Source of the DNA: a virus
Virus record (IMG/VR): IMGVR_UViG_3300022745_000020
Coordinates: 1-64,000 of that record
Length of the DNA: 64,000 nucleotides
Reading direction: 5' to 3' (one strand)
Each line of letters begins with the position of its first letter. Within the stretch, counting starts at the first letter, position 1. The position numbers were made by a program, and so were the translations under genes. This document shows, one piece after another, positions 1-64,000 of this stretch. A model generated the notes under the pieces. That model did no database searches. It was not told the DNA's origin and was given only the letters and a program-made list of their open reading frames with translations.

Positions 1-1
1 G

Positions 2-364
2 CCCGATCTCTCTAGTCAGTACGCGAGTCTTTCTGGATTGCCCCAGTGGCTGGCTTACAAGTTAAATCTTGGGCCTCACTATGCCATCCAGATACCTGCT
101 GTAAAGCTAGAGATGTCTACCGAAGGAGATCGCTGGAGAGCTTATGAATTGCGCATGTACGATGCGATGGATGTCTTAATCTCCTCGTCACGGATGTCCA
201 TCTGTGAAGGTGATGTGGCCACCTACCCACTGATCGTGAAAGCGCGCATGCCGGGTCTGATGATGGTCATCCAAGTCGATGTCACCTACCACACCCTACC
301 CACACCCAAGATCATCACCAATCCCATCATGAAGCACTACCTGGTAAAAATGTCGCAGACATAA
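2..364 (+). CDS. Hypothetical protein, 5'-partial
   Basis: Frame is open from the window start to TAA at 364 and is followed by a 16-bp palindrome. Confidence 0.5.
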   Translation, partial: PDLSSQYASLSGLPQWLAYKLNLGPHYAIQIPAVKLEMSTEGDRWRAYELRMYDAMDVLISSSRMSICEGDVATYPLIVKARMPGLMMVIQVDVTYHTLPTPKIITNPIMKHYLVKMSQT

Positions 365-381
365 GCATCTAAGTGAATGTA

Positions 382-420
382 CGCTGCTGTAGTGAGGAGA
401 TATCCCTCACTACAGCAGCG
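382..420. terminator. Intergenic palindrome/hairpin
   Basis: cgctgctgtagtgagg-agatatc-cctcactacagcagcg, perfect 16-bp stem, T-rich downstream. Confidence 0.7.
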
Positions 421-460
421 ATGTCATTTACTTTTTAGGTGAAACACACACACACTTATA

Positions 461-1057
461 TTGATGGAGTCACCCATGCAACCCGCATACATCGCCCTGG
501 CTATCTATGTCATCTTCTTTTTATATTTACTCTACCATCTGTACAGAGTCTGCAAGAATGTGCTCAGACTCCATAAAGAGAAGTTTTTAAATAGTACTAT
601 CCCCAGAGACTATGAAGTTATACATGCTTGCTGTGTGACATTGAGCGCTTATGCCGATTGTCAAGCGATCCTTTTAGCCCTCACTGATGTCTCCTATACC
701 ACATCGGAGCTTCAATACGGGTGTAAGTTTATGCGAGGTGCTTTGATGGAGCTGGGATGGGGTTTTGAGCGACTCAACACTCGCACAGCGCCTAATCAAG
801 CCAACCTTGAGCATTTCATGGGAGAGTGCTTGATCGGGTACGATAAGAGGAAATCCCGTCAACGGGGTGATAACCTATCCATCCTGATCGGCCAAGTCAT
901 CGAAGAATTAGCCAAGACATCTGAGTATGGTAAGCGAGAGATCTACCCCAATGAGATCGCTAACTACATCACTCAGATCAAAGCTGATATCGCTCCATAT
1001 AAAGAGGAGGAAGAAGTCCCCTCAGAAGACCCTTCACTTGCAAAGCAAAACCCTTAA
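461..1057 (+). CDS. Hypothetical membrane-anchored protein
   Basis: N-terminal hydrophobic helix (YIALAIYVIFFLYLLY). Likely ATG at 464 or 476. (CA)n leader. Confidence 0.65.
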   Translation: MMESPMQPAYIALAIYVIFFLYLLYHLYRVCKNVLRLHKEKFLNSTIPRDYEVIHACCVTLSAYADCQAILLALTDVSYTTSELQYGCKFMRGALMELGWGFERLNTRTAPNQANLEHFMGECLIGYDKRKSRQRGDNLSILIGQVIEELAKTSEYGKREIYPNEIANYITQIKADIAPYKEEEEVPSEDPSLAKQNP

Positions 1058-1090
1058 GTACTCACACACACACGAAAGGAAGAAAGTACC

Positions 1091-1300
1091 ATGTCCATGA
1101 CCACTATCCTCAAAGTAGGATTCATCAATGCCCTGTATTGGATACTGTCTATGGCCATCCCAGTGGTGATGGCTGCTATCGTCTTACTGAGCGCGTCTTG
1201 GTATACCGGTGTGGGGTTTGAGCACGGTATCCGACCTGTGGCTATGGCCCTGAGTGAGCGCCTCAAAGGGATGATCTCTCCTCTGTGGTATAAACCCTAA
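1091..1300 (+). CDS. Small membrane protein
   Basis: AAGGA SD, (CA)n leader, hydrophobic segment. Confidence 0.6.
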   Translation: MSMTTILKVGFINALYWILSMAIPVVMAAIVLLSASWYTGVGFEHGIRPVAMALSERLKGMISPLWYKP

Positions 1301-1378
1301 GGTGAAGCGCCACAGTGCCCCCTACGCAGCTCTATGGGCTGCGTAGGGTCATCTGCGCATACATCCAGGTACTGCCCC

Positions 1379-3397
1379 ATGCATCCTACTGAGAAGATCC
1401 TCAAGGAGCTCACAGCCGAGCTCAAGCGACTGTGTCACATGTATCACATCCTCGGAGTATCGCTCGTGCCCGATGATGTCTACGATGCTAAATACCTCAA
1501 GCTCCAGGAGCTCGAAGAGCGCTACCCCCAGTGGGCTCAGACAGACTCCCCCACTAAGAAAGTAGGCTCCTCGATGCAGGAGGGATCCAAGAGCATCCAG
1601 ATGTCCACACCGATGCTCAGCATCAAGACTCACACCGACTGTGAGAGCTCCAGCGCTGCGGCATTCGACGCCTACATCAAAGATCTGCTGCAAGTGACTG
1701 AGCCTGTAGAGTACTGCTGTGAGCTCAAGTACGATGGCATGAGTGTAAACTTACGCTATCGTCATGGACACTTCACCTCAGCTAACCTACGAGGTGATGG
1801 CTACATCGGGGAAGATGTCACAGCCAACATCGCCTCACTGACGAGTTTCCCAAAGACTCTGCTGTGGGAGAGTCCTGCTGAGCTCGTAGAGATCCGTGCA
1901 GAGTGTATCTTCCTCAAGCAAGATTTCGATGCACTCAACGAGCGTCAGCAGCAGCGCATCGACAAAGGTGTCAAAGGCATCAAACTCTATGCCAATGCCC
2001 GCAACGCAGTAGCTGGACTCATCCGTCGTAGTGACGATGCACTGCTGAGCTCAGCCAATCTACAGATCTTTGCTTACGCGCTAGGTGAGTGTGTGGGCTA
2101 CATACCACCTGCTAAGCAGTCTGAGTTACTCGACACGCTCGTTGCTTGGGGCTTTCGCCCCACCAATCGTCAAGTCGTCAGTGACCCCCTCATGCTCTGT
2201 AAGTGGCATGAGTTGGTCAACCAAAAACGAGACGATTTGGATTTCGAAATCGATGGCGTAGTATACAAGGTCAACGACCGATCACTGCAAGACACACTCG
2301 GCTACAACTCACGAGAGCCCAAGTGGGCGATCGCTCACAAGTTCGCTCCCGCTGAGAAGCTCACGCGTCTCAAAGAGATCGATCTGCAAGTGGGCCGCAC
2401 CGGGCGTATCACCCCAGTAGGTAAGATCGAACCCGTGGCTGTGGGTGGGGTCATCGTCTCCAGTGTGAATCTACACAACGAAGATGAGATCAGACGCACC
2501 AACCTAGCCATAGGTGACACAGTGGTGGTCAGACGAGCAGGTGACGTCATCCCCGAGATCATCGCCAGTGTCAAAGAAGATGAATCGCAGCCCAGTCAAT
2601 ACTCCATCTACGACAAGCTCAACGGAGTATGCCCCTCCTGCCAATCCCCTATCGTCAAAGTAGGGGCCGATTGGAGATGCACTGCGGGCATGGCCTGTCG
2701 GGCTCAACGTGTGGAGTCACTCATTCATTTTTGCTCCAGACGCATGATGGATATCCAAGGTATCGGCGATAAGATCGCAGAACTCCTAGTGAGTAAAGAT
2801 CTGGTTAAACGATCCAGCGATGTATTCTACCTCACTCAAGAATCCCTCATGAGTGCGGGTATCTCCCCTCTGGTGGCCTCTACCATCCTAGCATCTATCG
2901 ACAAAGCCAAGTCCACCACGTATGAGAACTTTTTGTACGCTCTAGGCATCCCCTCAGTAGGTGAGGAGACCGCTCAAGTCCTGGCTAATGCCTATCCTCA
3001 GCTCGATGCACTGATCTCCTGTAAGGAGAGTGACTTGTTGAATATCCCCGGTATAGGCCCTATCACCGCTAAGCTGGTGTGCGACTACTTCACTCAGGAT
3101 GAACACATCAAAAATATCATTCGGTGTCTAGATGCAGGAGTATCTTGGCTCAATACTTCCTTAACCGAAGGTGCACTCACCGGTAAGACATTCGTCACCA
3201 CAGGCACATTACCTACGATGACCAGAGACGTCTTCATCAAGACCGTCAAGCTCCATGGTGGTAAGGTCAGTGGTACAGTATCTAATAAGGTTGATTATCT
3301 CGTAGCAGGAGAGCATGCTGGGGATAAGCTCAATAAAGCCACAGCTCTAGGGATACCTGTACTGAGTGAAGATGAGTTTTTATCACTTTTTCACTAA
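1379..3397 (+). CDS. ligA: NAD+-dependent DNA ligase
   Basis: ELKYDG adenylation motif, RGDG..GEDVT, DGVVYKVN, QVGRTGRITP, RRAGDVIP, C4 Zn finger (CPSC..C..C), HhH repeats and a C-terminal BRCT domain. The upstream ATG at 1334 lies inside a hairpin, so 1379 is the preferred start. Confidence 0.97.
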   Translation: MHPTEKILKELTAELKRLCHMYHILGVSLVPDDVYDAKYLKLQELEERYPQWAQTDSPTKKVGSSMQEGSKSIQMSTPMLSIKTHTDCESSSAAAFDAYIKDLLQVTEPVEYCCELKYDGMSVNLRYRHGHFTSANLRGDGYIGEDVTANIASLTSFPKTLLWESPAELVEIRAECIFLKQDFDALNERQQQRIDKGVKGIKLYANARNAVAGLIRRSDDALLSSANLQIFAYALGECVGYIPPAKQSELLDTLVAWGFRPTNRQVVSDPLMLCKWHELVNQKRDDLDFEIDGVVYKVNDRSLQDTLGYNSREPKWAIAHKFAPAEKLTRLKEIDLQVGRTGRITPVGKIEPVAVGGVIVSSVNLHNEDEIRRTNLAIGDTVVVRRAGDVIPEIIASVKEDESQPSQYSIYDKLNGVCPSCQSPIVKVGADWRCTAGMACRAQRVESLIHFCSRRMMDIQGIGDKIAELLVSKDLVKRSSDVFYLTQESLMSAGISPLVASTILASIDKAKSTTYENFLYALGIPSVGEETAQVLANAYPQLDALISCKESDLLNIPGIGPITAKLVCDYFTQDEHIKNIIRCLDAGVSWLNTSLTEGALTGKTFVTTGTLPTMTRDVFIKTVKLHGGKVSGTVSNKVDYLVAGEHAGDKLNKATALGIPVLSEDEFLSLFH

Positions 3398-3403
3398 TAG
3401 TAT

Positions 3404-3697
3404 GCGAGAGTGTAAGTGGTGTGAGCGTCGAGTCGTTATTTGACTCTGACTCACGAGGTCCAGACCCGCACACCCCATCTCGTGTCGTGCATTCCCGCTC
3501 AAGGATAGGGAACTCCTAGGCGACAGACGTCCCTCGTGACGCGCTCGCCCCCATACCCTTACCCTTCTTCACTTGAGCTGTGAGTGATACACGACTTCCC
3601 ATGCACTTAGCACCTATTTTGCTGATACATGGGTATAAGCCAAAGAAGTACCTGACGCACCGAGGGTTGATCCCTTTGGTGCGTCAGGTGGCTTATG
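3404..3697 (+). ncRNA. Candidate structured non-coding RNA
   Basis: About 350-nt ORF-free gap containing four consecutive base-paired domains read by eye (see findings). Strand is inferred from context. Confidence 0.45.
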
Positions 3698-3754
3698 CTG
3701 CCTCAAGATGAAAAGTTACCGAAATCTCCACTCTTATAGAAGAGGAACTCAGTC

Positions 3755-4087
3755 ATGTCAAACGAACAAAACCAGGTGATTCAGCTCGATGGCTATCTCG
3801 TCGATCGCATCATCGAGATGTATGACCATCCCAAATTTCACACTCAAGGAGTGTGTAATCACATCGACGAGTTACTCGATGCGGATATGTACACCGATCG
3901 AGAGAGTCATCAGCTCAAAGAAGTACTCGCTCAGATCAAAGAAAAGCAGCGCAGTGAATTTCAAGACTTGACTGCCGATGAGCTGCTGCTGCGATTACTG
4001 TCGCGTCAAGACAACATCGGCTGTTACTACAGCATCCGTCTGAATGTCCTGAAAGCCATCTACCCACGTGGTAAAGGAGTCTGGTGA
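3755..4087 (+). CDS. Hypothetical protein
   Basis: GAGGA SD, phage-typical codon usage. Confidence 0.7.
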   Translation: MSNEQNQVIQLDGYLVDRIIEMYDHPKFHTQGVCNHIDELLDADMYTDRESHQLKEVLAQIKEKQRSEFQDLTADELLLRLLSRQDNIGCYYSIRLNVLKAIYPRGKGVW

Positions 4088-4088
4088 A

Positions 4089-4490
4089 ATGAATTTCTCA
4101 AACATCTTGACGTATTTCAAAGGCGCGACTTGCGCTCACATCACCAATGCTCTCGGATACGATCGAGTAGCAGTGTGCAAGGTCGAAAACAGTATTTTGG
4201 ATATTGACCTTTGCGTGTTGTCGGATCTGGCTCACGATATCGGGCTGCGTGTGGTCGTCGATACGAACGATCGCAATTCGATCATCTGTTTATGTGGGAG
4301 CCGAGAGCAGTTTCAAGCTCGACATGATTTCATGGAGCTCAGCCATGCCCTGAGGCTGCGTTATACGGACACGCAAGAGGAATTGCCATTATTCGACACC
4401 ACCGCCGAGAGTAATGAAGCGGTCCGGAAGATGAAGTTGGAATACATCAACCGCATCCAAAACTACATCCGAGAAAAGCATGTTCACTGA
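4089..4490 (+). CDS. Hypothetical protein
   Basis: AAGGAG SD, ATG directly after the upstream stop. Confidence 0.65.
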   Translation: MNFSNILTYFKGATCAHITNALGYDRVAVCKVENSILDIDLCVLSDLAHDIGLRVVVDTNDRNSIICLCGSREQFQARHDFMELSHALRLRYTDTQEELPLFDTTAESNEAVRKMKLEYINRIQNYIREKHVH

Positions 4491-4851
4491 CCGAATCCGC
4501 CGTGATATCCTCACTTTTGCTGAGACCTACATCCCTCAGTCCAGTCAAAAGACCAATGAAATTGGATACCGTAATCTCTTGCGACGCATCTTGAGCGAAG
4601 GTGTGAATAAGGATGATCGCACAGGAACAGGTACTCGCTCCTTGCATGGTCAATCCATCACGTATGATTTGCGTGACTCCATCCCCTTGTTCACCAGCAA
4701 GAAAGTCCATGCCAAGACAGCCATCAATGAGATGCTGTGTTTCTTGAATGCGCAGACTCATCTGTCGGACTACCATGCCCGTAATGTCCATGTCTGGGAT
4801 AAGTTTGCAGACGAGACGGGTTCGAGTACTGAGATTTTGATGGTTCATTAA
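4480..4851 (+). pseudogene. thyA: N-terminal fragment of thymidylate synthase
   Basis: Y..LL..IL.EG..K.DRTGTGT, PLFTSKKV, EMLCFL and VWDKFAD are present. The frame ends before the catalytic PCH/RSND motifs. Confidence 0.85.
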
Positions 4852-4865
4852 TAAGGGGATAAATA

Positions 4866-5819
4866 ATGACCACCGTTTTTCTACAAAATCAAGCGGATTC
4901 TGCATATGCCGGTCTGATAAACGAGGTTCTCTCAGAAGGGAGAATAAAAGCAGATCGTACAGGTACTGGGACAATATCCTATCACGGTTATACGGTTAGG
5001 TATAGTTGTAAGGAGGGGTTCCCGATCCTTACAACAAAGCAGGTTCTCTACAGATCGGCTATCGCTGAAATGATTTGTTTTATGCGGGGGTACACCAACG
5101 TAAAACAATTTAACCTTATGGGAACCAAAGTTTGGGATAAATTTGCTGATCCGGACACTGGGTCAATTGGGGATCTATATGGTCGTCAGTGGGTCAATTG
5201 GATCTGTAGTGGGGGGGAAGGTGGATCAATAAATCAGCTCAATGACCGATTAACAGAACTGAGAAACAACCCCTTCTCCAGGAGGTTGCTCATCAGCGCA
5301 TGGAATCCTCAATTCCTCCCTCCGGAAGACACCGATCCAACAGATAATCCAAAAAATGGATTATTCTCTTTGGCGCCCTGTCATCATGCTTTTCAGCTGA
5401 TCGCAAAGCCCGGTCAGAAAAATGACATAGGAAAGAATAATAGCCCTTATTTGAAAAGAGCCACTGATGAACATGGTCATTTCAAAGTACTGGACTTACA
5501 CCTCTCCATTAGAAGTAATGACCTATTCCTTGGGCACCCCTTCAATTGCGTAGGGTATTCCTTTTTACTGATGTGGATATCTGCGTGTTATGGATTCGTT
5601 CCCGGTGAATTGATTATTTCCATAGCGGATGCACACATCTACAAAGATCATCTTCCACAGATAGCTGAGCAGATGACAAAGTCATCTTTCACTGCACCGT
5701 TATCTCAGTTTAAAAATATCGACCCAACCCCTGAGAATTTTTTCTTGGTTGAACCAGATAACTTCGAGCTTTCGGATTATCAACATAATGCTTTTATCAA
5801 AGGTAACGTATCAAAGTAA
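4866..5819 (+). CDS. thyA: Thymidylate synthase
   Basis: DRTGTGT, FPILTTK, YGRQW, SRRLLISAWN, LAPCH (catalytic Cys), RSND, PFN, DAHIY. Confidence 0.97.
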   Translation: MTTVFLQNQADSAYAGLINEVLSEGRIKADRTGTGTISYHGYTVRYSCKEGFPILTTKQVLYRSAIAEMICFMRGYTNVKQFNLMGTKVWDKFADPDTGSIGDLYGRQWVNWICSGGEGGSINQLNDRLTELRNNPFSRRLLISAWNPQFLPPEDTDPTDNPKNGLFSLAPCHHAFQLIAKPGQKNDIGKNNSPYLKRATDEHGHFKVLDLHLSIRSNDLFLGHPFNCVGYSFLLMWISACYGFVPGELIISIADAHIYKDHLPQIAEQMTKSSFTAPLSQFKNIDPTPENFFLVEPDNFELSDYQHNAFIKGNVSK

Positions 5820-5838
5820 TGAACTTTGATCAACAGCC

Positions 5839-6933
5839 ATGAAGAAAGTCGACTTCTTAAAGAATTTATTTGATAAATTTCCTCAAAGGGAAACCCAGTA
5901 CGATTACAGTTTGATTCCAGAAGAGTTTTCTTCCTGGAAGTATAAGGTCCCTATTGTCTGTAAAGAACATGGGGTGTTTTATCAGAGGGCGGATGCTCAC
6001 CTAAAAGGGCAGATTTGTAAAGAGTGCCATTTAAAACGAACGAGGCTTACTACCGAAATGTTTGTTAACAATGCTAAAAAATGCCATGGTGAAAATAAGT
6101 ACAACTATGATAAAACTGTGTATTACGGAGACAATAAACTGGTTACAGTAACTTGCCCCGAACATGGGGATTTTACTCAATATGCAACTAACCATGTACG
6201 TGGCCATGGGTGTCCGGCCTGTGTTGGTCTGAAGCGCCATACTTTCCATGACTTTGAGAAAAGGGCCATGGAGCTGCATAAGGGAAAATATAAATATATC
6301 GATGAATTTACAGTTAGGCGACATAATAAGGTAGCGATAATCTGCCCGGATCATGGAACTTTCACTCAGGAGGTAGGTAAACACCTAACCGGGCAGGGTT
6401 GTCCGAAATGCTCTGCTTCTAAAATAGAGCGGAAAATCTATAGCCTATTGGATAGTTTTGAGGTAAGTTATGAGCCAGAGTTTGAAATCCCTTTGCACCC
6501 ATACAGGTATGATATTTTAATATCTGGATGCAATATACTTATTGAACTACATGGCCCTCAACATTACAGACCGGTCAGTTTGTTTAACGGGGAAGAGGGG
6601 TTTAGAAAAAGAATTCGCCTAGATTCAGAGAAGAGAAAATTGGCGACCGAGTCCGATTTTCACTTGATAGAGATTGATCTTCGCCCCTTTGAAAAAGGTA
6701 GGTATGAGGATGAGGATCTATATTCCTATTTTATAGCTGAAATCAAAAAGCACTTCCCTTACTGGTACAAAATAAACGGTAAAGTGAGGGCATATAGAAA
6801 TCTGCAAGAGACATATGATAATCTCAGAATTTTCAAGTGTAACATCCTAAAGTGTCGTGACGAAAAAGACATTCAAAAGGTTTTGGATGATGAGATTGCA
6901 TATATGTTTCCTGAGTCTAGTCGTGTGTTCTAA
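5839..6933 (+). CDS. Free-standing putative homing endonuclease (Zn-ribbon repeats plus Vsr/DUF559-like PD-(D/E)xK domain)
   Basis: Three CxxHG.F.Q....H..G..CxxC repeats, C-terminal YDILI...IELHGPQHY...D..KR. AT-richer than the backbone. Confidence 0.8.
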   Translation: MKKVDFLKNLFDKFPQRETQYDYSLIPEEFSSWKYKVPIVCKEHGVFYQRADAHLKGQICKECHLKRTRLTTEMFVNNAKKCHGENKYNYDKTVYYGDNKLVTVTCPEHGDFTQYATNHVRGHGCPACVGLKRHTFHDFEKRAMELHKGKYKYIDEFTVRRHNKVAIICPDHGTFTQEVGKHLTGQGCPKCSASKIERKIYSLLDSFEVSYEPEFEIPLHPYRYDILISGCNILIELHGPQHYRPVSLFNGEEGFRKRIRLDSEKRKLATESDFHLIEIDLRPFEKGRYEDEDLYSYFIAEIKKHFPYWYKINGKVRAYRNLQETYDNLRIFKCNILKCRDEKDIQKVLDDEIAYMFPESSRVF

Positions 6934-7203
6934 TCGCCTATTAGTGGCTCTATGACCTCAGAAATTCAAATTCTACCAGTAGGTTAATCGTGTGCACCAA
7001 GCTCGACTCTAAGTCAGGTGTAGTCCTAGTCATGCTCATCAGTGCAGCGTGTTTTATAGGACTGATCTACCTACACACATAGGTCCATACAGCCCTCTAT
7101 AGGCCCTCTAAGCGCTCTAGACGCCATAGGGGCCTATAGGGGTATTATGCCCTATCTTCACGAACCCTCATTCAACAGACACACTCAACCAACATGGAAC
7201 ATT

Positions 7204-7545
7204 ATGTCTAACGAAATCTTCGTCTTTGGCTCCAATCTCGCAGGTCGACATGGGGCAGGTGCTGCTCTATACGCCAAAGAGCACTACAAGGCCAAGACAG
7301 GCGTGGGAGTAGGGCGCACTGGTAATGCCTACGCCATCCCCACCAAAGACGAGAAACTCCAAACGCTCACTCTGGAGCGCATCAACGAGTACGTCCAGGC
7401 TTTCCTGAAGTACGCTCGAGAAAACCCCCACCTGACGTTCAACGTCACTGCAGTGGGATGCGGTCGCGCCGGCTATGGCGACTCCCATATCTCACCGATG
7501 TTCAAGGGCGCCCCCAGTAACTGTAAACTGCCAGCAAACTGGTAA
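7204..7545 (+). CDS. Macrodomain-like phage protein (IFVFGSN...HGAGAA family)
   Basis: IFVFGSNLAGRHGAGAA, YAIPTK, F.VT.VGCG.AGY motifs. Confidence 0.75.
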   Translation: MSNEIFVFGSNLAGRHGAGAALYAKEHYKAKTGVGVGRTGNAYAIPTKDEKLQTLTLERINEYVQAFLKYARENPHLTFNVTAVGCGRAGYGDSHISPMFKGAPSNCKLPANW

Positions 7546-7633
7546 ATAGAGATAAAGCTATCACACGTGGCAATCCCAATCGTCAGTAAGTGAAGTCGTC
7601 ACATAGTCACCAACAAACGCAGGAAACATTACA

Positions 7634-10600
7634 ATGAGTACCGAACAAACCATCACACTGCAACAACTGCTCGATCAAACCGCACAGATCTCTCAAGATG
7701 TCCTCATCGAGAAGTACTGCAAGGATGGTGAGACCACTGCCGATGAAGTCTATGCTCGAGTCGCCAAAGGACTGGCTCAAGCTGAGAAGCCGCAAGATCG
7801 CGACAAGTGGGAGAAAATCTTCTACCATCACTTGCAGAACTACGGAGTCGGTGCTGGTCGGATCATGTCCGCATGCGGCACTGACGTACAGGCTGCCCTA
7901 CTGAACTGTTTTTGTCAGGGTGTGGGTGATACGTTTGACCCCGTCGATGAAGATGGTCACCCCGGTATAATTCAAGCAGTCGCTCAAGCAGTCAAGACTA
8001 TGTCCAAGGGTGGTGGGGTCGGATATAACTTCACTAACATTCGCCCACGCAAATCGTTGGTCAAGGGAACCCTTTCCACCACATCCGGCGTTTGTAGCTT
8101 TATCGATATCTTCGATATCGCTGGAAAGACAGTAGAAAGTGCCGGAAACCGTCGGGGTGCGCAATTAGGTGCTCTGGATATTGACCACCCTGACATCTAT
8201 GAGTTTGTCCAAGCCAAGCGCGAGCCGGGTCGTTGGTCTGGGTTCAATGTGTCGGTGGCTTGTTCCGATGCCTTCATGCAAGCTGTGCAAGACGATGGTA
8301 TTTGGGAGCTTAAGCATAAGGCTCAACCTCACCCGAAATATCAAAAAGAATGCTATCAACGCGAAGATGGGCTATGGGTCTATCAGGTCGTAAAAGCAAG
8401 GGATCTGTTTGATACTATCACCAAATCCACATATGACTATGCCGAACCCGGCATTCTTTTCTTGGATAAAATCAATCGAGAAAATACAGTCTACTACTGT
8501 GAAGAAATCAAGACCACCAATCCATGCGTGACGGGAGATACTCGCCTACACACGCAATACGGGATGGTGCAGATCAAGAATCTTTACGATATTAAATGTG
8601 ATCTGATAGTCACTGTAGATAACCGCACTCTGGACTCTGAGGAGTTTGGGGTGACTACTCGTCCCGCCGTTCCAGCGTTCATGACGTCATCGAGAGCCGC
8701 AGTCTATAAAGTCACTTCCAAAGACGGGTACTTCGTGAAGGGTACCAATTGGCATGACTTCTATACTCAGCGCGGTAAGATTAAGCTCAAAGACCTGACC
8801 ATCTCCGATAGCTTCCTGGTCCAATCTGAGATGGGTCAATTTAATTCATTGCAAAATGAATCCCTGGTAACCGAGCTGATGAATCAGTACGGTGATCTGT
8901 CAGCCGGCGTGCCCGACGAAGCATTCTCCCTGTGCCAGGAAGATACCAAGACGTACATTCAGCACGTTTTTTCCATTAATGGGGACTTCAGATTTGATTT
9001 CCTGAATACGGGAGTTGTTCTGGTTTTCAAATGCACTGAAAAAGAGCATCTGCAATCCATTCAAATGCTGCTGGCAAACTTTGGAATCTTCAGCAGCATT
9101 GAGAAAACAAGTAGTGGGTATGAGCTTGAAATGCGGGGTTCTCAAGTAGGGCTCTACCTGGATCGAGTCGGGATGAATAATCCGGAAAATGAGGCGTATG
9201 CTCGTCGACGCTACGAAGAGGTAAACGATCCTCAGAAGTTCGACTACACGACTGAGATTGAATCTATTGAATTTATTGGGTATGAGGCCGTTTATGACAC
9301 CACCCAAGCTGATCACAATAGCGTGATCTTTAACGGAGTGGTTACGGGTCAATGCGGCGAGTTGCCCCTCCCCCCATACGGCTGTTGCGACCTCGGTCCA
9401 CTGATTCTCCCCCGTTTCGTGAAAGATCCTTTCACTGAAAACGCTACTTTCGATATGGATCGGTTTGTGCAGGCTGTCAAGACACAGGTTCGCATTCTGG
9501 ACAATGTACTTGATATCACGCTGTGGGCTTTGGATGAACAGCGTATCGAAGCTGCAAATAAGCGTCGCATCGGTGTAGGCTATACTGGCATTGGCGATGC
9601 AATGATTATGCTAGGTATCCGATATGACTCTGCCGGAGCTGTTTTGTTGGCTGGGAGTATTGCTAAACAGATGAATGAAGCCGCATTTGAAGCTTCGATT
9701 GATTTGGCTGTCGAGCGGGGGTCTTTCCCTCTGTTCGACGTAGATAAGTTTATGGCGGGGCCGTTCATTCAGCGTCTTCCTAAACATCTCCAAGACGCAA
9801 TTCGCGAGAAAGGCATTCGCCATTCGCATTTATTGTCAATTGCACCTACTGGAACAGTGTCTCTGGCATTCGCTGATAACGCCAGTAACGGAATCGAGCC
9901 TGCATTTAGCTGGGTGTATTCTCGTCGCAAGATAGGTCCCGATGGACAATTCCAGACCTATCAGGTCATGGACTATGCTTTCAAGACTTACATCAAGGAA
10001 GTATTATCCAAGCAAGAATCTGAAGAGTATTGCATTGGCTTTATTCAAGCCGTTTCTGAAGGTAAGAGTGAATATCTTGGTAAGAAGATCAAAGAGATTC
10101 TCCCAGATGCATTTGTAACAGCCTTAGAGATTGATGTAGATGCTCACCTGGCTATCTTGTTTGCCACTCAGCCGCATGTGTCCTCGGCCTTGAGCAAGTG
10201 TGTGGCCGAAGGTACTCGCATCATGACTAATCAAGGTCTTCTGAAAGTAGAAGAGCTTGGGGAGGCTGAAGATCCCGATACATTTGCAGAACCCATCGCT
10301 GATCTGAAGGTCATCTGTCCCGATGGTCAGTGGCGAAAGGTCACTAAGCACTATTACGGTGGAGTGCGACCCACCATTAAAATCCGCTTGGATAATGGGC
10401 AGGAAATTGAAGGTAGTGAAGTTCATAAACTCATGACCCCATATGGGTGGACTCCGATGAGTGAGCTCAATTACCATGACTATGTTTGCATTCGTCGCGA
10501 TGTGAGTATGGACTATCCAGGTGGAAAAGAGCTACCTGGTATCGACTTTGCAAGTCATGCAAAGGACTTCACCATCCCGGAGAAGATGTCTGCGGAACTA

Positions 10601-12322
10601 GCGATGTTTCTCGGTATGATCTGTGCAGATGGGCATCTGCAAGAGAAGGCAGGTCTAGTGTCCTTAACGAAGAATGACCAATCAGTAGGAGCTCTCTTTG
10701 CAGACCTTTGCAAGACGCTGTTTAATGCCGAAATTAAGCACCGTATAGATCCCAGGAACGGTGTGCATTATTGGCAATTTACATCCAGGGCAGTGGTTCG
10801 TTGGATCAAAAATCTGATCGGATACCGCTCTGCTGACAAGCATGCCCCTGAGGCGGTGATGTCGGGATCTCCAGACGAAATGCGCGCTTTCTTGGCAGGT
10901 GTTAGCTTGGATGGATACCGGGCAAACTTCCTGTCCGGTGGTAGTTCAGCCACTGTAATTTACATGGGGCGGTCCAAAGAGCTTGCCGGCAATTGCTTCT
11001 CGTTGCTCAACGCTTTGGGGTATGCCCCACGAGGGATGACCAAGCGTGTAAATGGTTATGACTACCTCGTATATGGGGTCATGTGCTATGGGTTTGAGGG
11101 TTGTTTGCAAGACCACAAGAATACCCAGCACGTGCAGCCGAATGAGTTAATTAAACTACCCTTCGGTGTTAACCGGGGTATGTTCTCTGCATATAGTCAG
11201 GGTTATAAATATATGTGCAATATTGAAGTTCGCAATCAACCTGTGAGCAGAGAGCAATCCGTGAGAAAGTATCTCACGGGAGAAGACTCCCCTCAAGAGC
11301 CGTTTATTTACCGCAAGATTACCTCAATTGAGCGTTGTCAAGCTCACGTGTACGACATTGAGGTGGAGGAAAGTCACGACTATCTTATCGATGGCGTGGT
11401 CTCCCATAACACCGTCAATTGCCCTGAGGATTATCCTTTCGAAGACTTTCAGGATATTTACATGAAGGCCTGGAAGGGTGGTCTCAAAGGTGTCTCCACT
11501 TATCGCCCCAACCCAGTGCGACCCGGTATCCTCACTGCCCCAGTGGAGAAGAAAGAAGAAGTAACTCCTCCAAAGCAGGATGTGGTGGTTGAGATTCTAT
11601 CTTCGCTTGATGATGTCGACCCACGCACTCTAGAGCTCAATAAGCTCCCTTACCAGGATCTCCCAGCCATCAAGATCAAGACAGAGATGCTGGTGAACTA
11701 TGTTTCCCACAATCTGCACCTGATCGTATCCTTTGCACGCGTATCGGGTATCCATCGAGGGCAGCCTGTGAGCATCTATCGACCTGTGGAGTTCTTCATT
11801 CCTCAGTCTCAGCTCGATGGTGCTCCTCAGTGGGTGACTGCTTCCATGCGCATGTTATCTTTGATGGCCCGTGGTGGTGCTCAATTTGCCAAAGCGCTCA
11901 GTGATATGCGCAACATCACCTGGGCTGGAGGTCAAGTCCAGTGTGGTAAGACCATCACTGCAGATGGTAAATCTAAGCCCATCTTCCACAGCAGTGACAC
12001 TGCAGCCATCGCCTGGATCATCCAAGATCTGCTGATTCGCAATGGTTATCTGGGCGAGGATGGCGCTATGCTCAGCGTGGATGAGCTGATGGTCAATCAG
12101 GCCAGTCGTCGCCCCTATGAGCCTCTACAGTACGCCGATATCCCTGCAGTGCGTGTGCCTCAAACAGTCCAAAAGGTGACTGAGTCCGTCACTGAAAAGA
12201 AAGATGTACCGAAGGCTTTGGTCAATGGCAAAAAGTGCCCTGAATGCCACAGCATGACTCTGGTCAAGCGAGATGGCTGTGAGAAGTGTGATACCTGCGG
12301 CTACACGGGTAGCTGCGGCTAA
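7634..12322 (+). CDS. nrdJ: Class II (adenosylcobalamin-dependent) ribonucleotide reductase with two inteins and fused C-terminal TSCPD/Zn-ribbon region
   Basis: GRI, NCF, GGGVG, RRGAQ, EPGILFLD, TNPC/GE split by intein, RRIGVG, IAPTGT, GIEP, SK/TVN split by intein, GLKG.STYR, C-terminal CPEC..C..CGY..C. Confidence 0.95.
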   Translation: MSTEQTITLQQLLDQTAQISQDVLIEKYCKDGETTADEVYARVAKGLAQAEKPQDRDKWEKIFYHHLQNYGVGAGRIMSACGTDVQAALLNCFCQGVGDTFDPVDEDGHPGIIQAVAQAVKTMSKGGGVGYNFTNIRPRKSLVKGTLSTTSGVCSFIDIFDIAGKTVESAGNRRGAQLGALDIDHPDIYEFVQAKREPGRWSGFNVSVACSDAFMQAVQDDGIWELKHKAQPHPKYQKECYQREDGLWVYQVVKARDLFDTITKSTYDYAEPGILFLDKINRENTVYYCEEIKTTNPCVTGDTRLHTQYGMVQIKNLYDIKCDLIVTVDNRTLDSEEFGVTTRPAVPAFMTSSRAAVYKVTSKDGYFVKGTNWHDFYTQRGKIKLKDLTISDSFLVQSEMGQFNSLQNESLVTELMNQYGDLSAGVPDEAFSLCQEDTKTYIQHVFSINGDFRFDFLNTGVVLVFKCTEKEHLQSIQMLLANFGIFSSIEKTSSGYELEMRGSQVGLYLDRVGMNNPENEAYARRRYEEVNDPQKFDYTTEIESIEFIGYEAVYDTTQADHNSVIFNGVVTGQCGELPLPPYGCCDLGPLILPRFVKDPFTENATFDMDRFVQAVKTQVRILDNVLDITLWALDEQRIEAANKRRIGVGYTGIGDAMIMLGIRYDSAGAVLLAGSIAKQMNEAAFEASIDLAVERGSFPLFDVDKFMAGPFIQRLPKHLQDAIREKGIRHSHLLSIAPTGTVSLAFADNASNGIEPAFSWVYSRRKIGPDGQFQTYQVMDYAFKTYIKEVLSKQESEEYCIGFIQAVSEGKSEYLGKKIKEILPDAFVTALEIDVDAHLAILFATQPHVSSALSKCVAEGTRIMTNQGLLKVEELGEAEDPDTFAEPIADLKVICPDGQWRKVTKHYYGGVRPTIKIRLDNGQEIEGSEVHKLMTPYGWTPMSELNYHDYVCIRRDVSMDYPGGKELPGIDFASHAKDFTIPEKMSAELAMFLGMICADGHLQEKAGLVSLTKNDQSVGALFADLCKTLFNAEIKHRIDPRNGVHYWQFTSRAVVRWIKNLIGYRSADKHAPEAVMSGSPDEMRAFLAGVSLDGYRANFLSGGSSATVIYMGRSKELAGNCFSLLNALGYAPRGMTKRVNGYDYLVYGVMCYGFEGCLQDHKNTQHVQPNELIKLPFGVNRGMFSAYSQGYKYMCNIEVRNQPVSREQSVRKYLTGEDSPQEPFIYRKITSIERCQAHVYDIEVEESHDYLIDGVVSHNTVNCPEDYPFEDFQDIYMKAWKGGLKGVSTYRPNPVRPGILTAPVEKKEEVTPPKQDVVVEILSSLDDVDPRTLELNKLPYQDLPAIKIKTEMLVNYVSHNLHLIVSFARVSGIHRGQPVSIYRPVEFFIPQSQLDGAPQWVTASMRMLSLMARGGAQFAKALSDMRNITWAGGQVQCGKTITADGKSKPIFHSSDTAAIAWIIQDLLIRNGYLGEDGAMLSVDELMVNQASRRPYEPLQYADIPAVRVPQTVQKVTESVTEKKDVPKALVNGKKCPECHSMTLVKRDGCEKCDTCGYTGSCG
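8525..9352 (+). mobile_element. Intein 1 in NrdJ (276 aa, ends Gly-Gln, degenerate endonuclease)
   Basis: NP|CVTGDT...T.WHDF...VYD.T....NGVVTGQ|CGE. Removing it restores the NPCGE active-site motif. Confidence 0.9.
10199..11410 (+). mobile_element. Intein 2 in NrdJ (404 aa, LAGLIDADG endonuclease)
   Basis: SK|CVAEGT...S.VHKL...FLGMICADG...FLAGVSLDG...VYDIEV...VSHN|TVN. Removing it restores SKTVN. Confidence 0.93.
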
Positions 12323-12338
12323 TCTATAAACAATAGGT

Positions 12339-12369
12339 ACACCTAGGAGGATCGATTCCTCCTAGGTGT
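12339..12369. terminator. Intergenic palindrome (CACCTAG family)
   Basis: acacctaggagga-tcgat-tcctcctaggtgt. Confidence 0.7.
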
Positions 12370-12404
12370 GTGCTTTGCAGTCAATTAGCAAAAAGGAAAG
12401 AGTC

Positions 12405-12647
12405 ATGGATATCGTAGATGTTTGGGCGTACTACGCCAACACAGTCAGTGACCAAGGAAAAGGTAAATTGGTGGGTATCGGACTCTCCAAGGAAGAAGCT
12501 GAGCGTGCTGCCAGGGGCAATAGCTGGCGTGGTGCTGATGGTGAAGTTAGGCTCAAGAAAGCCCTACTGATCGAAGGTCAATACTGGGTCTTGGCTCACA
12601 AGAAACCATTTAACCTCCCTAGTGAGGAGAGAAAGAGTTTGAAATGA
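12405..12647 (+). CDS. Hypothetical protein
   Basis: AAGGA SD before ATG 12405, stop overlaps the next start. Confidence 0.7.
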   Translation: MDIVDVWAYYANTVSDQGKGKLVGIGLSKEEAERAARGNSWRGADGEVRLKKALLIEGQYWVLAHKKPFNLPSEERKSLK

Positions 12648-12964
12648 ATGCTGAACTTTTGCAAGTGCTGCACTGTGATCCTCAGCTTAGCACTCGCACT
12701 GAGCTGTTTCAAGCCAAGCAGATCATCGAACGGGCTCAGAGGCTCAGTGGTGGTGAAATCGATACCATCAAAGCGGCGTTCCTATATGGACCTCTGTATG
12801 ACGGAGATATCCCATCTAAACAGTCCCGCGATACCCTGGTAGAAGAGGGTTACATGGCTCGTGTCATTCACAGACAGGAGGAGGGTTTTAATGCACTGAC
12901 CAATAAGGGCGGCAGGCTGTACCGTCTCATCCAAGCAGGTGCTGCCAAGGGTGTTCCCAAGTAA
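12644..12964 (+). CDS. Small phage protein, possibly winged-helix-like
   Basis: LSG......F..GPL.DGDIPSK..R..L...G....LT.KG pattern, ATGA overlap. Confidence 0.65.
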   Translation: MNAELLQVLHCDPQLSTRTELFQAKQIIERAQRLSGGEIDTIKAAFLYGPLYDGDIPSKQSRDTLVEEGYMARVIHRQEEGFNALTNKGGRLYRLIQAGAAKGVPK

Positions 12965-12978
12965 ATGCGGCACATAGC

Positions 12979-13023
12979 CCACTACACTCTAGGAGGACGT
13001 GATGTCCTCCTAGAGTGTAGTGG
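12979..13023. terminator. Intergenic palindrome (CTACAC family)
   Basis: Perfect 20-bp stem with GTGAT loop. Confidence 0.75.
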
Positions 13024-13346
13024 TGCTTTGTCTCAGACCTTATTGATCTTGGGTGGGATGTACAGCGGGTTGATGAACATTGCCCACAGCTGCAGTTGAA
13101 AATAGATGATACGGGACCACAACATAATCTTCACCTGAACACTTTCTTTAATTACACCACTCGGCCGAGCAGTCACAGGATGCCGCTGTAGTGCGTAGAG
13201 GGAAATATACCCAAACCAAGTCGGTAAATCCCGCAAGATATCAGCGTAAATATAACAACCCTCCCCCATACTGTAGACCTGGGTTATGGCGGGTCTACCC
13301 CCTACACCACGCCGATTATAGGCGCAGGTGCAGGGGATTCTTGTAG

Positions 13347-13477
13347 GATATCTGTGAGCGCGCACTCCACGGGTCGTGGGGGATCATCGTGCTACGACAC
13401 GCAGATATCTTTCTCACCAATGCTCCCGATGCACTGGATCGATCGATCCAGTGCAAGAGGCGCACCTTCTGAGAAGG
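13347..13477 (+). promoter_or_regulatory. Structured 5' leader of the lytic transglycosylase gene, sequestering the SD
   Basis: gatatctgtg/cgcagatatc domain, perfect 26-nt palindrome at 13430-13455, ctttctca (13409-16) pairs with tgagaagg (13470-77). Confidence 0.5.
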
Positions 13478-13486
13478 AGTTCCACC

Positions 13487-14188
13487 ATGTCGTACTTTCG
13501 TTTCGCATTGTTCATCATCTTCATGTTGCTCAATGCAGTCTCTCCCACCGCCAGCTGGGCTTTTGATGCGAACTTCATCACGCACGAAAGCCGTGGCGCA
13601 GTCTCCCCCACCAAGGCTCAACAAATCGTCGATCTGGTGCACCAATACAGTCAAGAGTATGGAGTCAACCCACAGACTGTGTTCAAAGTCATGCGAGTGG
13701 AGTCCAGATACAACCCCAAAGCAAAGTCCAATCACAATGCAGTAGGTCTGATGCAGATCATCCCCTACTGGCACAGAGATAAACTCAAAGGTAAAGACCC
13801 CTACAACATCGCCACCAACATCAAAGTGGGCGTGCAAGTCTTAGCTGAGTACATCGAACAAACTGGCAGTGAAGTAGCCGGCCTCAGACGCTATTGTGGG
13901 GGAGATCGCTCCTACGCTAAGTTAGTCAAGTCCGTCAAGTACATCCACTACGACCAACCCTACGAGAAATCCACTCACTCCACTTATGCTCGAGCTAGAC
14001 CCACTCCAGAAGCGCACTCATCTTCCGACATGCTAGCGCTGGCTGTGATGACATCAGACGTCGATATGTTTCCCAAACCCAAAGAGTACAAAGGTCTCTA
14101 CCCCAAGCAGTCTGCCCAGCGACACGATCAGACGCTAGGATATCGAGAGCGATACCCTAGCGACAGTGATGAGTCTGATATCATTTGA
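13487..14188 (+). CDS. Lytic transglycosylase (SLT/GH23) with signal peptide
   Basis: Signal-like N-terminus ending ASWA, VES (catalytic Glu), GLMQI, NI..G...L, AAGGAG SD before ATG 13487. Confidence 0.9.
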   Translation: MSYFRFALFIIFMLLNAVSPTASWAFDANFITHESRGAVSPTKAQQIVDLVHQYSQEYGVNPQTVFKVMRVESRYNPKAKSNHNAVGLMQIIPYWHRDKLKGKDPYNIATNIKVGVQVLAEYIEQTGSEVAGLRRYCGGDRSYAKLVKSVKYIHYDQPYEKSTHSTYARARPTPEAHSSSDMLALAVMTSDVDMFPKPKEYKGLYPKQSAQRHDQTLGYRERYPSDSDESDII

Positions 14189-14220
14189 AATTATACACGT
14201 GAACCTCATGATGTAGTGAG

Positions 14221-14326
14221 TAAGTGCATGTGTGTGTGTGAAACGGTTTCCTCCTTGTGAGGTTCTCCTGGTCCCGAAGGGACATTTACGACAGGCTGAG
14301 GGGTAATTCCCTCAGCCTGCCTTTTT
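14221..14326 (+). ncRNA. Candidate trans-acting sRNA with GU-repeat and anti-SD seeds
   Basis: CAUG(UG)5, UUUCCUCCUU, GUUCUCCUG, a small hairpin (14271-83), then an intrinsic terminator (14292-14326). The 5' end is not known. Confidence 0.45.
14292..14326 (+). terminator. Rho-independent terminator
   Basis: caggctgaggg-gtaatt-ccctcagcctg followed by ccttttt. Confidence 0.8.
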
Positions 14327-14370
14327 GACGTCTTTATTTTTTTTTTTTAATAGAGTACATTGGATAAAAA

Positions 14371-14396
14371 TATAGACCTATATCATCAAGTTGAGT
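14371..14396 (+). promoter_or_regulatory. Putative phiKZ-type early promoter
   Basis: TATATCAT core at 14379, similar to the TATATTAC copy at 26956, with AT-rich upstream sequence. Confidence 0.5.
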
Positions 14397-14451
14397 TGAG
14401 ATTTCAACAAAGGTCTTTATTTCACTAACTCTGCGAAAAGGAGAAGTAATC

Positions 14452-15000
14452 ATGACACGTGTAGCCCTTACAGCCATCTACTCCCAGTGCAATGATCGAA
14501 TCATGGGGGTCAATGGGGAACTCCCTATCAAGCTCAGAGCCGATATGAAGATGTTCATATCGGCTACTGAAGGCAATCACTGCATCATGGGAAGAAAGAC
14601 TTGGGAGTCACTGCCCGAGTCCATGAAGGTCAACAAACGTGGTCGTACATACTACGTTCTCACCAAGGACCACCTCTACTGTCCGGGTCATGGAGCTATC
14701 CCTATCTATGACCTGCATACATTTCTGGTGATGATGTACACCGTAGCTCCGATGGTCTATTTGCTCGGAGGGGCTGACATCTTGCAGCAGTATCAGGATG
14801 TATGCGACACCCTGATGGTCACTGACATCAACTACGATGTCGATGTCAAGGAGGGTGATAGCCTGAGCTTTGCCCCTATGATCAATCCGGGCAAGTTTCG
14901 GCTCTACGTGAAGTCACCACTGCTCTCAGAAAAACTCAAGGGTAGTGAAGTCGGTTTTGAATTCAAGACTTACGTCAAGATCGAAGATCGGAAAAATTAA
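14452..15000 (+). CDS. folA: Dihydrofolate reductase
   Basis: MG..G.LP....D...F...T, IMGRKTWESLP, GR..YVLT, LLGGADI. Confidence 0.92.
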   Translation: MTRVALTAIYSQCNDRIMGVNGELPIKLRADMKMFISATEGNHCIMGRKTWESLPESMKVNKRGRTYYVLTKDHLYCPGHGAIPIYDLHTFLVMMYTVAPMVYLLGGADILQQYQDVCDTLMVTDINYDVDVKEGDSLSFAPMINPGKFRLYVKSPLLSEKLKGSEVGFEFKTYVKIEDRKN

Positions 15001-15008
15001 GGTGTATC

Positions 15009-15383
15009 ATGTATTTCAACTACCCCAGGCGTGGAATCAGCTACTCCATGCAAAAACTGAGCTCATTCGATCTGAGTGAGTATGCGACACTCATGTTCAA
15101 GTACAAGGATGAAGATGGCGTCATCCATGAGCTCACGATCGATTTTTCTCGTGAGGGCATCGATCGCTGGCAGCTCTTACCGGGCCTGTCTATAACGAGA
15201 TGGCGATATGTGGGCTTGTTCAACAAGATCCATTGTAAGTACCGAGCTGAGAACAACGAATCGATCCTGTCGTTTGTAGATGTGCGTAAGCGTAAAGACC
15301 TCGACGGCAAGGTCGTCTACATGGCCACGGCCAAATCGGCCAGTCACATCTTCATCCCTCACATAACCACTCAGATGGTGTAA
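15009..15383 (+). CDS. Hypothetical protein
   Basis: AAGGT SD, operon position. Confidence 0.7.
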   Translation: MYFNYPRRGISYSMQKLSSFDLSEYATLMFKYKDEDGVIHELTIDFSREGIDRWQLLPGLSITRWRYVGLFNKIHCKYRAENNESILSFVDVRKRKDLDGKVVYMATAKSASHIFIPHITTQMV

Positions 15384-15415
15384 TCTGCTACCGCACTACA
15401 GGAGAACATACACAC

Positions 15416-15736
15416 ATGGGACCCATCGAAGGTTATCAGTACAATCTCGACGAACTCGCACAGATGCGAGACTTCAACATCCACTTCGAAGCCGAATTCA
15501 GAGGCGACACGGTGGCTGTGCAGCTGGGGCATCACGGCATCCAAGCGATGATGAAAAAAGATCAGCTGTGCAGCATGCTGTGGACTTGCACTCGCCGTCG
15601 AGGTGACGAAGTGACCTTTATGCCCTCCAAGCTCTATGAGAGCATGGCCGCTGTAGAGGTCTATAAGTCCAAAGACCCCAGCAAGAAATACTGGGCCCAT
15701 TTCCGTGGGCTGGAGGTGAATCAACCCACACGGTAG
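15416..15736 (+). CDS. Hypothetical protein
   Basis: AGGAG SD followed by a CA-repeat spacer before ATG. Confidence 0.75.
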   Translation: MGPIEGYQYNLDELAQMRDFNIHFEAEFRGDTVAVQLGHHGIQAMMKKDQLCSMLWTCTRRRGDEVTFMPSKLYESMAAVEVYKSKDPSKKYWAHFRGLEVNQPTR

Positions 15737-15781
15737 ACAGCGCGATTGTCGACTAGAATAGTAGCAAAGGACAGTAAAGTC

Positions 15782-16513
15782 ATGCAAGAGAGTCAAACCT
15801 CCTCCACATACATCCCCATCGACCGAGCTTTCGTGGGGGTGAACACCACAGAGCTCACTACCCGTATCGTAAGTGGTAGTTCAGAGAAGATGGTATCGCC
15901 CATCAATCGAGTGTTATATCACAATGACCGCCGCAGCGGATCGGTGTTTGGAATCCTCCATGACAACGAGATCGTGCGCTTGTGCAAAGAGCGTGATATG
16001 ATCAATCCCTACGAGCCCTCTCAGGTGCGTGAGGTTAATGGTCAAAAAGTCATCAGCTACGGCACCAGCAGCTACGGCTATGATATCCGAGCAGCAGGGG
16101 AGTTCAAGATCTTCACCAACGTCAATACGACCCTGATCGATCCGAAGAACTTCGATGATAAGAATTTTGTGACGGTTGAAGGTGATCACTGCATCATCCC
16201 TCCACATGGCTTTATGCTTACTCGCTCAGTGGAGTATTTCAGGATCCCCCCTGACGTGACCACCGTAGTAGTGGGTAAGAGCACCATCGCGCGAGCGTCA
16301 CTTGACACCCTTGTCACACCCCTAGAGCCTGGATGGGGGGGACATATCACGCTGGAATTCAGCAATTCATCGCCCTCTCCCGTGAAATTCTACGCCAATG
16401 AAGGTTGTGCTCAGGTGCTGTTCTTCCGAGGTGAACATCCTTGCGAAGTCAGCTACGCCGATCGTGGTGGGAAGTATCAAGGTCAAGTCGGGGTGGTGAC
16501 GCCTCGTCTGTAA
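15782..16513 (+). CDS. dcd: dCTP deaminase
   Basis: [60 protein letters not shown]. Confidence 0.95.
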
Positions 16514-16530
16514 TTGCTAATAGTCATCAT

Positions 16531-16574
16531 CTCTGTCATGGCTAGGGTCACCCCACCCTCTAGCCATGACAGAG
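16531..16574. terminator. Intergenic palindrome
   Basis: ctctgtcatggctag...ctagccatgacagag, 15-bp stem. Confidence 0.65.
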
Positions 16575-16605
16575 GGTCTATGACAGCTTCAATAGGAGTG
16601 CGGAT

Positions 16606-16920
16606 ATGGTAGATGAGAAACAAACCCGTGTGCTGTCTTTGCAGCTACTGGGCAGTCCGTTGATCTACGCACAAGCTGAACTCACTGATCAGCAGTGGGA
16701 TACATTCACGCGTGAGCGTTGTACACTCGTAGGAAAGGATCACGTCCTTAATGAACTCGTTACCCCTACAGGAGCAATCAATCGAAATCCTTTGAGCATC
16801 CTCGCGGCGTTTACTCGCTTGAGGACAGAAGGTAAAGGCAATGGTCGCGGCAAGCGTGGCGGCTATGGCTGGCAAGTCTTCTCTCAAAGGTTCCATCACT
16901 ACGTCATCAACCTAAAATGA
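16606..16920 (+). CDS. Hypothetical protein
   Basis: AGGAG SD. Confidence 0.65.
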   Translation: MVDEKQTRVLSLQLLGSPLIYAQAELTDQQWDTFTRERCTLVGKDHVLNELVTPTGAINRNPLSILAAFTRLRTEGKGNGRGKRGGYGWQVFSQRFHHYVINLK

Positions 16921-17309
16921 TCGTCCTCTACCAAGGCAAACCCGTACGCATCGACGTCACTCGTTATTTGCGTAAGCTGGCAGTATCGCTGCAGCGCTGT
17001 CAGTACCAAGACACCGTGGCCATACAGCCTCACCCCACCAAGCGTGACAGCTTCATGCTGGAGGTGGTGCAAAAAGGACATCTCGTACACCACATCATCG
17101 ACCGCAACGGTCTGACCGTAGAATACTATACCCGCTGCCGTGGTGGGTTGGGTAAACTGCCCAGCATCTCGCTGAGGAAAACGTCTCACCGATCCATCGA
17201 TCGCGATACTCTGATTTACAGCAAAGCCGCCTACATGGAGGAGATCCGCGAGGAGATTGCCCACTGGTTACACCATGGAGAGTGCAGTGAAACACTCATC
17301 GCTGCATGA
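16917..17309 (+). CDS. Hypothetical protein
   Basis: ATGA overlap with the upstream gene. Confidence 0.65.
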   Translation: MIVLYQGKPVRIDVTRYLRKLAVSLQRCQYQDTVAIQPHPTKRDSFMLEVVQKGHLVHHIIDRNGLTVEYYTRCRGGLGKLPSISLRKTSHRSIDRDTLIYSKAAYMEEIREEIAHWLHHGECSETLIAA

Positions 17310-17535
17310 AGAGGGCGACCTAGAGAATGTCTTACTGGCATACCGGAGAAGATTATCTCGTGTCAATCAAGAAATCCGAGAAGGTCGCAAAGTAGGTACA
17401 ATCGATCCTGACGTGAAAGTCAGACGAAAAGAACTCGATGGTATAGTCAGTCGCTTGGAGAACTTGAGACGATCTCCATCTCCACCCACTGAGCAGCAAG
17501 TCCAGATGTACACGAATCTGTACATGAGCACTTAG
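17275..17535 (+). CDS. Hypothetical coiled-coil protein
   Basis: Ends just before a terminator hairpin. Start is uncertain. Confidence 0.5.
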   Translation: MESAVKHSSLHEEGDLENVLLAYRRRLSRVNQEIREGRKVGTIDPDVKVRRKELDGIVSRLENLRRSPSPPTEQQVQMYTNLYMST

Positions 17536-17542
17536 AGTACAC

Positions 17543-17600
17543 ACTCTCTGCACCTAGAAGGATGATCCCTTCTAGGTGCAGAGAGTATCTCTTTTTTTTA
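17543..17600 (+). terminator. Terminator hairpin (CACCTAG family)
   Basis: 19-bp stem, ATGATC loop, T tract. Confidence 0.8.
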
Positions 17601-17666
17601 TTTTTTCGTATATTGTGATAGAAAAGTCTTCTATCTTCTCCTATTTTTCTGGTGAAGGAACACAGC

Positions 17667-18140
17667 ATGTTTGATACTTTTTTGAAACTGGTGATGCAGT
17701 ACTATCCTGGACATGTGGTGCTTTTTGCACTGTTCATGTTCTTGATCCTGTGTGAGTTCTGGGGACAATATGTGCTGGTCATGGGTGTGTGGCGCATCTA
17801 CCTGGAAGATCAGGCCAAGGGCACCGTGCGCCTGCGTGGGGTCAATAAGTTCTTCGGCGCTTACCATCTGCTCAAGGGTGCGATTCTCGATGTGTTTTGT
17901 AACATCTTCATTGCTCCGCTTTGGTTCACGCCGTGGAAGAGTGTATGGTACAAGCCCATGCAGTGGGAGTGGCCTCGTGAATGGCTGGTCACGCAGCGCC
18001 TGAAGCGCTACCTCAAGACCATGCCTCATGATAGTCTGCAGTACAAGCGAGCATTTTGGATCTGTCACGGCAGCCTCGACTTGTTCGATCCTCGTGGCAA
18101 CCATTGTGATGATGTGGTGGTTTCACCCCCTCAGCAGTAA
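17667..18140 (+). CDS. Membrane protein at the head of the lysis cassette (holin/antiholin candidate)
   Basis: Hydrophobic segments, directly upstream of the holin-like, spanin and endolysin genes. Confidence 0.55.
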   Translation: MFDTFLKLVMQYYPGHVVLFALFMFLILCEFWGQYVLVMGVWRIYLEDQAKGTVRLRGVNKFFGAYHLLKGAILDVFCNIFIAPLWFTPWKSVWYKPMQWEWPREWLVTQRLKRYLKTMPHDSLQYKRAFWICHGSLDLFDPRGNHCDDVVVSPPQQ

Positions 18141-18175
18141 ACCTCTTTTCTTTTTTGTTACAAAAGGAGTCTATC

Positions 18176-18445
18176 ATGGGCTTTATTAAAGTACTCACCC
18201 AGATTCTCACTGGGGCTGACAATGAAACGCACGACATGGGGCGCTACATCGCGATCCTGTCGTTCATGACCGCTTTCACGCTGGAAGTCTACTCGGTGGT
18301 CAAGCTCGGTAAGGTGTTTGATATCCAAGCCTTTGGCACCGGTGTGGGCATCCTCATGGCTGGTGTAGGTGCTATGCTCAAGCTCAAGGAGAGCACAGAG
18401 CCCCCGGCGTTTGCCGAGACTGTTAATACTGTTACTGTCAAGTAA
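18176..18445 (+). CDS. Putative holin (two TM helices)
   Basis: 89 aa with two hydrophobic helices and a charged C-terminus, AAGGAG SD, lysis-cassette position. Confidence 0.65.
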   Translation: MGFIKVLTQILTGADNETHDMGRYIAILSFMTAFTLEVYSVVKLGKVFDIQAFGTGVGILMAGVGAMLKLKESTEPPAFAETVNTVTVK

Positions 18446-18480
18446 ACCCCCATCACCCACTTATACAGGAGTAGAGCACC

Positions 18481-19026
18481 ATGTGGACTATGGCTTTTGC
18501 GTTGCTCAAACGCATCCCTGTCAGGGATTATCTGTACCTCGCAGCCATCGTCCTCACCATGAGTGTGGGATGGTGGTTCGTGCAACATGAACGCGCCATC
18601 GGTGCTCGTGATGCTCAAATCAAGCTCGAGCAGATGAAGATCGAATACGATCATCGCACGCTCGAGCTGCAAGCTAAAAACAATGAGCTGCTGCAGCAAG
18701 CTCAAGCTCGATCCATGCAAGTATCCAAAGAACTCACCCAACAGCAAGGAGCCGTCCATGCGCTTTCTACTTCCAATACTGCTTTGCTTGAGCGTCTGCG
18801 GGTGCTCCTGCACGCCCAAGCCCCAACCGGCAATCTCTCCGCAGATCCCGCCTCTGCCCCAGGAGGTCTATCCGCAGGAGCGCTCAGCGATGTGCAATCC
18901 GAGCTGTACTCAGAACTTGCAGGACGCGCTTCAGCGTACGCTGAAGAAGCTGACCTCTGCCGTGGCAAACTGACCAAGGCCATAGAGCTCTACGAAGCCA
19001 TCCGGGTCGATTTGAGTAAGCCCTAA
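18481..19026 (+). CDS. i-spanin (Rz-like)
   Basis: N-terminal TM helix, long coiled coil, A..AD.C motif near the C-terminus. Confidence 0.8.
   Translation: MWTMAFALLKRIPVRDYLYLAAIVLTMSVGWWFVQHERAIGARDAQIKLEQMKIEYDHRTLELQAKNNELLQQAQARSMQVSKELTQQQGAVHALSTSNTALLERLRVLLHAQAPTGNLSADPASAPGGLSAGALSDVQSELYSELAGRASAYAEEADLCRGKLTKAIELYEAIRVDLSKP
18758..18973 (+). CDS. o-spanin lipoprotein (Rz1-like), embedded in the +1 frame of the i-spanin
   Basis: AAGGAG SD at 18746, MRFLLPILLCLSVCGC lipobox, Pro-rich mature part. Confidence 0.8.
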   Translation: MRFLLPILLCLSVCGCSCTPKPQPAISPQIPPLPQEVYPQERSAMCNPSCTQNLQDALQRTLKKLTSAVAN

Positions 19027-19038
19027 TAGGAGACAGTG

Positions 19039-19650
19039 ATGCAAGTGACTACTTCTATGCTCACCAAAGTTGGTGTGCGATCCAATCTGGCTGAGGCGTT
19101 CACGCCTTATCTGAACGCAGCCATGGCTAAATATAACATCACCGATGTCAATGAGGTCTGTGCTTTTCTGTCTCAAGTGCTGCATGAGTCTGATAAACTC
19201 TCTCACCTGGAAGAGGGATTGAGCTACTCCTCAGCAGACCGCATTAAACTGGTCTTCAGGCGCTTGAGAGTCCTGCCGGATAGTCAGATAGCCACTCTGG
19301 TAAAAAACCCCGTAGCACTGGCTAACGCCGCTTATGCTGGCGTCAATGGTAATACCGCAGCCGATGACGGCTGGCGTTTTCGTGGTCGCGGATGTTTCCA
19401 GCTCACTGGGCGTGCTAACTATCAAAAAGCATCTGCTTCCATCGGAGTGGACTTTATCTCCAATCCCGATCTGGTCGCTAAGCCTGAAGGTGCATGTCTG
19501 ACTGCTGCATGGTTTTGGGTCTCCCAAGGTGTGCAAGAGAAAGCACGAGCTGGGGATTACTTAGCATGTACCCGCCTGATCAATGGCTCGGCCATGCTCG
19601 GTAAACAAGAGCGTGAAGCCCTTCGGCTACAACTGCTGGCCAGTGTCTAA
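19039..19650 (+). CDS. Endolysin, glycoside hydrolase family 19 (chitinase-like)
   Basis: AFLSQVLHES, LEE.LSYS, DGWRFRGRG..QLTGRANY, AAWFW, TRLING. Confidence 0.92.
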   Translation: MQVTTSMLTKVGVRSNLAEAFTPYLNAAMAKYNITDVNEVCAFLSQVLHESDKLSHLEEGLSYSSADRIKLVFRRLRVLPDSQIATLVKNPVALANAAYAGVNGNTAADDGWRFRGRGCFQLTGRANYQKASASIGVDFISNPDLVAKPEGACLTAAWFWVSQGVQEKARAGDYLACTRLINGSAMLGKQEREALRLQLLASV

Positions 19651-19680
19651 TCGACATCGTTTAGAAGAAAACAATCATAG

Positions 19681-19718
19681 ACTACACCTCTATAGGGCAT
19701 GCCCTATAGAGGTGTAGT
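19681..19718. terminator. Perfect 38-bp palindrome between convergent genes
   Basis: actacacctctatagggcatgccctatagaggtgtagt. Confidence 0.75.
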
Positions 19719-19730
19719 GACTATGCTCTA

Positions 19731-20882
19731 TCATCCACGCAGTGACAGATACCACCCAATGGAAGTATTGATCCAGATAAAGGTCACCATCTGCCCCGAT
19801 GCATCAAGCACCAGTGAGTCAGATACACCTTGGAATTTTGCTAGAGCGATATTGACCGGGTTGACTGACCAGCTGTTGGTCGCATCCAAGAGCGTGTAGA
19901 AATCCCCAGGTGAGGGATTTCCAGGCAGGATGATCAGCGTGCTGCCACCGGCAGTATTCACTGGAGTGACCTTCTTCAGGTGGGAGCTATTAAGAGTGAC
20001 TGAGCCTGCACCAGTGCCCGTGATGGTGGCCGTATTGATATTGTAGATGGGGTCAGCTATGACTGTCCCACCACCCCCACCACCTCCGGTATATCCCAGA
20101 GTGGTCAGCAAAGCAATCAGGTCCTTCCAGTGTCCATCGCCGCCTAAGACGAAGGATTCCTGTCCCGCCAAAGGCGCAGGTACTGTGCCAGACACTCCAT
20201 CGGTCGATGAAGTCGCCCCCGTGAAGTTTTGCGTCAGACACAGCCACTTCGTGACATCCCATGCGCTGACAGCATGAGGCGTGATGCACGACCACATCAG
20301 CCCATCTTTGACCACGACGTGGCCAGTAAATGAGTAATTGGCAGCACCTACTGGAGATGAGGAGATAACGGCATTAGCAACAAACTTCCATCGACCCTGA
20401 GCGCAATCGTTGATAAAAGTCGTACTCACGTGAGCGATATTGCTCACCAGCAACTGGCCGTTGTACAGGGCGACTTGAGCCTTCTTATACACAGTACCAG
20501 TGGCCCAAGCAGTCGCACCCAGATCAGTGCCAGTGACCTCTTCTAAGTGCCCACTAACCAGATCGTTATCGATTAAAGTGGAGGTGTGAGGAAGCTTGAC
20601 GTGAAAGAGTCGCTCATTTTGATATAGAAACAACCCCGCTACGTCGTACAATGTACCACTGGCCCATGCGGTAAACGCTTTGGGGTTGATCAGCGTGGTG
20701 TTGAGTGTTGTCCAGTTGCCGTCACTGGTGAGGGCTCGGATGTTCACACCCGCAGTCGGCGCAGGCACGATACCGGGTAGACCATCTACGGTTGCAGTAG
20801 CACCCGTGAAGCGTTTGGTGACAGCAGTCAGTCGAGCAGAGATGAGGCCGATGACCTCAGGGATGGTAGCAAAAGAAGCCAT
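19731..20882 (-). CDS. Tail-fibre-like protein with carbohydrate-binding-like repeats
   Basis: Two FTGAT..DG..G.VPAP.AG...L..DG.W repeats, TAW..GT.Y CBM5/12-like motifs, AAGGA SD. Confidence 0.7.
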   Translation of the reverse strand: MASFATIPEVIGLISARLTAVTKRFTGATATVDGLPGIVPAPTAGVNIRALTSDGNWTTLNTTLINPKAFTAWASGTLYDVAGLFLYQNERLFHVKLPHTSTLIDNDLVSGHLEEVTGTDLGATAWATGTVYKKAQVALYNGQLLVSNIAHVSTTFINDCAQGRWKFVANAVISSSPVGAANYSFTGHVVVKDGLMWSCITPHAVSAWDVTKWLCLTQNFTGATSSTDGVSGTVPAPLAGQESFVLGGDGHWKDLIALLTTLGYTGGGGGGGTVIADPIYNINTATITGTGAGSVTLNSSHLKKVTPVNTAGGSTLIILPGNPSPGDFYTLLDATNSWSVNPVNIALAKFQGVSDSLVLDASGQMVTFIWINTSIGWYLSLRG

Positions 20883-20926
20883 GGCGTGTGTGTCCTTATG
20901 AGTTATCTATTTCGTAGACCGGTCGT

Positions 20927-21655
20927 TTACGAATAGACCCACACACCGGGGGTGGAGGTGGATTGACCATTACCAGCCACAGTGGTCGTCCATGTGCGAG
21001 TGCGAATTTGTGAGCCGTTGCTCTGGCGCTCACTGATCAAGTTACCATCGGTGCCCAGCGTGTAGCCAGCTCCCACCCACTCATCACTGTTGATCACCAC
21101 TGGGATAGAGTGAGCAGCAGTGGCCTGACCCAGAGAGGCTGGAAGCTTATTGGAGATGACGTTCATCGTAGAGATCAAGCGCTTGATGCCAGACACTACA
21201 GTCACCGCACCAGAGCCATCGACCTCAGCCATGAGTGCATTGGGATCTCCCAGTGCCACCACATCCGCAGAAGTCGGGTCGGTCTTGATGATGACAGGTG
21301 TGGCTCTGAGCTCCACGTTGGTCAATCCACTCTGAGACACCAGCGTCAGACTGGTCATGTCAGGGGCCACTGTCAGTGTAGCGCCTGTGGAGAAGTTGTA
21401 CCAGTAGACCGTACTGGTCGGAGGAGCAGTGCTGGTGTCCACCAGCTCCGTGCGCCGCAGGGTTTGACCTGCAGCATATCCCACCCCCGCAGCAGTGGTG
21501 GTGTATTTCTCTGTCAGAGTGACGATGTTTGAAGCAGTAGCCATGCCAGACCCATTGAGTTGTGCCAGTAGAGTGCCGATATCGACACCGCCGATGAGTA
21601 GCCGCTCAAGACTGATGGGTTTACCATTCCTGCCGCGGATTGTAGTTACATTCAT
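20927..21655 (-). CDS. Hypothetical virion/tail-associated protein
   Basis: Thr/Ser/Gly-rich, beta-type composition, LPASLGQ...SIPVVI.SD motif. Confidence 0.6.
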   Translation of the reverse strand: MNVTTIRGRNGKPISLERLLIGGVDIGTLLAQLNGSGMATASNIVTLTEKYTTTAAGVGYAAGQTLRRTELVDTSTAPPTSTVYWYNFSTGATLTVAPDMTSLTLVSQSGLTNVELRATPVIIKTDPTSADVVALGDPNALMAEVDGSGAVTVVSGIKRLISTMNVISNKLPASLGQATAAHSIPVVINSDEWVGAGYTLGTDGNLISERQSNGSQIRTRTWTTTVAGNGQSTSTPGVWVYS

Positions 21656-21834
21656 GTGGAGCCCTTTCTACGCGCAAGGCGCTGTATGCTAGACAAAACC
21701 CTCAAGTAAAACCGGGTATGTTTTTAAGTCACATGATGAACTCATACACCCCCGTAGCACAGATGCGATATAAGATACACAACTAAACACTCATACCCAC
21801 GCGTAGAGTAGATAAAAAAGTAAACATAGATAGC

Positions 21835-21873
21835 CTGACCTAGGAGTAGCTGTCATGGCTACTCCTAGGTCAG
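21835..21873. terminator. Intergenic palindrome
   Basis: ctgacctaggagtagc-tgtcatg-gctactcctaggtcag. Confidence 0.7.
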
Positions 21874-21898
21874 TGATGCTATACATGCGCATAACTAA

Positions 21899-23413
21899 TT
21901 AGAATGCAAAGAACGGGGCCTCTTGTTCATCGTGAGACAGTGCACCGACTCGCTTGACATCGATGCGAGGTTTATCCACATCATCGGGGATCGGCCCCAC
22001 ATCAGGAAACGGATAGACCAAGTACTTCTTATCCTCATGGATCACGGGCACACCTCTGTGCTTACCCACGAGCACAGTCAGATAGCTCTTGCCCCCACTT
22101 TTCTCAATGTGGATATAGATCTCGCCGTCGACTTCTTGATCGATTTGCTTAGAGCCTTTATAGTAGCCATTCCCACAAACTCGTTTGACAAAGTCAGCAG
22201 TGCCCTCACGGATCAACATCTTCGCATCAGTGCTCAACTGGTGAGGGGTGATCAGCACTGCTTTGCGGGCAGAGAAAAAGTTACGAGCTCTGTGAAAGAG
22301 ATCATTGAGGCCTGTTCCATGAGGGCCGTCTTGCATGCCAGTAGTAGGTAGACTGTATAGGGCATCGATCATGCACATCTTGATCTCGTAGCCCTGAGTC
22401 TCTAGATTGATGATGGCGTTTTGTAGATCATTGAACGTCCAAGCAGAGGCGTTGACTCGCCAGAGCTTGATGTGAAACCCATTCTTCTCCATGGCCTGCG
22501 TGATGATATTGGCCATATCCCCTACAGGGATTTGGCGGATATCTGGCATATTACCCGTCTCGTTGAAACAAATTGACTCATAGAGAAAACGCACGTTCGT
22601 CGGTAGATTATCTTCGAACGAAATGCGCAGCAGCAAAGGTTTCTTAGTAGGGTCGAGCAGCACAGGCGTGTTGTACGTGGCAATCTGTCTAAACAAAGAC
22701 AGCGTAAAGCCCGTCTTCCACCTGTGTTGCAAAGCAGGGATCACCCATTCATCGCCTGGGCGAAATCCCCCCTGTAGGGCTTCGTTCAATCCCTGCCAAC
22801 CCGTCCTTAAGATGCCGTGGTTGTTCTCCACAGACTGCATCTCATCCATCACGGATTTTAGACTATCTGGGTTAGCCAGATCGATCTCACCGACCATGGC
22901 AGGGTCCTTATCCTCACTGCCATCGGCTCGAAAGGGTTCGAGCTGCCCCATGAGCTGGGCGACATAGTTCTTAATCGATCGAATACTACCGCGGCGATAA
23001 GTCGTATCCGTATGGGCTTTGTGTAGGATATCGAGTACTTGCTTTTCACGAGAGGACTCTTTCAGGCCTTTGCGCAAGCTCGCGATCATGCGACGAGTAG
23101 CCACCTCATCCAAGTCAGGTACGATACCTTCTTGAAGCATGGAGTAGATGCGCTCGTTGTTAGAGCAGTTCACCTTCAGTCTGAGCAGGAGATCGTTCTT
23201 ATCGATCTCCTTGTTGTCACACAGGCTCAGCGCAGTCACCCTCAAGCTGTTGAGGACATTGCCAGTATCATCGAGCGTGAGCGTGGTATCAGCCGCCTTG
23301 ACTTGTGACAGCGCGGCTCTGACGATCTCACTGCTATCGATATCACTTTCTTGCTGCGTACTTTCTCGGTATCGTAGCGTGATGCACTTGACCAGTGTGA
23401 GCAAGTTTTCCAT
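21899..23413 (-). CDS. DnaB-like replicative helicase (phiKZ gp118-like)
   Basis: LRTGWQGLN..L.GGFR.G, variant Walker A ALQHRWKTG, ISFED, TPHQLS, IDQEVD, GKHRG. Divergent from the capsid locus as in phiKZ-like phages. Confidence 0.88.
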   Translation of the reverse strand: MENLLTLVKCITLRYRESTQQESDIDSSEIVRAALSQVKAADTTLTLDDTGNVLNSLRVTALSLCDNKEIDKNDLLLRLKVNCSNNERIYSMLQEGIVPDLDEVATRRMIASLRKGLKESSREKQVLDILHKAHTDTTYRRGSIRSIKNYVAQLMGQLEPFRADGSEDKDPAMVGEIDLANPDSLKSVMDEMQSVENNHGILRTGWQGLNEALQGGFRPGDEWVIPALQHRWKTGFTLSLFRQIATYNTPVLLDPTKKPLLLRISFEDNLPTNVRFLYESICFNETGNMPDIRQIPVGDMANIITQAMEKNGFHIKLWRVNASAWTFNDLQNAIINLETQGYEIKMCMIDALYSLPTTGMQDGPHGTGLNDLFHRARNFFSARKAVLITPHQLSTDAKMLIREGTADFVKRVCGNGYYKGSKQIDQEVDGEIYIHIEKSGGKSYLTVLVGKHRGVPVIHEDKKYLVYPFPDVGPIPDDVDKPRIDVKRVGALSHDEQEAPFFAF

Positions 23414-23635
23414 GATGAGGGGCTAAGGGTGAGTGTGTGTGTTTGTTAATTATGTCTGAGCAGAGTCACCATAGATGGAATCGGTGTGGTTTTTGTATAT
23501 GTCCAACTCTCACCCACATGCTCTGTCTTGAGGCACAGTATGGCGTCTAAGTTTTTGTTTTTTACAGCAATACCATATATCGGTCAACTTCTAATCATGT
23601 AGGCTTGTTTGCCACAGATAAAAGGTGAATCTCAT

Positions 23636-24301
23636 ATGAACAACCCATCCAAAACAGTCGTGGTGGTGCCCGAGTGGATCGCGACTCAAATCCGCCGCGA
23701 TGGTGGGACGATCACTGATGTCTTGAATTATGGCCGCATCTCTCAGATCCTGAGTAATGCGACGATGGCTGAGTTGCTGCTGTTCAACGATCCCTGCTCT
23801 AGAGAGTATATCCTAGAGGGGAAGACCTTCGGTGACTTGATCTTTGGCCAGCGACCTAATGTCAACTACTCGTTGATGGAGCTTGATCTGGGTGATCAAG
23901 CTCTGGTAGAGTGTTGGAGTCACCTCTACGAGAAGTGGTCGGTCGATAGCGGCTATGAAGGCATCGATAAACTCTGCGCTATGGCTAAGCTGGTGATCCC
24001 TCAGGCCGATCAGGCGTTCTTTCGTCAAGCCGATGAAGGTGAATGCCGCATCCCAGCCGATGGCGAAGAGCGTCCCTGGAGATTCGTGCATGGTGATAAT
24101 GTCATCTTCGTCATCATCAAGCCCAAAGCGTTCTACCGAAATGGTGTCGAAGGCAATCAAGCAGCTCAGGCCTACAGGCTGCGTCTGATGATCCTGACCG
24201 ATCTCATGCGCGAACAGTATGCCTATCGCTACCACCTGAGTGATCGCATCAGTATGCTGGAGTTGACGTACATAGATTCTCTGCGATTTGCCAACGCCTG
24301 A
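23636..24301 (+). CDS. Hypothetical protein between helicase and capsid (phiKZ gp119 position)
   Basis: AAGGTG SD, syntenic position. Confidence 0.7.
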   Translation: MNNPSKTVVVVPEWIATQIRRDGGTITDVLNYGRISQILSNATMAELLLFNDPCSREYILEGKTFGDLIFGQRPNVNYSLMELDLGDQALVECWSHLYEKWSVDSGYEGIDKLCAMAKLVIPQADQAFFRQADEGECRIPADGEERPWRFVHGDNVIFVIIKPKAFYRNGVEGNQAAQAYRLRLMILTDLMREQYAYRYHLSDRISMLELTYIDSLRFANA

Positions 24302-24574
24302 GCGGCTTAACAATAATATCAATACAATGATGAAAATCTATACCATCGTACTTTATCTTCTTTTGGAGGGGGTTTAGTGTAGATGAGTTTTTATGCACCT
24401 CTTTTATTTTTTCTTTTCTCTCACACATCGTATTCACCCACTCACACCTGTGTCGACTGACATAGGTTGAGTAGGCGGTACAGTTTTGTGTGCACACCTG
24501 CTACGGCTATAAGGTTTGTTTTTTCCCTTTTCCCCTCTCTCTACCACAGTCTCCATTAACAAAAGGAGTTCCCA

Positions 24575-26794
24575 ATGAAAAGTGTGTTCACTGAAGCTGG
24601 CCATGGTCAGACCGAACTGGGTCTGAACGGCCTGGTCCAAAAGCTCAATGAGGCCACCTCGGCCCAGGGCAACCGCTACGTTTCCGAAGACGTGGTGAAG
24701 TCCACCCTGGCTGCTGAGTCGATGTCGCAGTCAGGTATCCAAGAGCTCAAGAGTGCGCTGACCCAGCTGCGCTCGACTGTGCGTGCGGCTGCCACCACCG
24801 CCGGTCTGCGTTTCACGCCCATCGGCCAAAAGGGTGAGCGCGCCTCTGGCGAGCTGAGCCTGGCTAACGAGGCTGCTGCGGTCACCGCTGGCGTGCTGGC
24901 TTCGGCTCCGCGTCGTGCTCTGGCCTCGAAGGTCGTCACCGGTCAAGCCCTGAGCGCTCAAGCCGGTGAAGGTGTCTTCGTCGTCGGTGAGCTCAATGGC
25001 AGTGACTTCATCACGAGCCGCCCGGCCCTGGAAGCCTACGACAACACCAACAACAGTGATGTCGTCTCGTCTTCGATTTCGTATAACCTGCTGGCCTCGC
25101 GTCAGGACGACTTCGCTGAAGCGTTCTTCCCCACGGTCATGGTGCCGCCGGACAACCTCGGCCTGGAAATCACCCTGCGCCTGAACTACGTTGAGAAGGA
25201 AGTGCGTCGTGCCCTCAGCGGTGCGGCCACTGAATTCAATCGCATCAACGTGCTGAAGTCGGCTGTCGATCCCACCATCTTGGACAACACCTCGACGAAG
25301 ATCGTCCCGGTGGTGCGCTCTGGTGGTGCTAACGACTCGACCGCCCACTTCGTGGCTTCTTCTGATGTGGCCCCGTATGCGGTGGTCATCAATGGTGAGT
25401 CCATCACCACGGCTCCTCTGAAGTTCAGCGACAAGATCGACCTGATGGGTCTGTCTCAGCCTGACTCGCTGGTGGCCTCTGGCGTCAAGGACAATACCGA
25501 TAGCCTGGACCCGGGTATCACCCTGGCGGCCATCTACGTCAAGCTCGGTGCCAACGGTGGCAACAAGGTCATCAAGTTCACCGTGGATAAGCTGCCTGGC
25601 GCTACCTTCACGCCAGCCCTGCAAGGCAACACCCGCACGATGCAGCTCAACCTGAGCAGCTCTGCTCCGGTGGTGCGCACCACCACCACTGACGTGACGG
25701 GCGCTGCCATCACGCAACTGGGTGCTCTGGCTGATAAGGTCGTGCGTCTGAAGTTCTCGGCGTTCGGTTCGATCACGCTCGATACCGGTCTGACTGAGCT
25801 GACCCCGGGCCCGGTCTCGGTGGCTACTGTCACTGACTCGGTGGGCACGCAACTCGACACCAGCACCGGCACCGGTGCGACCCTGGCTGCCATCTTCGCT
25901 GGTGCTACGCTGATCGGCTGGGACGTGCTGGCTTATCGCTCCAACAGCAACCGTCGTCAACGCGGTCAGCTGGTGAACACGCAGTATATCCGTCAGGTGT
26001 ACTCGATCCCCCTGCTGCCCCCGATCACCTCGCCGCGCCCCATCGGTGCTGGCGATCAAGGTGACAACGATGCCATCCAGGCTCTGATCACCACCACCCA
26101 TCGTCGTACTTCCATCGATGCTGTGACTGAGCTGCTCGATGCGGCTGACCGCATCAAGGAGTATGTCAACAGTGTGGACTCCATCACGCAGACCCCGGCT
26201 GTGCTGGGTGTGGCTCGTGAACTGGTGACTGCCCAGTACCTGGAAGCTGCTATCGATGCTGCGACCGATCTGGACAGCCTGACCTCGTCCAGCCGTGTCG
26301 AAGACATGCAGGCTCTGCTGGTCAACGTCATCCGTGACATGGCCTTCCGCCTGTTCACTGGCTCGGCGCTGCAAGTGGCTCTGCAATCGGTCAATGGTGG
26401 TGTGGCTGCCAAGCCCCTGCTGATCATCGGTACCGATCCGACGCTGGCTCGCTACCTGACCATCACCGGCGACACCCGTCTGTCGACCGACTACTTCGAT
26501 TTCAAGGTCGTCTCGACTCTGGATCGTCGTATGACCGGCAAGGTCATCATCACCTTCGGTGTGGAAGAGGCCTACGGTAGCGGCGTGCCGCACCCGCTGC
26601 ACTTTGGCACGCACGGCTGGTGCCCTGAGGTCGTGACCTCTATCCCGATGACCCGCAACGGCGCGATCAGCCAAGAGCTGACCGTCGCTCCGCGCTTCCG
26701 TCACATCTCCAACCTGCCCGTCATCGGTCGCATCACGGTGGCTAACATCACCAGCGCCATGACCGGTAAGGTCACTGTCAACGTGTCCAAGTAA
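24575..26794 (+). CDS. Major capsid protein (phiKZ gp120-like)
   Basis: 739 aa, strongest codon bias in the window, ALE|AY propeptide cleavage motif, N....RQDDFAEAFFPT, N.N.RQRG, IIGTDP..ARY, P.F.HI.NLPV. Confidence 0.9.
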   Translation: MKSVFTEAGHGQTELGLNGLVQKLNEATSAQGNRYVSEDVVKSTLAAESMSQSGIQELKSALTQLRSTVRAAATTAGLRFTPIGQKGERASGELSLANEAAAVTAGVLASAPRRALASKVVTGQALSAQAGEGVFVVGELNGSDFITSRPALEAYDNTNNSDVVSSSISYNLLASRQDDFAEAFFPTVMVPPDNLGLEITLRLNYVEKEVRRALSGAATEFNRINVLKSAVDPTILDNTSTKIVPVVRSGGANDSTAHFVASSDVAPYAVVINGESITTAPLKFSDKIDLMGLSQPDSLVASGVKDNTDSLDPGITLAAIYVKLGANGGNKVIKFTVDKLPGATFTPALQGNTRTMQLNLSSSAPVVRTTTTDVTGAAITQLGALADKVVRLKFSAFGSITLDTGLTELTPGPVSVATVTDSVGTQLDTSTGTGATLAAIFAGATLIGWDVLAYRSNSNRRQRGQLVNTQYIRQVYSIPLLPPITSPRPIGAGDQGDNDAIQALITTTHRRTSIDAVTELLDAADRIKEYVNSVDSITQTPAVLGVARELVTAQYLEAAIDAATDLDSLTSSSRVEDMQALLVNVIRDMAFRLFTGSALQVALQSVNGGVAAKPLLIIGTDPTLARYLTITGDTRLSTDYFDFKVVSTLDRRMTGKVIITFGVEEAYGSGVPHPLHFGTHGWCPEVVTSIPMTRNGAISQELTVAPRFRHISNLPVIGRITVANITSAMTGKVTVNVSK

Positions 26795-26879
26795 GCACAC
26801 GAATAGATGGGTATAGTCTATACTTGAGCATAGGACTGCACTGACTCAGGTGTGGGTGATATCTGTCTAGAGCACAAAG

Positions 26880-26914
26880 TCCACACCTACGAACATGATG
26901 TTCGTAGGTGTGGA
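26880..26914. terminator. Intergenic palindrome (CACCTA family)
   Basis: tccacacctacgaacat-g-atgttcgtaggtgtgga. Confidence 0.75.
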
Positions 26915-26943
26915 TGTTATGCTGGCTATATACACAATGCACA

Positions 26944-26973
26944 AATTTATGGTCATATATTACTAATCTGAGT
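26944..26973 (+). promoter_or_regulatory. Putative phiKZ-type early promoter
   Basis: Exact TATATTAC core at 26956-26963, upstream of a small-gene cluster. Confidence 0.6.
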
Positions 26974-27031
26974 AGGAGGTTAAATCTACTCACCCAACAC
27001 CCTCTATCTTTACTCTGACTGGAGTATCATC

Positions 27032-27349
27032 ATGTCGTTCATCGATTACGCTCGCCGCCTCGTGGCCATCTACAAGCTCAACAGCTACAAGAAGTCCGTG
27101 GCCAAGAGCATCGCCAACTGCGAATTGGCCAAGCAGTGGATCAACCACAAAGACCCCAAGCAAGTGCAGATCCTGCTGCAAATCAATGCGTGGGGCCTGA
27201 AGAAGATGGGTCTGTGGTGGATCGCCAGTGACATGTATCTGGCGGGTGCTGCAGTGGTGTCTGATTGGGTCACAGCCTGTCAGTATATCAACTCCACCAT
27301 CAAGTCCCTCAAGACCGCTCAGGCTGAGCTCGAGCAAGTCAAGCTCTGA
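27032..27349 (+). CDS. Hypothetical protein (probably early, highly expressed)
   Basis: GGAG SD, biased codons, followed by a hairpin at 27363-27413. Confidence 0.75.
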   Translation: MSFIDYARRLVAIYKLNSYKKSVAKSIANCELAKQWINHKDPKQVQILLQINAWGLKKMGLWWIASDMYLAGAAVVSDWVTACQYINSTIKSLKTAQAELEQVKL

Positions 27350-27504
27350 CACCCACCTATCCCCCTCCAGTAGTACCCGCCCCCATCGTCTTGGAGGTGG
27401 TACTGCTGGAGGGAGAGATAGGAGATCTCTACTTTTTCTTTTGACGCATCTACTTGAATCTGATGGATGCGCCAATCCACTACAATCGACCAGGAGTGAA
27501 CACC

Positions 27505-27834
27505 ATGTACCTCATCGAATACATCGGCAGCCGACTCAGTGCTTATCAACTCAGTGTTCAAAAGCGTAAGCTGATCACTGCAGTCGATGACATCGAGCGT
27601 CACATCCAGCAAATGATCGCTCAAGGTATCGAAGACCTCGACCCCATCCACATGGCGAGCTTTGATATCGAGTACAGCTTGTCTCATCCAGACAACATGT
27701 ACACACCATCCACGCGAGTGAAGATCCTCTCAACCTTGCGTGAGATCGAAGTCCTCACCAGTTCACGTACGTTGATGTACGTGCCGTTCACCGTGGATAA
27801 GTTGCGCAGGATCATCCTAGCGGCTGAGTTATGA
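27505..27834 (+). CDS. Hypothetical protein
   Basis: AGGAG SD before ATG 27505. Confidence 0.7.
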   Translation: MYLIEYIGSRLSAYQLSVQKRKLITAVDDIERHIQQMIAQGIEDLDPIHMASFDIEYSLSHPDNMYTPSTRVKILSTLREIEVLTSSRTLMYVPFTVDKLRRIILAAEL

Positions 27835-27871
27835 CACTCCACGCGGCTCTAGCAGTAAAGGAGCATAGCGC

Positions 27872-28291
27872 ATGACCACCCGTGATAAAACAGCTCGTCA
27901 GCGATACCTCATCGATCTAGCCAACGAGCTCAGAGCACGGTGGTGGTACGATGTACCTCGCAGGGCTGCTAAGGAGCTGCTGCGGCTCAGTGAAGTAGAG
28001 GCTAAGTTACACGCCACTGAGCTAGAAGTGCAGTTGCTCAAGAAACGCCTAGCAGAAGAAAGTGTCCGCACTGATCATTGGTCTAGAAAAGCGCTGTATT
28101 TTGCTACACTGGTCAACACCCAGACTCAGCAGAGCAAGACGACCACGGCTGTAGACACGTCCACCCCCGCAGTCACACCGGTGACGGGGTCGGTAGAGGC
28201 CCAGCTCAAAGTCATCACTCAAAGACTCGGTCGAGTCGAGAGTATCTTACATGCTTACATAGGTCCCAAGAAACCAGGAGAACTACCATGA
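27872..28291 (+). CDS. Hypothetical coiled-coil protein
   Basis: AAGGAG SD. Confidence 0.7.
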   Translation: MTTRDKTARQRYLIDLANELRARWWYDVPRRAAKELLRLSEVEAKLHATELEVQLLKKRLAEESVRTDHWSRKALYFATLVNTQTQQSKTTTAVDTSTPAVTPVTGSVEAQLKVITQRLGRVESILHAYIGPKKPGELP

Positions 28292-28953
28292 CAACAAAAG
28301 TCATAACTTGTCCCAACTATACCACCCCTCAGACCTGGGTGGATCTGTTCGATGAGATGTGCATGGTGAAATTGTTTATCTCTGAGCATGGTTGGCCCAG
28401 TGACATGACTGCCCATCAGCGAGGTACTGTGACATTTCTGCTGTTGAAAATCCACAAAGCCTTGACAGTCGGCCCAGTATTGCGCTTGCGTCAACACAAG
28501 GCTCTCACAGAGCTTGAAGAGTTGGCTCTGAGTAAACTGGACCTCATCACCAAAGTACCCCACTGGCATCAGCTTCAGCCGATGTTCAAGAAAGCTGGAT
28601 CGACTTGGGTCCATGGGTTGAATAAACCCACTTGGGTGCTCAGTGTAGGGGCTCAAGACTCAATCGACTGCGAAGTGGATCTGTACGACGCTGTCTGTGG
28701 GTGCTCACGCATCCATGTCATCAGTGCTGGGGGTTTTACTCTGGAATCGACATCTTTAGATACATCGGTTACAGGTACACCTTTGGTGCTGCGACGGGGA
28801 CAGGATCCATCCGACTACAATAACATCTATACTGGAGAGGGTCGCTGCGTGGAGATATCCATCGAATTTTTGCAAGACACCACCTGCATCATCGCTCTCA
28901 CCCCGCCGATTCACCAATGGCTCAACGAAGTCAAAACCCCTCGTGGGGTGTGA
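28288..28953 (+). CDS. Hypothetical protein
   Basis: AGGAG SD, ATGA overlap. Confidence 0.7.
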   Translation: MTTKVITCPNYTTPQTWVDLFDEMCMVKLFISEHGWPSDMTAHQRGTVTFLLLKIHKALTVGPVLRLRQHKALTELEELALSKLDLITKVPHWHQLQPMFKKAGSTWVHGLNKPTWVLSVGAQDSIDCEVDLYDAVCGCSRIHVISAGGFTLESTSLDTSVTGTPLVLRRGQDPSDYNNIYTGEGRCVEISIEFLQDTTCIIALTPPIHQWLNEVKTPRGV

Positions 28954-28959
28954 TCAGTA

Positions 28960-29382
28960 ATGAGTTCACCTGCATTCACCCACGTCCTCACTTCACTCAC
29001 AGTCACGAAAGGAGAGTCAAGTATGCCATACAACGACCGCCCCATCCCTGAGGCATTCCAGTGCCGCAGGCAAGACCCACCACCACCCAGACCACCCAAG
29101 CCAAAGGCTCCCCCGCTCATCTCCAATAGAGCGAAAGTCTTCTTGATGAGTGCTGCTGTGATCGGACTGGTGCTTCACCCGGCTGAGAAGCCCAAACCCC
29201 CTGAGCCGCAAAAGAAGCAGGAGGTGAACTACGCCAAGGACTTCGGTAGTCCCGACTATACAGCCGCTCAACTCAAGGAAGTTCGCTTCCATGGATCAGA
29301 TGGTGTGGTTAAGATCGTGGATACGCCCTGTATCCCATATATCGATATCACTGAGACGTACAAAGCTCAACTGGGGAATTGA
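28960..29382 (+). CDS. Hypothetical Pro-rich membrane-anchored protein
   Basis: Central hydrophobic stretch flanked by Pro-rich segments. Likely start is ATG 29023 (AAGGAG SD). Confidence 0.65.
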   Translation: MSSPAFTHVLTSLTVTKGESSMPYNDRPIPEAFQCRRQDPPPPRPPKPKAPPLISNRAKVFLMSAAVIGLVLHPAEKPKPPEPQKKQEVNYAKDFGSPDYTAAQLKEVRFHGSDGVVKIVDTPCIPYIDITETYKAQLGN

Positions 29383-29385
29383 AAC

Positions 29386-29742
29386 ATGATCTCTCTGACT
29401 GAGACAGTCAAGTCAGTGGCCTCCGGCTGTGCTGTGGGCATCGAGAAGGTGACCAAGCGTGTGCGTCGCACCACTCGACGCATCCGACATCGCCCGAGCA
29501 CTTATGTACCAGCTGCGGTGGGTATGGCTGTGGGTGGAGTCATCATCCTGACCACCCTTGCAGTGCGCGAGGATCCGGAAATCATCCCGCCACTGATCGA
29601 GACCAAGTCAGTGCGCACTGAGGGGCGCAACACCGTGGAGCTGATCTATCCTGATGGTACAGTCCTGACCACCCGTGGCGGTATCCGCTATGGAGTCAAG
29701 ATCCCTGAGGGCTGCAAGCAGACCTTTCGCAGTGCTTACTGA
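29386..29742 (+). CDS. Hypothetical membrane protein
   Basis: Basic patch followed by a TM helix. Confidence 0.65.
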   Translation: MISLTETVKSVASGCAVGIEKVTKRVRRTTRRIRHRPSTYVPAAVGMAVGGVIILTTLAVREDPEIIPPLIETKSVRTEGRNTVELIYPDGTVLTTRGGIRYGVKIPEGCKQTFRSAY

Positions 29743-29761
29743 GCGCTAGAGTAAAAGTACA

Positions 29762-29797
29762 CTACACCTACTGGAGATCACTCTCCAGTAGGTGTAG
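29762..29797. terminator. Intergenic palindrome (CTACAC family)
   Basis: ctacacctactggaga-tcac-tctccagtaggtgtag, then TATG and a T tract. Confidence 0.75.
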
Positions 29798-29830
29798 CTC
29801 TATGCTTTTTATTTTTTCTTTCTTCCAAAG

Positions 29831-29859
29831 ATTTACAGTCGTACATTATCTATTCGAGT
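29831..29859 (+). promoter_or_regulatory. Putative early promoter
   Basis: atttacagtcgTACATTATctattcgagt aligns with the other copies. Confidence 0.45.
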
Positions 29860-29892
29860 ATGTAATCCCCTTACATGAAACGGAGGTGATGT

Positions 29893-31458
29893 ATGTTTTT
29901 TCAAGAGACTGTAGAACTTGATTCTTGTCAAGTTCCTGCAGACAAGATGGTCCAAGCTTTTCGCAGCGATGGATTTTTATCGGAGTGCACTGTCACTGCC
30001 AAAGAGCTCGCTGAGATGCGAGCCAAGCATAAGCTCGGGCTCTCCAAGATCAAGATGGGGTTGACCGAAGACGATGCTCAGCAAATTGTTGAGAAATTCA
30101 TCGAGGACGATGAGCGACTCAACAGCCCCAACGATCCATTTTATCTGCACAGCCACTGCTCCATCGAAGAAGGTGAAGTCGAAGGAGATCGGCTCTCCGA
30201 GATCACCGTCAACGGCTATCGCCTGGTCAACGCTACAGGTAAGGTGTTGTACATCAGCTCCAGCGATGGTCAGTGCTATGAGCCCGATTACCAGCTCCAA
30301 GGTGGTGTCGTGCGCAACCGCTTGGTCGAAGCTGTGGTCATCCGCAAGGTGATGATGTATTCCACCAACTATGCGCTGGAGCAAGAGTATGCGAGTCTGA
30401 CTCGCCTCAAAGCTGCCGTGGGCTTGTGTGATTGGAAGAATAAACTCTTAGCCGCACTACACGCTCGGCATGTGGATAAGCGTATGGTTGCTTCATGGTT
30501 CAACCCCGTGAAGTACACGCTTCAGTTTGTCATAGAGCTCAAGGATCTTAAGAAGCATCCGATCATCTATGATCCCAATACAGATTTAACATTTAGTATT
30601 CATTCTAGCGCGGCGGCGGCAGACTCCCACCCCGGACATATTATCAAACGCACTCGTCAAGTAGTTAAGGCTTATCTCAAGTCTGTGGACGAAAATCAAA
30701 GTCAAGTCCTGCGAGTGGTCGTCAAGACCGCCACGGAGGATAAGTTCTACCAGCGCATCAACGACGTCATCCAGTCTGTCAAGCCTGTGGTGGATTCAGC
30801 CAGACCCAGGGTGCAAGAGACAGTAGCGGGCGAAGAGATCCTCGATGAGTATGTGGAGATCCATGTACGCGCTGCATCGAGCTATGTACTCGATGGAGCT
30901 ACCTATCGAGCCGTGGGAATCGACAATGACGTCGTGCTGCTACACCGTTACTCATTAAAAGAAGCCATGGACAAACGCATATTGTTCACCTCACCAGAGC
31001 ACGCTAAGAGCTTAGGTGACTTGGACTCCATGCGAGACCATGAGCGCACTGTGCAGCTGCAGCAGCTGGCAGCTGAGCGCGAACGTGAGAAGAACCGCTA
31101 CGAGGAAAACCTTCGGGCCATCAACGAGACCAAGGCTAAGCTAGAAGCCGAGCTCGCTCGTGAGAAGCAGGTCTCGGAGCTGCACGCGCTGAAGATGAAA
31201 GCGCAAGCCGAACAAGCCGCTCGTGAGCACGAGAAGCAAATGAATGATCTTCGCAAGCAGATGGCCGAAGATGTCCATCGCAACAGCTTGAAGGAAGAAG
31301 GTCTGAAGTTAAAGACTCAAGAGAGTAAGAGTTGGACTGAGGGGTTGAAGCTCGTAGGTGCAGTAGTTGGATTGGTCGCAGCTGGCGCTGTGGCGGTCAT
31401 CAAACTCCTGCCTAAGGCGTCATCTCTAGTAGGCCTGGCTCTGTCACTGTTTTGGTAA
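29893..31458 (+). CDS. Conserved jumbo-phage protein with C-terminal coiled coil and TM (phiKZ gp122 position)
   Basis: GGAGGT SD, E/K/Q-rich coiled coil followed by a hydrophobic tail, upstream of the RNAP subunit. Confidence 0.7.
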   Translation: MFFQETVELDSCQVPADKMVQAFRSDGFLSECTVTAKELAEMRAKHKLGLSKIKMGLTEDDAQQIVEKFIEDDERLNSPNDPFYLHSHCSIEEGEVEGDRLSEITVNGYRLVNATGKVLYISSSDGQCYEPDYQLQGGVVRNRLVEAVVIRKVMMYSTNYALEQEYASLTRLKAAVGLCDWKNKLLAALHARHVDKRMVASWFNPVKYTLQFVIELKDLKKHPIIYDPNTDLTFSIHSSAAAADSHPGHIIKRTRQVVKAYLKSVDENQSQVLRVVVKTATEDKFYQRINDVIQSVKPVVDSARPRVQETVAGEEILDEYVEIHVRAASSYVLDGATYRAVGIDNDVVLLHRYSLKEAMDKRILFTSPEHAKSLGDLDSMRDHERTVQLQQLAAEREREKNRYEENLRAINETKAKLEAELAREKQVSELHALKMKAQAEQAAREHEKQMNDLRKQMAEDVHRNSLKEEGLKLKTQESKSWTEGLKLVGAVVGLVAAGAVAVIKLLPKASSLVGLALSLFW

Positions 31459-31530
31459 CCCCCATCGGTGAGTGATACCTCACCTTAATCAATGCCCTAG
31501 TCCTAGGGTTTTCATTCAGGAGTGCACATC

Positions 31531-31845
31531 ATGTTCAAGACCCTGTCTCAGTATTCCCGTGAATTCGGTATCGCCGCATCATTCACATTGGTCAGTATCC
31601 CCGCAGTGCTTATGCTGGGCTATGATGTCAATGGGGCGTTCAGTCGAGTGCAGACGTCTCAAGCCATCCAAACTCTGAGTGGGCACGGCTGGACTGTGAT
31701 TTCCAATGAAAAAGAAGATCGCCACTCTCTGGTGCAGACTGTGGAGGGTTGTCGAGTTCACTTTGAGTTGCGTAGCTGGCGCGCGCCGCTCTCGGGGACT
31801 TGGCACACCACCATAGCAGATCACTGGAGCGATTGTGATCAATGA
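31531..31845 (+). CDS. Hypothetical membrane-anchored protein
   Basis: AGGAG SD, N-terminal TM helix. Confidence 0.6.
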   Translation: MFKTLSQYSREFGIAASFTLVSIPAVLMLGYDVNGAFSRVQTSQAIQTLSGHGWTVISNEKEDRHSLVQTVEGCRVHFELRSWRAPLSGTWHTTIADHWSDCDQ

Positions 31846-31944
31846 GTGAGTGAGTATATTCACCCAGATGTTTAAGCTGTCCATCTGGGTGAATAATCAC
31901 ACTAATCATATATTTTGTGCAACAACAACACGAAGGAGTACCGC

Positions 31945-33627
31945 ATGTTTCATGAGGATCTCAGAGCTGCAGTGGCTGAAGATACCCCTCAGGTCAATCC
32001 ACTCATCGGCAACGGGTTGATCACCGCACACATCAAACAAGGGCTGGCTTACCTCGATAGTGTCTGGCGTGAAGTGGCTCAATCATTTCCACCAGGCTTG
32101 AAGTACATGGGCTGTCGTGAGCTCACTCCTTTGGAGGAGTTTGCTTTGCGCACACGTCGCACGAGCTCTCGCCCACCTCAGATCGATCTGGCTCGCTGTG
32201 ATTTGCGCATGGTGAGGTTTGATCTGACCTATAATGGTGCACCGCTCGATCCTGTGCATCTGCAAGTGCCTTTCTTTGGCGCCGGTGGGTCGTTTCATCT
32301 GTCGGGATCTTTGTATCAGTACAGCCCTATCTTGGCTGACCGTGTCATCAGCGTCAACCGCAACGGCATCTTCGTCAAGTTGTTGCAAACGAAGATCATT
32401 TTTCATCGAGTCATCTACTACTACAACACCAACAACCCAGGTAAATCTCAAGAGATCATGCCTGTGGTGTGGGGGCGTATATGGAACGGCAGTCTGGACA
32501 AGCCCACTGGAGCCACCAAGGTCAACGGACACTCCACGATCGCCCATTACCTCTTTGCTCAGTTTGGAGTCAAGGAGACGTTCAAGCGCTTTGCCGATGC
32601 TGATGTGGTCTACGGAGATGCCAATCAAATCAACGAGAGTAACTACCCCCGAGACAAGTGGATCATCTGCACCAGTGCGAATGTACAAATCGGTGGCAGA
32701 CGCCGCAAGCACGTAGAGCCCAACGAACTGCATGTGGCAGTACTGCGCAGTCAATACACCCATCTGGTCAAGACCCTGATCGCTGGTATCTTCTACGTCA
32801 CCGATCGATTCACCTATCGACGCGATTACATGCGCATCGAGAACAAAGATCGCTGGCGTGTCATGCTTGGGGTATTGCTCTTCGGGCGTGATAAGAATGA
32901 AGGTGCGTTGCTGGCAGACATTGATGATCATTTGAAATCCATGGGACGCTACGTCGATGCGATCGCCACCCACAACCTGCGTAAGGTTGGCTACGAGATC
33001 ACAGACATCTACGAGCTGTTCATCCTGATCTTAAATCGCATCGATGCTTGGATCATTGAGGGCGATAGCTCCAGCAGTTCATTGTACAAGAAAGAGTTCT
33101 CGACTCTATACAACTTGTACTTCAATATCACATCGGCGATCTTCCACTTTCTGTTTGAGTTGGAAAAGCAGCAGCGTCGCACGGGACTGTCAGAAAGACA
33201 TATTAACGAGCAGCTGCGTGCGGTGATCAAACCTGGACTCATCTTTGCCCTCAAGAGCGGACATGGTGAGGTGTGGGTATCTGACTATGTGGGCTCTAAC
33301 ATGCTGCTCAAATGCACGAGCATCATCACCCCCCAGCACAAAGCCACTCAGGGCGGTAGATCCTCACCGACTACAGATCCAGCTCGCAGATTGGATAAAT
33401 CCCATCTGGAGGTCTACCCTGTAGCTGGTATGACCAAGGCAGAACCCATGGGTGGGACTCGCATCAATCCTTTTTTGAATATCTCCGAGGACGGCACCAT
33501 CAATCGCAATCGAGATCTGGCTGCTCTGGTGGATTATGCAGGAGAGATGTTCGCTCACAATCAAATTCAATCCTATCGTCCTCATGAGGACGATGACGAA
33601 GACGACCGCCTGGAGATCGATGATTAA
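31945..33627 (+). CDS. Non-virion RNA polymerase beta-like subunit (phiKZ gp123-like)
   Basis: P..NP.I..GL, FP.GLKY.G....TP.EE, DLA..D, SP.L.DRVIS, HYL...FG..E.F, K..P.G..RINPF, syntenic with capsid and portal. Confidence 0.8.
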   Translation: MFHEDLRAAVAEDTPQVNPLIGNGLITAHIKQGLAYLDSVWREVAQSFPPGLKYMGCRELTPLEEFALRTRRTSSRPPQIDLARCDLRMVRFDLTYNGAPLDPVHLQVPFFGAGGSFHLSGSLYQYSPILADRVISVNRNGIFVKLLQTKIIFHRVIYYYNTNNPGKSQEIMPVVWGRIWNGSLDKPTGATKVNGHSTIAHYLFAQFGVKETFKRFADADVVYGDANQINESNYPRDKWIICTSANVQIGGRRRKHVEPNELHVAVLRSQYTHLVKTLIAGIFYVTDRFTYRRDYMRIENKDRWRVMLGVLLFGRDKNEGALLADIDDHLKSMGRYVDAIATHNLRKVGYEITDIYELFILILNRIDAWIIEGDSSSSSLYKKEFSTLYNLYFNITSAIFHFLFELEKQQRRTGLSERHINEQLRAVIKPGLIFALKSGHGEVWVSDYVGSNMLLKCTSIITPQHKATQGGRSSPTTDPARRLDKSHLEVYPVAGMTKAEPMGGTRINPFLNISEDGTINRNRDLAALVDYAGEMFAHNQIQSYRPHEDDDEDDRLEIDD

Positions 33628-33637
33628 TTCATCGACA

Positions 33638-33664
33638 GCACAGTCATATATCATCAGGTAAGTC
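33638..33664 (+). promoter_or_regulatory. Putative early promoter
   Basis: cagtcaTATATCATcaggtaagt, core at 33647. Confidence 0.5.
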
Positions 33665-33686
33665 ACAACTTAAAGAGGTATCTACC

Positions 33687-35096
33687 ATGCAGCAACAAGA
33701 CAGCATCACCTCCGTAGCAGCTTACCTGGTGAGTAAATACCAGAAGCTCTTACGTGATCATCCTCAACTGGCTGAGCAGATGTGCATATCTTTGCAGTCA
33801 GCTCACGACAGCCCCGTCATGGGACCGCCTGCCTATACATTCAAAGACGCATGTGTATGTGTCGATGAGGTAGGTATCCTCGCCTGGGTGAGCAGTCAGT
33901 GGCCCCGATTGAGCACAGTACAATCTGCCAGAGATCTGCTCATGGACAGGCCCCTGTCTCAACACGATCAACTACTCACAGCCCAACACCAGTTCGATAT
34001 GGCCACAGGCGAGACACTGTGCCGAGGCCCAGAGGTGGTCATCCCACTGACCCTCAGTGAGATGCAAGATCCCTTCACACGCGTACTGCAGAGCTGGTCT
34101 GATTTCTCCATACAGTTTCACAACGAGGCCCTATGGGCCCATCCCATCGTCATCTATGCGCACTATAGCCACAGTGCACCTCAGCTCAGTGTACTGGCGG
34201 CTTTGCCCCATCACCTGCGACAGCTCATCAGTGACATGATCGTCAACGTGATGACCACCAAGATCGCCATCGGGCAAATCGACGATGAGTACATCATGCA
34301 GCAGTATGATCGCTACAAGTACACCGATGTTAATTGCCCCTATCCCATCAATCGCATCATGAGATCCTGGCTCAAAAGTCAGCCCGGACATAACCATCGC
34401 CTTATCTGTGAGCTCAGTGCTCTGATGTGGATGTACTACATGAGTAACCCCCACACCTGGGGGAGCTATGTGAACAGTTGTGATGATTACAAGCGCTCTC
34501 AGGCGATAGCCTCCAGAGCCGTTTATACGGCCTATACGGCGTTTTCTCACGAGTACCTAAGGGTGTACCCTCAGCTGATGATTTTAATCTCCCATACGAA
34601 CACCCTAGAACAAATCCAAATGGAGCACGAGCTGTTCCATGAGGATTTTAATATGGCGTGGAGGTGGCTGTTACAAGCAGCCAAGGGAGATGTCAGCTCG
34701 GTCGTGGCAAACTACCAAGACAGATTCGTCTATGGCTACTCACCTGTAAATGGAGCACTCGTCAGTGTAGAGGATCTGGCTCAAGCCGGATGTGATATCG
34801 GATACTTGAAGAATTCGCAGCACCTTGCTCTGCTGATTAACACAGCGCGCACACCCAGAGTGGATGCGCTTCGAGCTGAAGAGCTACCGAGCTACACCAT
34901 CGAAGGGGTGAAGTACATCTGCTCGGCCCCACGCATGGTGAGCCATGAGGATCAACTGAGGTTTCAATCCGGCTCCCACCGCACACCCCCACATCTGATC
35001 CATCAGAGGGATCCAGATTCAGCTTATCCTCAAATTGACGATATCTATGCGAGATATCGTCAGATGTCATTGAACGGACAGATCTACCCGAATTGA
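33687..35096 (+). CDS. Hypothetical protein
   Basis: 469-aa ORF, GAGGT SD. Confidence 0.75.
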   Translation: MQQQDSITSVAAYLVSKYQKLLRDHPQLAEQMCISLQSAHDSPVMGPPAYTFKDACVCVDEVGILAWVSSQWPRLSTVQSARDLLMDRPLSQHDQLLTAQHQFDMATGETLCRGPEVVIPLTLSEMQDPFTRVLQSWSDFSIQFHNEALWAHPIVIYAHYSHSAPQLSVLAALPHHLRQLISDMIVNVMTTKIAIGQIDDEYIMQQYDRYKYTDVNCPYPINRIMRSWLKSQPGHNHRLICELSALMWMYYMSNPHTWGSYVNSCDDYKRSQAIASRAVYTAYTAFSHEYLRVYPQLMILISHTNTLEQIQMEHELFHEDFNMAWRWLLQAAKGDVSSVVANYQDRFVYGYSPVNGALVSVEDLAQAGCDIGYLKNSQHLALLINTARTPRVDALRAEELPSYTIEGVKYICSAPRMVSHEDQLRFQSGSHRTPPHLIHQRDPDSAYPQIDDIYARYRQMSLNGQIYPN

Positions 35097-35124
35097 ATTG
35101 TTACGCGAAAAGGAGAATCTCAAC

Positions 35125-37962
35125 ATGAACCCGAACCAACACTTTCAAGGCACGCAATTTCCTACTACCAACGAGTGGGCTCGCAACACCTCCAACGCGC
35201 TGTTCGGTGGATCGCCCGCAGTCAATGCTCAGCGCCAAGCGCACCTGCGCTATCGCTACGCCAGCTTGGTGTTGTACAGTCATGATGGACAACCCATCCA
35301 GCTCAACATCTTGCCCCAATACATCGAACAGCTCAAGATGCAGCAGCGTCAGTTTGCTGCTCAAGGTGCTTACTTCAAGATCATCTTGAGTAACAGCTTC
35401 ATCGATGTACTGTTCAACGACATCTTCCTGAGCTCAGATGGCAGCCCAATGGCCAGTGTGATGATGGTATCACCTCAGATTGACGGTCATCCCTCACTGC
35501 AGCAATCCCTGATCGGCAACAATCGGGAAGAAGTGCCCGCTTTCTTGCTGCCTCAAATTCCCTTCAATGGCTACGCCACTGGTGCTCAGCCACCCATCCT
35601 ACCCGATCGCCAACCCGCTTTTGCCAGCGGATACAATAACGCCCCAACGGGTCTGCGCTCCACGCCTCAGACTCCTGCTTTCGGTGATCACCTGAATATG
35701 GCAGCTCAAGCACCCGCAGGCAAACCCACCCAGTGGCGATATGCATCGACGCGTACAGAGTTCTTGCAAAGCCCCAGTGGGACTTTGTTCGATGATGGCC
35801 TCGCGGTGTTTATGATCGACGACACCCACACGGAAGTCTGTATCGGATCCACTGGTACTCGCCCCTCCAAGGCGCTGGCAAAGAAGTATCTCCAACCCAC
35901 TCAAGTGGAGATCACTGAGGAGCCTCGCACACTCGCTTCCGAGAAGGTGGCGATGGTCGAAGAAGTGACCCCCACTGCTGCTGTGACCCAGCCCAAGGAG
36001 CATGAGTATCGCCACCCGCTACACTACCCTGATCCAGTCGAGCGAGGCTACTACCTCGAGCGCGAATGGGTGAGTGCGCATGGCGGTGCTGAGAACCCAG
36101 TGGTCGCCATCGATAACATCACTCAACGTGATATCACTCTCGATCAGCTCTGCGGCTATAAGAGCTACTTGAAAGATGGCTCCTCGTTTACTTGGAAGTT
36201 CAATGGGGCTACGCGCACTCAACAAGAGCGCTGGAAGACCCAGTATCGAGCCGCCAGGTATTGGTGCGATCGAGAAGTCCCCGATCTACCCACCCATGAA
36301 GTCAAGGAAGAAGTCACTGAGATCACCCCTGTGCAAGCGCCAGTGCAACGAGGTGGTGTCAAGGATGTCTCTACTCGACTCAATAATCTGCTCAATAATC
36401 GCAGTAACGCCAGCACTGTGAAGTTGAGTGATGTATCCCCCGATGAGGATCTGCCCGCTGTGGCTATCCCCATCAGCATCGAGCCTGTCAGCTCCGCTGC
36501 ACCGGTCGTTGATGACGAGGTCGATATCGCCGATGGTGAGACGTTCCTTGGTGAGGATATCGCTGAGAATGTCTCCATTGAAGGAGATGGCGACAGCGAG
36601 TTTCAGATCTGTGTGCACGATGTGTTCAAGCAGCACAGTGGCATCGGACTGCCAGCTCCGGCGATCCCCTGGTCTCAGCGTCTGCGACTGGTCAAGGCCC
36701 GCCGTGATGGCAACCGCATGTGGTTGGTGGTCGACCGTGAAGAAGGTGAAACCATCCCAGCTGCATCGTTCGCTAAAGATCTCAAGGTCAACACCGATGA
36801 GGTCATTGCTAATTTGAAGGCCAATCCAGAGGGGGCCAGTGTGATCGGTGCTCCTGATATCTCAGTGTCTCTGACCATCTTGGATATCGCTGGAGAGGTC
36901 GTCGATTCTGGCCCTGTGTTTGATGAGATATCTGCATTAGGTACCGACAACATCGATGCCATGCAGCAAGTCGCGCAGGAAAACGGACTCGATATCTCCT
37001 ACAGCTATCTATTCACGCCATCATCCGATCAATCCAGCGAGATCCCGGTGTGCGCCAGCATCGCTCAAGCTGTCTATGGTCTGCAAAGTGATGAAAATCT
37101 CACCTCCACTGTCAATCATTCAGATGCAGATCGCTACTATCATCCGCTGAGCGCGATGATGTGTGACATCTACAAAGTCGTGGGCGATGCAGATTTCGGC
37201 AAGTTCCTCACCTGGGTACGTAAAGAAGCTGATATCGCTACAGGCCCGATTGACCCCATCGAGTTCAGCCGGTGGATGAAGGGATGCTCCGATCGAGCAG
37301 CTGCAAATCAATCCGATAAGAAGTTTCGCCTCTTTGGCCAACTCTGTGACAGTGAGAAGCGCAATATCAAGAACCTGCGATACATCTCACTGCTCAACAC
37401 CATGGTCACTCAGCTCATCAACCGTGCTCTGCGCCAGCAGTACGGCCTGAGTCTGAGTGTCGTGAACTACGTTGAAGACATCGCGCAGCTGCGCAGTGAG
37501 ATCTTCGAAGCCAGTGAAGCGCTCACGGCTTCTTGGATTAAGACCGAGTCTGACATCATCGAGCAGCTCATGGCTGATCTGATCCCAGCTTCAGACTACG
37601 TTAAGCAAAATGAGGCGTTCACTGACATCCCTCACAATGAAGGTGATGTGCTGTACATGCGCTCCACACTCGTGCTGTCTCTGGCAGCTCGCTATCAAGA
37701 CCTGGATATCCAGCTCGACACAGCTGGACAAGCTCGTTCCATCCCACAACAGTGCAACGAACTCACCAGCGTGGTACTCGAGCAAATCGATGAAATCCTC
37801 AAGGCGTATGACATGGATTACATGTCTACGCCGCTGCAAAAACTCGACATCTACCTCGCACTCGTCGATGGTGTGTGCATCCGTTTGAACATCCATCCGT
37901 CCATGACCAACGTCGGACGCGATCAGACCCGCTGGATGGCCAGCTTGGTCGATATCATCTAA
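35125..37962 (+). CDS. Large hypothetical protein (acidic, low-complexity middle)
   Basis: AAGGAG SD before ATG 35125. Occupies the slot between the RNAP subunit and the portal. Confidence 0.8.
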   Translation: MNPNQHFQGTQFPTTNEWARNTSNALFGGSPAVNAQRQAHLRYRYASLVLYSHDGQPIQLNILPQYIEQLKMQQRQFAAQGAYFKIILSNSFIDVLFNDIFLSSDGSPMASVMMVSPQIDGHPSLQQSLIGNNREEVPAFLLPQIPFNGYATGAQPPILPDRQPAFASGYNNAPTGLRSTPQTPAFGDHLNMAAQAPAGKPTQWRYASTRTEFLQSPSGTLFDDGLAVFMIDDTHTEVCIGSTGTRPSKALAKKYLQPTQVEITEEPRTLASEKVAMVEEVTPTAAVTQPKEHEYRHPLHYPDPVERGYYLEREWVSAHGGAENPVVAIDNITQRDITLDQLCGYKSYLKDGSSFTWKFNGATRTQQERWKTQYRAARYWCDREVPDLPTHEVKEEVTEITPVQAPVQRGGVKDVSTRLNNLLNNRSNASTVKLSDVSPDEDLPAVAIPISIEPVSSAAPVVDDEVDIADGETFLGEDIAENVSIEGDGDSEFQICVHDVFKQHSGIGLPAPAIPWSQRLRLVKARRDGNRMWLVVDREEGETIPAASFAKDLKVNTDEVIANLKANPEGASVIGAPDISVSLTILDIAGEVVDSGPVFDEISALGTDNIDAMQQVAQENGLDISYSYLFTPSSDQSSEIPVCASIAQAVYGLQSDENLTSTVNHSDADRYYHPLSAMMCDIYKVVGDADFGKFLTWVRKEADIATGPIDPIEFSRWMKGCSDRAAANQSDKKFRLFGQLCDSEKRNIKNLRYISLLNTMVTQLINRALRQQYGLSLSVVNYVEDIAQLRSEIFEASEALTASWIKTESDIIEQLMADLIPASDYVKQNEAFTDIPHNEGDVLYMRSTLVLSLAARYQDLDIQLDTAGQARSIPQQCNELTSVVLEQIDEILKAYDMDYMSTPLQKLDIYLALVDGVCIRLNIHPSMTNVGRDQTRWMASLVDII

Positions 37963-38110
37963 GTCAGTATCCCCATACAACCCGCCTAAAGTACAGAATA
38001 GGAGTAAAGTATACAACCCCCTCAGACTACAAAAGAGTCTGAGGGATCCACCTCAACATAACTAACCGGATATGGACGCATGAGCCTATCCACTGACATA
38101 CAGCACAGCA

Positions 38111-38148
38111 CCTACACCACCTGAGGATGATACCTCAGGTGGTGTAGG
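38111..38148. terminator. Bidirectional terminator palindrome (CTACAC family)
   Basis: cctacaccacctgagg-atgata-cctcaggtggtgtagg between convergent genes, T tract. A second hairpin lies at 38019-38045. Confidence 0.8.
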
Positions 38149-38173
38149 GCTGTACTCTTTTTTTTTGATTTAT

Positions 38174-40894
38174 TTACAGATTAGGGGTAGTGGGAGGCTC
38201 TTCACCCTCTTGAGTCTGATCTCCAGTATCTGCTGTGCCAGACTCATCAGTGGAGGTGGCATCTTCCCCACCTCCCATATCATCGAAGTTATCATCACCT
38301 GTACCAAAGTCATCTCCAGATGAGCCATTATCATCACCGCCACTGTTGTCCTCAGGTGGTGTAGGTGCTCCCAGCTTATCCAAGTCAGCCTGAGCCGCAT
38401 TGTTCACAGGAGTGAGCTTAGCCACACCCTTGACGCAAGAGCGTGTCATGAGTTCGGAGAACTTAGCCGTCTCCATAAACAGAGATACCTGAGGCTCTCC
38501 ATCCTCAGTGCTGGCCACCAAAGCGCTGAGCTCAGTGCCGATTCCCTTCTCAGCCATAAACTTGCGCATAAAGTAAGCCTTGATCTGAGCGCGAATCGCA
38601 TCAGCGTTGGCACTCAGTGCATCTGTGACGATGTACTGACTGATGTACGCGCCTTCGAGTACGCTGTCCAAGAAGTCAGAGTAATCTTTGACCAATTCAG
38701 CCTGACTGCCCAGAGAAGTCTTAGGGGGTTTGGGCAAGCAGATGTTGAGTCTTTGGATGAATTCACTCAATGCGCGAGTGACCTTATACTTTTTAAATTC
38801 TTCTTCACCATACTGAGCGATGAGCTCTTGTTCATCATCTCCTACGGTGTACTTGATGGAGTCTTTGCTCTCATTGACTTTGTCGTACATCCGCTCGACG
38901 ATGTCTTGAGAAAAAGTCAAGATCTTGCGATAGTGACTGGTCAAGAGCGGATTGAGAGTTTCTTGATACTGCACGATGCGCTTGGTGGTCAGTAAGTTAT
39001 TTTGCTGAGCCACTGTGGCGAATTCACTGCCCTGGCTGTTGTCCACCGTCTCAGGAGACAGCCCCAGCCCCATGATAGAGAGTTTGCGCAAGCCCTCAGT
39101 GAGATCACTGTCGGACTTGGGGTAGTTGGTGTTAGCTGACTCAAAATTAAACTTCAAGTCAGGTAAGTCTCCACCTTCGATCCCCCACTCAAAACTGGCC
39201 GATTGCAAGAAGTCCATGATGTCACTGGCACTCCAGCCACCAGCGAATGGCAGATCCAGACTACGCGAGCGGATGATGACGTCTTTAGCCTCCTCCATCG
39301 TAGCTACTGGATCGGGATCTTCCTCAGGCAGAGTCACATTCACACGAGTGCGACCGATGGAGTTTTTCACAGCACCTAAGACGTCTGAGAACATCAGCAT
39401 GACTCGCAGCGTATTGATCACGCTGTTGCTGTCAATCAAGCTCTCTCCTATGCCATCGCTGTTGTAGGCCAGCGTGATATAGGTCAGATAGTCTGCAGGG
39501 ATATACAGCAGCTGAGTGTACTTGCCCTTCAAAGACCTGCTGAGCATGAGGCGATAGGCCTCTTCACTCTGGGAGATCTGCACTGTGCTGGAGTGTACGC
39601 CATTTTTAATACGTGCGATCAAATCGCGCTCGAGCATATCCGAGTAGGCCTTGGCCATGAACTCCAAATGCATGCGCTTTCCGGGATCGAACGCATTGGT
39701 GTCAAAGCCAAAGTTGGTACCTGCTCGCTGCAGTAAATTGGTGGCCATCGAGTTGCGATTATTCGCATTAAACGAAGCCGCAGCAGTGCGATAAAAATCA
39801 TCGTTATTTTCTGCACTGATGGGGTTTCCCTCCTCATCGAGCAGTACGAAGTATGCGATGTGCTTATGTACGTCACCTGGCACATATACGGGCAGCACCG
39901 ATTCACTGGGCAGCTTCATGATCAGAGGTCTGCCCACACTCTTGCGAGTGAGTTCATGAGGCCTCTTCAGAGCCACCATAGGCTCTGAGTTGTTATGACG
40001 AGGTGTGAAGAGCTGATTAGAAATACTGCGATCGGAGATCTGGCGGATGGACTTGACCGTATTGACCGATTCCAGGGAGAAGCCTCCAGTGGCTTGACTG
40101 ATGGCCTCATGCACCTTCGTGCGACGCAGCTTATCGTAGAGCTTAGGGAACTTCAAGACCATGACGTTATCGGTCACGCTGACAAAGTCATCCTTAAAAA
40201 TGATGCCGTTCTTATTATCGAGCACCACTTGCCGATTGATATTCGCATGAGTGGTATTGAATGCTTCAAGTGTCAATCGAGCTCGAGTCGAAGGTGTGGG
40301 TGCATCGATACCAGGGCCTAGCAGACCTACTGGTCGGGGGGTCACCCCGTCGTCCATCACCAGAGTCTTCAGAGATTCAGCAGAGATGCGATAGCGATCG
40401 GCGTTGATCAGCGCATCGATGGCGTTCTCAGGAATCACCGCTACGGGGTGGGAGCCTTTTTCTGCAACGATGTCTCTCAAGATGATAGGGATTTGTTTCT
40501 TGATCTCGCAATCTTGCTCCAAGTACTTGCGAATCAACTCCACCAAAGTAGCGGTCAAATCACTCGTGAAGATCTCACTGTCGGGCTCATAGTGCAGCTC
40601 CACCGTGAGCATATCTGCAGGAGACATGATCGAAGATGTCAAGATCTGTACACTCAGCTCCTGATCCGGTAGCATCTTTAAGATGTTTTTCGAATCGCGA
40701 TTCCTGCGCGCGCGCTCAGTCAGGAGGGAATAAAATGACGAGACATTAGGGGCAGCGATATCTCGCTCACCCCTTTTGTTAAAGTGGGGTTGCTGATTGA
40801 CCCCACCTGGATTGAGCTTCGATAGGATCGCCAGCAGTTTAGGATCTACAGCCTTGACTGCATCCACATTGGCCAGTACTTTTGAACTTTTCAT
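38174..40894 (-). CDS. Portal protein (phiKZ gp129-like)
   Basis: LPD.EL..QIL.SSI.SP.D, IPE..ID.LIN, LP.ESV.PV..PG...HI.YFVLLDE.G.P, G.SPE.VD....EFAT, acidic C-tail, SLE/TLE cleavage-like motifs. Confidence 0.75.
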   Translation of the reverse strand: MKSSKVLANVDAVKAVDPKLLAILSKLNPGGVNQQPHFNKRGERDIAAPNVSSFYSLLTERARRNRDSKNILKMLPDQELSVQILTSSIMSPADMLTVELHYEPDSEIFTSDLTATLVELIRKYLEQDCEIKKQIPIILRDIVAEKGSHPVAVIPENAIDALINADRYRISAESLKTLVMDDGVTPRPVGLLGPGIDAPTPSTRARLTLEAFNTTHANINRQVVLDNKNGIIFKDDFVSVTDNVMVLKFPKLYDKLRRTKVHEAISQATGGFSLESVNTVKSIRQISDRSISNQLFTPRHNNSEPMVALKRPHELTRKSVGRPLIMKLPSESVLPVYVPGDVHKHIAYFVLLDEEGNPISAENNDDFYRTAAASFNANNRNSMATNLLQRAGTNFGFDTNAFDPGKRMHLEFMAKAYSDMLERDLIARIKNGVHSSTVQISQSEEAYRLMLSRSLKGKYTQLLYIPADYLTYITLAYNSDGIGESLIDSNSVINTLRVMLMFSDVLGAVKNSIGRTRVNVTLPEEDPDPVATMEEAKDVIIRSRSLDLPFAGGWSASDIMDFLQSASFEWGIEGGDLPDLKFNFESANTNYPKSDSDLTEGLRKLSIMGLGLSPETVDNSQGSEFATVAQQNNLLTTKRIVQYQETLNPLLTSHYRKILTFSQDIVERMYDKVNESKDSIKYTVGDDEQELIAQYGEEEFKKYKVTRALSEFIQRLNICLPKPPKTSLGSQAELVKDYSDFLDSVLEGAYISQYIVTDALSANADAIRAQIKAYFMRKFMAEKGIGTELSALVASTEDGEPQVSLFMETAKFSELMTRSCVKGVAKLTPVNNAAQADLDKLGAPTPPEDNSGGDDNGSSGDDFGTGDDNFDDMGGGEDATSTDESGTADTGDQTQEGEEPPTTPNL

Positions 40895-40939
40895 CTTGAC
40901 CTTCTTTCCATTGTCCGAAGAACTTCTTTGAGGCCACAC

Positions 40940-43132
40940 ATGCGCAGCATCAACAACTATTACACTCTGTACATTGAATCTGTGTTGGCGTTAGCTAAGA
41001 CCATGGTTATTAAACTCTCCGATCTGGCACAAGCCATCAACATCGGAGTCATGACCAATTACCCAACTTATCCAATCGATCTCACAGATCCCACCAGTTG
41101 GAAATACTATCGCAACATCAGTGGGTTATATCACCCCACTGATACCGTGATGACTGTCGTATCACTGGATGATCTATCCACGATTACTTTTGATAAGTCC
41201 ACTCTGAGGTCTCACCCTCAGACTAAAAAGGCCTATGAGCACGGAAGCACCTACTACAACGATTTGATCAGTCGCTATCCACAAAACAAAGTATTGATCT
41301 TAGGCATACTCTATGCGCCCGATGATGCATCGTTTTTGCAGTATGCCTGCGATTGCGATACAGGCACCATCTTGTACTACCCAGCTAAGTATGTGGAAGA
41401 CACTGAGCCGTCTTTGATGCTCAAGCTACAAGAGCGAGTCAGCATCTACTGCAGAAAGTGGATCAACCAAGGCTACTCACTTATCGATGACCTCTACCCA
41501 GCTATGCAGTATGCTCAATTGAGTTTGCATCTGGTACCTGCCATTATCGTCACTCGGCGCAGTCTATGTAAGACCTCTCAGGTGCACAGCTACCACATCA
41601 AGCAGTACCTGGCCTCTAATGGTCAACTCGATATCTATCTGAACTACCTCACTCGAGCGCAAGCTCTATTTCTGTATAGAAACTTAGCCTATATCAGAAA
41701 CAATGTCGGGCGAGCAGAGGTCTTTGATTGGCTGGTGCAAAACATCATGACAGCCAGAGACTTGCCACTGTACTCGTACACCATCAAACACGATACCTAT
41801 GTACAGCTGCCCGATGCACAAAACCCCAATCGCCTCTCATTGACCCCAGGCATCACCTTAAAGAGATCGGCAATTAATTTTCAAGACAGTGACGTCTTGA
41901 AACTCGACATCGATCTACCTCGATTACAAGTCAAGCTCGATACAGCTGCGTCTGGCAACCAACTCATGCGAGTGTACCGAGATCGCAATCTGACGCAAAG
42001 ATTCGAGCAAGCCAAATCCAACGTCACACTGTCTAAGGTCGTGGAGTCTAACGCACTGGACTGGAGTGAAGATCACGTCTATAGACTAGAGGATCTGCTA
42101 TTTAGCCAGTGGATGAGCACTGCGCATGATGGGCGCTATATCACCACCATCTCCCCTACGATCAACGGGGTGCAACTGGCTTCTGCACTGAGTGCTCGCG
42201 ATACCGCTATTTTATTTAACTACTGTGTCAACCGCATCACTGGGTCCACAGACGATCGCATCACGCCAGTGGTAGTGTCTCACTGTCTAAGATACCCCTT
42301 ACCTACTGGGCAAGAAATTGATGCACAGTACTGGAGACGCTATCTCAGTGATACGGATATCTCCGACATTATCTCTAAGATCCCCACTCAAGTCAATGTC
42401 TACAATGTAGCGGACTTCTACAGCTTCACCCACAGGCTCTACAGTGCTGTGCTGGACCAATACAAGATCTACAGCTACTGGAAACAAATCGATCACAGTA
42501 CAGCTGGGAAGATGCTCAGTTTGTTGTGTTTCGAGGATCGTGTCTTGGATCTAGCGCCTGCAAAGACCTATACTCAATGGCTCAACGAGAAGAACTTGAA
42601 CCTCTCGGATATGAGCAAGTCCCAGTATCTGGAATTAGCTTCGAGTATATTTGATCAGATCACGGGCTACAGTCTCTACAAGAGTCTATCGATCAAAGAC
42701 GTCCAAAAAGCCATGTTGGGCGTACTGAGCAGACTCAGCGCATACAGTACTTTGTTTATCGATGATGTCTCCTACCTACCAGTGACCACCGCGGGTAACG
42801 AGTTGATCAAGAGTTTCCCTTACCCGGGATTAGATGTCAGCGAAGAAGTCACAGAGATCCCCGTCATGGATCTTACGACCGTTCGCTCTTATGGGGATGA
42901 TTTGGATACACTGACCCTGCAGCGCATCATCCCCAGTGGGTTTGCCACTCAAGCCAGTGATAAGAGTGCTTTATATGAACATTTGCTACAATACTCCACC
43001 GATGGAGTCAGCAGTGATGTATCGGATACTTATAATCGATCCATCGTGATACTCTCCAGTGATGAGGATATTCTGGCTCGATATAATGCATTGTCTAACA
43101 GCGAAAAATTAGTGCTCAGCGGCATCTATTGA
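40940..43132 (+). CDS. Virion structural protein (phiKZ gp128-like)
   Basis: P.SWKYY.NISG.YH.TD..M.V.SLD, HSYHI..YL.S, L.LYRN..YI..N.G. Divergent from the portal. Confidence 0.72.
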   Translation: MRSINNYYTLYIESVLALAKTMVIKLSDLAQAINIGVMTNYPTYPIDLTDPTSWKYYRNISGLYHPTDTVMTVVSLDDLSTITFDKSTLRSHPQTKKAYEHGSTYYNDLISRYPQNKVLILGILYAPDDASFLQYACDCDTGTILYYPAKYVEDTEPSLMLKLQERVSIYCRKWINQGYSLIDDLYPAMQYAQLSLHLVPAIIVTRRSLCKTSQVHSYHIKQYLASNGQLDIYLNYLTRAQALFLYRNLAYIRNNVGRAEVFDWLVQNIMTARDLPLYSYTIKHDTYVQLPDAQNPNRLSLTPGITLKRSAINFQDSDVLKLDIDLPRLQVKLDTAASGNQLMRVYRDRNLTQRFEQAKSNVTLSKVVESNALDWSEDHVYRLEDLLFSQWMSTAHDGRYITTISPTINGVQLASALSARDTAILFNYCVNRITGSTDDRITPVVVSHCLRYPLPTGQEIDAQYWRRYLSDTDISDIISKIPTQVNVYNVADFYSFTHRLYSAVLDQYKIYSYWKQIDHSTAGKMLSLLCFEDRVLDLAPAKTYTQWLNEKNLNLSDMSKSQYLELASSIFDQITGYSLYKSLSIKDVQKAMLGVLSRLSAYSTLFIDDVSYLPVTTAGNELIKSFPYPGLDVSEEVTEIPVMDLTTVRSYGDDLDTLTLQRIIPSGFATQASDKSALYEHLLQYSTDGVSSDVSDTYNRSIVILSSDEDILARYNALSNSEKLVLSGIY

Positions 43133-43186
43133 ATCACTTACTGGGCATAATCGCCTTTATCTACTCACCCTCTCACGGAGTCTTTT

Positions 43187-44020
43187 ATGGAAAATGTGGT
43201 CCCCACGATCTATGGCGCGCACTTGCAGACTGCGCAATTTCATCAACTGCCCTACGTGGTACTACCTTACACCACACTCAACGAAAAACTGGGTGTGCAG
43301 TCCGGTGTGGCTCAGCCCACAGGATCCTACCCCAGTGTGAAGTACTTTGCTGTAGGCAATGGGGGACACTCCTTCACCTCGGGAGCCGATGGGATCCCCA
43401 CGCCCAGCCTGTATCAGCACGCGAGCTCCGATGCATCGCTGTTTTCTCAACTGCCGTTTGTCATTCGCGCACAAGGCGATGACATCACGCCAGCAATGCG
43501 CGCGAACTACGCACTGCGAAAAGAAATCACCATCGCAGGTAGCGCCTACATCGCCTACTACCTGCGCCGCATCGATATGTCGGCTGTGGCCATCTCACTG
43601 CAAAATGTAGGTGCCAATAACGCCATCACTGCGTTTACACCCACAGCCGATAACCTCTCACCCACCCCTACGCTGCTGTCCACCACCAACGTCAACGTAC
43701 TGGCTGATGTGTATCTGCGCTGCACAGCTCCTCTGTCGGTGGGAATGACGGCAGGTGAGACCACTGAGTTTCTCAATGCCACTCGACTGCTCTATGGGGA
43801 CGATAGCAAGGCGATCATCTCTGAGATGGCCATGTGCAGTGGCTATGATAAGACCATCACGATCACCTCTGGTGCAGGCAGCTTTAACTTCAATGAGGCC
43901 ATCTGTGTCCAGCCCGTATCATTCATCTCAGACTTCCGTGCGATGTCATTTAACACACTGGGATTTACCAAGCAGATCAACAGCGCTGCGTCGACTCCGC
44001 TGTACATCACTAAAGCTTAA
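43187..44020 (+). CDS. Conserved phiKZ-like virion structural protein
   Basis: TTLNEK, YFA.GNGGH, LPFV.R...DD, Y.LR......Y.AYYL, AIISE...CSG.D. Confidence 0.72.
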   Translation: MENVVPTIYGAHLQTAQFHQLPYVVLPYTTLNEKLGVQSGVAQPTGSYPSVKYFAVGNGGHSFTSGADGIPTPSLYQHASSDASLFSQLPFVIRAQGDDITPAMRANYALRKEITIAGSAYIAYYLRRIDMSAVAISLQNVGANNAITAFTPTADNLSPTPTLLSTTNVNVLADVYLRCTAPLSVGMTAGETTEFLNATRLLYGDDSKAIISEMAMCSGYDKTITITSGAGSFNFNEAICVQPVSFISDFRAMSFNTLGFTKQINSAASTPLYITKA

Positions 44021-44034
44021 CTCTTCCAAATGTG

Positions 44035-44607
44035 ATGCTATACGTACCACCGTCTGAGCGTACAGTGGTGATCTGTGGGATAGACCCTGGCACCAACACA
44101 CTGGGCTGCGCGCTGCTGGAGGTGGATATCGACACACTGGCGATACAGTCCATCTACACCCACACCTATGTGGGAGAGACGCTATCGCACAGCGACAGCC
44201 TAGTGACTCACTATGGGGATCGGATGGCCAGACTCGATGCACTCAGGCAGAGCCTGTGGCACATCTTTGAGTCATCCAGACCCCTATATGTGGGATGTGA
44301 AGCCCCCTTTATCAATGTCAGACGCCCACAGGCCTATGGGGCTCTGGTCGAAGCCGTCGGTGCAGTACAAGCTGCCGTGATCGCCTATGATGTCAGGACC
44401 GTCTTTAGACTCGTGGCGCCTATGCTGGTGAAGACTGCAGTCAAAGCCAAAAGCAGTGCAGATAAAGACGGAGTATGGACAGCCATGCAAGCCATACCTG
44501 AGATAGCCCAAGCCCTCAGGGGGTTTCGCCCCGATGAGCACAGTGTGGATGCCATCGCAGTGGCCTACTATGTACTCAATCAACTGCGCACGAATCCTCA
44601 ATATTGA
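44035..44607 (+). CDS. RuvC-like Holliday junction resolvase
   Basis: GIDPGT...G, E.PF, P..VK, EH..DAIAVA. Confidence 0.85.
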   Translation: MLYVPPSERTVVICGIDPGTNTLGCALLEVDIDTLAIQSIYTHTYVGETLSHSDSLVTHYGDRMARLDALRQSLWHIFESSRPLYVGCEAPFINVRRPQAYGALVEAVGAVQAAVIAYDVRTVFRLVAPMLVKTAVKAKSSADKDGVWTAMQAIPEIAQALRGFRPDEHSVDAIAVAYYVLNQLRTNPQY

Positions 44608-44627
44608 ACTATATGCGCAGCATAGAC

Positions 44628-44661
44628 CCCTCTACACTACAGGCACCTGTAGTGTAGAGGG
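44628..44661. terminator. Intergenic palindrome (CTACAC family)
   Basis: ccctctacactacagg-ca-cctgtagtgtagaggg. Confidence 0.7.
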
Positions 44662-44706
44662 AGGATGGTTATATAACCTCTAAAGATAAACACCTAGGAG
44701 CCCAGC

Positions 44707-45384
44707 ATGAAACCCTTTGACTATTCTTTCTTCTCGTTTCTCTCCACGCACGACAAGCACCACCGTCAGCAGCCAGAGGAGCCGAGCGTGAGCCCTGAGC
44801 AAAAACCCGTCCACCGTTATGGGGATATGACGATCAATCCCCATGAAGTCGACTTGGCCAATGGTGGCGGCGTGAGGGTCTTTCCCGATAGTGTACCTCG
44901 CTACTATAACCCAGACAGCGCCTACTATAAGGCCATAGCCGCCTGCGCTCAGAAAAAGATCGATGAGAACACACCTGAGCCCACCACACTGCAGCAAATC
45001 ACTCAGAAAGCAACTGTTATGGCTCAATGTGTTTTGTCATGGCTGGCTCAGTATGCCTACTTGATCATTTTCTTGCAAGTCATGCTGGCTGGGTCGATCT
45101 TTGCTGCTCAAGTCAACACCTTAATGACTCAGCGAAACACTCAGCTCAGTCAACAAGCCCAAGCAATCGGCATCAAGACCACAGCAGTGGCTACAGCTGC
45201 CATACAAGCTAAAGACACCCAAGATCTCTCAGACATCGTGGGGCTCAGAGTACAGACCAAAATCGCACACCTCAATGCAATCGGTCAAGAAAATCAACAG
45301 CTGATCAACCAAGCCACGCAACTGCAACAAAAGATCTCAGCACTACAAGCTAAGATGAATAAAGTCAAAGATAGCACCTCATGA
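44707..45384 (+). CDS. Membrane protein with C-terminal coiled coil
   Basis: AGGAG SD, central TM helix, Gln-rich heptads. Confidence 0.7.
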   Translation: MKPFDYSFFSFLSTHDKHHRQQPEEPSVSPEQKPVHRYGDMTINPHEVDLANGGGVRVFPDSVPRYYNPDSAYYKAIAACAQKKIDENTPEPTTLQQITQKATVMAQCVLSWLAQYAYLIIFLQVMLAGSIFAAQVNTLMTQRNTQLSQQAQAIGIKTTAVATAAIQAKDTQDLSDIVGLRVQTKIAHLNAIGQENQQLINQATQLQQKISALQAKMNKVKDSTS

Positions 45385-45701
45385 AAACCAAACTCTACTA
45401 CAGCTTAGCCATCTGGCTGACACTGGCACTGCTGCTGGGATTATCATCTCACCAGTATCGTCAATCCAATCGAGACAGTCAGCGTGAGTACACCGCAGCA
45501 GCACATGCGCTGGACGTGCAATATGCTCAACTCATCCAACAAAAGACCGCACTCGAAGCTCAGATCTCCACCGATCGACAAAAGATCATCGAGTATGGGG
45601 CACTGATCAATGACATCGACGCGTACAATCGTCAACTATCTGCTTCTATCTTCTCTAACAAACGACGACTCAACAGTCTCATGCATCGTCAGCAAATCTA
45701 G
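45381..45701 (+). CDS. Small membrane-anchored coiled-coil protein
   Basis: ATGA overlap, N-terminal TM helix. Confidence 0.65.
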   Translation: MKTKLYYSLAIWLTLALLLGLSSHQYRQSNRDSQREYTAAAHALDVQYAQLIQQKTALEAQISTDRQKIIEYGALINDIDAYNRQLSASIFSNKRRLNSLMHRQQI

Positions 45702-45785
45702 CTGAAAACGTAACAGGGTGACGCGAATCCAGTGAGTGGGTGGGTATGCCACCCTCTATAACTTAAAAACGTTCAAAGGTCGCCC

Positions 45786-46022
45786 ATGGTCTCGCGTCGA
45801 AAACCCGTCACCAGTACAGAGACAGCCCTGCAAAGACAACGTTACCGTTTTATCTTATCGGTACTATTCACCTCCACGATTTGCTTGTCTTTGTTTCTGT
45901 ATGTGATCGCTCACATTTACTTGATGGTCACCAGTGACCACCCGAGTAATACCGATATCAGTAAAGATATTTTTTCGAGTTTCCTCTCCACACTCAAACT
46001 GATCATAGGAGCTGGTGCATGA
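45786..46022 (+). CDS. Small membrane protein
   Basis: Single TM helix, stop overlaps the next start. Confidence 0.65.
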   Translation: MVSRRKPVTSTETALQRQRYRFILSVLFTSTICLSLFLYVIAHIYLMVTSDHPSNTDISKDIFSSFLSTLKLIIGAGA

Positions 46023-46633
46023 ATCTATTAGAATTATCCGGCTTGCGCTTAGCTAGTGAGGCTGAGCAGAGCACTGGGGTTTTCAATGTAGAGCGTGAGC
46101 GTGTATACTACGCTCGACTCAAAGATACATCTGTCCTCAAGCGTGCCTATAAAAGCGAGTACCATGAGCAGTTTCAAGTCAAGCTCGAAGGTGATACGAA
46201 TACCCGTTTGCGGGTGAGAAAGACCATCGAGCAAGGTGACTTCATCGACTACGTGATGACGGTGAAAGTCGATCAAGATACTCAAGATGGAATCACTGCA
46301 GCCAAACAAACGGCTGTACAGGTGTCGCCAGATATGTTCCATATGCTGCTGCTGGCCAGTGGCGGTATGGGCATGCGCAAGAAGCGCTATCTATTTAGAG
46401 TAGATGGATTGCCTCAAGCACTGGAAGTCGATGTCTTTGTCGACGCACAAGGCAGTCCCACCAGTGATTGGGTAAAGGTCGACTATGAGCCCAAAGCCGA
46501 TGAAGCTCCCAGCCAGACAGATCTACTGACTTTATTTAATAGAGTCATTGATGGAGCTAAGCAATCTGTAGATGAATGTAAGATCATCGATCAACTCTAC
46601 AAGGACGTCTTCATCACGGACTTGAGGCCGTAA
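46019..46633 (+). CDS. CYTH-like (triphosphate tunnel) protein
   Basis: ExE-like NVERER, RLRVRK, TVK, KKRY.F, EVDVF, KVDYE. Confidence 0.7.
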   Translation: MNLLELSGLRLASEAEQSTGVFNVERERVYYARLKDTSVLKRAYKSEYHEQFQVKLEGDTNTRLRVRKTIEQGDFIDYVMTVKVDQDTQDGITAAKQTAVQVSPDMFHMLLLASGGMGMRKKRYLFRVDGLPQALEVDVFVDAQGSPTSDWVKVDYEPKADEAPSQTDLLTLFNRVIDGAKQSVDECKIIDQLYKDVFITDLRP

Positions 46634-46652
46634 GTTCCCATACAGTCACCAT

Positions 46653-46704
46653 GAGCTTACACGACTGAAGATGGTCGTGTAAGCTCTCACTTTTTTCTTT
46701 TTTC
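46653..46704 (+). terminator. Terminator hairpin
   Basis: gagcttacacgac...gtcgtgtaagctc followed by a T tract. Confidence 0.8.
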
Positions 46705-46750
46705 TCCCACTCCTTTTAAATCGATTGACATAGACACTAGGAGCTCTACG

Positions 46751-48904
46751 ATGCACCGTTTTCAATCCAGAGATGGACAGCCTTATAACTTCACCGATGG
46801 CTTAGTAATCAAAGATATCGATCTGTCTGGAGATCAGGGCTTTAAAGCCATCTCCATGAAGATCAAGTCCAGTGATGTAGCGCCCACTACGTTGTATGAC
46901 TGGATGAATGCCTATACCAGTAAGCATGTAGACAGCATATCGCCCTACGACAAAGGTGCTAAGGGGGATGGCTCTGCCGATGATGTGGCTTTACAGGCCT
47001 GGCTCGATGCCATCGGCACCGACACCCCTGGTGCTGGTAAGGTGGGCATACTCCCAGATGGGATCTTTCGCCACTACACCAAGCTCATCTTTAATAAGCA
47101 GTATTATTACATCAGGGGTGCTGGGGCACTGAATTCCATCCTCAAGGGACCTGGCTTTGCGCTCAAAGCCAACAAGCTCTATCTGAGCATCAACGCACAG
47201 GACTTCACAGTCGATACGACCGATCACCAGACTCAGGTGTCGTTTACGGGCAGCATCTCCGGCAACATCTTAACGGTCACCAGCGCCCCCACAGGACCCT
47301 TGACGGTTAATGCACGGCTGTCCATCCCCGTGGAGAGTGACTATACAAACATCTACATCACTGAGTTTGTCACCGGCACGGGTGGAGTGGGTACCTATCG
47401 CACGAACAAAATGGCCACGTCCACAGACAGTTATCCGGGTGGTACGACCTTCTTAGCCACCAGTGGACCATCGCCGATCGATGTCTCGGGCACTGCCCAG
47501 TATATCTTGAACTCCTCGTTCACAAACCTGACACTCAATGGCGTAGAGCACGCCATCACGTGCCCTAACTTCACCAACTCCATCCTCAACAACTGCTCAC
47601 TCAGCAGCAAGACACTGGCTCCTGCTTTGCTGTATATGCAAGGTGGTAGTGAATTGAGGAGAGTCCAAGTCGGTGCCATCCCCTCATCTATGCCCGGCTT
47701 TAGACTGTATGGGCGAGGTGTACTCAATGCCTGTCAGGGTGATACCTCTGTCGATACGACCAAGACCAATACGTTTTTTGCCATCGTGGGCTCTAACCCT
47801 CTGAGTAAGAATTACTCACGTGACTTACTCTCTAATTTAAATGACAGTCCCGATTTCATCTTTAACGATTGTCTCATCAGTAACTTCGCTCATGCCGGTA
47901 TCGTAGTAGATGGGGTGTGGCGGCGCATCGATGTCATCGGTGGGGGGTTTGATCGCACCTTGCGCACGGACAGCTATGGTGCGGCGATGATCTTCACTTG
48001 TGGCCCTGTCTCTGCTGGTGTCACATCAACATTTAACCCCAGTACTTTCAATATGGGCACTGGGACTTTGGTTGTTAGTTCCCTGTTTGATATGCCCGGT
48101 GCTAAGAGTGCGTATATCAACAAAAAGAAGAACGTCGGCAACACCTTCGATACCCATGTCATCGATCGATCTGGTTATGTACCAGTGGTCACTAATGAGG
48201 GCACCTATCAGCAAAGTATCGAAGCCTTTGGTGCGACCATCAGCTCCGATATTGGATCGGCTTATCAGATCAGCAGGTTCACTTCTCGTGTGAACCACAT
48301 CCAGGTCAATTGCTACATCTCTAAGGCTGCGGCGATTTCAGGCACCGCCGCTACACTGGACGTGACGGGTTACAGTAAAATCCTCCTCAGTGGGGCTGCG
48401 GGATCTAAGCTCAGTAAAGCTTCGTTTATTGATGCATCTAATGCAGAGTATGATGCAGCGGGTAAACCCATCGTAGCGAAATTTACAGGCGATATCACCA
48501 ATGGTACTGTGGGTGTGGCCGGCACGACACTGAACGTGACCTCATTGACTTCAGGCACCATCATGATCGGCACCGCCGTCATAGGTGCGGGAGTTGCTGC
48601 TAACACTTATGTGAGTGGCTATCTCACTGGCACGGGTGGAGTGGGTACCTATACAGTATCGATCTCTCAGCTGGCTAGCAGTGGCGGCAATACCTGGACA
48701 TGCTATCACCCCAATGGCAACGATACAGCGCGCAACGGTGAGCTGGTCATCGAGTTTGCTGATACGAATTGCAAGATCGCTCACTCTACCACAGGGGTAT
48801 ACACCTTCAGACTCACTGCTGGGGTGGACTATACACCTGCATATGCAGGAGCAGTAATCGCCTTCAGATGGTCTGAGACACTGCGACAGTTCGTGCAGCA
48901 ATAA
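46751..48904 (+). CDS. Tailspike / right-handed beta-helix (pectate-lyase-like) protein
   Basis: P.D.GAKGDG..DD.ALQA.LDA...G...LP.G.F motif followed by a long beta-rich region. Confidence 0.75.
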   Translation: MHRFQSRDGQPYNFTDGLVIKDIDLSGDQGFKAISMKIKSSDVAPTTLYDWMNAYTSKHVDSISPYDKGAKGDGSADDVALQAWLDAIGTDTPGAGKVGILPDGIFRHYTKLIFNKQYYYIRGAGALNSILKGPGFALKANKLYLSINAQDFTVDTTDHQTQVSFTGSISGNILTVTSAPTGPLTVNARLSIPVESDYTNIYITEFVTGTGGVGTYRTNKMATSTDSYPGGTTFLATSGPSPIDVSGTAQYILNSSFTNLTLNGVEHAITCPNFTNSILNNCSLSSKTLAPALLYMQGGSELRRVQVGAIPSSMPGFRLYGRGVLNACQGDTSVDTTKTNTFFAIVGSNPLSKNYSRDLLSNLNDSPDFIFNDCLISNFAHAGIVVDGVWRRIDVIGGGFDRTLRTDSYGAAMIFTCGPVSAGVTSTFNPSTFNMGTGTLVVSSLFDMPGAKSAYINKKKNVGNTFDTHVIDRSGYVPVVTNEGTYQQSIEAFGATISSDIGSAYQISRFTSRVNHIQVNCYISKAAAISGTAATLDVTGYSKILLSGAAGSKLSKASFIDASNAEYDAAGKPIVAKFTGDITNGTVGVAGTTLNVTSLTSGTIMIGTAVIGAGVAANTYVSGYLTGTGGVGTYTVSISQLASSGGNTWTCYHPNGNDTARNGELVIEFADTNCKIAHSTTGVYTFRLTAGVDYTPAYAGAVIAFRWSETLRQFVQQ

Positions 48905-48919
48905 CCCAAGCATATGCGC

Positions 48920-48957
48920 TCTACACCGATACAGGCAAGCCCCTGTATCGGTGTAGA
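48920..48957. terminator. Intergenic palindrome (CTACAC family)
   Basis: tctacaccgatacagg-caagcc-cctgtatcggtgtaga flanked by CATA/TATG. Confidence 0.75.
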
Positions 48958-49058
48958 CGTATGTATTTTTATAGCCGAATCATTTGAGCTATTGACCATT
49001 AGGGTGGATATGGAGCGTTTCCACATCCGTGATACCCATTTCTACAAAAGGAATCGCT

Positions 49059-50483
49059 ATGACTTATACACTGGACGTCACGGGTTCGTCCATCGAGAAT
49101 AAGATTCTCGGTGACAGCGTAAGCGTCACGCCGATCGCATCCGGGTATCAACGAGTGATCCCCCTGACAGGTCCGTTTTTTGAGCAAGATTGTGTGGTGA
49201 GATATACCCCAGTCAGTGGAGCTCGCCGTACACTGGTTAAGGATGTAGACTACTATCTGGGATACCCCTATATCGCTGCGAGTAATGCATGTAAGCTGGC
49301 TATATATGGAGCCATCGTACTCGTAGATCCATCTACAAATGGCACCATCACCTACAGCGTACAGACCCTCGGTGGTGACTATGAAATCACCAACACCAAG
49401 GTATCGCTCATCCTGACTGGAGAGACCAGAGACCCCACCATCACCAGCTGGGAGATGGTCAACACCGCCCGCAACTATGCGCTGGCTGTATTTCCGGTGG
49501 TGGATTATGCGTACACACGAGCCAGTAGTGTAGAGTTTCGAAAGATGGTGGATCTGCTCGATGAAGCAGGTTTGTCTATCCACCTGCGCCCGACATTTTT
49601 ACCTACACCTGGCGATACAGTCTATATCCCTACAGCTGCTGAGGTGGGCTTAGGTAACGTCAGCAACTACCGAACCGCCACCAGTGTCGAAGCTGCTGCT
49701 GGGCTGGCCGATAATTTGCTGGTGACTCCTGCGGGTGTACGGTCCTGTTTGGTGAATCAGCTGACCACCATGCTCAGTGCGATGGGGTATCAACTACCTA
49801 TCACTTATGCAGGCTCTCTGGTGGTGAGTAACAGCACTCAACTCTACACCTACGATGGTGACACGTACGCAGCACGCACAGGAACAACCCCGTTTACTAC
49901 GTCTGGATCGTTCGAGTATGACAAGTTCATGCTGGTCAACGCCACCAAGCGCGATAGCTGGGTGAGTCAGACTTACACCATCACGGGCACTGAGAGTAAA
50001 AACGCTCTGGGTGATACCATCATCCCCATCACTGCTGCAGTGATCAAGTGTGCTGTCAAGATCCGAGTGATCCTCAACAGCATCTGTGAGCTCGTGCGGG
50101 AAGTCGATGTCAAACTCGATGGAAATAACTTACTGGTCAACTACCCCCTATCGGTGGGTGACAGCATTTGCATCAAAATCAAGCAGCTCAAGAGTCGCGC
50201 CAGTGATGCCCGCAGTTACAGCAAGAGCTTTGCTGTGACTAATACAGCCACGTCCTATACACTGACCGATCTGCAGGGCATCAACCCCTCTGACTTGGAA
50301 GTCAGACTCAACGATGTATTCATCTTAGATGCCAACGTAGGGGATTATTCCATCAATGGTACTGCACTGTCGATCAATTTCCCCAAAGCCATCGGAGACA
50401 CGATTGAGGTGCAAGATATCGACTCCATCCCTCAGATAGGCATACAGTCTCTGCGCAGTATCACCTATAGTACTGTGGCGTAA
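49059..50483 (+). CDS. Virion/tail structural protein (phiKZ-family D.TG...N.I N-terminus)
   Basis: Y.LD.TG...NKI, IP..GPFF, L..DVDY, YG.I, QTLGG, VGLGNVSNY fibre motif. Confidence 0.7.
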   Translation: MTYTLDVTGSSIENKILGDSVSVTPIASGYQRVIPLTGPFFEQDCVVRYTPVSGARRTLVKDVDYYLGYPYIAASNACKLAIYGAIVLVDPSTNGTITYSVQTLGGDYEITNTKVSLILTGETRDPTITSWEMVNTARNYALAVFPVVDYAYTRASSVEFRKMVDLLDEAGLSIHLRPTFLPTPGDTVYIPTAAEVGLGNVSNYRTATSVEAAAGLADNLLVTPAGVRSCLVNQLTTMLSAMGYQLPITYAGSLVVSNSTQLYTYDGDTYAARTGTTPFTTSGSFEYDKFMLVNATKRDSWVSQTYTITGTESKNALGDTIIPITAAVIKCAVKIRVILNSICELVREVDVKLDGNNLLVNYPLSVGDSICIKIKQLKSRASDARSYSKSFAVTNTATSYTLTDLQGINPSDLEVRLNDVFILDANVGDYSINGTALSINFPKAIGDTIEVQDIDSIPQIGIQSLRSITYSTVA

Positions 50484-50526
50484 ATAGATAAACATCCAAC
50501 CGTAAAAGCCCAAGAGGATAGACGTT

Positions 50527-53500
50527 ATGCTCTCACTCACCACTATCAAGAAACTCAATCCGGTCGTAGCAGGCACAGCTGTGCCTGCTGGCACGACCGT
50601 CCCATCGGCTCAAATCTCTGATGCCACCACCGTTGGTAAAGCTCTGATCGTCGCGGCTGATACTGCTACGGCACGTACTACGCTAGAACTGGGCAGCGCT
50701 GCCCAGTCTAGTACCACGTCTTTTGATCCGGCAGGCACCTCCACATCGGTGATGTTCAGCCACACGGCGGCTGCTGACCCCCACGGGCAGTATTTGACCC
50801 AAGCTCGTGCAAACTTGCTGTACAACCCGCTGGGCTCATCTGGCACTGTGACAGCCAGCAGCATCACCGATGCTTCGTCTTTTGGCCGAGATCTGCTGAC
50901 TGCCACTTCTGTGGCTATACAGCGCACCAAGCTGGGCCTGGGCAGTGCTGCGCTGGCTGCCACTACCGATTTCGTGCCGGTGGCCACGGGCACTACCTTG
51001 GCTAATGCCGATATCGCCTCAGGTGTGCTCACGGGTAACAACCTCGTGCTCACCAAGGTCGGTGGTGGCACCATCACCATCGATGTGACCGCAGCAGTAG
51101 CCGATCTGCGAGTGACCAGTGGGGTGTATAACGCTGCTACGAAGGCGCTGGATTTCACGCTGTCTGATTCATCCAAGATCAGTGTGCCAGTGTCGGCTTT
51201 GTTGCCAGTGACGGTGGGTAACTCCATCACTGGAGATGGTGCTACCACGCCTTTGTCGGTGGCTTACTCTGCCGATAGTGGCAATACCGCCAAAGCAGGT
51301 ACCGATGGGAAGATCTTTGCATCGCCCACCAACCTGAGTGCGACGCCCAGTGCCACCACACTGACGCTGACCAGCTCTACGGGCTCTTCTGCCACGTTGC
51401 CATTGGCCACGGGCACCAATTCTGGTCTACTGGCTCCTGCTGATTTTACTAAGATCTCCGGTCTGCCCGCCACGACATCCGCGGCTGGCGCTAACCTAAT
51501 CACTCAGGCTACGACTACCTTGCAGCGCACTGCTCTGGGCCTGGGTAGTGCAGCTACACTCAATGCCACCACCCTGGTGCAGACTGTCAACTCCCGCACC
51601 CCAGATGGATCGGGTGATGTCAACACCCGTACGTTTACTTCTGGATCGGTCGGTGCTACTGCAGTGGTGATTGATCTGTCGCTCTATCTGCTCGTAGGTG
51701 CACCTCACACACTCAGTGTGACACCCGATGCAGGATGCTCTATCCAAGTCGAATCCAGCACGAACGGTGGCACTACGTACACCACGTATGCCACAGCCAC
51801 GAGCATGGCCGCATACCAGTACATGCTCCAGCCTGGTGAGACTGCAGTCACCCATATCCGACTGACTCGCACAGTGGGTACGTCCACTGCGAGCGTCTAC
51901 TCGGTCAGTGCAGGTTTGGACTTTGCACAATACCCAGCCGGTACGGTGGCTAACACTGTATCGTCCAATAGCATCACCGATGCCTCTCAGCTGGGTAAGG
52001 ATCTGATCACTGCAGCTACTGAAGCAGTAGGTCGCACCAAGTTGGGCTTGGGTACTGCTTCTACGCTGAACGCCACCTCCATCGTCCAGACGGTGAATTC
52101 ACTCACCCCGGATGTCAATGGCAATGTCGTCACTCGCACCTGGGAGACCAACAAGGTCGGCGCCAGTGCAGTGCTGATCAACTTGAATAACATCTTGCTG
52201 TTGGGAGCTCCTCACACTCTGGTGGTGTCTCCCGATACGGGATGTACGATCTTGATCGAATCCAGTACCGACAATGGTACTACCTACAGCACGATCGATA
52301 CGATCACGATCGAAAATTCCTATCGATATTCTGTACAGCCTGGTGAGAACCCTGTCACCCATATCCGCATCACTCGCACGGTAGGCACCAGTGTCAATAG
52401 CCTATACTACATCAGTGGAGGTGTGGACTATGCCCAGTATCCGTCTGGCACCATCGTCTCCTCTGGCGGTACTGGTAACCTGTCTGCCAGTACCAACTTC
52501 ACTCAAACCACCATCAACAATGCCACTGCAGCGGGCACTGCACTGTTGACCGCTACTGACCTGGCTGCACAAAAGACACTGTTGGGTATCACAGGTGGTA
52601 CGGGTCTGTCCGCAGGCACTAATCTGACTCAGGCTGTCGTCACCGCCACGACTGCCATCGGTGCAGATATCCTCCAGAACGCGACAGCTGTCGGCCAAAC
52701 TCTGGTGAAGTCAGCCACCGCTCAGGCTGCACTTAACACCATCGCAGGAGCAGTCACAGCTGCCAGATTCCTGCGCGGTGATGGCACTAACGTCACTCTG
52801 TCGGCTATCCAAGCCTCTGATGTACCGACTTTGAACCAGAGTACGACAGGCTCGGCTGCGACGCTGACGACTGCTCGCACCATCTCCGCCACAGGCGATG
52901 CCACTGGCTCTACCACATTCGACGGCAGTGCCAACGTCTCCATGGCACTGACTCTGGCTAACACCGCTGTCACTGCTGGATCGTACACCGCAGCGACCAT
53001 CACTGTCGATGGTAAGGGTCGCGTCACCGCGGCCTCATCTGGCTCCTATGCCAGTGCTGCACAAGGTACGTTGGCGGGCACAGCGTTACAGCCGGGCACC
53101 AACCTCACTCAGGCCGTAGTGACTGGCACCAGCTCCATCGGTGCAGACATCCTGCAAAATGCGACAGCCGTTGGTCAGACCATCGTCAAGTCCGCTACCG
53201 CTCAAGCTGCACTTAACACCATCGCTGGTGCGGTGACTGCAGGTCAATATCCCCGTGGCAATGGCACCAACGTGGTGATGTCTGCCATCCAAGCCGCAGA
53301 TGTCCCTACGCTTAATCAGAATACGACTGGTTCTGCCGCGAGCCTCACCACTGCTCGTAATATCTCAGCGACTGGTGATGGTAGCTGGACAGTGTCTTTC
53401 AACGGTAGTGCTGACGCTACCGCAGCTCTGACTTTGGCTACGACTGGCATCACCGCTGGCACTTATGCCGCACCCACTCTCACCTTGGATACCAAGGGTC

Positions 53501-54900
53501 GAGTCACTGGGGTCACAGCTCAGACCTATGTAAAGACCATCAACTCCACTGCGCCTGATGGTGCCGGTAACGTCGCGCTGACACAAGCGGCCTCTGGTGC
53601 TATCGGAGCTTCCGCTGTAGTCATCGCAGTAGCTACTTATAATCTCTCAGGTCAACCCCACGTTCTGACGATCACGCCCGATACGGGATGTACGATCACT
53701 GTAGAGTACAGCACCAACAGTGGCACGACTTATACGACTTACTCCACCATCACCAGCTATGCACGGTATCAGTATACGGTGCAGCCTAATGAGACAGCGG
53801 TCACGCATATTCGACTGACTCGCACAGTGGGTAGCTCCACAGCTTCGACTTACTCGTTAGCAGGGGGGGCTGCCGTAGCTCAGTATCCGGCTAATGCCAA
53901 CGTCTATCTGAAGGCCAGTGCCACTGTGCCTCAAACTGTCATCGATAACACCACCTCCATCGGTGCGGCTGTGATGCAAGCCACCACCGCTGCAGCAGCT
54001 CAAAGTGCGATCGGGCTGGGCTCTACACTGAGCACGACCACCTATATATTGGGTCAAAATAGTTTTGGTACTGTTGGGATTACTACAACTGCATCACTGT
54101 CTCTACCTGCTTATATCACCACCAACGGAGGCTACATCTACGTGGATGGTTGTGGCGGAGGCGGTGCGGGTGGAGGTGGGTCTACCGATTCAGGTGGCGG
54201 TGGCGGCGGTGGGTCACGCGGTGTCAGCATGGTGCCTATTTATATACCTGCGGGAATTTCTACTGTAGCTATCCAAGTAGGTGCGGGTGGCGCAGGGGGT
54301 ACTGGTGGCAGTGCAGGAGCTGGTACAGCTGGTACAGCTGGAACAGAAACCTATATCAAACTCACCAATAGCTCAGGGCCCTATTGTGCCCGTTTTGGTG
54401 GGGGTATCGGTGGTAGTGGTGGGTCATCCACTGCAGGCACTGGCGGTGCAGGTGCCACCAGTGCATCTCAGTTATTCGTAGGGGGTTCTGCCGGTACAGG
54501 TGCAGGTAACGGCGGTGCCGGTAACCCGATTGCGGGAGCTTTTAGCAGTGGTGATAACGTCGTCTCTGGTCGCACGCTCACTGGAGGTGGTGGTGGGGGT
54601 GGAGCGGGTGCTACAGCCACTACAGGTGGAGGTATCGGGGGATACTCGGTATCTCAGAACGGTGCAGGTGGCGCCGGTGCCGGCGCAGGCGGCGGTGGCG
54701 GTGCGGGCCCTTGGGGGCGCAGCAGCAACCTTCCATTTATAGGTTATATGGGTACTGCCGGTGCAGGTGGTGCCGGTGGCGCTTCCCCCACAGTTGGCGC
54801 CTCAGCAACCACCGACACTTTCGGTGGCGGTGGTGGTGGGGGTGGTAAGACCATGGCCGGCGGTAATGGTGGTGACGGTTTCCTTCGCATCCTGTTTTAA
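50527..54900 (+). CDS. Long tail fibre with internal repeats and C-terminal glycine-rich domain
   Basis: Ala/Thr/Gly-rich. LGLGSAA, DPHGQY and ITVD.KGRVT fibre motifs. Three ~120-aa repeats and one 160-aa tandem duplication. Confidence 0.85.
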   Translation: MLSLTTIKKLNPVVAGTAVPAGTTVPSAQISDATTVGKALIVAADTATARTTLELGSAAQSSTTSFDPAGTSTSVMFSHTAAADPHGQYLTQARANLLYNPLGSSGTVTASSITDASSFGRDLLTATSVAIQRTKLGLGSAALAATTDFVPVATGTTLANADIASGVLTGNNLVLTKVGGGTITIDVTAAVADLRVTSGVYNAATKALDFTLSDSSKISVPVSALLPVTVGNSITGDGATTPLSVAYSADSGNTAKAGTDGKIFASPTNLSATPSATTLTLTSSTGSSATLPLATGTNSGLLAPADFTKISGLPATTSAAGANLITQATTTLQRTALGLGSAATLNATTLVQTVNSRTPDGSGDVNTRTFTSGSVGATAVVIDLSLYLLVGAPHTLSVTPDAGCSIQVESSTNGGTTYTTYATATSMAAYQYMLQPGETAVTHIRLTRTVGTSTASVYSVSAGLDFAQYPAGTVANTVSSNSITDASQLGKDLITAATEAVGRTKLGLGTASTLNATSIVQTVNSLTPDVNGNVVTRTWETNKVGASAVLINLNNILLLGAPHTLVVSPDTGCTILIESSTDNGTTYSTIDTITIENSYRYSVQPGENPVTHIRITRTVGTSVNSLYYISGGVDYAQYPSGTIVSSGGTGNLSASTNFTQTTINNATAAGTALLTATDLAAQKTLLGITGGTGLSAGTNLTQAVVTATTAIGADILQNATAVGQTLVKSATAQAALNTIAGAVTAARFLRGDGTNVTLSAIQASDVPTLNQSTTGSAATLTTARTISATGDATGSTTFDGSANVSMALTLANTAVTAGSYTAATITVDGKGRVTAASSGSYASAAQGTLAGTALQPGTNLTQAVVTGTSSIGADILQNATAVGQTIVKSATAQAALNTIAGAVTAGQYPRGNGTNVVMSAIQAADVPTLNQNTTGSAASLTTARNISATGDGSWTVSFNGSADATAALTLATTGITAGTYAAPTLTLDTKGRVTGVTAQTYVKTINSTAPDGAGNVALTQAASGAIGASAVVIAVATYNLSGQPHVLTITPDTGCTITVEYSTNSGTTYTTYSTITSYARYQYTVQPNETAVTHIRLTRTVGSSTASTYSLAGGAAVAQYPANANVYLKASATVPQTVIDNTTSIGAAVMQATTAAAAQSAIGLGSTLSTTTYILGQNSFGTVGITTTASLSLPAYITTNGGYIYVDGCGGGGAGGGGSTDSGGGGGGGSRGVSMVPIYIPAGISTVAIQVGAGGAGGTGGSAGAGTAGTAGTETYIKLTNSSGPYCARFGGGIGGSGGSSTAGTGGAGATSASQLFVGGSAGTGAGNGGAGNPIAGAFSSGDNVVSGRTLTGGGGGGGAGATATTGGGIGGYSVSQNGAGGAGAGAGGGGGAGPWGRSSNLPFIGYMGTAGAGGAGGASPTVGASATTDTFGGGGGGGGKTMAGGNGGDGFLRILF

Positions 54901-54903
54901 ATC

Positions 54904-55824
54904 ATGGACAGACTACCTATTTTATCAGGTATGGTCTCTACCCGCTACGTTCTTGGTGTGACCAGTGGAACTACAGCGGGTGCTACTTTGCAGACCCAAT
55001 TGATACTACCTAGCTACTTTAGTGTATCGGGTGGTTATGTGTTAGTCACTGCCTCGGCTGGAGGTGGTGGGGGCTCAGGGGGATCCACCGATACTGGTGG
55101 AGGAGGCGGAGGTGGGGGTGAGGGATGTAACTATATGAGCGTTTACGTCCCAGCAGGCACCGCCAGTTTATATATCCAAGTCGGTAAGGGTGGGGCCTCC
55201 AGCGCCGGTAACTCTGCTGGTAACAGCATCGATGCCTCTCCTGGGGATGATACTTTTATCAGACTCAGCGATTATACTACTGGACCTTATATACTAAAGT
55301 TACGCGGTGGTCGCCCTGGTGGGGCAGCCACTGCGGGCGCTTCAGGTGGGAAAGGTGGCGATGCGGGAGGGTTATACGTTGTCCCAGAGCAGGTTTATTC
55401 AGGGGGAGGCGCTGGTACTACTGACTCTGGTGGTGCTGCCGGCGGTAACCTGCGCGAATTCTATATGAAAGGGTTTTTGCCCGGTGGCGGCGGAGGTGGG
55501 GGTTGCGGTACCGCCGGTGCATCCGGAGGTAATGGTAACGGTGCTACTGGTAACGGTGGTGGTGGGGGATCCGGTGCGGGCGCGGGGGGGGGGGGGGGGG
55601 GTAGTTTCTATTACAACGCCCCATGTATATCCTGTACCGCCAGCGGAGGTAATGGTCCAACAGGTGGTGCTGGTGGAGTCTCCCCCACTGCAGGCACAAA
55701 AGATGCAAATGCTCTTGGTGGAGGTGGAGGTGGTGGAGGAAAAGGTATGTCTGGAGCCTATGGCAACGACGGCTTTCTCATCATCGCCTATCCCGCTGGT
55801 TATCCAATTCAACAACCAATTTAA
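54904..55824 (+). CDS. Glycine-rich domain protein (adhesin-like) containing a G18 tract
   Basis: GGGGG blocks, YIQVG.GG, G.DGFLII.Y end. Paralogue of the fibre C-terminus. Confidence 0.8.
   Translation: MDRLPILSGMVSTRYVLGVTSGTTAGATLQTQLILPSYFSVSGGYVLVTASAGGGGGSGGSTDTGGGGGGGGEGCNYMSVYVPAGTASLYIQVGKGGASSAGNSAGNSIDASPGDDTFIRLSDYTTGPYILKLRGGRPGGAATAGASGGKGGDAGGLYVVPEQVYSGGGAGTTDSGGAAGGNLREFYMKGFLPGGGGGGGCGTAGASGGNGNGATGNGGGGGSGAGAGGGGGGSFYYNAPCISCTASGGNGPTGGAGGVSPTAGTKDANALGGGGGGGGKGMSGAYGNDGFLIIAYPAGYPIQQPI
55584..55601 (+). repeat. G18 homopolymer
   Basis: 18 consecutive G inside the CDS at 54904-55824. Confidence 0.9.
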
Positions 55825-55827
55825 ACC

Positions 55828-56295
55828 ATGTACACTCCAGGCATTAAAAATATTCAGTTTGGCCCCTTTGCTACAGCTGCAGCACTCCAGGCTAAATATC
55901 CCGCCACTCTCTATCCAGGCGCTGTCGCATTAGTGGGGTCTACCACCCCCTATGCTACATATCGCAGTGATGGGATGGTATGGCAACCACCAGCATTGCA
56001 GACGGACTCGTCTAATCTCTTAACGACCAGTCAAGGTTTAGTGATTGCTCAACTGGGCAGTGTCATCACTACAGGCACCTGGTATCGGGTGCCATCGATG
56101 TTTCGATTAGCAGTCACTGGTACAGGTACATTGACCCTAGATGGTCGTGATGTAGCTGGTACTATATCCACCTCGGTATACACCACTACCCTGACCAGTG
56201 CTACCAATCAAATCCTTTACCCGTTCTTGGGTATGAGTAATGCAGACCTGCGCCTGAATGTGACGTCAGGATCCTTAACTGTACAAGTGTGGTGA
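55828..56295 (+). CDS. Tail-associated protein with shared N-terminal module
   Basis: G.F.T...LQ..YPA..YPG..ALVG...PY..Y.SDG..W module shared with three downstream genes. Confidence 0.75.
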   Translation: MYTPGIKNIQFGPFATAAALQAKYPATLYPGAVALVGSTTPYATYRSDGMVWQPPALQTDSSNLLTTSQGLVIAQLGSVITTGTWYRVPSMFRLAVTGTGTLTLDGRDVAGTISTSVYTTTLTSATNQILYPFLGMSNADLRLNVTSGSLTVQVW

Positions 56296-56298
56296 GAT

Positions 56299-56595
56299 AT
56301 GTCCCAAGGTTACCCAGTCATGCCGCAAGACGGCACTTACAATAGCTATGTCAAAGTGACAGCTTTATCAACAGCGGTAAATTTACCATCTATCCCAGTG
56401 AATGTCCAATATGCGCTGATTCAGTGTGAAAACGGTGACGTGCGTTGGCGTGCCGATGGCACTGCCCCTACGACCACAGATGGCATGCTGATGCCAGCAG
56501 GCACTGAGCGTACATTTGACAGCGGCTCCATTAGTCGTCTACAGTTTATCCAGACGTCTGCTGCAGCCACCCTCCATGTTTCTTATTACACCTAA
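56299..56595 (+). CDS. Small beta-rich phage structural protein
   Basis: ALIQ.E..DVRWR.DGTAPT...GM motif. Confidence 0.7.
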   Translation: MSQGYPVMPQDGTYNSYVKVTALSTAVNLPSIPVNVQYALIQCENGDVRWRADGTAPTTTDGMLMPAGTERTFDSGSISRLQFIQTSAAATLHVSYYT

Positions 56596-56600
56596 AGCAT

Positions 56601-57464
56601 ATGCCAAATTCTACTTCAGTAATCGCATCTCGTAAACCCACTTCGCTGTTTCAGTTGGGTGGGGCTTCCGATGTATCTGGATCATTGGTGATACCTGCTA
56701 GCTGCAACCTAATTAAAGTCTGGGCTTGTGGCCCGGGTGGGGGTGGTGGAGGGGGGTACGCTGGAGCCACCGGTGGTGGGGGTGGTGGTGGCTCTGGTGG
56801 TCAAGCAGTCATCGGCCTGGAGATTCCAGTTGTACCTGGAGAGACACTCGCTTGGTCTGTAGGTGGGTGGGGTGCAGCTGGAGCTGCCGGCGCTGCTGGT
56901 GGATCTGGCTCAGCTAACACCTATCTATACAGATCAACTGGTGGATATTACCTCATGCGCTGTACGGCGGGGGCCGGTGGTGCAGTAGGGGCGGCTACGA
57001 AAGGTGGTAATGGAGGGACTGGGCCAGGGGATCTTTATATCTCCGGAGGTACTGGCAGCACTGACGCTAAAGGTGGTAGTGTGACCATAGGTTCATACAC
57101 CGCTCAAAACCTCATTGCATCGACAGCTATTCCATTTTTACTCGGTATGCCGGGCGCTGGTGGGACTTACTCATCTACTACTACAGCTTATACCGGAGGT
57201 GATAGTGGGGCATTGATCGGCTCTATGCCCTATGCCGCAGGTGGTAGCACGTCGGGTGTGGTGGGGGGTGGAGGAGGTGGTGCAGGTGGGTCTTGCTGGC
57301 CTAAAATCTATCCGTACTTTTCTGCAGCTGTGCTGGGTAATGGTGGAGCCGATGGTGTAGCCGGTGTATCTGCTACGAACTATGGCTTTGGGGGTGGTGG
57401 AGGTGGTCGTAATGCCGCCGGGGGCAGTGGCGGGCCCTCGTTTATCTACGTACTATACCTATGA
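56601..57464 (+). CDS. Glycine-rich domain protein
   Basis: IP...NLIKVWACGPGGGGGGG, IPV.PGE.L...VG, GGGGGG...GG.GG..FI.V.Y. Confidence 0.8.
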   Translation: MPNSTSVIASRKPTSLFQLGGASDVSGSLVIPASCNLIKVWACGPGGGGGGGYAGATGGGGGGGSGGQAVIGLEIPVVPGETLAWSVGGWGAAGAAGAAGGSGSANTYLYRSTGGYYLMRCTAGAGGAVGAATKGGNGGTGPGDLYISGGTGSTDAKGGSVTIGSYTAQNLIASTAIPFLLGMPGAGGTYSSTTTAYTGGDSGALIGSMPYAAGGSTSGVVGGGGGGAGGSCWPKIYPYFSAAVLGNGGADGVAGVSATNYGFGGGGGGRNAAGGSGGPSFIYVLYL

Positions 57465-58642
57465 CCCGCATATTTTCAACCGCGGGGGGTGCTGATTCCA
57501 GAGTATCGCGGCAGCTATTGTACTCGGGTGCTCCTGTATATAGAGATAAGTCTTTTCTTGGAATATCTGCATGGTACCTTCCATGGATGGCATCTACTTT
57601 TCCAGTAGAGATAGATAGGTCCCTTTACTCATATAACCGGTACTGTTTTGTGGCAACGGCTAGCCAACCCAGCGTGGGCTGTAGCTGGGGGTACATCAAT
57701 CGCACACAAGGGGCCTATGACTGGACCTACATGGATCAGTGGGTGAATTACCATGCCAGTAGAGGTGTTGATCTACTGTACTCCGTGGGGGCACCCTGTC
57801 CAATTTGGGGTAATCCTTCGTCTACCAATGTGATTAAATTTATTTATAGTGGTGCAAATATCAACATGTGTAAAGAGTTTCCTGCACCTCAGTACTTCTG
57901 CGATTGGGTGACTCAGGTAGGTACTCGCTACAAAGGTAAAATTAAATACTGGTTGGTTGCAAATGAACCTTTGTTTGCCGGAAACCCTGCATATGAGTAC
58001 GTGGGCACCGCCGCTGATCTGGCGGTATTAAATCGCCTAGCCTATCAAATACTCAAGAGTATAGATCCTAACAACAAGATTATGGGACCGGAATCTAGTA
58101 ATATTGACGACACTAAACTGAGTATATGTATCGGACCTTACATGACAGCCAGTGCTGCCGGATACGATGCTGGATTTGGAGATGGTGCAGGCACCTTCGG
58201 TAAAAACTGGTTGGATTATCTGGGGTTTCATCCTTATACCGCTGCCCCAGATAACAGAGATCAGCCGTATCTGAATGCCATTCCAGATGCCAATGGTAAG
58301 AACAACTATATAAAGCTCAAGGATTATCTAACGTCCATTGGAGTAGGCGGTCTTCCCCTATGGGCCGGTGAGATTATGTACATGCCGACTAACGGATCTG
58401 ATGAATATGCATTTATGATACGTCATGCCGTCATTGCTGCTATCTATGGTGTGGAGAAGATGACTTGGTTTGATACGGGCGGTAGTAATTCCGACTATTT
58501 CAAGAATACCACTGAAGGTGGTCAGGCCCGCACCGCTATAGCGCAGATGATGAAAATCCTTGCCTCTGGTATCACTCAGGTAGACATCATGACCGATAAC
58601 TCCTTGAGAGTCATTACTCTACAAGGCACTTATTACGTGTAA
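57461..58642 (+). CDS. Clan GH-A glycoside hydrolase (GH39/GH5-like TIM barrel)
   Basis: W..I....G.YDW...D..V, IKYW...NEP (acid/base), DY.GFHPY, PLWAGE (nucleophile). Confidence 0.8.
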   Translation: MTRIFSTAGGADSRVSRQLLYSGAPVYRDKSFLGISAWYLPWMASTFPVEIDRSLYSYNRYCFVATASQPSVGCSWGYINRTQGAYDWTYMDQWVNYHASRGVDLLYSVGAPCPIWGNPSSTNVIKFIYSGANINMCKEFPAPQYFCDWVTQVGTRYKGKIKYWLVANEPLFAGNPAYEYVGTAADLAVLNRLAYQILKSIDPNNKIMGPESSNIDDTKLSICIGPYMTASAAGYDAGFGDGAGTFGKNWLDYLGFHPYTAAPDNRDQPYLNAIPDANGKNNYIKLKDYLTSIGVGGLPLWAGEIMYMPTNGSDEYAFMIRHAVIAAIYGVEKMTWFDTGGSNSDYFKNTTEGGQARTAIAQMMKILASGITQVDIMTDNSLRVITLQGTYYV

Positions 58643-58652
58643 CATAAGCAGC

Positions 58653-58685
58653 AGAGCTACTGGGGGCAAAGCCCCCAGTAGCTCT
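58653..58685 (+). terminator. Terminator hairpin
   Basis: agagctactgggggc-aaa-gcccccagtagctct. Confidence 0.75.
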
Positions 58686-58749
58686 CGCATCTTTTGACGA
58701 CTATACTTTTTCATACCGTTTGACTCCCTATTTCTAGAAAGGTAGATAC

Positions 58750-60048
58750 ATGTACTCTCCTGCAAACACTCCCCTACTCTTGGGGGTCTTCCCCACCTCC
58801 AGTGCGATACAGTCTGCATTCCCAGCAGCAGCATTCCCTGGATCTTTGGCATTGGTGGGCGCATCAGCTCCATATTTGATCTATTGGAGTGATGGTAACA
58901 CCTGGAACAACTACGGCACTTCTGCACTGGCTACAGCCGCTCAAGGTGCACTGGCTGCTACTGCCTTGCAGCCAGGTGGTGCATTCACCCAAGCAAATAT
59001 CAATAACTCTACTACGGCAGGAGTGTCGCTGTTTTCTGCAGCGACTCAGGCTCAGCAAAAGACGTTGTTGGGATTGACCTCTTCTGATATCACCGACAGT
59101 GGAGCTTTTGGTAGGTCGTTAATGCAAGCTGCCAATGTCACCGCGGCATTGACTACACTTGGCTCGTCTTACGCACTGACGTTCACCACCTATGTCCTAG
59201 GTCAAGTCGTTAACGGTACTACTTTTGGCAGTGTAGGCGTGAGTACAAAAGCCACACTTGCACTACCTGCTTGGATCACCACCAACGGAGGCTACATCTA
59301 CGTGGATGGTTCAGGAGCTGGTGGTGGTGGATCTGGTGGATCCACCGATACCGGAGGTGGTGGAGGTGCTGCAGCGCGAGCTTGTTACATGTTGCCGATA
59401 TTCATTCCTGCTGGAAATGCAAACATCTACATCCAAGTCGGCGGTGGGGGTCTAGGTAGTGCAGGGAACTCTGCTGGTAACAGTGCTGCTGGTGGTAGTG
59501 GCGGGGACACTTATATCAAGATCGGTAGTGATTCAGGAGCCTATATACTCAGACTCTTGAATGGGATGGGTGGTACCATAGCCACTGCTGGCGGTAAGGC
59601 GGGTGACGGTGGCACCAACGCGAACTACATCTATACTGGTGGTGGTGGCGGTACTGGTGCAGGTAATGGTAGTGGTGGGGGTCCAACCCCAAACACTACT
59701 GCTGCGGCAGACAGCATACTTCCAGGACGTATGTATACTGGTGGTGCTGGCGGTGGCGGAGCTGGTGCTACCGGTACCATCGGGGGGGCATCCGGTTGGG
59801 GTATTGGCCCGTGGGGTACCCAGGCCTCTGGTGCGGGGGCTGGCGGTGCGGGAGGTGGCGCTCCATGGGGTATGACTAGTAACTCCCCGGTATTGGTAAT
59901 GTCAGGTACCGGTGGCACAGGTGGCGATGGTGGAGCCTCCCCCACTGCAGGTACTACCTGTACCGCCTACGGTGGCGGTGGTGGTGGAGGTGGTAAGACC
60001 ATGGCCGGCGGCAATGGTGGTGATGGCTTTCTTCGCATCGGTTGGTAA
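58750..60048 (+). CDS. Shared N-terminal module plus glycine-rich domain protein
   Basis: N-terminal module as in 55828, AAQGALA.TALQPG fibre motif, Gly-rich C-domain. Confidence 0.8.
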   Translation: MYSPANTPLLLGVFPTSSAIQSAFPAAAFPGSLALVGASAPYLIYWSDGNTWNNYGTSALATAAQGALAATALQPGGAFTQANINNSTTAGVSLFSAATQAQQKTLLGLTSSDITDSGAFGRSLMQAANVTAALTTLGSSYALTFTTYVLGQVVNGTTFGSVGVSTKATLALPAWITTNGGYIYVDGSGAGGGGSGGSTDTGGGGGAAARACYMLPIFIPAGNANIYIQVGGGGLGSAGNSAGNSAAGGSGGDTYIKIGSDSGAYILRLLNGMGGTIATAGGKAGDGGTNANYIYTGGGGGTGAGNGSGGGPTPNTTAAADSILPGRMYTGGAGGGGAGATGTIGGASGWGIGPWGTQASGAGAGGAGGGAPWGMTSNSPVLVMSGTGGTGGDGGASPTAGTTCTAYGGGGGGGGKTMAGGNGGDGFLRIGW

Positions 60049-60058
60049 AGGCTGACGT

Positions 60059-61339
60059 ATGTTTTCATTAACTTCTACCCCCCTACTGCTGGGTCCAGTA
60101 ATTGATGCTGCTACACTGCAGACTAACTACCCAGCAGCTACCTATCCTGGATCATTCGGTGTAGTGGGCTCTTCAGCCCCTTATACCCTCTACATCAGTA
60201 CGGGCTCAGCCTGGGTGAACTACTCACTGGGCCAATTCACCACAGGCGCTCAAGGTGCATTAGCAGACACCTCTTTACAGCCAGGTGGTGGGTATTCCAC
60301 ACAGACTGCAGCCAGTGGTATGTCAGCGGCTGGAGCTACACTGCTAGGCTCCATCACTCCAAAGACCACACTGGCGGTAGCTACTGCTGATCTAGGATTA
60401 GGGGCTACTGGAGCTCAGTTGTTTACAGCTGCTACTGCAGCATCTGTGCAATCTACTTTAAATGTAGGCTATACACTAACCGCATACACCTATGTCTTAG
60501 GTCAAAATGGATTTGGTAGTGTAAATACCACCACCACTGCACAGTTGAACTTACCGCCTTACATCCAAACCAATGGTGGCTATATCTACGTGGATGGGTG
60601 TTCTGGAGGAGGTGGTGGATCGGGTGGATCTAATGACTCCGGTGGTGGAGGTGGTGGGGGATCTGTAGCTACTTATATGTGGCCAGTGTATATCCCGCCA
60701 GGGCTTCCTTCGCTCTATATCCAAGTGGGTCGAGGTGGTGCTGGTAGCAGTGGTAGTAGCTCTACGTTTGCTGCTGCTGGCGTTAACGGCGTGGAGACTT
60801 ATATCAAACGGGATTCCTATACGGGTGTATATCTGTGGAGATCACCAGTGGGTCTAGGGGGCGCCGCTCAGAATACGCTGACCAAGGGGGGTAATGGTTC
60901 CGGAAGCTCATCCTACGAATTGACTACCGGTGCTGGTGGTACGGGTGCAGCTAATGGGGGTGTGGGTTATCCGTTATCGACTACTTATAATGGCATTGAT
61001 TGTTTCGGGGTGCCATTTCGTTATACTGGCGGAGCGGGTGGTGGCGGAGCAGGTGCTACTGCCACTACAGGTGGAGGATCAGGTGGTGTCAGTATAGGAC
61101 CTTCTGCCAGTGGAGGATCTGGTGCTGGAGCCGGAGGTGGAGGGGGTGCAGCGCCATGGGGGAACTCCTCAGGTGTGCCAGTGTCTATGAATCTAGGCAC
61201 ACCTGGCACAGGTGGCGATGGTGGAGCCTCCCCCACTGCAGGTACTACCTGTACCGCCTACGGTGGAGGCGGTGGAGGCGGTGGTAAGACCATGTCTGGA
61301 GGAATTGGTGGTGACGGCTTTTTGAGGATTTGGATGTAA
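60059..61339 (+). CDS. Shared N-terminal module plus glycine-rich domain protein
   Basis: Same architecture as 58750-60048, with a 63-nt identical segment. Confidence 0.8.
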   Translation: MFSLTSTPLLLGPVIDAATLQTNYPAATYPGSFGVVGSSAPYTLYISTGSAWVNYSLGQFTTGAQGALADTSLQPGGGYSTQTAASGMSAAGATLLGSITPKTTLAVATADLGLGATGAQLFTAATAASVQSTLNVGYTLTAYTYVLGQNGFGSVNTTTTAQLNLPPYIQTNGGYIYVDGCSGGGGGSGGSNDSGGGGGGGSVATYMWPVYIPPGLPSLYIQVGRGGAGSSGSSSTFAAAGVNGVETYIKRDSYTGVYLWRSPVGLGGAAQNTLTKGGNGSGSSSYELTTGAGGTGAANGGVGYPLSTTYNGIDCFGVPFRYTGGAGGGGAGATATTGGGSGGVSIGPSASGGSGAGAGGGGGAAPWGNSSGVPVSMNLGTPGTGGDGGASPTAGTTCTAYGGGGGGGGKTMSGGIGGDGFLRIWM

Positions 61340-61340
61340 T

Positions 61341-62273
61341 ATGAGACTACCTCCTAATTTAGGTATGGCGACCCTGACTTACGTGTTGGGGGCTACTACA
61401 AACCCTACATCAACACAGGGTACTGCTCTTCAAACCACTATCGACTCTACCACTACTGGACTCACCTCTATCTTTCCCAGAATCACCTCCGGTGGTGGAT
61501 ATATCTGGGTAGAGGGATGTGGAGGTGGAGGTGGAGGTGGAGGTGGTAGTAACATAGGTTCTAACGACACGGGAGGCGGAGGAGGCGGAGGATCTATCGG
61601 TTGTCTACTGATGCCCCTTTACATACCGCCTAATACCACTGCACTTTACATCCAAGTAGGCCGCGGTGGACCTGGGGGTGTGGCTGGGGCCAACGGCACT
61701 TCTGGGGATGAAACCTATATCCGCACTGGCAGTCATACAGGACCTTACCTACTTCGACTAAGGGAAGGTTATAACGGCACTGCTGGTACGTCTAACGGGG
61801 CCGGAGGTACTGGTGGCGGCAATGCGACTTGGGGTACTGGTGGCACTGGTGGCACCGGAGCCGGTAATGGTTCAGCTGGTGCTGCCAACATCTATGGCAT
61901 CGCCATGGGTCGTGGGTATATAGCCGGTGGTAACGGCGGCGGCGGAGCGGGTGCTACCGCCACTGCTGGTGGAGGTGGAGGTAGAAGTCTGGGTACGCAT
62001 GCCAGTGGAGGATCTGGTGCTGGTGCAGGTGGTACTGGTGGCGATGGTATTTTTACTAAGACAGGAACGTACAATGGCTTTGTAGTCATTCAAAGTAGCA
62101 ACGGTCCAGTAGGTGGTGCGGGTGGTGCTTCACCGGCTGCTGCCGTCTATGACTCAGTGCTGCTTGGAAGCGGTGGCGGTGGTGGGGGAAAAGGCTTTGC
62201 GGGGGCCGCTGGTGGTGATGGATGTTTACGTATTTCTTTTCCAATGAACCTTTTAGCGGGATCACCTTTTTAA
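61341..62273 (+). CDS. Glycine-rich domain protein
   Basis: YVLG, GGYIWVEGCGGGG, YIQVG.GG, GGDGCLRI.F. Architecture like 54904-55824. Confidence 0.8.
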   Translation: MRLPPNLGMATLTYVLGATTNPTSTQGTALQTTIDSTTTGLTSIFPRITSGGGYIWVEGCGGGGGGGGGSNIGSNDTGGGGGGGSIGCLLMPLYIPPNTTALYIQVGRGGPGGVAGANGTSGDETYIRTGSHTGPYLLRLREGYNGTAGTSNGAGGTGGGNATWGTGGTGGTGAGNGSAGAANIYGIAMGRGYIAGGNGGGGAGATATAGGGGGRSLGTHASGGSGAGAGGTGGDGIFTKTGTYNGFVVIQSSNGPVGGAGGASPAAAVYDSVLLGSGGGGGGKGFAGAAGGDGCLRISFPMNLLAGSPF

Positions 62274-62383
62274 TGCGAGTACTTTACACTAAAATGCCCT
62301 TTATTACTTGTGTAGAGGTGCGTATGAGCCTGAAATGATCAGATCTGCCGACCAATTTAGCGTATTTTTAATTAAAGGTATCT

Positions 62384-64000
62384 ATGAGCTACTCTCCATC
62401 ACTCAAGGGCGTGTATATCGGTACTTTTGCCACCGAAAAAGCCTTGACAGACTCCGTCAATCCCACCAAAGTGCCAGGATCTTTTGCTCTGGTAGGTACT
62501 GGCCCCTATCGGATCTTATATGCAGAGGGGTCTAATTGGATCGATCATCACCTGCGCACACAAGGCGATGACCTACTCGACGCCAATGGCATATCTGTAC
62601 GAAATAGAATGGATGTCGCCAGGAGGAATTATATCCTCTCTTCACTAGAGGCACCTGTCATCATCCCTCCACGTCTGCAAGTGGGTGCTAACGGCGCTAT
62701 TCAATTTGGCACTTTGGTCTCTGGCACTACCATTACTTTCTCTGCCACCTCTGGCACGGGTGTGACATGTACAGCCAGTGCAGCATTCTTCACCAGTGCC
62801 GCGGTGGATGTGAATAAGTACATTTCACTGCCCACAGGTGAGTGGGCTCAAGTGACAGCTTTCACCAGTACTACTGTGGTAACAGTCAGTATCTTGACAG
62901 CAGGACCTGCCCTGAAGGGTACAGTAGGACCATATTCTAATTGGTATTATGGCCATGGCACAGCTGCAGTGTATGGCCATCCGGGTTACTCAAATGTCGC
63001 TCGTGCAGCTCTGGGTTGCTGGATGTACTTCAAAGCAGGTGCTCTCTATGCGGGCTCAGCTGCAGACACCTATTGGGTGGTGATGCGCAGCCCAATGACA
63101 GGCACTGCTTTCAACACCACGCCAGACAACGGATTCGGTCGCCTCCCATTGGCTACACCACAACGTATCATATCACCGGCTATGGGTGAGCAAGCCCATG
63201 CTGCAGGGGACGTATTCTTTGGAGGGGCTACAGCTATCCCTTTTGGAGCAGTGGGGCCAAATGGAAACGTAATCTGCACCCTAGCGGGCACCGCCTCTAC
63301 ATCAGCTCTAACTAAATATGTTATTCCGTACTATGGAAATAGCAGTTCTGGGCGACCGTCGTCCACTACAGCTGGGGGTTTTGTTCTGAGAACCCGATGG
63401 AGTGCTAGAGGCAGTCACTCTATACTCAGCCCTGCCCAGGGGTGGAGTGGTGAAACCGATGTCACTGGTCATGGTAATGCATCCAACGACATTGCTGGCG
63501 GTAAACCGACATTCCGCATGAAAGGAAATAGCGGTGGTCCAGATGACTATATCACCATTGAGAATCTGCGATTAGAGATCGATCCAGGTCCTTCTGGAGG
63601 TCGAGCTCTGCGCTCACCAGCGACTCTACCTATCACGGTACCTGCCGATTTCATGGGGATGAATCTCATGCAGCCGGGGTATAGCGGTAATGCCCTATCC
63701 CTGGTCAGTAAGGTCGGGGTAAATCGACTGAATCAGTCTCGTGTGAGTATGTGGGCTGCTATAGAGACAGCTGCAGGGGTATATAACCCTACTATACTGT
63801 CTAGTCTCGGGGCTATAATCACCGCCATCAAGGCCAAAGGGGGAAAGATAGCTCTGGGGTTATACGCCACACCTACTTTTTATGCGGGTACTACCCCGCA
63901 TCCTACTTATACAGATGCACAGACCCTGGGGCCATGGGGATATCTTGGAGAGTGCTCCAATCCCACCAGCACCACTGCAGTGGTGAACTTCGTTACATAC
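62384..64000 (+). CDS. Tail-associated protein, 3'-partial: shared N-terminal module plus probable GH-A domain
   Basis: Absent from the ORF track because it runs off the window. Translated by hand, open for 539 codons: MSYSPSLKGVYIGTFATEKAL...PGSFALVGTGPY..., later VPADFMGMN...WAAIETAAGVYN...LYATPTF. Confidence 0.8.
   Translation, partial: MSYSPSLKGVYIGTFATEKALTDSVNPTKVPGSFALVGTGPYRILYAEGSNWIDHHLRTQGDDLLDANGISVRNRMDVARRNYILSSLEAPVIIPPRLQVGANGAIQFGTLVSGTTITFSATSGTGVTCTASAAFFTSAAVDVNKYISLPTGEWAQVTAFTSTTVVTVSILTAGPALKGTVGPYSNWYYGHGTAAVYGHPGYSNVARAALGCWMYFKAGALYAGSAADTYWVVMRSPMTGTAFNTTPDNGFGRLPLATPQRIISPAMGEQAHAAGDVFFGGATAIPFGAVGPNGNVICTLAGTASTSALTKYVIPYYGNSSSGRPSSTTAGGFVLRTRWSARGSHSILSPAQGWSGETDVTGHGNASNDIAGGKPTFRMKGNSGGPDDYITIENLRLEIDPGPSGGRALRSPATLPITVPADFMGMNLMQPGYSGNALSLVSKVGVNRLNQSRVSMWAAIETAAGVYNPTILSSLGAIITAIKAKGGKIALGLYATPTFYAGTTPHPTYTDAQTLGPWGYLGECSNPTSTTAVVNFVTY

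Follow-up and report, generated by a model that had tools for sequence, protein, structure and literature searches.

In the mitochondria of the fungus Allomyces macrogynus, a mobile endonuclease ORF brings with it a replacement end for atp6; no intron is needed, and the incoming coding piece substitutes for the displaced part, which may persist as a remnant, with a hybrid gene as the result. Free-standing endonucleases that act with co-conversion and marker exclusion offer a further precedent (PMC2988022). In such intronless homing, the endonuclease gene lies beside an essential gene of nucleotide metabolism and a break is made in an endonuclease-less genome, upon which co-conversion carries the endonuclease gene with flanking donor DNA into the recipient, whose allele is replaced by that of the donor; in the known cases the alleles are close homologues that recombine on both sides and leave no remnant. 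Free-standing endonuclease genes also sit inside essential genes, at a conserved site and without an intron, as with mobE in Aeh1 nrdA and mobA in T4 gene 39/60 (PMC2988022), where the two halves both persist and together form a functional enzyme. HEG-islands, described by Barth, Dunham and Seed, carry essential cargo beside endonuclease genes, share >90% DNA identity between otherwise differing phages, are accompanied by small fragments of essential genes and are bracketed by at least two endonuclease genes, whose products bind DNA through zinc-finger repeats of the DUF723/DUF4379/CapR type (PMC10055350). Finally, a group I intron in recA encodes I-Bth0305I (PDB 3r3p), which belongs to the EDxHD family of homing endonucleases (PMC3239194).

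Here we describe a locus of an uncultured large phage that appears to vary on two known themes, intronless homing and HEG-islands. The window is a stretch of 64,000 nucleotides, positions 1 to 64,000 of a 147.9-kb IMG/VR virus record (IMGVR_UViG_3300022745_000020). We consider it probable that positions 4819 to about 6903-6933 form a mobile cassette, in which a free-standing homing endonuclease gene is linked to a complete, presumably cleavage-resistant thyA; the evidence supports the view that this foreign two-gene block displaced most of a resident thyA, of which a 5′ stub appears to be left. The locus would share the features of intronless homing given above and, with HEG-islands, essential cargo of high DNA identity between otherwise differing phages, a gene fragment beside it and zinc fingers of the same type in the endonuclease. 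It differs from the former in that a donor gene only 43% identical to the resident one would be unable to recombine with it, so that the 5′ stub stays and the 3′ part is lost. In contrast to HEG-islands, a single cargo gene is accompanied by a single endonuclease gene, to its right, and whereas HEG-island fragments share DNA homology with the full-length cargo, the fragment here would be the displaced resident allele. Unlike in mobE and mobA splits, the second half is gone and the imported copy would function; unlike in atp6, a whole gene would be brought in and the resident remnant left unused, in a phage and by another nuclease family.

The comparative data are Logan contigs from independent metagenomes (X3, X4 and X8), a single contig set. 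X8, from wastewater like all the runs that hold this relative (X4-X11), is one continuous contig of 24.3 kb, collinear with the window. X4-X7 are labelled cDNA and are probably DNA, and the X4 contig depths of 26.4, 35.8 and 56.9, an unreliable hint of a mixed population, were set aside. The features of the locus are as follows.

4068..4490, + strand: upstream backbone gene, 140 aa, no family match
4480..4818, + strand: apparent 5′ remnant of the resident thyA, codons 1-113, to ..VWDKFADET
4792..4811, + strand: VWDKFAD-coding block, 20 nt, directly left of the junction
4819..4865, + strand: left arm of the putative cassette; the block near-identical in X4 and X8 begins at 4819
4866..5819, + strand: complete thyA, probably incoming, 317 aa, long-insert ThyA subfamily
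5159..5279, + strand: polymorphic patch in the new thyA, with 13 of the 15 differences to X8
5839..6933, + strand: free-standing endonuclease gene, predicted to be of homing type, 364 aa
6904..7146, + strand: right border and intergenic region, identity up to 7025 between cassette and backbone levels
7147..7545, + strand: downstream backbone gene, 132 aa, phrog_2072

A first-pass annotation, made from the letters of the window, had proposed a 123-aa ThyA stub overlapping the upstream stop codon, with backbone-like codon usage and homology ending after VWDKFADETGS at about 4824; a complete, diverged ThyA 14 nt further on with its own Shine-Dalgarno; a zinc-finger endonuclease gene behind it; an AT-rich stretch at about 4830-6980; and no C-terminal remnant of the first copy. 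The analysis bore out all of these. The stub ORF (4480..4851, 123 aa) begins with an ATG that overlaps the upstream stop codon TGA and covers positions 3-89 of the 266 of PF00303 (E 4.7e-25), and its ThyA homology stops at ..FADETGS, in codons reaching to 4824. Alignment with bacterial ThyA places the catalytic Cys beyond its end, most of the fold is absent, and its nearest full-length relative is P0006, at 60% identity. Searching the whole 147.9-kb record with PF00303 at E≤10 matched only the stub and the new thyA, while tblastn with the C-terminal half of P0006 matched only the new thyA. The upstream ORFs at 3755-4087 and 4068-4490 gave no nuclease match.

The second copy is complete. Its ATG lies 14 nt past the TAATAA of the stub, with a GGGGA Shine-Dalgarno 6 nt upstream; this Shine-Dalgarno, the double stop and the last 10 codons of the stub (GSSTEILMVH) are all provided by the left arm. 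The protein covers positions 2-265 of 266 in PF00303 (243 bits, E 3.3e-72) and scores 189 bits against TIGR03284, for which the cut-off is 108. In the alignment with bacterial ThyA, the Arg of DRTGTGT, the SRR pair, the Cys in PCH, RSxD, the Asn of PFN and DAHIY are present, and the Asn of PFN suggests dUMP rather than dCMP as the substrate. P0005 is 99% identical to the new ThyA, and a protein search found no cultured-phage protein more than 37.5% identical to it. Stub and new ThyA are about 43% identical over 94 aa, and their likeness in DNA is limited to a single 20-nt block (4792-4811 versus 5130-5149, 85%), the VWDKFAD-coding block, which may belong to the sequence that the endonuclease targets. 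Where the stub reads FADETGS, the new ThyA has FADPDTGS, and this extra codon might confer resistance to cleavage.

The two copies differ sharply in base composition. GC by window averages 0.513 over the record (sd 0.033), and the windows over 4700-7400 form its strongest low-GC island, with a minimum of 0.386. The new thyA has the lowest GC of the genome (0.426) and a codon score at percentile 0; it and the endonuclease gene are the lowest-GC genes of the genome, with codon scores at the 0-1st percentile. In contrast, the stub to 4818 has a GC3 of 0.575, and among 123 backbone ORFs its codon score ranks at the 75th percentile. The stub is thus backbone-like in composition and the two-gene block foreign.

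These data also bear on a very improbable alternative, in which thyA was duplicated in tandem at this site long ago and the first copy then diverged and was cut short, with the endonuclease inserted later. The first-pass annotation had named a sister relationship of stub and full copy as the sign of such a history. In a tree built on 89 columns, both copies fall into the same five-member ThyA clade (support 100/99), inside which a grouping of the stub with P0006 has support of 77/30 and a stub-new thyA sister clade is not rejected (p-AU 0.45). However, duplication in place fits poorly with two copies of opposite GC and codon usage in one genome, about 43% identical as proteins and alike in DNA over one 20-nt stretch. 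The stub is, moreover, nearer to P0006 than to the copy beside it, and across lineages it has diverged like the backbone, whereas the new copy has remained about 99% identical.

This last contrast is clearest in the comparison of contigs. In X8, identity in the flanks is 77% at 2500-2982, 85% at 3363-3836 and 84% at 7234-7503, with about 81% over the stretch homologous to the upstream gene, and the downstream gene is 84-87% identical in X4 and X8. Across the two-gene block, by comparison, X8 has 15 differences in 1,181 nt over 4819-5999 (98.7% identical) and X4 has 23 in 2,084 nt over 4819-6902 (98.9%). In the loose end of X4 left of 4819, which is in register with the stub end, only 22 of 30 positions match (73%), and the jump in identity therefore falls exactly at the junction. 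The left edge of the block lies at 4819 in both X4 and X8, where the ThyA homology of the stub ends. Flanks, stub included, of 73-87% identity around a block of about 99% (4819-5999/6902) are a signature of co-conversion, and the near letter-for-letter identity of the block in a clearly diverged relative shows that it has moved between phages recently, with a left edge that is sharp. Differences in thyA comprise 11 synonymous and 4 non-synonymous changes, those in the endonuclease gene 2 synonymous and 5 non-synonymous, and the divergent patch of the new thyA starts at 5159, which corresponds by homology to the stub junction (T98|G99).

Since the window derives from a metagenome assembly, the junction of stub and cassette could in principle be a chimera, as the first-pass annotation had cautioned. 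This can be dismissed: X3, which spans 4651-4881, has the same junction, as do X4 and X8, and the three contigs come from three other samples and studies. Searches for relatives elsewhere gave little. Near and distant DNA searches of cultured phages found no close relatives; in IMG/VR, queries with the stub, the upstream gene, the ligase, the new thyA, the RNR N-terminus and the ThyA-subfamily alignment returned distant matches, none with this locus; and in JGI metagenomes the downstream 132-aa protein matched 80 loci at ≤65% identity, none with thyA, the endonuclease or the upstream genes. None of the searches of cultured phages, IMG/VR and JGI turned up a genome in which an intact resident-type thyA has this synteny.

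The window and X4 have an intact endonuclease gene, while X8 lacks 6000-6907, a 908-nt segment inside it. As 908 is not a multiple of 3, the gene in X8 is decayed, though its thyA is kept; since both gene ends are retained, the nuclease-less state is derived. The first-pass annotation had held that the same arrangement in a relative without the nuclease would count against an incoming cassette, and X8, as a derived state, does not do so. X8 does lend some weight to an unlikely explanation in which the block is foreign and recently exchanged, but moved by general or illegitimate recombination, with the endonuclease a passenger or acting at another site: it has no working endonuclease, yet carries the same near-identical thyA. 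Mosaicism is, in addition, common in phages. We disfavour this explanation because flanks of 73-87% identity are a poor substrate for unassisted homologous exchange. Against it, too, stand a left edge that X4 and X8 share to the nucleotide, exactly where thyA homology ends, and the place of a gene of a homing-type family inside the exchanged block; the two ends kept in X8 indicate that the block already carried the endonuclease when it came in.

The endonuclease itself combines three zinc-finger repeats of the DUF723/DUF4379 (CapR-like) type in residues 1-192 with, in the predicted structure, a nuclease domain like those of Vsr and I-Bth0305I in residues 193-318; its C-terminal tail is modelled with low confidence. 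Residues 193-318 superimpose on E. coli Vsr (Z 10.7, rmsd 2.8, 110 residues aligned) and on the catalytic domain of I-Bth0305I (Z 10.6, rmsd 2.9, 97/97 aligned), with a Foldseek probability of 1.00 for both. At least 90% of 30 homologues retain six residues (E197, D225, E236, H242, D262 and K265), and E197, D225, H238/H242 and D262 are candidate equivalents of the EDxHD motif. At a position that is D in most homologues, the enzyme carries H (within ELHGPQH) and in this resembles Vsr. At the sequence level, a PDB search returned chance hits and, at E 0.035, a weak profile match to AbaSI in its Vsr-like domain, and neither phmmer nor a profile matched the endonuclease to 3r3p. The predicted protein would thus share with I-Bth0305I a Vsr-like catalytic fold, a multidomain phage architecture and a DNA-metabolism gene as target, but differs in its free-standing gene and in its N-terminal DNA-binding part, which here consists of the three zinc-finger repeats, with no detectable sequence match. 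A Vsr-like nuclease also sets the locus apart from the known cases of intronless homing, which use GIY-YIG or HNH enzymes, and from HEG-islands, in which the nuclease domain is mostly T5orf172 or HNH. The gene is single-copy in the record, and its family occurs at 1,951 matching places in 857 phage records, often in several copies and with some members annotated as homing endonucleases. With the modelled fold of known homing endonucleases and conserved catalytic residues, the protein fits the homing type.

A group I intron or an intein was rejected as the mobile element: no relevant intron or other RNA family was found over 3000-9000 at E≤1, the new thyA needs no further part to be complete, and the whole record holds no second part for the stub. 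The proposal in the first-pass annotation of an incoming thyA and endonuclease cassette, rather than an intron, is instead supported independently by base composition, by the cross-lineage comparison, and by the nuclease fold together with the internally deleted copy.

The right border is less clean. The near-identical block ends at about 6903, where some 30 nt of the endonuclease ORF are still to come, and not in clean intergenic DNA, a position that a simple cassette model does not predict and that coincides with the end-point of the X8 deletion and the break of the X4 contig. Beyond it, 6904-7025 is 94% identical in X4 and X8, with backbone-level identity further right, where an inverted repeat lies at 7094-7106/7130-7142. 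The cassette ends held no convincing direct or inverted repeats, the end-points of the X8 deletion no clear microhomology, and a promoter and terminator scan found no more sites than in shuffled sequences.

On the basis of these observations, we propose that during co-infection the endonuclease would cut the resident-type thyA of a cassette-free phage at or beside the conserved VWDKFAD-coding block; the junction suggests the codon boundary equivalent to 4818/4819 as the site. The left end of the break would then prime repair synthesis on the donor stub, through which the whole cassette would be copied, whereas the right end would find no donor partner before the DNA downstream of thyA. Having no partner inside thyA, it would cause the 3′ two thirds of the resident gene to be lost, and the product would read 5′ stub, new thyA, endonuclease gene. 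The new thyA would be expressed from the signals of the resident gene, probably by coupling to the stub ORF, and would supply the essential thymidylate synthase function. We infer the endonuclease as the breaker, the position of the cut, the immunity of the new thyA and the translational coupling.

It may be asked why the stub persists. Rather improbably, though compatibly with the cassette model, it could be kept for a function, as a peptide that binds or inhibits host or phage ThyA or as an upstream ORF that delivers ribosomes. Its ORF is intact, overlaps the upstream gene and ends shortly before the new ATG, beside the Shine-Dalgarno, and X8 carries a stub of similar length while the stub end in X4 is in frame. 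However, divergence of the stub between lineages would date from the time of the whole gene, neither the catalytic Cys nor most of the fold is present (profile positions 3-89 of 266), and if the cassette arrived as recently as its divergence of about 1% suggests, an intact stub needs no selection. The ThyA-binding peptide considered in the first-pass annotation thus found no support and is not needed.

A further, speculative reading, which we consider rather unlikely, extends the cassette model by making the stub a working part of a 'gene-replacement drive', in which a homing endonuclease has on board a complete xenologue of its target gene that is immune to cleavage. With such a gene in tow, thyA alleles too diverged for two-sided homing could be invaded, and a single homology arm inside the target, the stub, would suffice. 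The stub would then be the left homology arm for the next invasion as well as a leader ORF that plugs the new thyA into the resident promoter and ribosome flow, and the divergent patch from 5159 would be a trace of cleavage at the corresponding point among members of the cassette family.

The cassette model, if correct, makes this locus a natural example of a homing endonuclease that invades an essential gene without an intron or intein, by bringing a whole spare copy of that gene. Such endonucleases could move complete metabolic genes between phages that are 15-25% diverged, leaving behind short stubs of a kind otherwise annotated as duplications or pseudogenes. The sharp junction yields a specific cleavage-site prediction for a widespread, uncharacterised family of phage nucleases, whose modular architecture of zinc fingers and a Vsr-like domain may be of practical interest for nuclease engineering.

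The thyA locus lies in a 147.9-kb record of an uncultured virus from a freshwater metagenome, about half complete by CheckV, whose first 64 kb make up the window. The locus comprises a truncated thyA (the stub), a complete second copy (new thyA) and an endonuclease gene, flanked by genes of the phage backbone.

Genes of the thyA locus (window coordinates)
4068-4490, + strand: backbone ORF
4480-4851, + strand: stub ORF, 123 aa; its ATG overlaps the TGA of the preceding ORF
4866-5819, + strand: new thyA, 317 aa; matches the ThyA profile end to end
5839-6933, + strand: endonuclease ORF, 364 aa; starts 19 nt past new thyA
213-nt spacer after the endonuclease gene
7147-7545, + strand: backbone ORF

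The first-pass annotation had described an N-terminal ThyA stub overlapping the upstream stop, and the stub indeed covers the thymidylate synthase profile at positions 3-89 of 266 only. Between it and new thyA lie a double stop (TAATAA) and a ribosome-binding site (GGGGA), and the new thyA product exceeds the curated ThyA cut-off with catalytic residues present (by profile and alignment), in agreement with the proposed complete, diverged ThyA with its own Shine-Dalgarno sequence. The two proteins share 43% identity over 94 residues, and at the DNA level the genes resemble each other only in 20 nt that encode VWDKFAD and lie directly 5' of the end of the stub's ThyA homology. The reported lack of a C-terminal remnant was extended from the downstream region to the whole record, where no second half of a thyA was found; intron models gave no match at the locus. 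The gene at 7147-7545 encodes a 132-aa protein of phrog_2072 (function unknown) with the motif FVFGSN..G.HG.GAA and >560 relatives in metagenome contigs, at 65% identity at most; a 13-nt inverted repeat (7094-7106/7130-7142) lies just 5' of its start.

No close relatives of the genome were found among cultured phages, IMG/VR contigs or JGI metagenome contigs. The genome does occur in public sequencing runs, and contigs from four of these were aligned to window positions 2500-9000. One contig, 24.3 kb long and of wastewater origin (X8), proved collinear with the window throughout the compared stretch.

Identity of the X8 contig to the window
2500-2982: 77%
3363-3836: 85%
4089-4181: 81%
4819-5999: 15 differences in 1181 nt
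7234-7503: 84%
7665-7887: 81%

Within the stub region, the 85% threshold was reached in short patches only. The points matching 4181 and 4819 are 692 nt apart in X8 and 638 nt in the window; an intact thyA would not fit into 692 nt, and X8 therefore also bears a stub. A 2130-nt contig from a separate wastewater study (X4) showed 23 differences to the window over 4819-6902. To the left of 4819 it continues for 46 letters that keep register with the final codons of the stub; of the 30 letters shown only 22 match, and the stub end reads HVWDEFADPS in X4 and HVWDKFADET in the window. Applying the X4 differences to the window reproduced P0005, a ThyA protein independently found at 99% identity by protein search, which cross-checks the difference table.

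Two lineages with 13-27% divergence in the genes around the block, among them the conserved ribonucleotide reductase, therefore share the block from 4819 at ~99% identity. Identity jumps at the same nucleotide in X4 and X8, where the stub's ThyA homology ends, and synonymous sites within the block are also identical between the lineages. This disparity and the shared sharp left edge indicate that the block moved laterally and recently, rather than reflecting common descent or selection on a conserved enzyme.

An assembly artefact at the junction of the stub with the imported cassette (4819 to ~6903-6933) was ruled out, as a contig from another freshwater sample (X3) crosses it (4651-4881). X4 contig depths over 4450-7030, an unreliable measure at contig level, were 26.4 on the stub side, 35.8 in the cassette and 56.9 in the right flank; the differences could mean that cassette-bearing and other forms coexist in the population. 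Window positions 8139-8519 (379 nt), within the ribonucleotide reductase gene (7634-12322), correspond to 1576 letters in X4 and X8, so these relatives have an extra ~1.2 kb in the N-terminal part of the enzyme, which may be a further intein or endonuclease element. Inserts also occur in the reductase ORF of the window (1562 aa).

For composition, 123 further long ORFs from the record served as reference. Up to 4818, the stub has a GC3 of 0.575 (genome mean 0.584) and a codon-usage score at the 75th percentile, whereas new thyA (GC 0.426) and the endonuclease gene (GC 0.392) have the lowest GC in the genome and codon-usage scores at the 0-1st percentile. In 800-nt windows, no low-GC island in the record is stronger than that at 4700-7400, bearing out the earlier impression of an AT-rich block beside a backbone-like stub. 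By these measures the two-gene block looks imported and the stub native.

An intact resident-type thyA in this syntenic position did not turn up in any genome. An exhaustive search of representatives returned one full-length protein at 60% identity to the stub (P0006, 353 aa), the rest reaching ≤49%. P0006, two further ThyA proteins (P0007 and P0315), the stub and new thyA form a small, well-supported clade (100/99), and the full-length members compared, namely new thyA, P0006 and P0007, have in common a long insertion that follows the catalytic Cys. Given this shared clade, the donor was probably a distantly related phage carrying the same kind of thyA. The tree does not settle branching within the clade, and stub and new thyA as sisters are not rejected (p-AU 0.45); the case against duplication in place comes from composition and the cross-lineage comparison.

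The 364-aa protein carries Pfam DUF4379/DUF723 zinc fingers, a repeat type described as the array with which phage homing endonucleases bind DNA (PMC10055350), and its phage-family matches bear the annotation endonuclease or homing endonuclease. An AlphaFold model built with 30 homologues as input (mean pLDDT 82.6) places three zinc-finger repeats at residues 1-192, followed by a C-terminal domain at 193-318. In this predicted model, the latter superimposes on E. coli Vsr over 110 residues (Z 10.7, rmsd 2.8 Å) and on the catalytic domain of the homing endonuclease I-Bth0305I over its full length (Z 10.6, rmsd 2.9 Å, 97/97 residues), the next unrelated folds scoring Z ~7-8; the anticipated zinc-finger and nuclease gene is thus recovered, with a Vsr-like domain. 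E197, D225, E236, H242, D262 and K265 are kept in ≥90% of homologues. The nuclease motif is ELHGPQH here and IE-x-D-G-x-Q-H in most homologues, with His for Asp (compare THGCFWH of Vsr). Members of the family are present in 857 cultured-phage records, frequently as multiple copies in one genome; the present record has a single copy.

Comparison with relatives lacking the endonuclease was suggested in the first-pass annotation; X8, without an intact copy, retains the stub, the ~99% identical thyA and both ends of the endonuclease gene but has lost 6000-6907 (908 nt, out of frame). Window and X4 differ by 5 non-synonymous and 2 synonymous changes in the endonuclease gene, and by 4 and 11, respectively, in new thyA. 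The deletion and substitution pattern match the established life cycle of such elements, in which invasion is followed by endonuclease decay while the cargo stays under purifying selection (PMC2988022).

The sharp left edge is best explained by recipients without a prior cassette, since crossovers would otherwise be expected inside it, and fits a break in an intact resident-type thyA at the codon boundary matching 4818/4819. The 3' end at the break would prime synthesis on the donor's stub and the cassette would be copied, while the other end would be resected back to the first shared DNA 3' of thyA, deleting the resident 3' part and re-forming the stub in each invaded genome. Under this model the stub is no older than the cassette's arrival, so even a functionless stub would still be an intact ORF. 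We infer that the 364-aa enzyme cuts at the junction-equivalent site and that the new allele escapes cleavage, for which an extra codon (FADPDTGS versus FADETGS) may be responsible; new thyA would be translationally coupled to the stub ORF. Within new thyA, positions 5159-5279 hold 13 of the gene's 15 window-X8 differences; against X4 and X8, these are 13 substitutions, 9 of them synonymous, changing the loop SGGEGGS to SGEQGRS. The first position of the patch is the exact homologue of the stub junction (T98|G99), a post hoc hint that the patch may be a short tract converted from this same putative cleavage point.

On the right, near-identity ends at ~6903, within the final ten codons of the endonuclease gene, coinciding with the X8 deletion end (6908) and the X4 contig break. 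The next ~120 nt (6904-7025) are 94% identical in X4 and X8, intermediate between cassette and backbone. This pattern may stem from successive partial conversions or from the coexistence of deleted and intact forms in one population.

The cassette would work in the same way as intronless homing in T-even phages, where the donor allele of an essential gene beside a free-standing endonuclease replaces the recipient's (PMC2988022, PMC2790892), and as HEG-islands, in which essential cargo is near-identical between otherwise dissimilar phages, with gene fragments alongside (PMC10055350). It departs from these precedents in four respects: its cargo is a complete gene whose divergence rules out recombination with the resident one; the resident 5' third remains as a stub, the remainder being gone; a single endonuclease gene lies on one side; and the nuclease is Vsr-like in the predicted model. 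The nearest analogy in logic is with those fungal mitochondrial endonuclease ORFs that carry a replacement gene end. The main interest of the locus is that its junction predicts a cleavage site for a widespread, uncharacterised endonuclease family.

Follow-up and report, generated by a model that had tools for sequence, protein, structure and literature searches.

The spacer between the genes for an SLT-domain lytic transglycosylase (slt) and dihydrofolate reductase (DHFR) of this phage carries an element, at positions 14186-14326, that is real and functional as judged by its conservation, and whose invariance, by sequence comparison, exceeds the needs of termination alone. We propose, with a probability of roughly 45%, that 14186-14420 acts in cis to mark an operon boundary, as a module made up of 3′ hairpins, a terminator, a read-through translation lock and a restart promoter. 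The evidence favours such a boundary module, acting on its own transcript, over the GcvB-like small RNA controlling a CA-tagged gene set that an earlier note on this DNA had put forward.

Positions refer to the window, the whole 64,000-nucleotide stretch analysed, which covers the opening 64 kb of a phage contig of 147.9 kb (51% G+C); those beyond it are given as genome coordinates. The genome record holds 147,902 bases, whereas the window's proteins are recorded in the protein collection on a contig of 206,514 bases, and the genome record may therefore be incomplete. Two genes frame the element:

13487-14188, plus strand: slt, SLT-domain lytic transglycosylase gene (Pfam PF01464, E=1e-17), last gene of the upstream operon
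14452-15000, plus strand: DHFR gene (Pfam PF00186, E=5e-23), first gene of the downstream operon

A conserved structured element in the slt-DHFR spacer

A large protein collection yielded one syntenic relative lineage, with 66% amino-acid identity in SLT (233-aa form against the relative's called protein) and 59% in DHFR. At least 14 assembled contigs carry it, the ten listed coming from ten sequencing runs. No DNA similarity to deposited phages was found, and the closest protein relatives in deposited phages reach at most 41% identity. An IMG/VR match to the SLT protein (40%) was non-syntenic and was not used. The exact 20-mer of the anti-Shine-Dalgarno (anti-SD) core described below had no match in IMG/VR, and its single match in JGI metagenomes, inside an unrelated AT-rich coding region, was set aside as chance.

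Identity to the relative is 0.81 in the region of hairpin HP1, 0.91 in the terminator and 0.92 in the promoter block, compared with 0.67 in the spacer between terminator and promoter block and 0.59 in the final 39 nt of slt; four-fold degenerate sites in the four neighbouring genes give 0.38-0.56. Since the 0.67 spacer lies between conserved blocks, this pattern points to selection and not to recent transfer. Outside the loops, 14246-14326 is about 98% identical, with one position differing; the anti-SD core and the terminator are the most conserved part of the element and the GU tract is not, while the relative's two sub-lineages differ from each other, across the slt-DHFR spacer alignment, solely in hairpin loops. 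A structured, terminator-ended, non-coding slt 3′ UTR element is kept in the relative, and the ORF-free gap with its U-tailed terminator reads exactly as the earlier note had quoted it.

A second terminator, at 17545-17605, served as a yardstick for neutral terminator drift between the two phages: it keeps a long perfect stem whose sequence differs in the relative through compensatory changes. Because this terminator drifted over the same evolutionary distance, termination alone does not need sequence invariance. Elsewhere, a 357-nt structured spacer behind the DNA ligase gene (3398-3754) is 81% identical to the relative's, with some changes that look compensatory (GGTGTG/CACACC arms against GGCGTG/CACATGCC), and is a candidate for a further conserved non-coding RNA.

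The 162 nt 3′ of the slt stop codon fold into four hairpins with a z-score of -4.5 against shuffled controls (-3.8 for the relative's counterpart), and a consensus fold of three distinct sequences (RNAalifold) retains all four, with one compensatory pair in HP1 (U-A/C-G). The features of the region are as follows:

14185-14212, plus strand: candidate sigma-70-like hexamers, TTGAAA and CATGAT with a 16-nt spacer (9/12 match, weak)
14192-14236, plus strand: hairpin HP1, in MFE and centroid folds, 5′ arm UAUACAC(G)UG.. with 3′ arm ..CAUGUGUGUG
14229-14240, plus strand: (UG)6 tract, of which 14229-14236 lie within the HP1 stem and 14237-14240 dangle
14250-14262, plus strand: small hairpin HP2 (CCUC, loop CUUGU, GAGG), predicted fold
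14262-14270, plus strand: anti-SD core GUUCUCCUG (DNA GTTCTCCTG), invariant, complement of the common phage SD context CAGGAGAA(C)
14271-14283, plus strand: hairpin HP3 (GUCCC-GAA-GGGAC), predicted fold, stem invariant
14284-14291, plus strand: A/U-rich linker AUUUACGA, invariant in the alignment with the relative
14292-14327, plus strand: intrinsic terminator, a G+C-rich 12-bp stem (14292-14319) with a 4-nt loop, then CCUUUUUG
14320-14350, plus strand: U-rich tract with a T12 run at 14337-14348, predicted partner of the DHFR SD on read-through RNA
14353-14387, plus strand: copy of a recurrent promoter-like motif (..ACATTGGA..N..CCTATATCATC), putative promoter of the DHFR operon
14371-14418, plus strand: 48-nt block invariant between the two lineages, containing an AGACCU..AGGUCU hairpin and the part of the motif that resembles a -10 element

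The 5′ arm of HP1, UAUACACGUG, begins three bases past the slt stop codon, which itself falls within TTGAAA. HP1 pairs 14227-14236 with 14192-14201; its inner stem is perfect in the relative, its apical sequence CAUGAUGUAGUGAG is invariant, and the relative's counterpart of the (UG)6 tract is GGUGUGUGUU. The probability that 14227-14236 is unpaired is below 0.1 in the mRNA context and 0.1-0.4 for an RNA starting at 14221. Because the (UG)6 tract forms the 3′ side of HP1, the mRNA does not present it as a free seed.

HP2 includes the 16S-like anti-SD CCUCCUU (CCTCCTT in DNA, 14250-14256) and shows one loop substitution (U/A) in the relative. Between HP2 and HP3, UUCUCCUG is mostly unpaired according to the unpaired probabilities. 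Among 136 leaders, the SD context AGGAGAA occurs in 10 and CAGGAGAA in 5. The HP3 loop is flipped from GAA to UUC in one sub-lineage of the relative. A terminator scan calls the 14292-14319 hairpin, with CCTTTTTG directly after the stem; the stem is invariant relative to the other lineage and the loop variable.

A coding function was rejected: by direct reading the plus-strand ORFs have at most 10 codons, neither strand holds an ORF of 40 aa or more in 14189-14333, and an indel in the relative breaks the frame. The whole window gave no Rfam match at gathering score, permissive Rfam thresholds gave nothing meaningful, and neither tRNA nor tmRNA was found.

Further upstream, the window has a 522-nt gap at 12965-13486 that lacks a convincing gene, and the relative carries in this region a gene for a 213-aa HTH_17 protein, with the alignment gap at about 13184-13231. 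On either side, 13032-13180 and 13257-13480 match the relative at 78-92% identity, pointing to a deletion in the window phage. The large subunit of ribonucleotide reductase (RNR; window 7634-12322) has 1562 aa with intein and LAGLIDADG hits, and variants of the relative encode 1229 aa (contig L002, 4444-8133) and 2032 aa (L003, 1131-7229), so that intein content is polymorphic.

Proposed read-through occlusion and a putative restart promoter

Based on these features, we propose that the RNR-to-SLT transcript would end in HP1, HP2, HP3 and the strong intrinsic terminator, an array that would stop transcription and probably protect or define the 3′ end of the mRNA. The (UG)6 tract would simply be one side of HP1, paired with the CA-rich arm just past the stop codon. 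On RNA that reads through, pyrimidine-rich segments upstream of the next promoter would occlude the SD of the next gene, the putative occluder being the U tract 14320-14350 in the window phage and the anti-SD core in the relative. Transcription would then restart past the occluders from a phage-type promoter at 14353-14387, yielding translatable mRNA of the DHFR operon. Complementarity of the element to other start regions would stem from the low complexity of its GU/CA sequence and from its anti-SD content.

The predicted occlusion is pronounced. With 300 nt of upstream context, the mean modelled unpaired probability of the DHFR SD is 0.01, against 0.44 on promoter-proximal RNA; the predicted value ranks second from the bottom among 135 genes (median 0.46), and the predicted gain fourth from the top. 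Between the U tract and 14434-14447 the expected number of base pairs is 12.7. In the relative, it is the anti-SD core with which the downstream SD is predicted to pair (9.8 expected pairs), with modelled unpaired probabilities of 0.09-0.14 versus 0.46-0.56 on short RNA. Gene 137473, beyond the window, behaves similarly in the model (0.18 in long context, 0.77 in short). The long-range pairs between occluder and SD are in each case thermodynamic predictions only. As the occluding partner differs between the lineages, cis pairing leaves the roughly 98% identity of the core, HP3 and the linkers unexplained.

The promoter-like motif, roughly GT.TATTGcAgAAAt.TAcA..CCTATATCATC, has seven intergenic copies upstream of genes (at 14377, 33645, 84280, 106630, 118624, 140969 and 141415) and probably represents, on the strength of this recurrence, a phage-specific promoter class. 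The copies span:

14353-14387 and 33613-33655 in the window
84248-84290, 106598-106640, 118592-118634, 140937-140979 and 141383-141425 in genome coordinates

Several loci may be noted alongside. Before gene 137473 (genome 137180-137475) lie a terminator, about 125 nt containing UUUUCUUCCUUUC, a cUUCGg-type terminator and UGUGUGUG-AAGGAAGA-AUG, and the MFE structure pairs anti-SD with SD across the terminator. Between 300-nt and short contexts, the modelled unpaired probability of the SD rises from 0.09 to 0.83 at thyA (window 4866) and from 0.03 to 0.53 at gene 99653 (genome), and the SD of gene 7147 (window) is predicted to be closed in both. One variant of the relative has two extra genes, encoding a 58-aa protein and a DUF4326 protein, between the invariant block and DHFR (L002, 10957-11509; L005, 1645-2197), with the junction exactly after the common Shine-Dalgarno sequence CAACAGGAGAA.

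The proposed lock has a precedent in phage T4, where the ribosome-binding sites of genes e, soc, 49 and I-TevI are sequestered in a hairpin on long read-through transcripts, translatable RNA coming from a promoter located within that hairpin. The order of occluder, promoter and SD is the same here, and the DHFR SD is likewise predicted to be closed on long RNA and open on promoter-proximal RNA. Unlike in T4, a strong terminator separates occluder from SD, the pairing reaches over 100-180 nt, the two lineages have different occluders, and the lock is known here from prediction.

Predicted pairing with translation start regions and CA-rich leaders

The alternative that best survives, although we consider it doubtful, is a small RNA that comes from the slt 3′ UTR and acts in trans by base-pairing with phage translation start regions. 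It would be produced from a weak internal promoter with a start near 14220, or by cleavage in the U-rich linker ahead of the core. Its seeds would be the core GUUCUCCUG/CCUCCUU and also the GU tract, the latter provided that the RNA lacks the 5′ arm of HP1, and it would repress genes such as 15416, whose start region is:

15399-15418, plus strand: start region of the 106-aa gene 15416 (function unassigned), contiguous complement of 14262-14270 plus 14227-14237

The pairings on which the earlier note built this idea are present in the sequence. The start region of 15416 reads CAGGAGAACATACACACATG, the exact complement of 14262-14270 (9 bp) and then of 14227-14237 (11 bp, one G-U); 1062-1073, upstream of gene 1091, is an exact 12-mer complement of 14230-14241; and the start of gene 40940, CACACATGCGC, pairs over 11 bp with one G-U. 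CA tracts stand ahead of genes 476, 1091, 20882 and 23413 (the latter two on the minus strand), and also ahead of 145030. The 20-nt contiguous complement to the 15416 start region speaks for a trans-acting RNA; 0.6% of the dinucleotide-shuffled versions of 14241-14291 yield a 9-mer complement abutting the CA-tract site (P about 0.006, in a test picked post hoc), and the pairing potential with 15416 is retained in the relative (-31.6 and -31.5 kcal/mol).

Interactions were scanned as 22-nt sub-window duplexes plus opening energies, with a cut-off of -10 kcal/mol or better. An RNA starting at 14221 passes with 17 start regions against 3.6 +/- 3.6 for dinucleotide shuffles (1 of 58 shuffles as good); for the relative the count is 7 out of 39 start regions, where shuffles give 0.9 +/- 0.9 (0 of 60 as good). 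The strong interactions exceed shuffles in both phages, which supports a trans-acting RNA, yet they do so by different seeds: the signal is driven by the GU tract in the window phage and by the anti-SD core in the relative. In the mRNA context, moreover, the GU tract is paired in HP1 and the number of start regions falls from 17 to 6. Chance is answered in part, in that pairing from 14221 beats shuffles and CA-run leaders are enriched (below), but most of the excess is lost in the mRNA context. A free, GcvB-like G/U seed, as envisaged earlier, is not supported, given that fall to 6 and the tract's location in the 3′ strand of a conserved hairpin.

Read in reverse complement, the core is similar to AGGAGAAYCUCAYCAUG, the start-region consensus common to both phages, and this fits a trans-acting RNA directed at start sites. 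In a k-mer scan of all sense-strand windows for complementarity to start regions, however, the core matches 16 start regions and other windows up to 30, so the core is not exceptional. Cognate and swapped pairs of small RNA and target from the two phages score alike, so no co-variation is seen. Collinear pairing of the two seeds is impossible in most CA leaders, since there the SD follows the CA tract.

The layout itself is compatible with a small RNA: single-stranded linkers, core and terminator are invariant at the sequence level (about 98% outside loops), and the hairpin, AUUUA linker, terminator and U tail resemble the modules usual in Hfq-type small RNAs, although no Rfam family matches. 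If used, the candidate hexamers would place a transcription start near 14219-14221. In the relative, neither hexamer has changed although 5 of the 16 spacer bases have, and the HP1 apex is invariant, all of which fits an internal promoter; the match is weak, however, with 2 sites of the 9/12 grade in the 2-kb region against 2.8 expected from shuffles. Derivation of a small RNA from the slt 3′ UTR is compatible with the layout, but the evidence favours a module acting on its own transcript. A trans-acting RNA would be best supported for the anti-SD core and not for a GcvB-like GU seed.

Within -50 to +5 of starts, on the sense strand, eight CA runs of at least 7 nt were observed where about one was expected, and five of at least 8 nt where 0.3 were expected. 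Thirteen of the 41 CA/GU runs are intergenic (10 CA-sense, 3 GU-sense), although intergenic DNA makes up 9% of the genome. Beyond this enrichment, a conserved CA-tagged regulon is not supported: the relative's orthologues of 476 and 1091 have no CA tract in their leaders, the 15416 orthologue alone (1 of 3 orthologous leaders) retains CAGGAGAAUACACAUG, no CA runs of at least 7 nt occur in the relative's leaders in the DNA scanned (L012, L013 and L003), and Pfam and PHROGs gave no common function among predicted targets. This lack of conserved CA leaders also counts against a trans-acting RNA. ACA motifs are documented translation enhancers (PMC3879156), and the enrichment of CA in leaders is therefore explained without any small RNA. 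At the base of a terminator-like hairpin on the minus strand at genome 78880-78930, a CA run is likewise paired with a GU run (ACACACACUCCCCUCCACAGCC ... GGCUGUGGAGGGGAGUGUGU), and CA/GU arms recur in hairpins of this genome.

Enterobacterial GcvB uses a G/U-rich single strand to repress mRNAs through C/A-rich enhancer elements. Its targets carry C/A-rich or ACA translational-enhancer elements (PMC3879156). As in GcvB (RF00022), a G/U repeat is here complementary to CA-rich leader elements, and CA tracts are enriched in the leaders of this phage. The GcvB covariance model gave no hit at E up to 10 in 14100-14470 and, unlike GcvB, the element is phage-encoded, lies in a 3′ UTR, has its GU tract in a stem and not in a single-stranded R1-like region, and faces CA-rich target leaders that are not conserved in the relative (476 and 1091 orthologues).

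DapZ, which has a GcvB-like G/U seed, and CpxQ are enterobacterial Hfq-dependent small RNAs derived from 3′ UTRs. The element shares with them a terminator common to the parent mRNA, a 3′ UTR more conserved (0.81-0.91) than the slt coding end (0.59) and four-fold sites (0.38-0.56), and a possible internal promoter or cleavage site; it differs in being known here from sequence and not as a discrete Hfq-bound transcript with regulated targets. AgvB, as summarised in a later article, is a prophage anti-small RNA that mimics the CA-rich targets of GcvB (Tree et al. 2014, cited in PMC12197685). On that summary, the two share phage-borne GU/CA complementarity, the CA arm of HP1 resembling an internal target mimic for the GU tract, but AgvB is a separate trans-acting sponge of a host small RNA, whereas here both arms lie in one hairpin.

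A fuller version of the trans-acting idea would make the element a 3′ UTR-derived riboregulator of start sites in two lineages, with its core antisense to the phage's own consensus ribosome-binding region and its GU seed kept hidden by HP1, acting as a built-in mimic of CA targets, until freed by processing or by use of an internal promoter; the RNA would then switch off a class of phage genes, 15416 first, during infection. We regard this as rather unlikely.

Other readings and significance

The element could also be a plain structured 3′ UTR with a terminator and no anti-SD function, kept invariant by a phage or host protein that binds its hairpins and linkers, such as a nuclease, an RNA-binding regulator or an antitermination factor. 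Invariant stems with variable loops would suit such a protein, and the 81% conservation of the post-ligase region suggests that conserved structured intergenic RNA is habitual in these phages. We nevertheless hold this to be improbable: neither a candidate protein nor a known motif was found, the unconserved HP3 loop speaks against a boxB-like loop-reading protein, and the extreme predicted occlusion of the DHFR SD would be left unexplained.

Very improbable, in our judgement, is that the element works at the DNA level, its RNA features being incidental, as a conserved regulatory cassette that lies at a module junction and provides either homology for recombination or a palindrome for protein binding. 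The position of the two extra genes in one sub-lineage, exactly after the common SD and downstream of the invariant block, agrees with it, and the L002-type sub-lineage of the relative has the window phage's GAA loop, which hints at exchange; however, a recombination tract accounts less well than constraint on RNA structure for the patchy alternation of conserved blocks with diverged spacers and for the restriction of changes to loops.

Three further candidates were rejected or, in the second case, set aside: a minus-strand gene start, where SD-like sequences are present but the sole ATG, 20 nt on, opens a 7-codon frame; a DHFR attenuator or riboswitch, for which there was neither an Rfam match nor a convincing alternative pairing with a terminator arm; and a lambda nut/boxB-like role of HP3, ruled out by the GAA to UUC loop flip.

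In large virulent phages, post-transcriptional control is poorly mapped, and the element provides a concrete conserved non-coding case with two testable readings. Under either of them, the lineage-specific CA-repeat leaders are candidate translation enhancers. If the trans-acting reading were true, the element would be among the very few base-pairing small RNAs of a lytic phage that target phage genes. If instead it acts as the cis-acting boundary module that we favour, termination would be coupled with translational silencing of read-through RNA at several genes of nucleotide metabolism and replication (DHFR, thyA and gene 137473), and the principle known from T4 would extend to an unrelated large phage.
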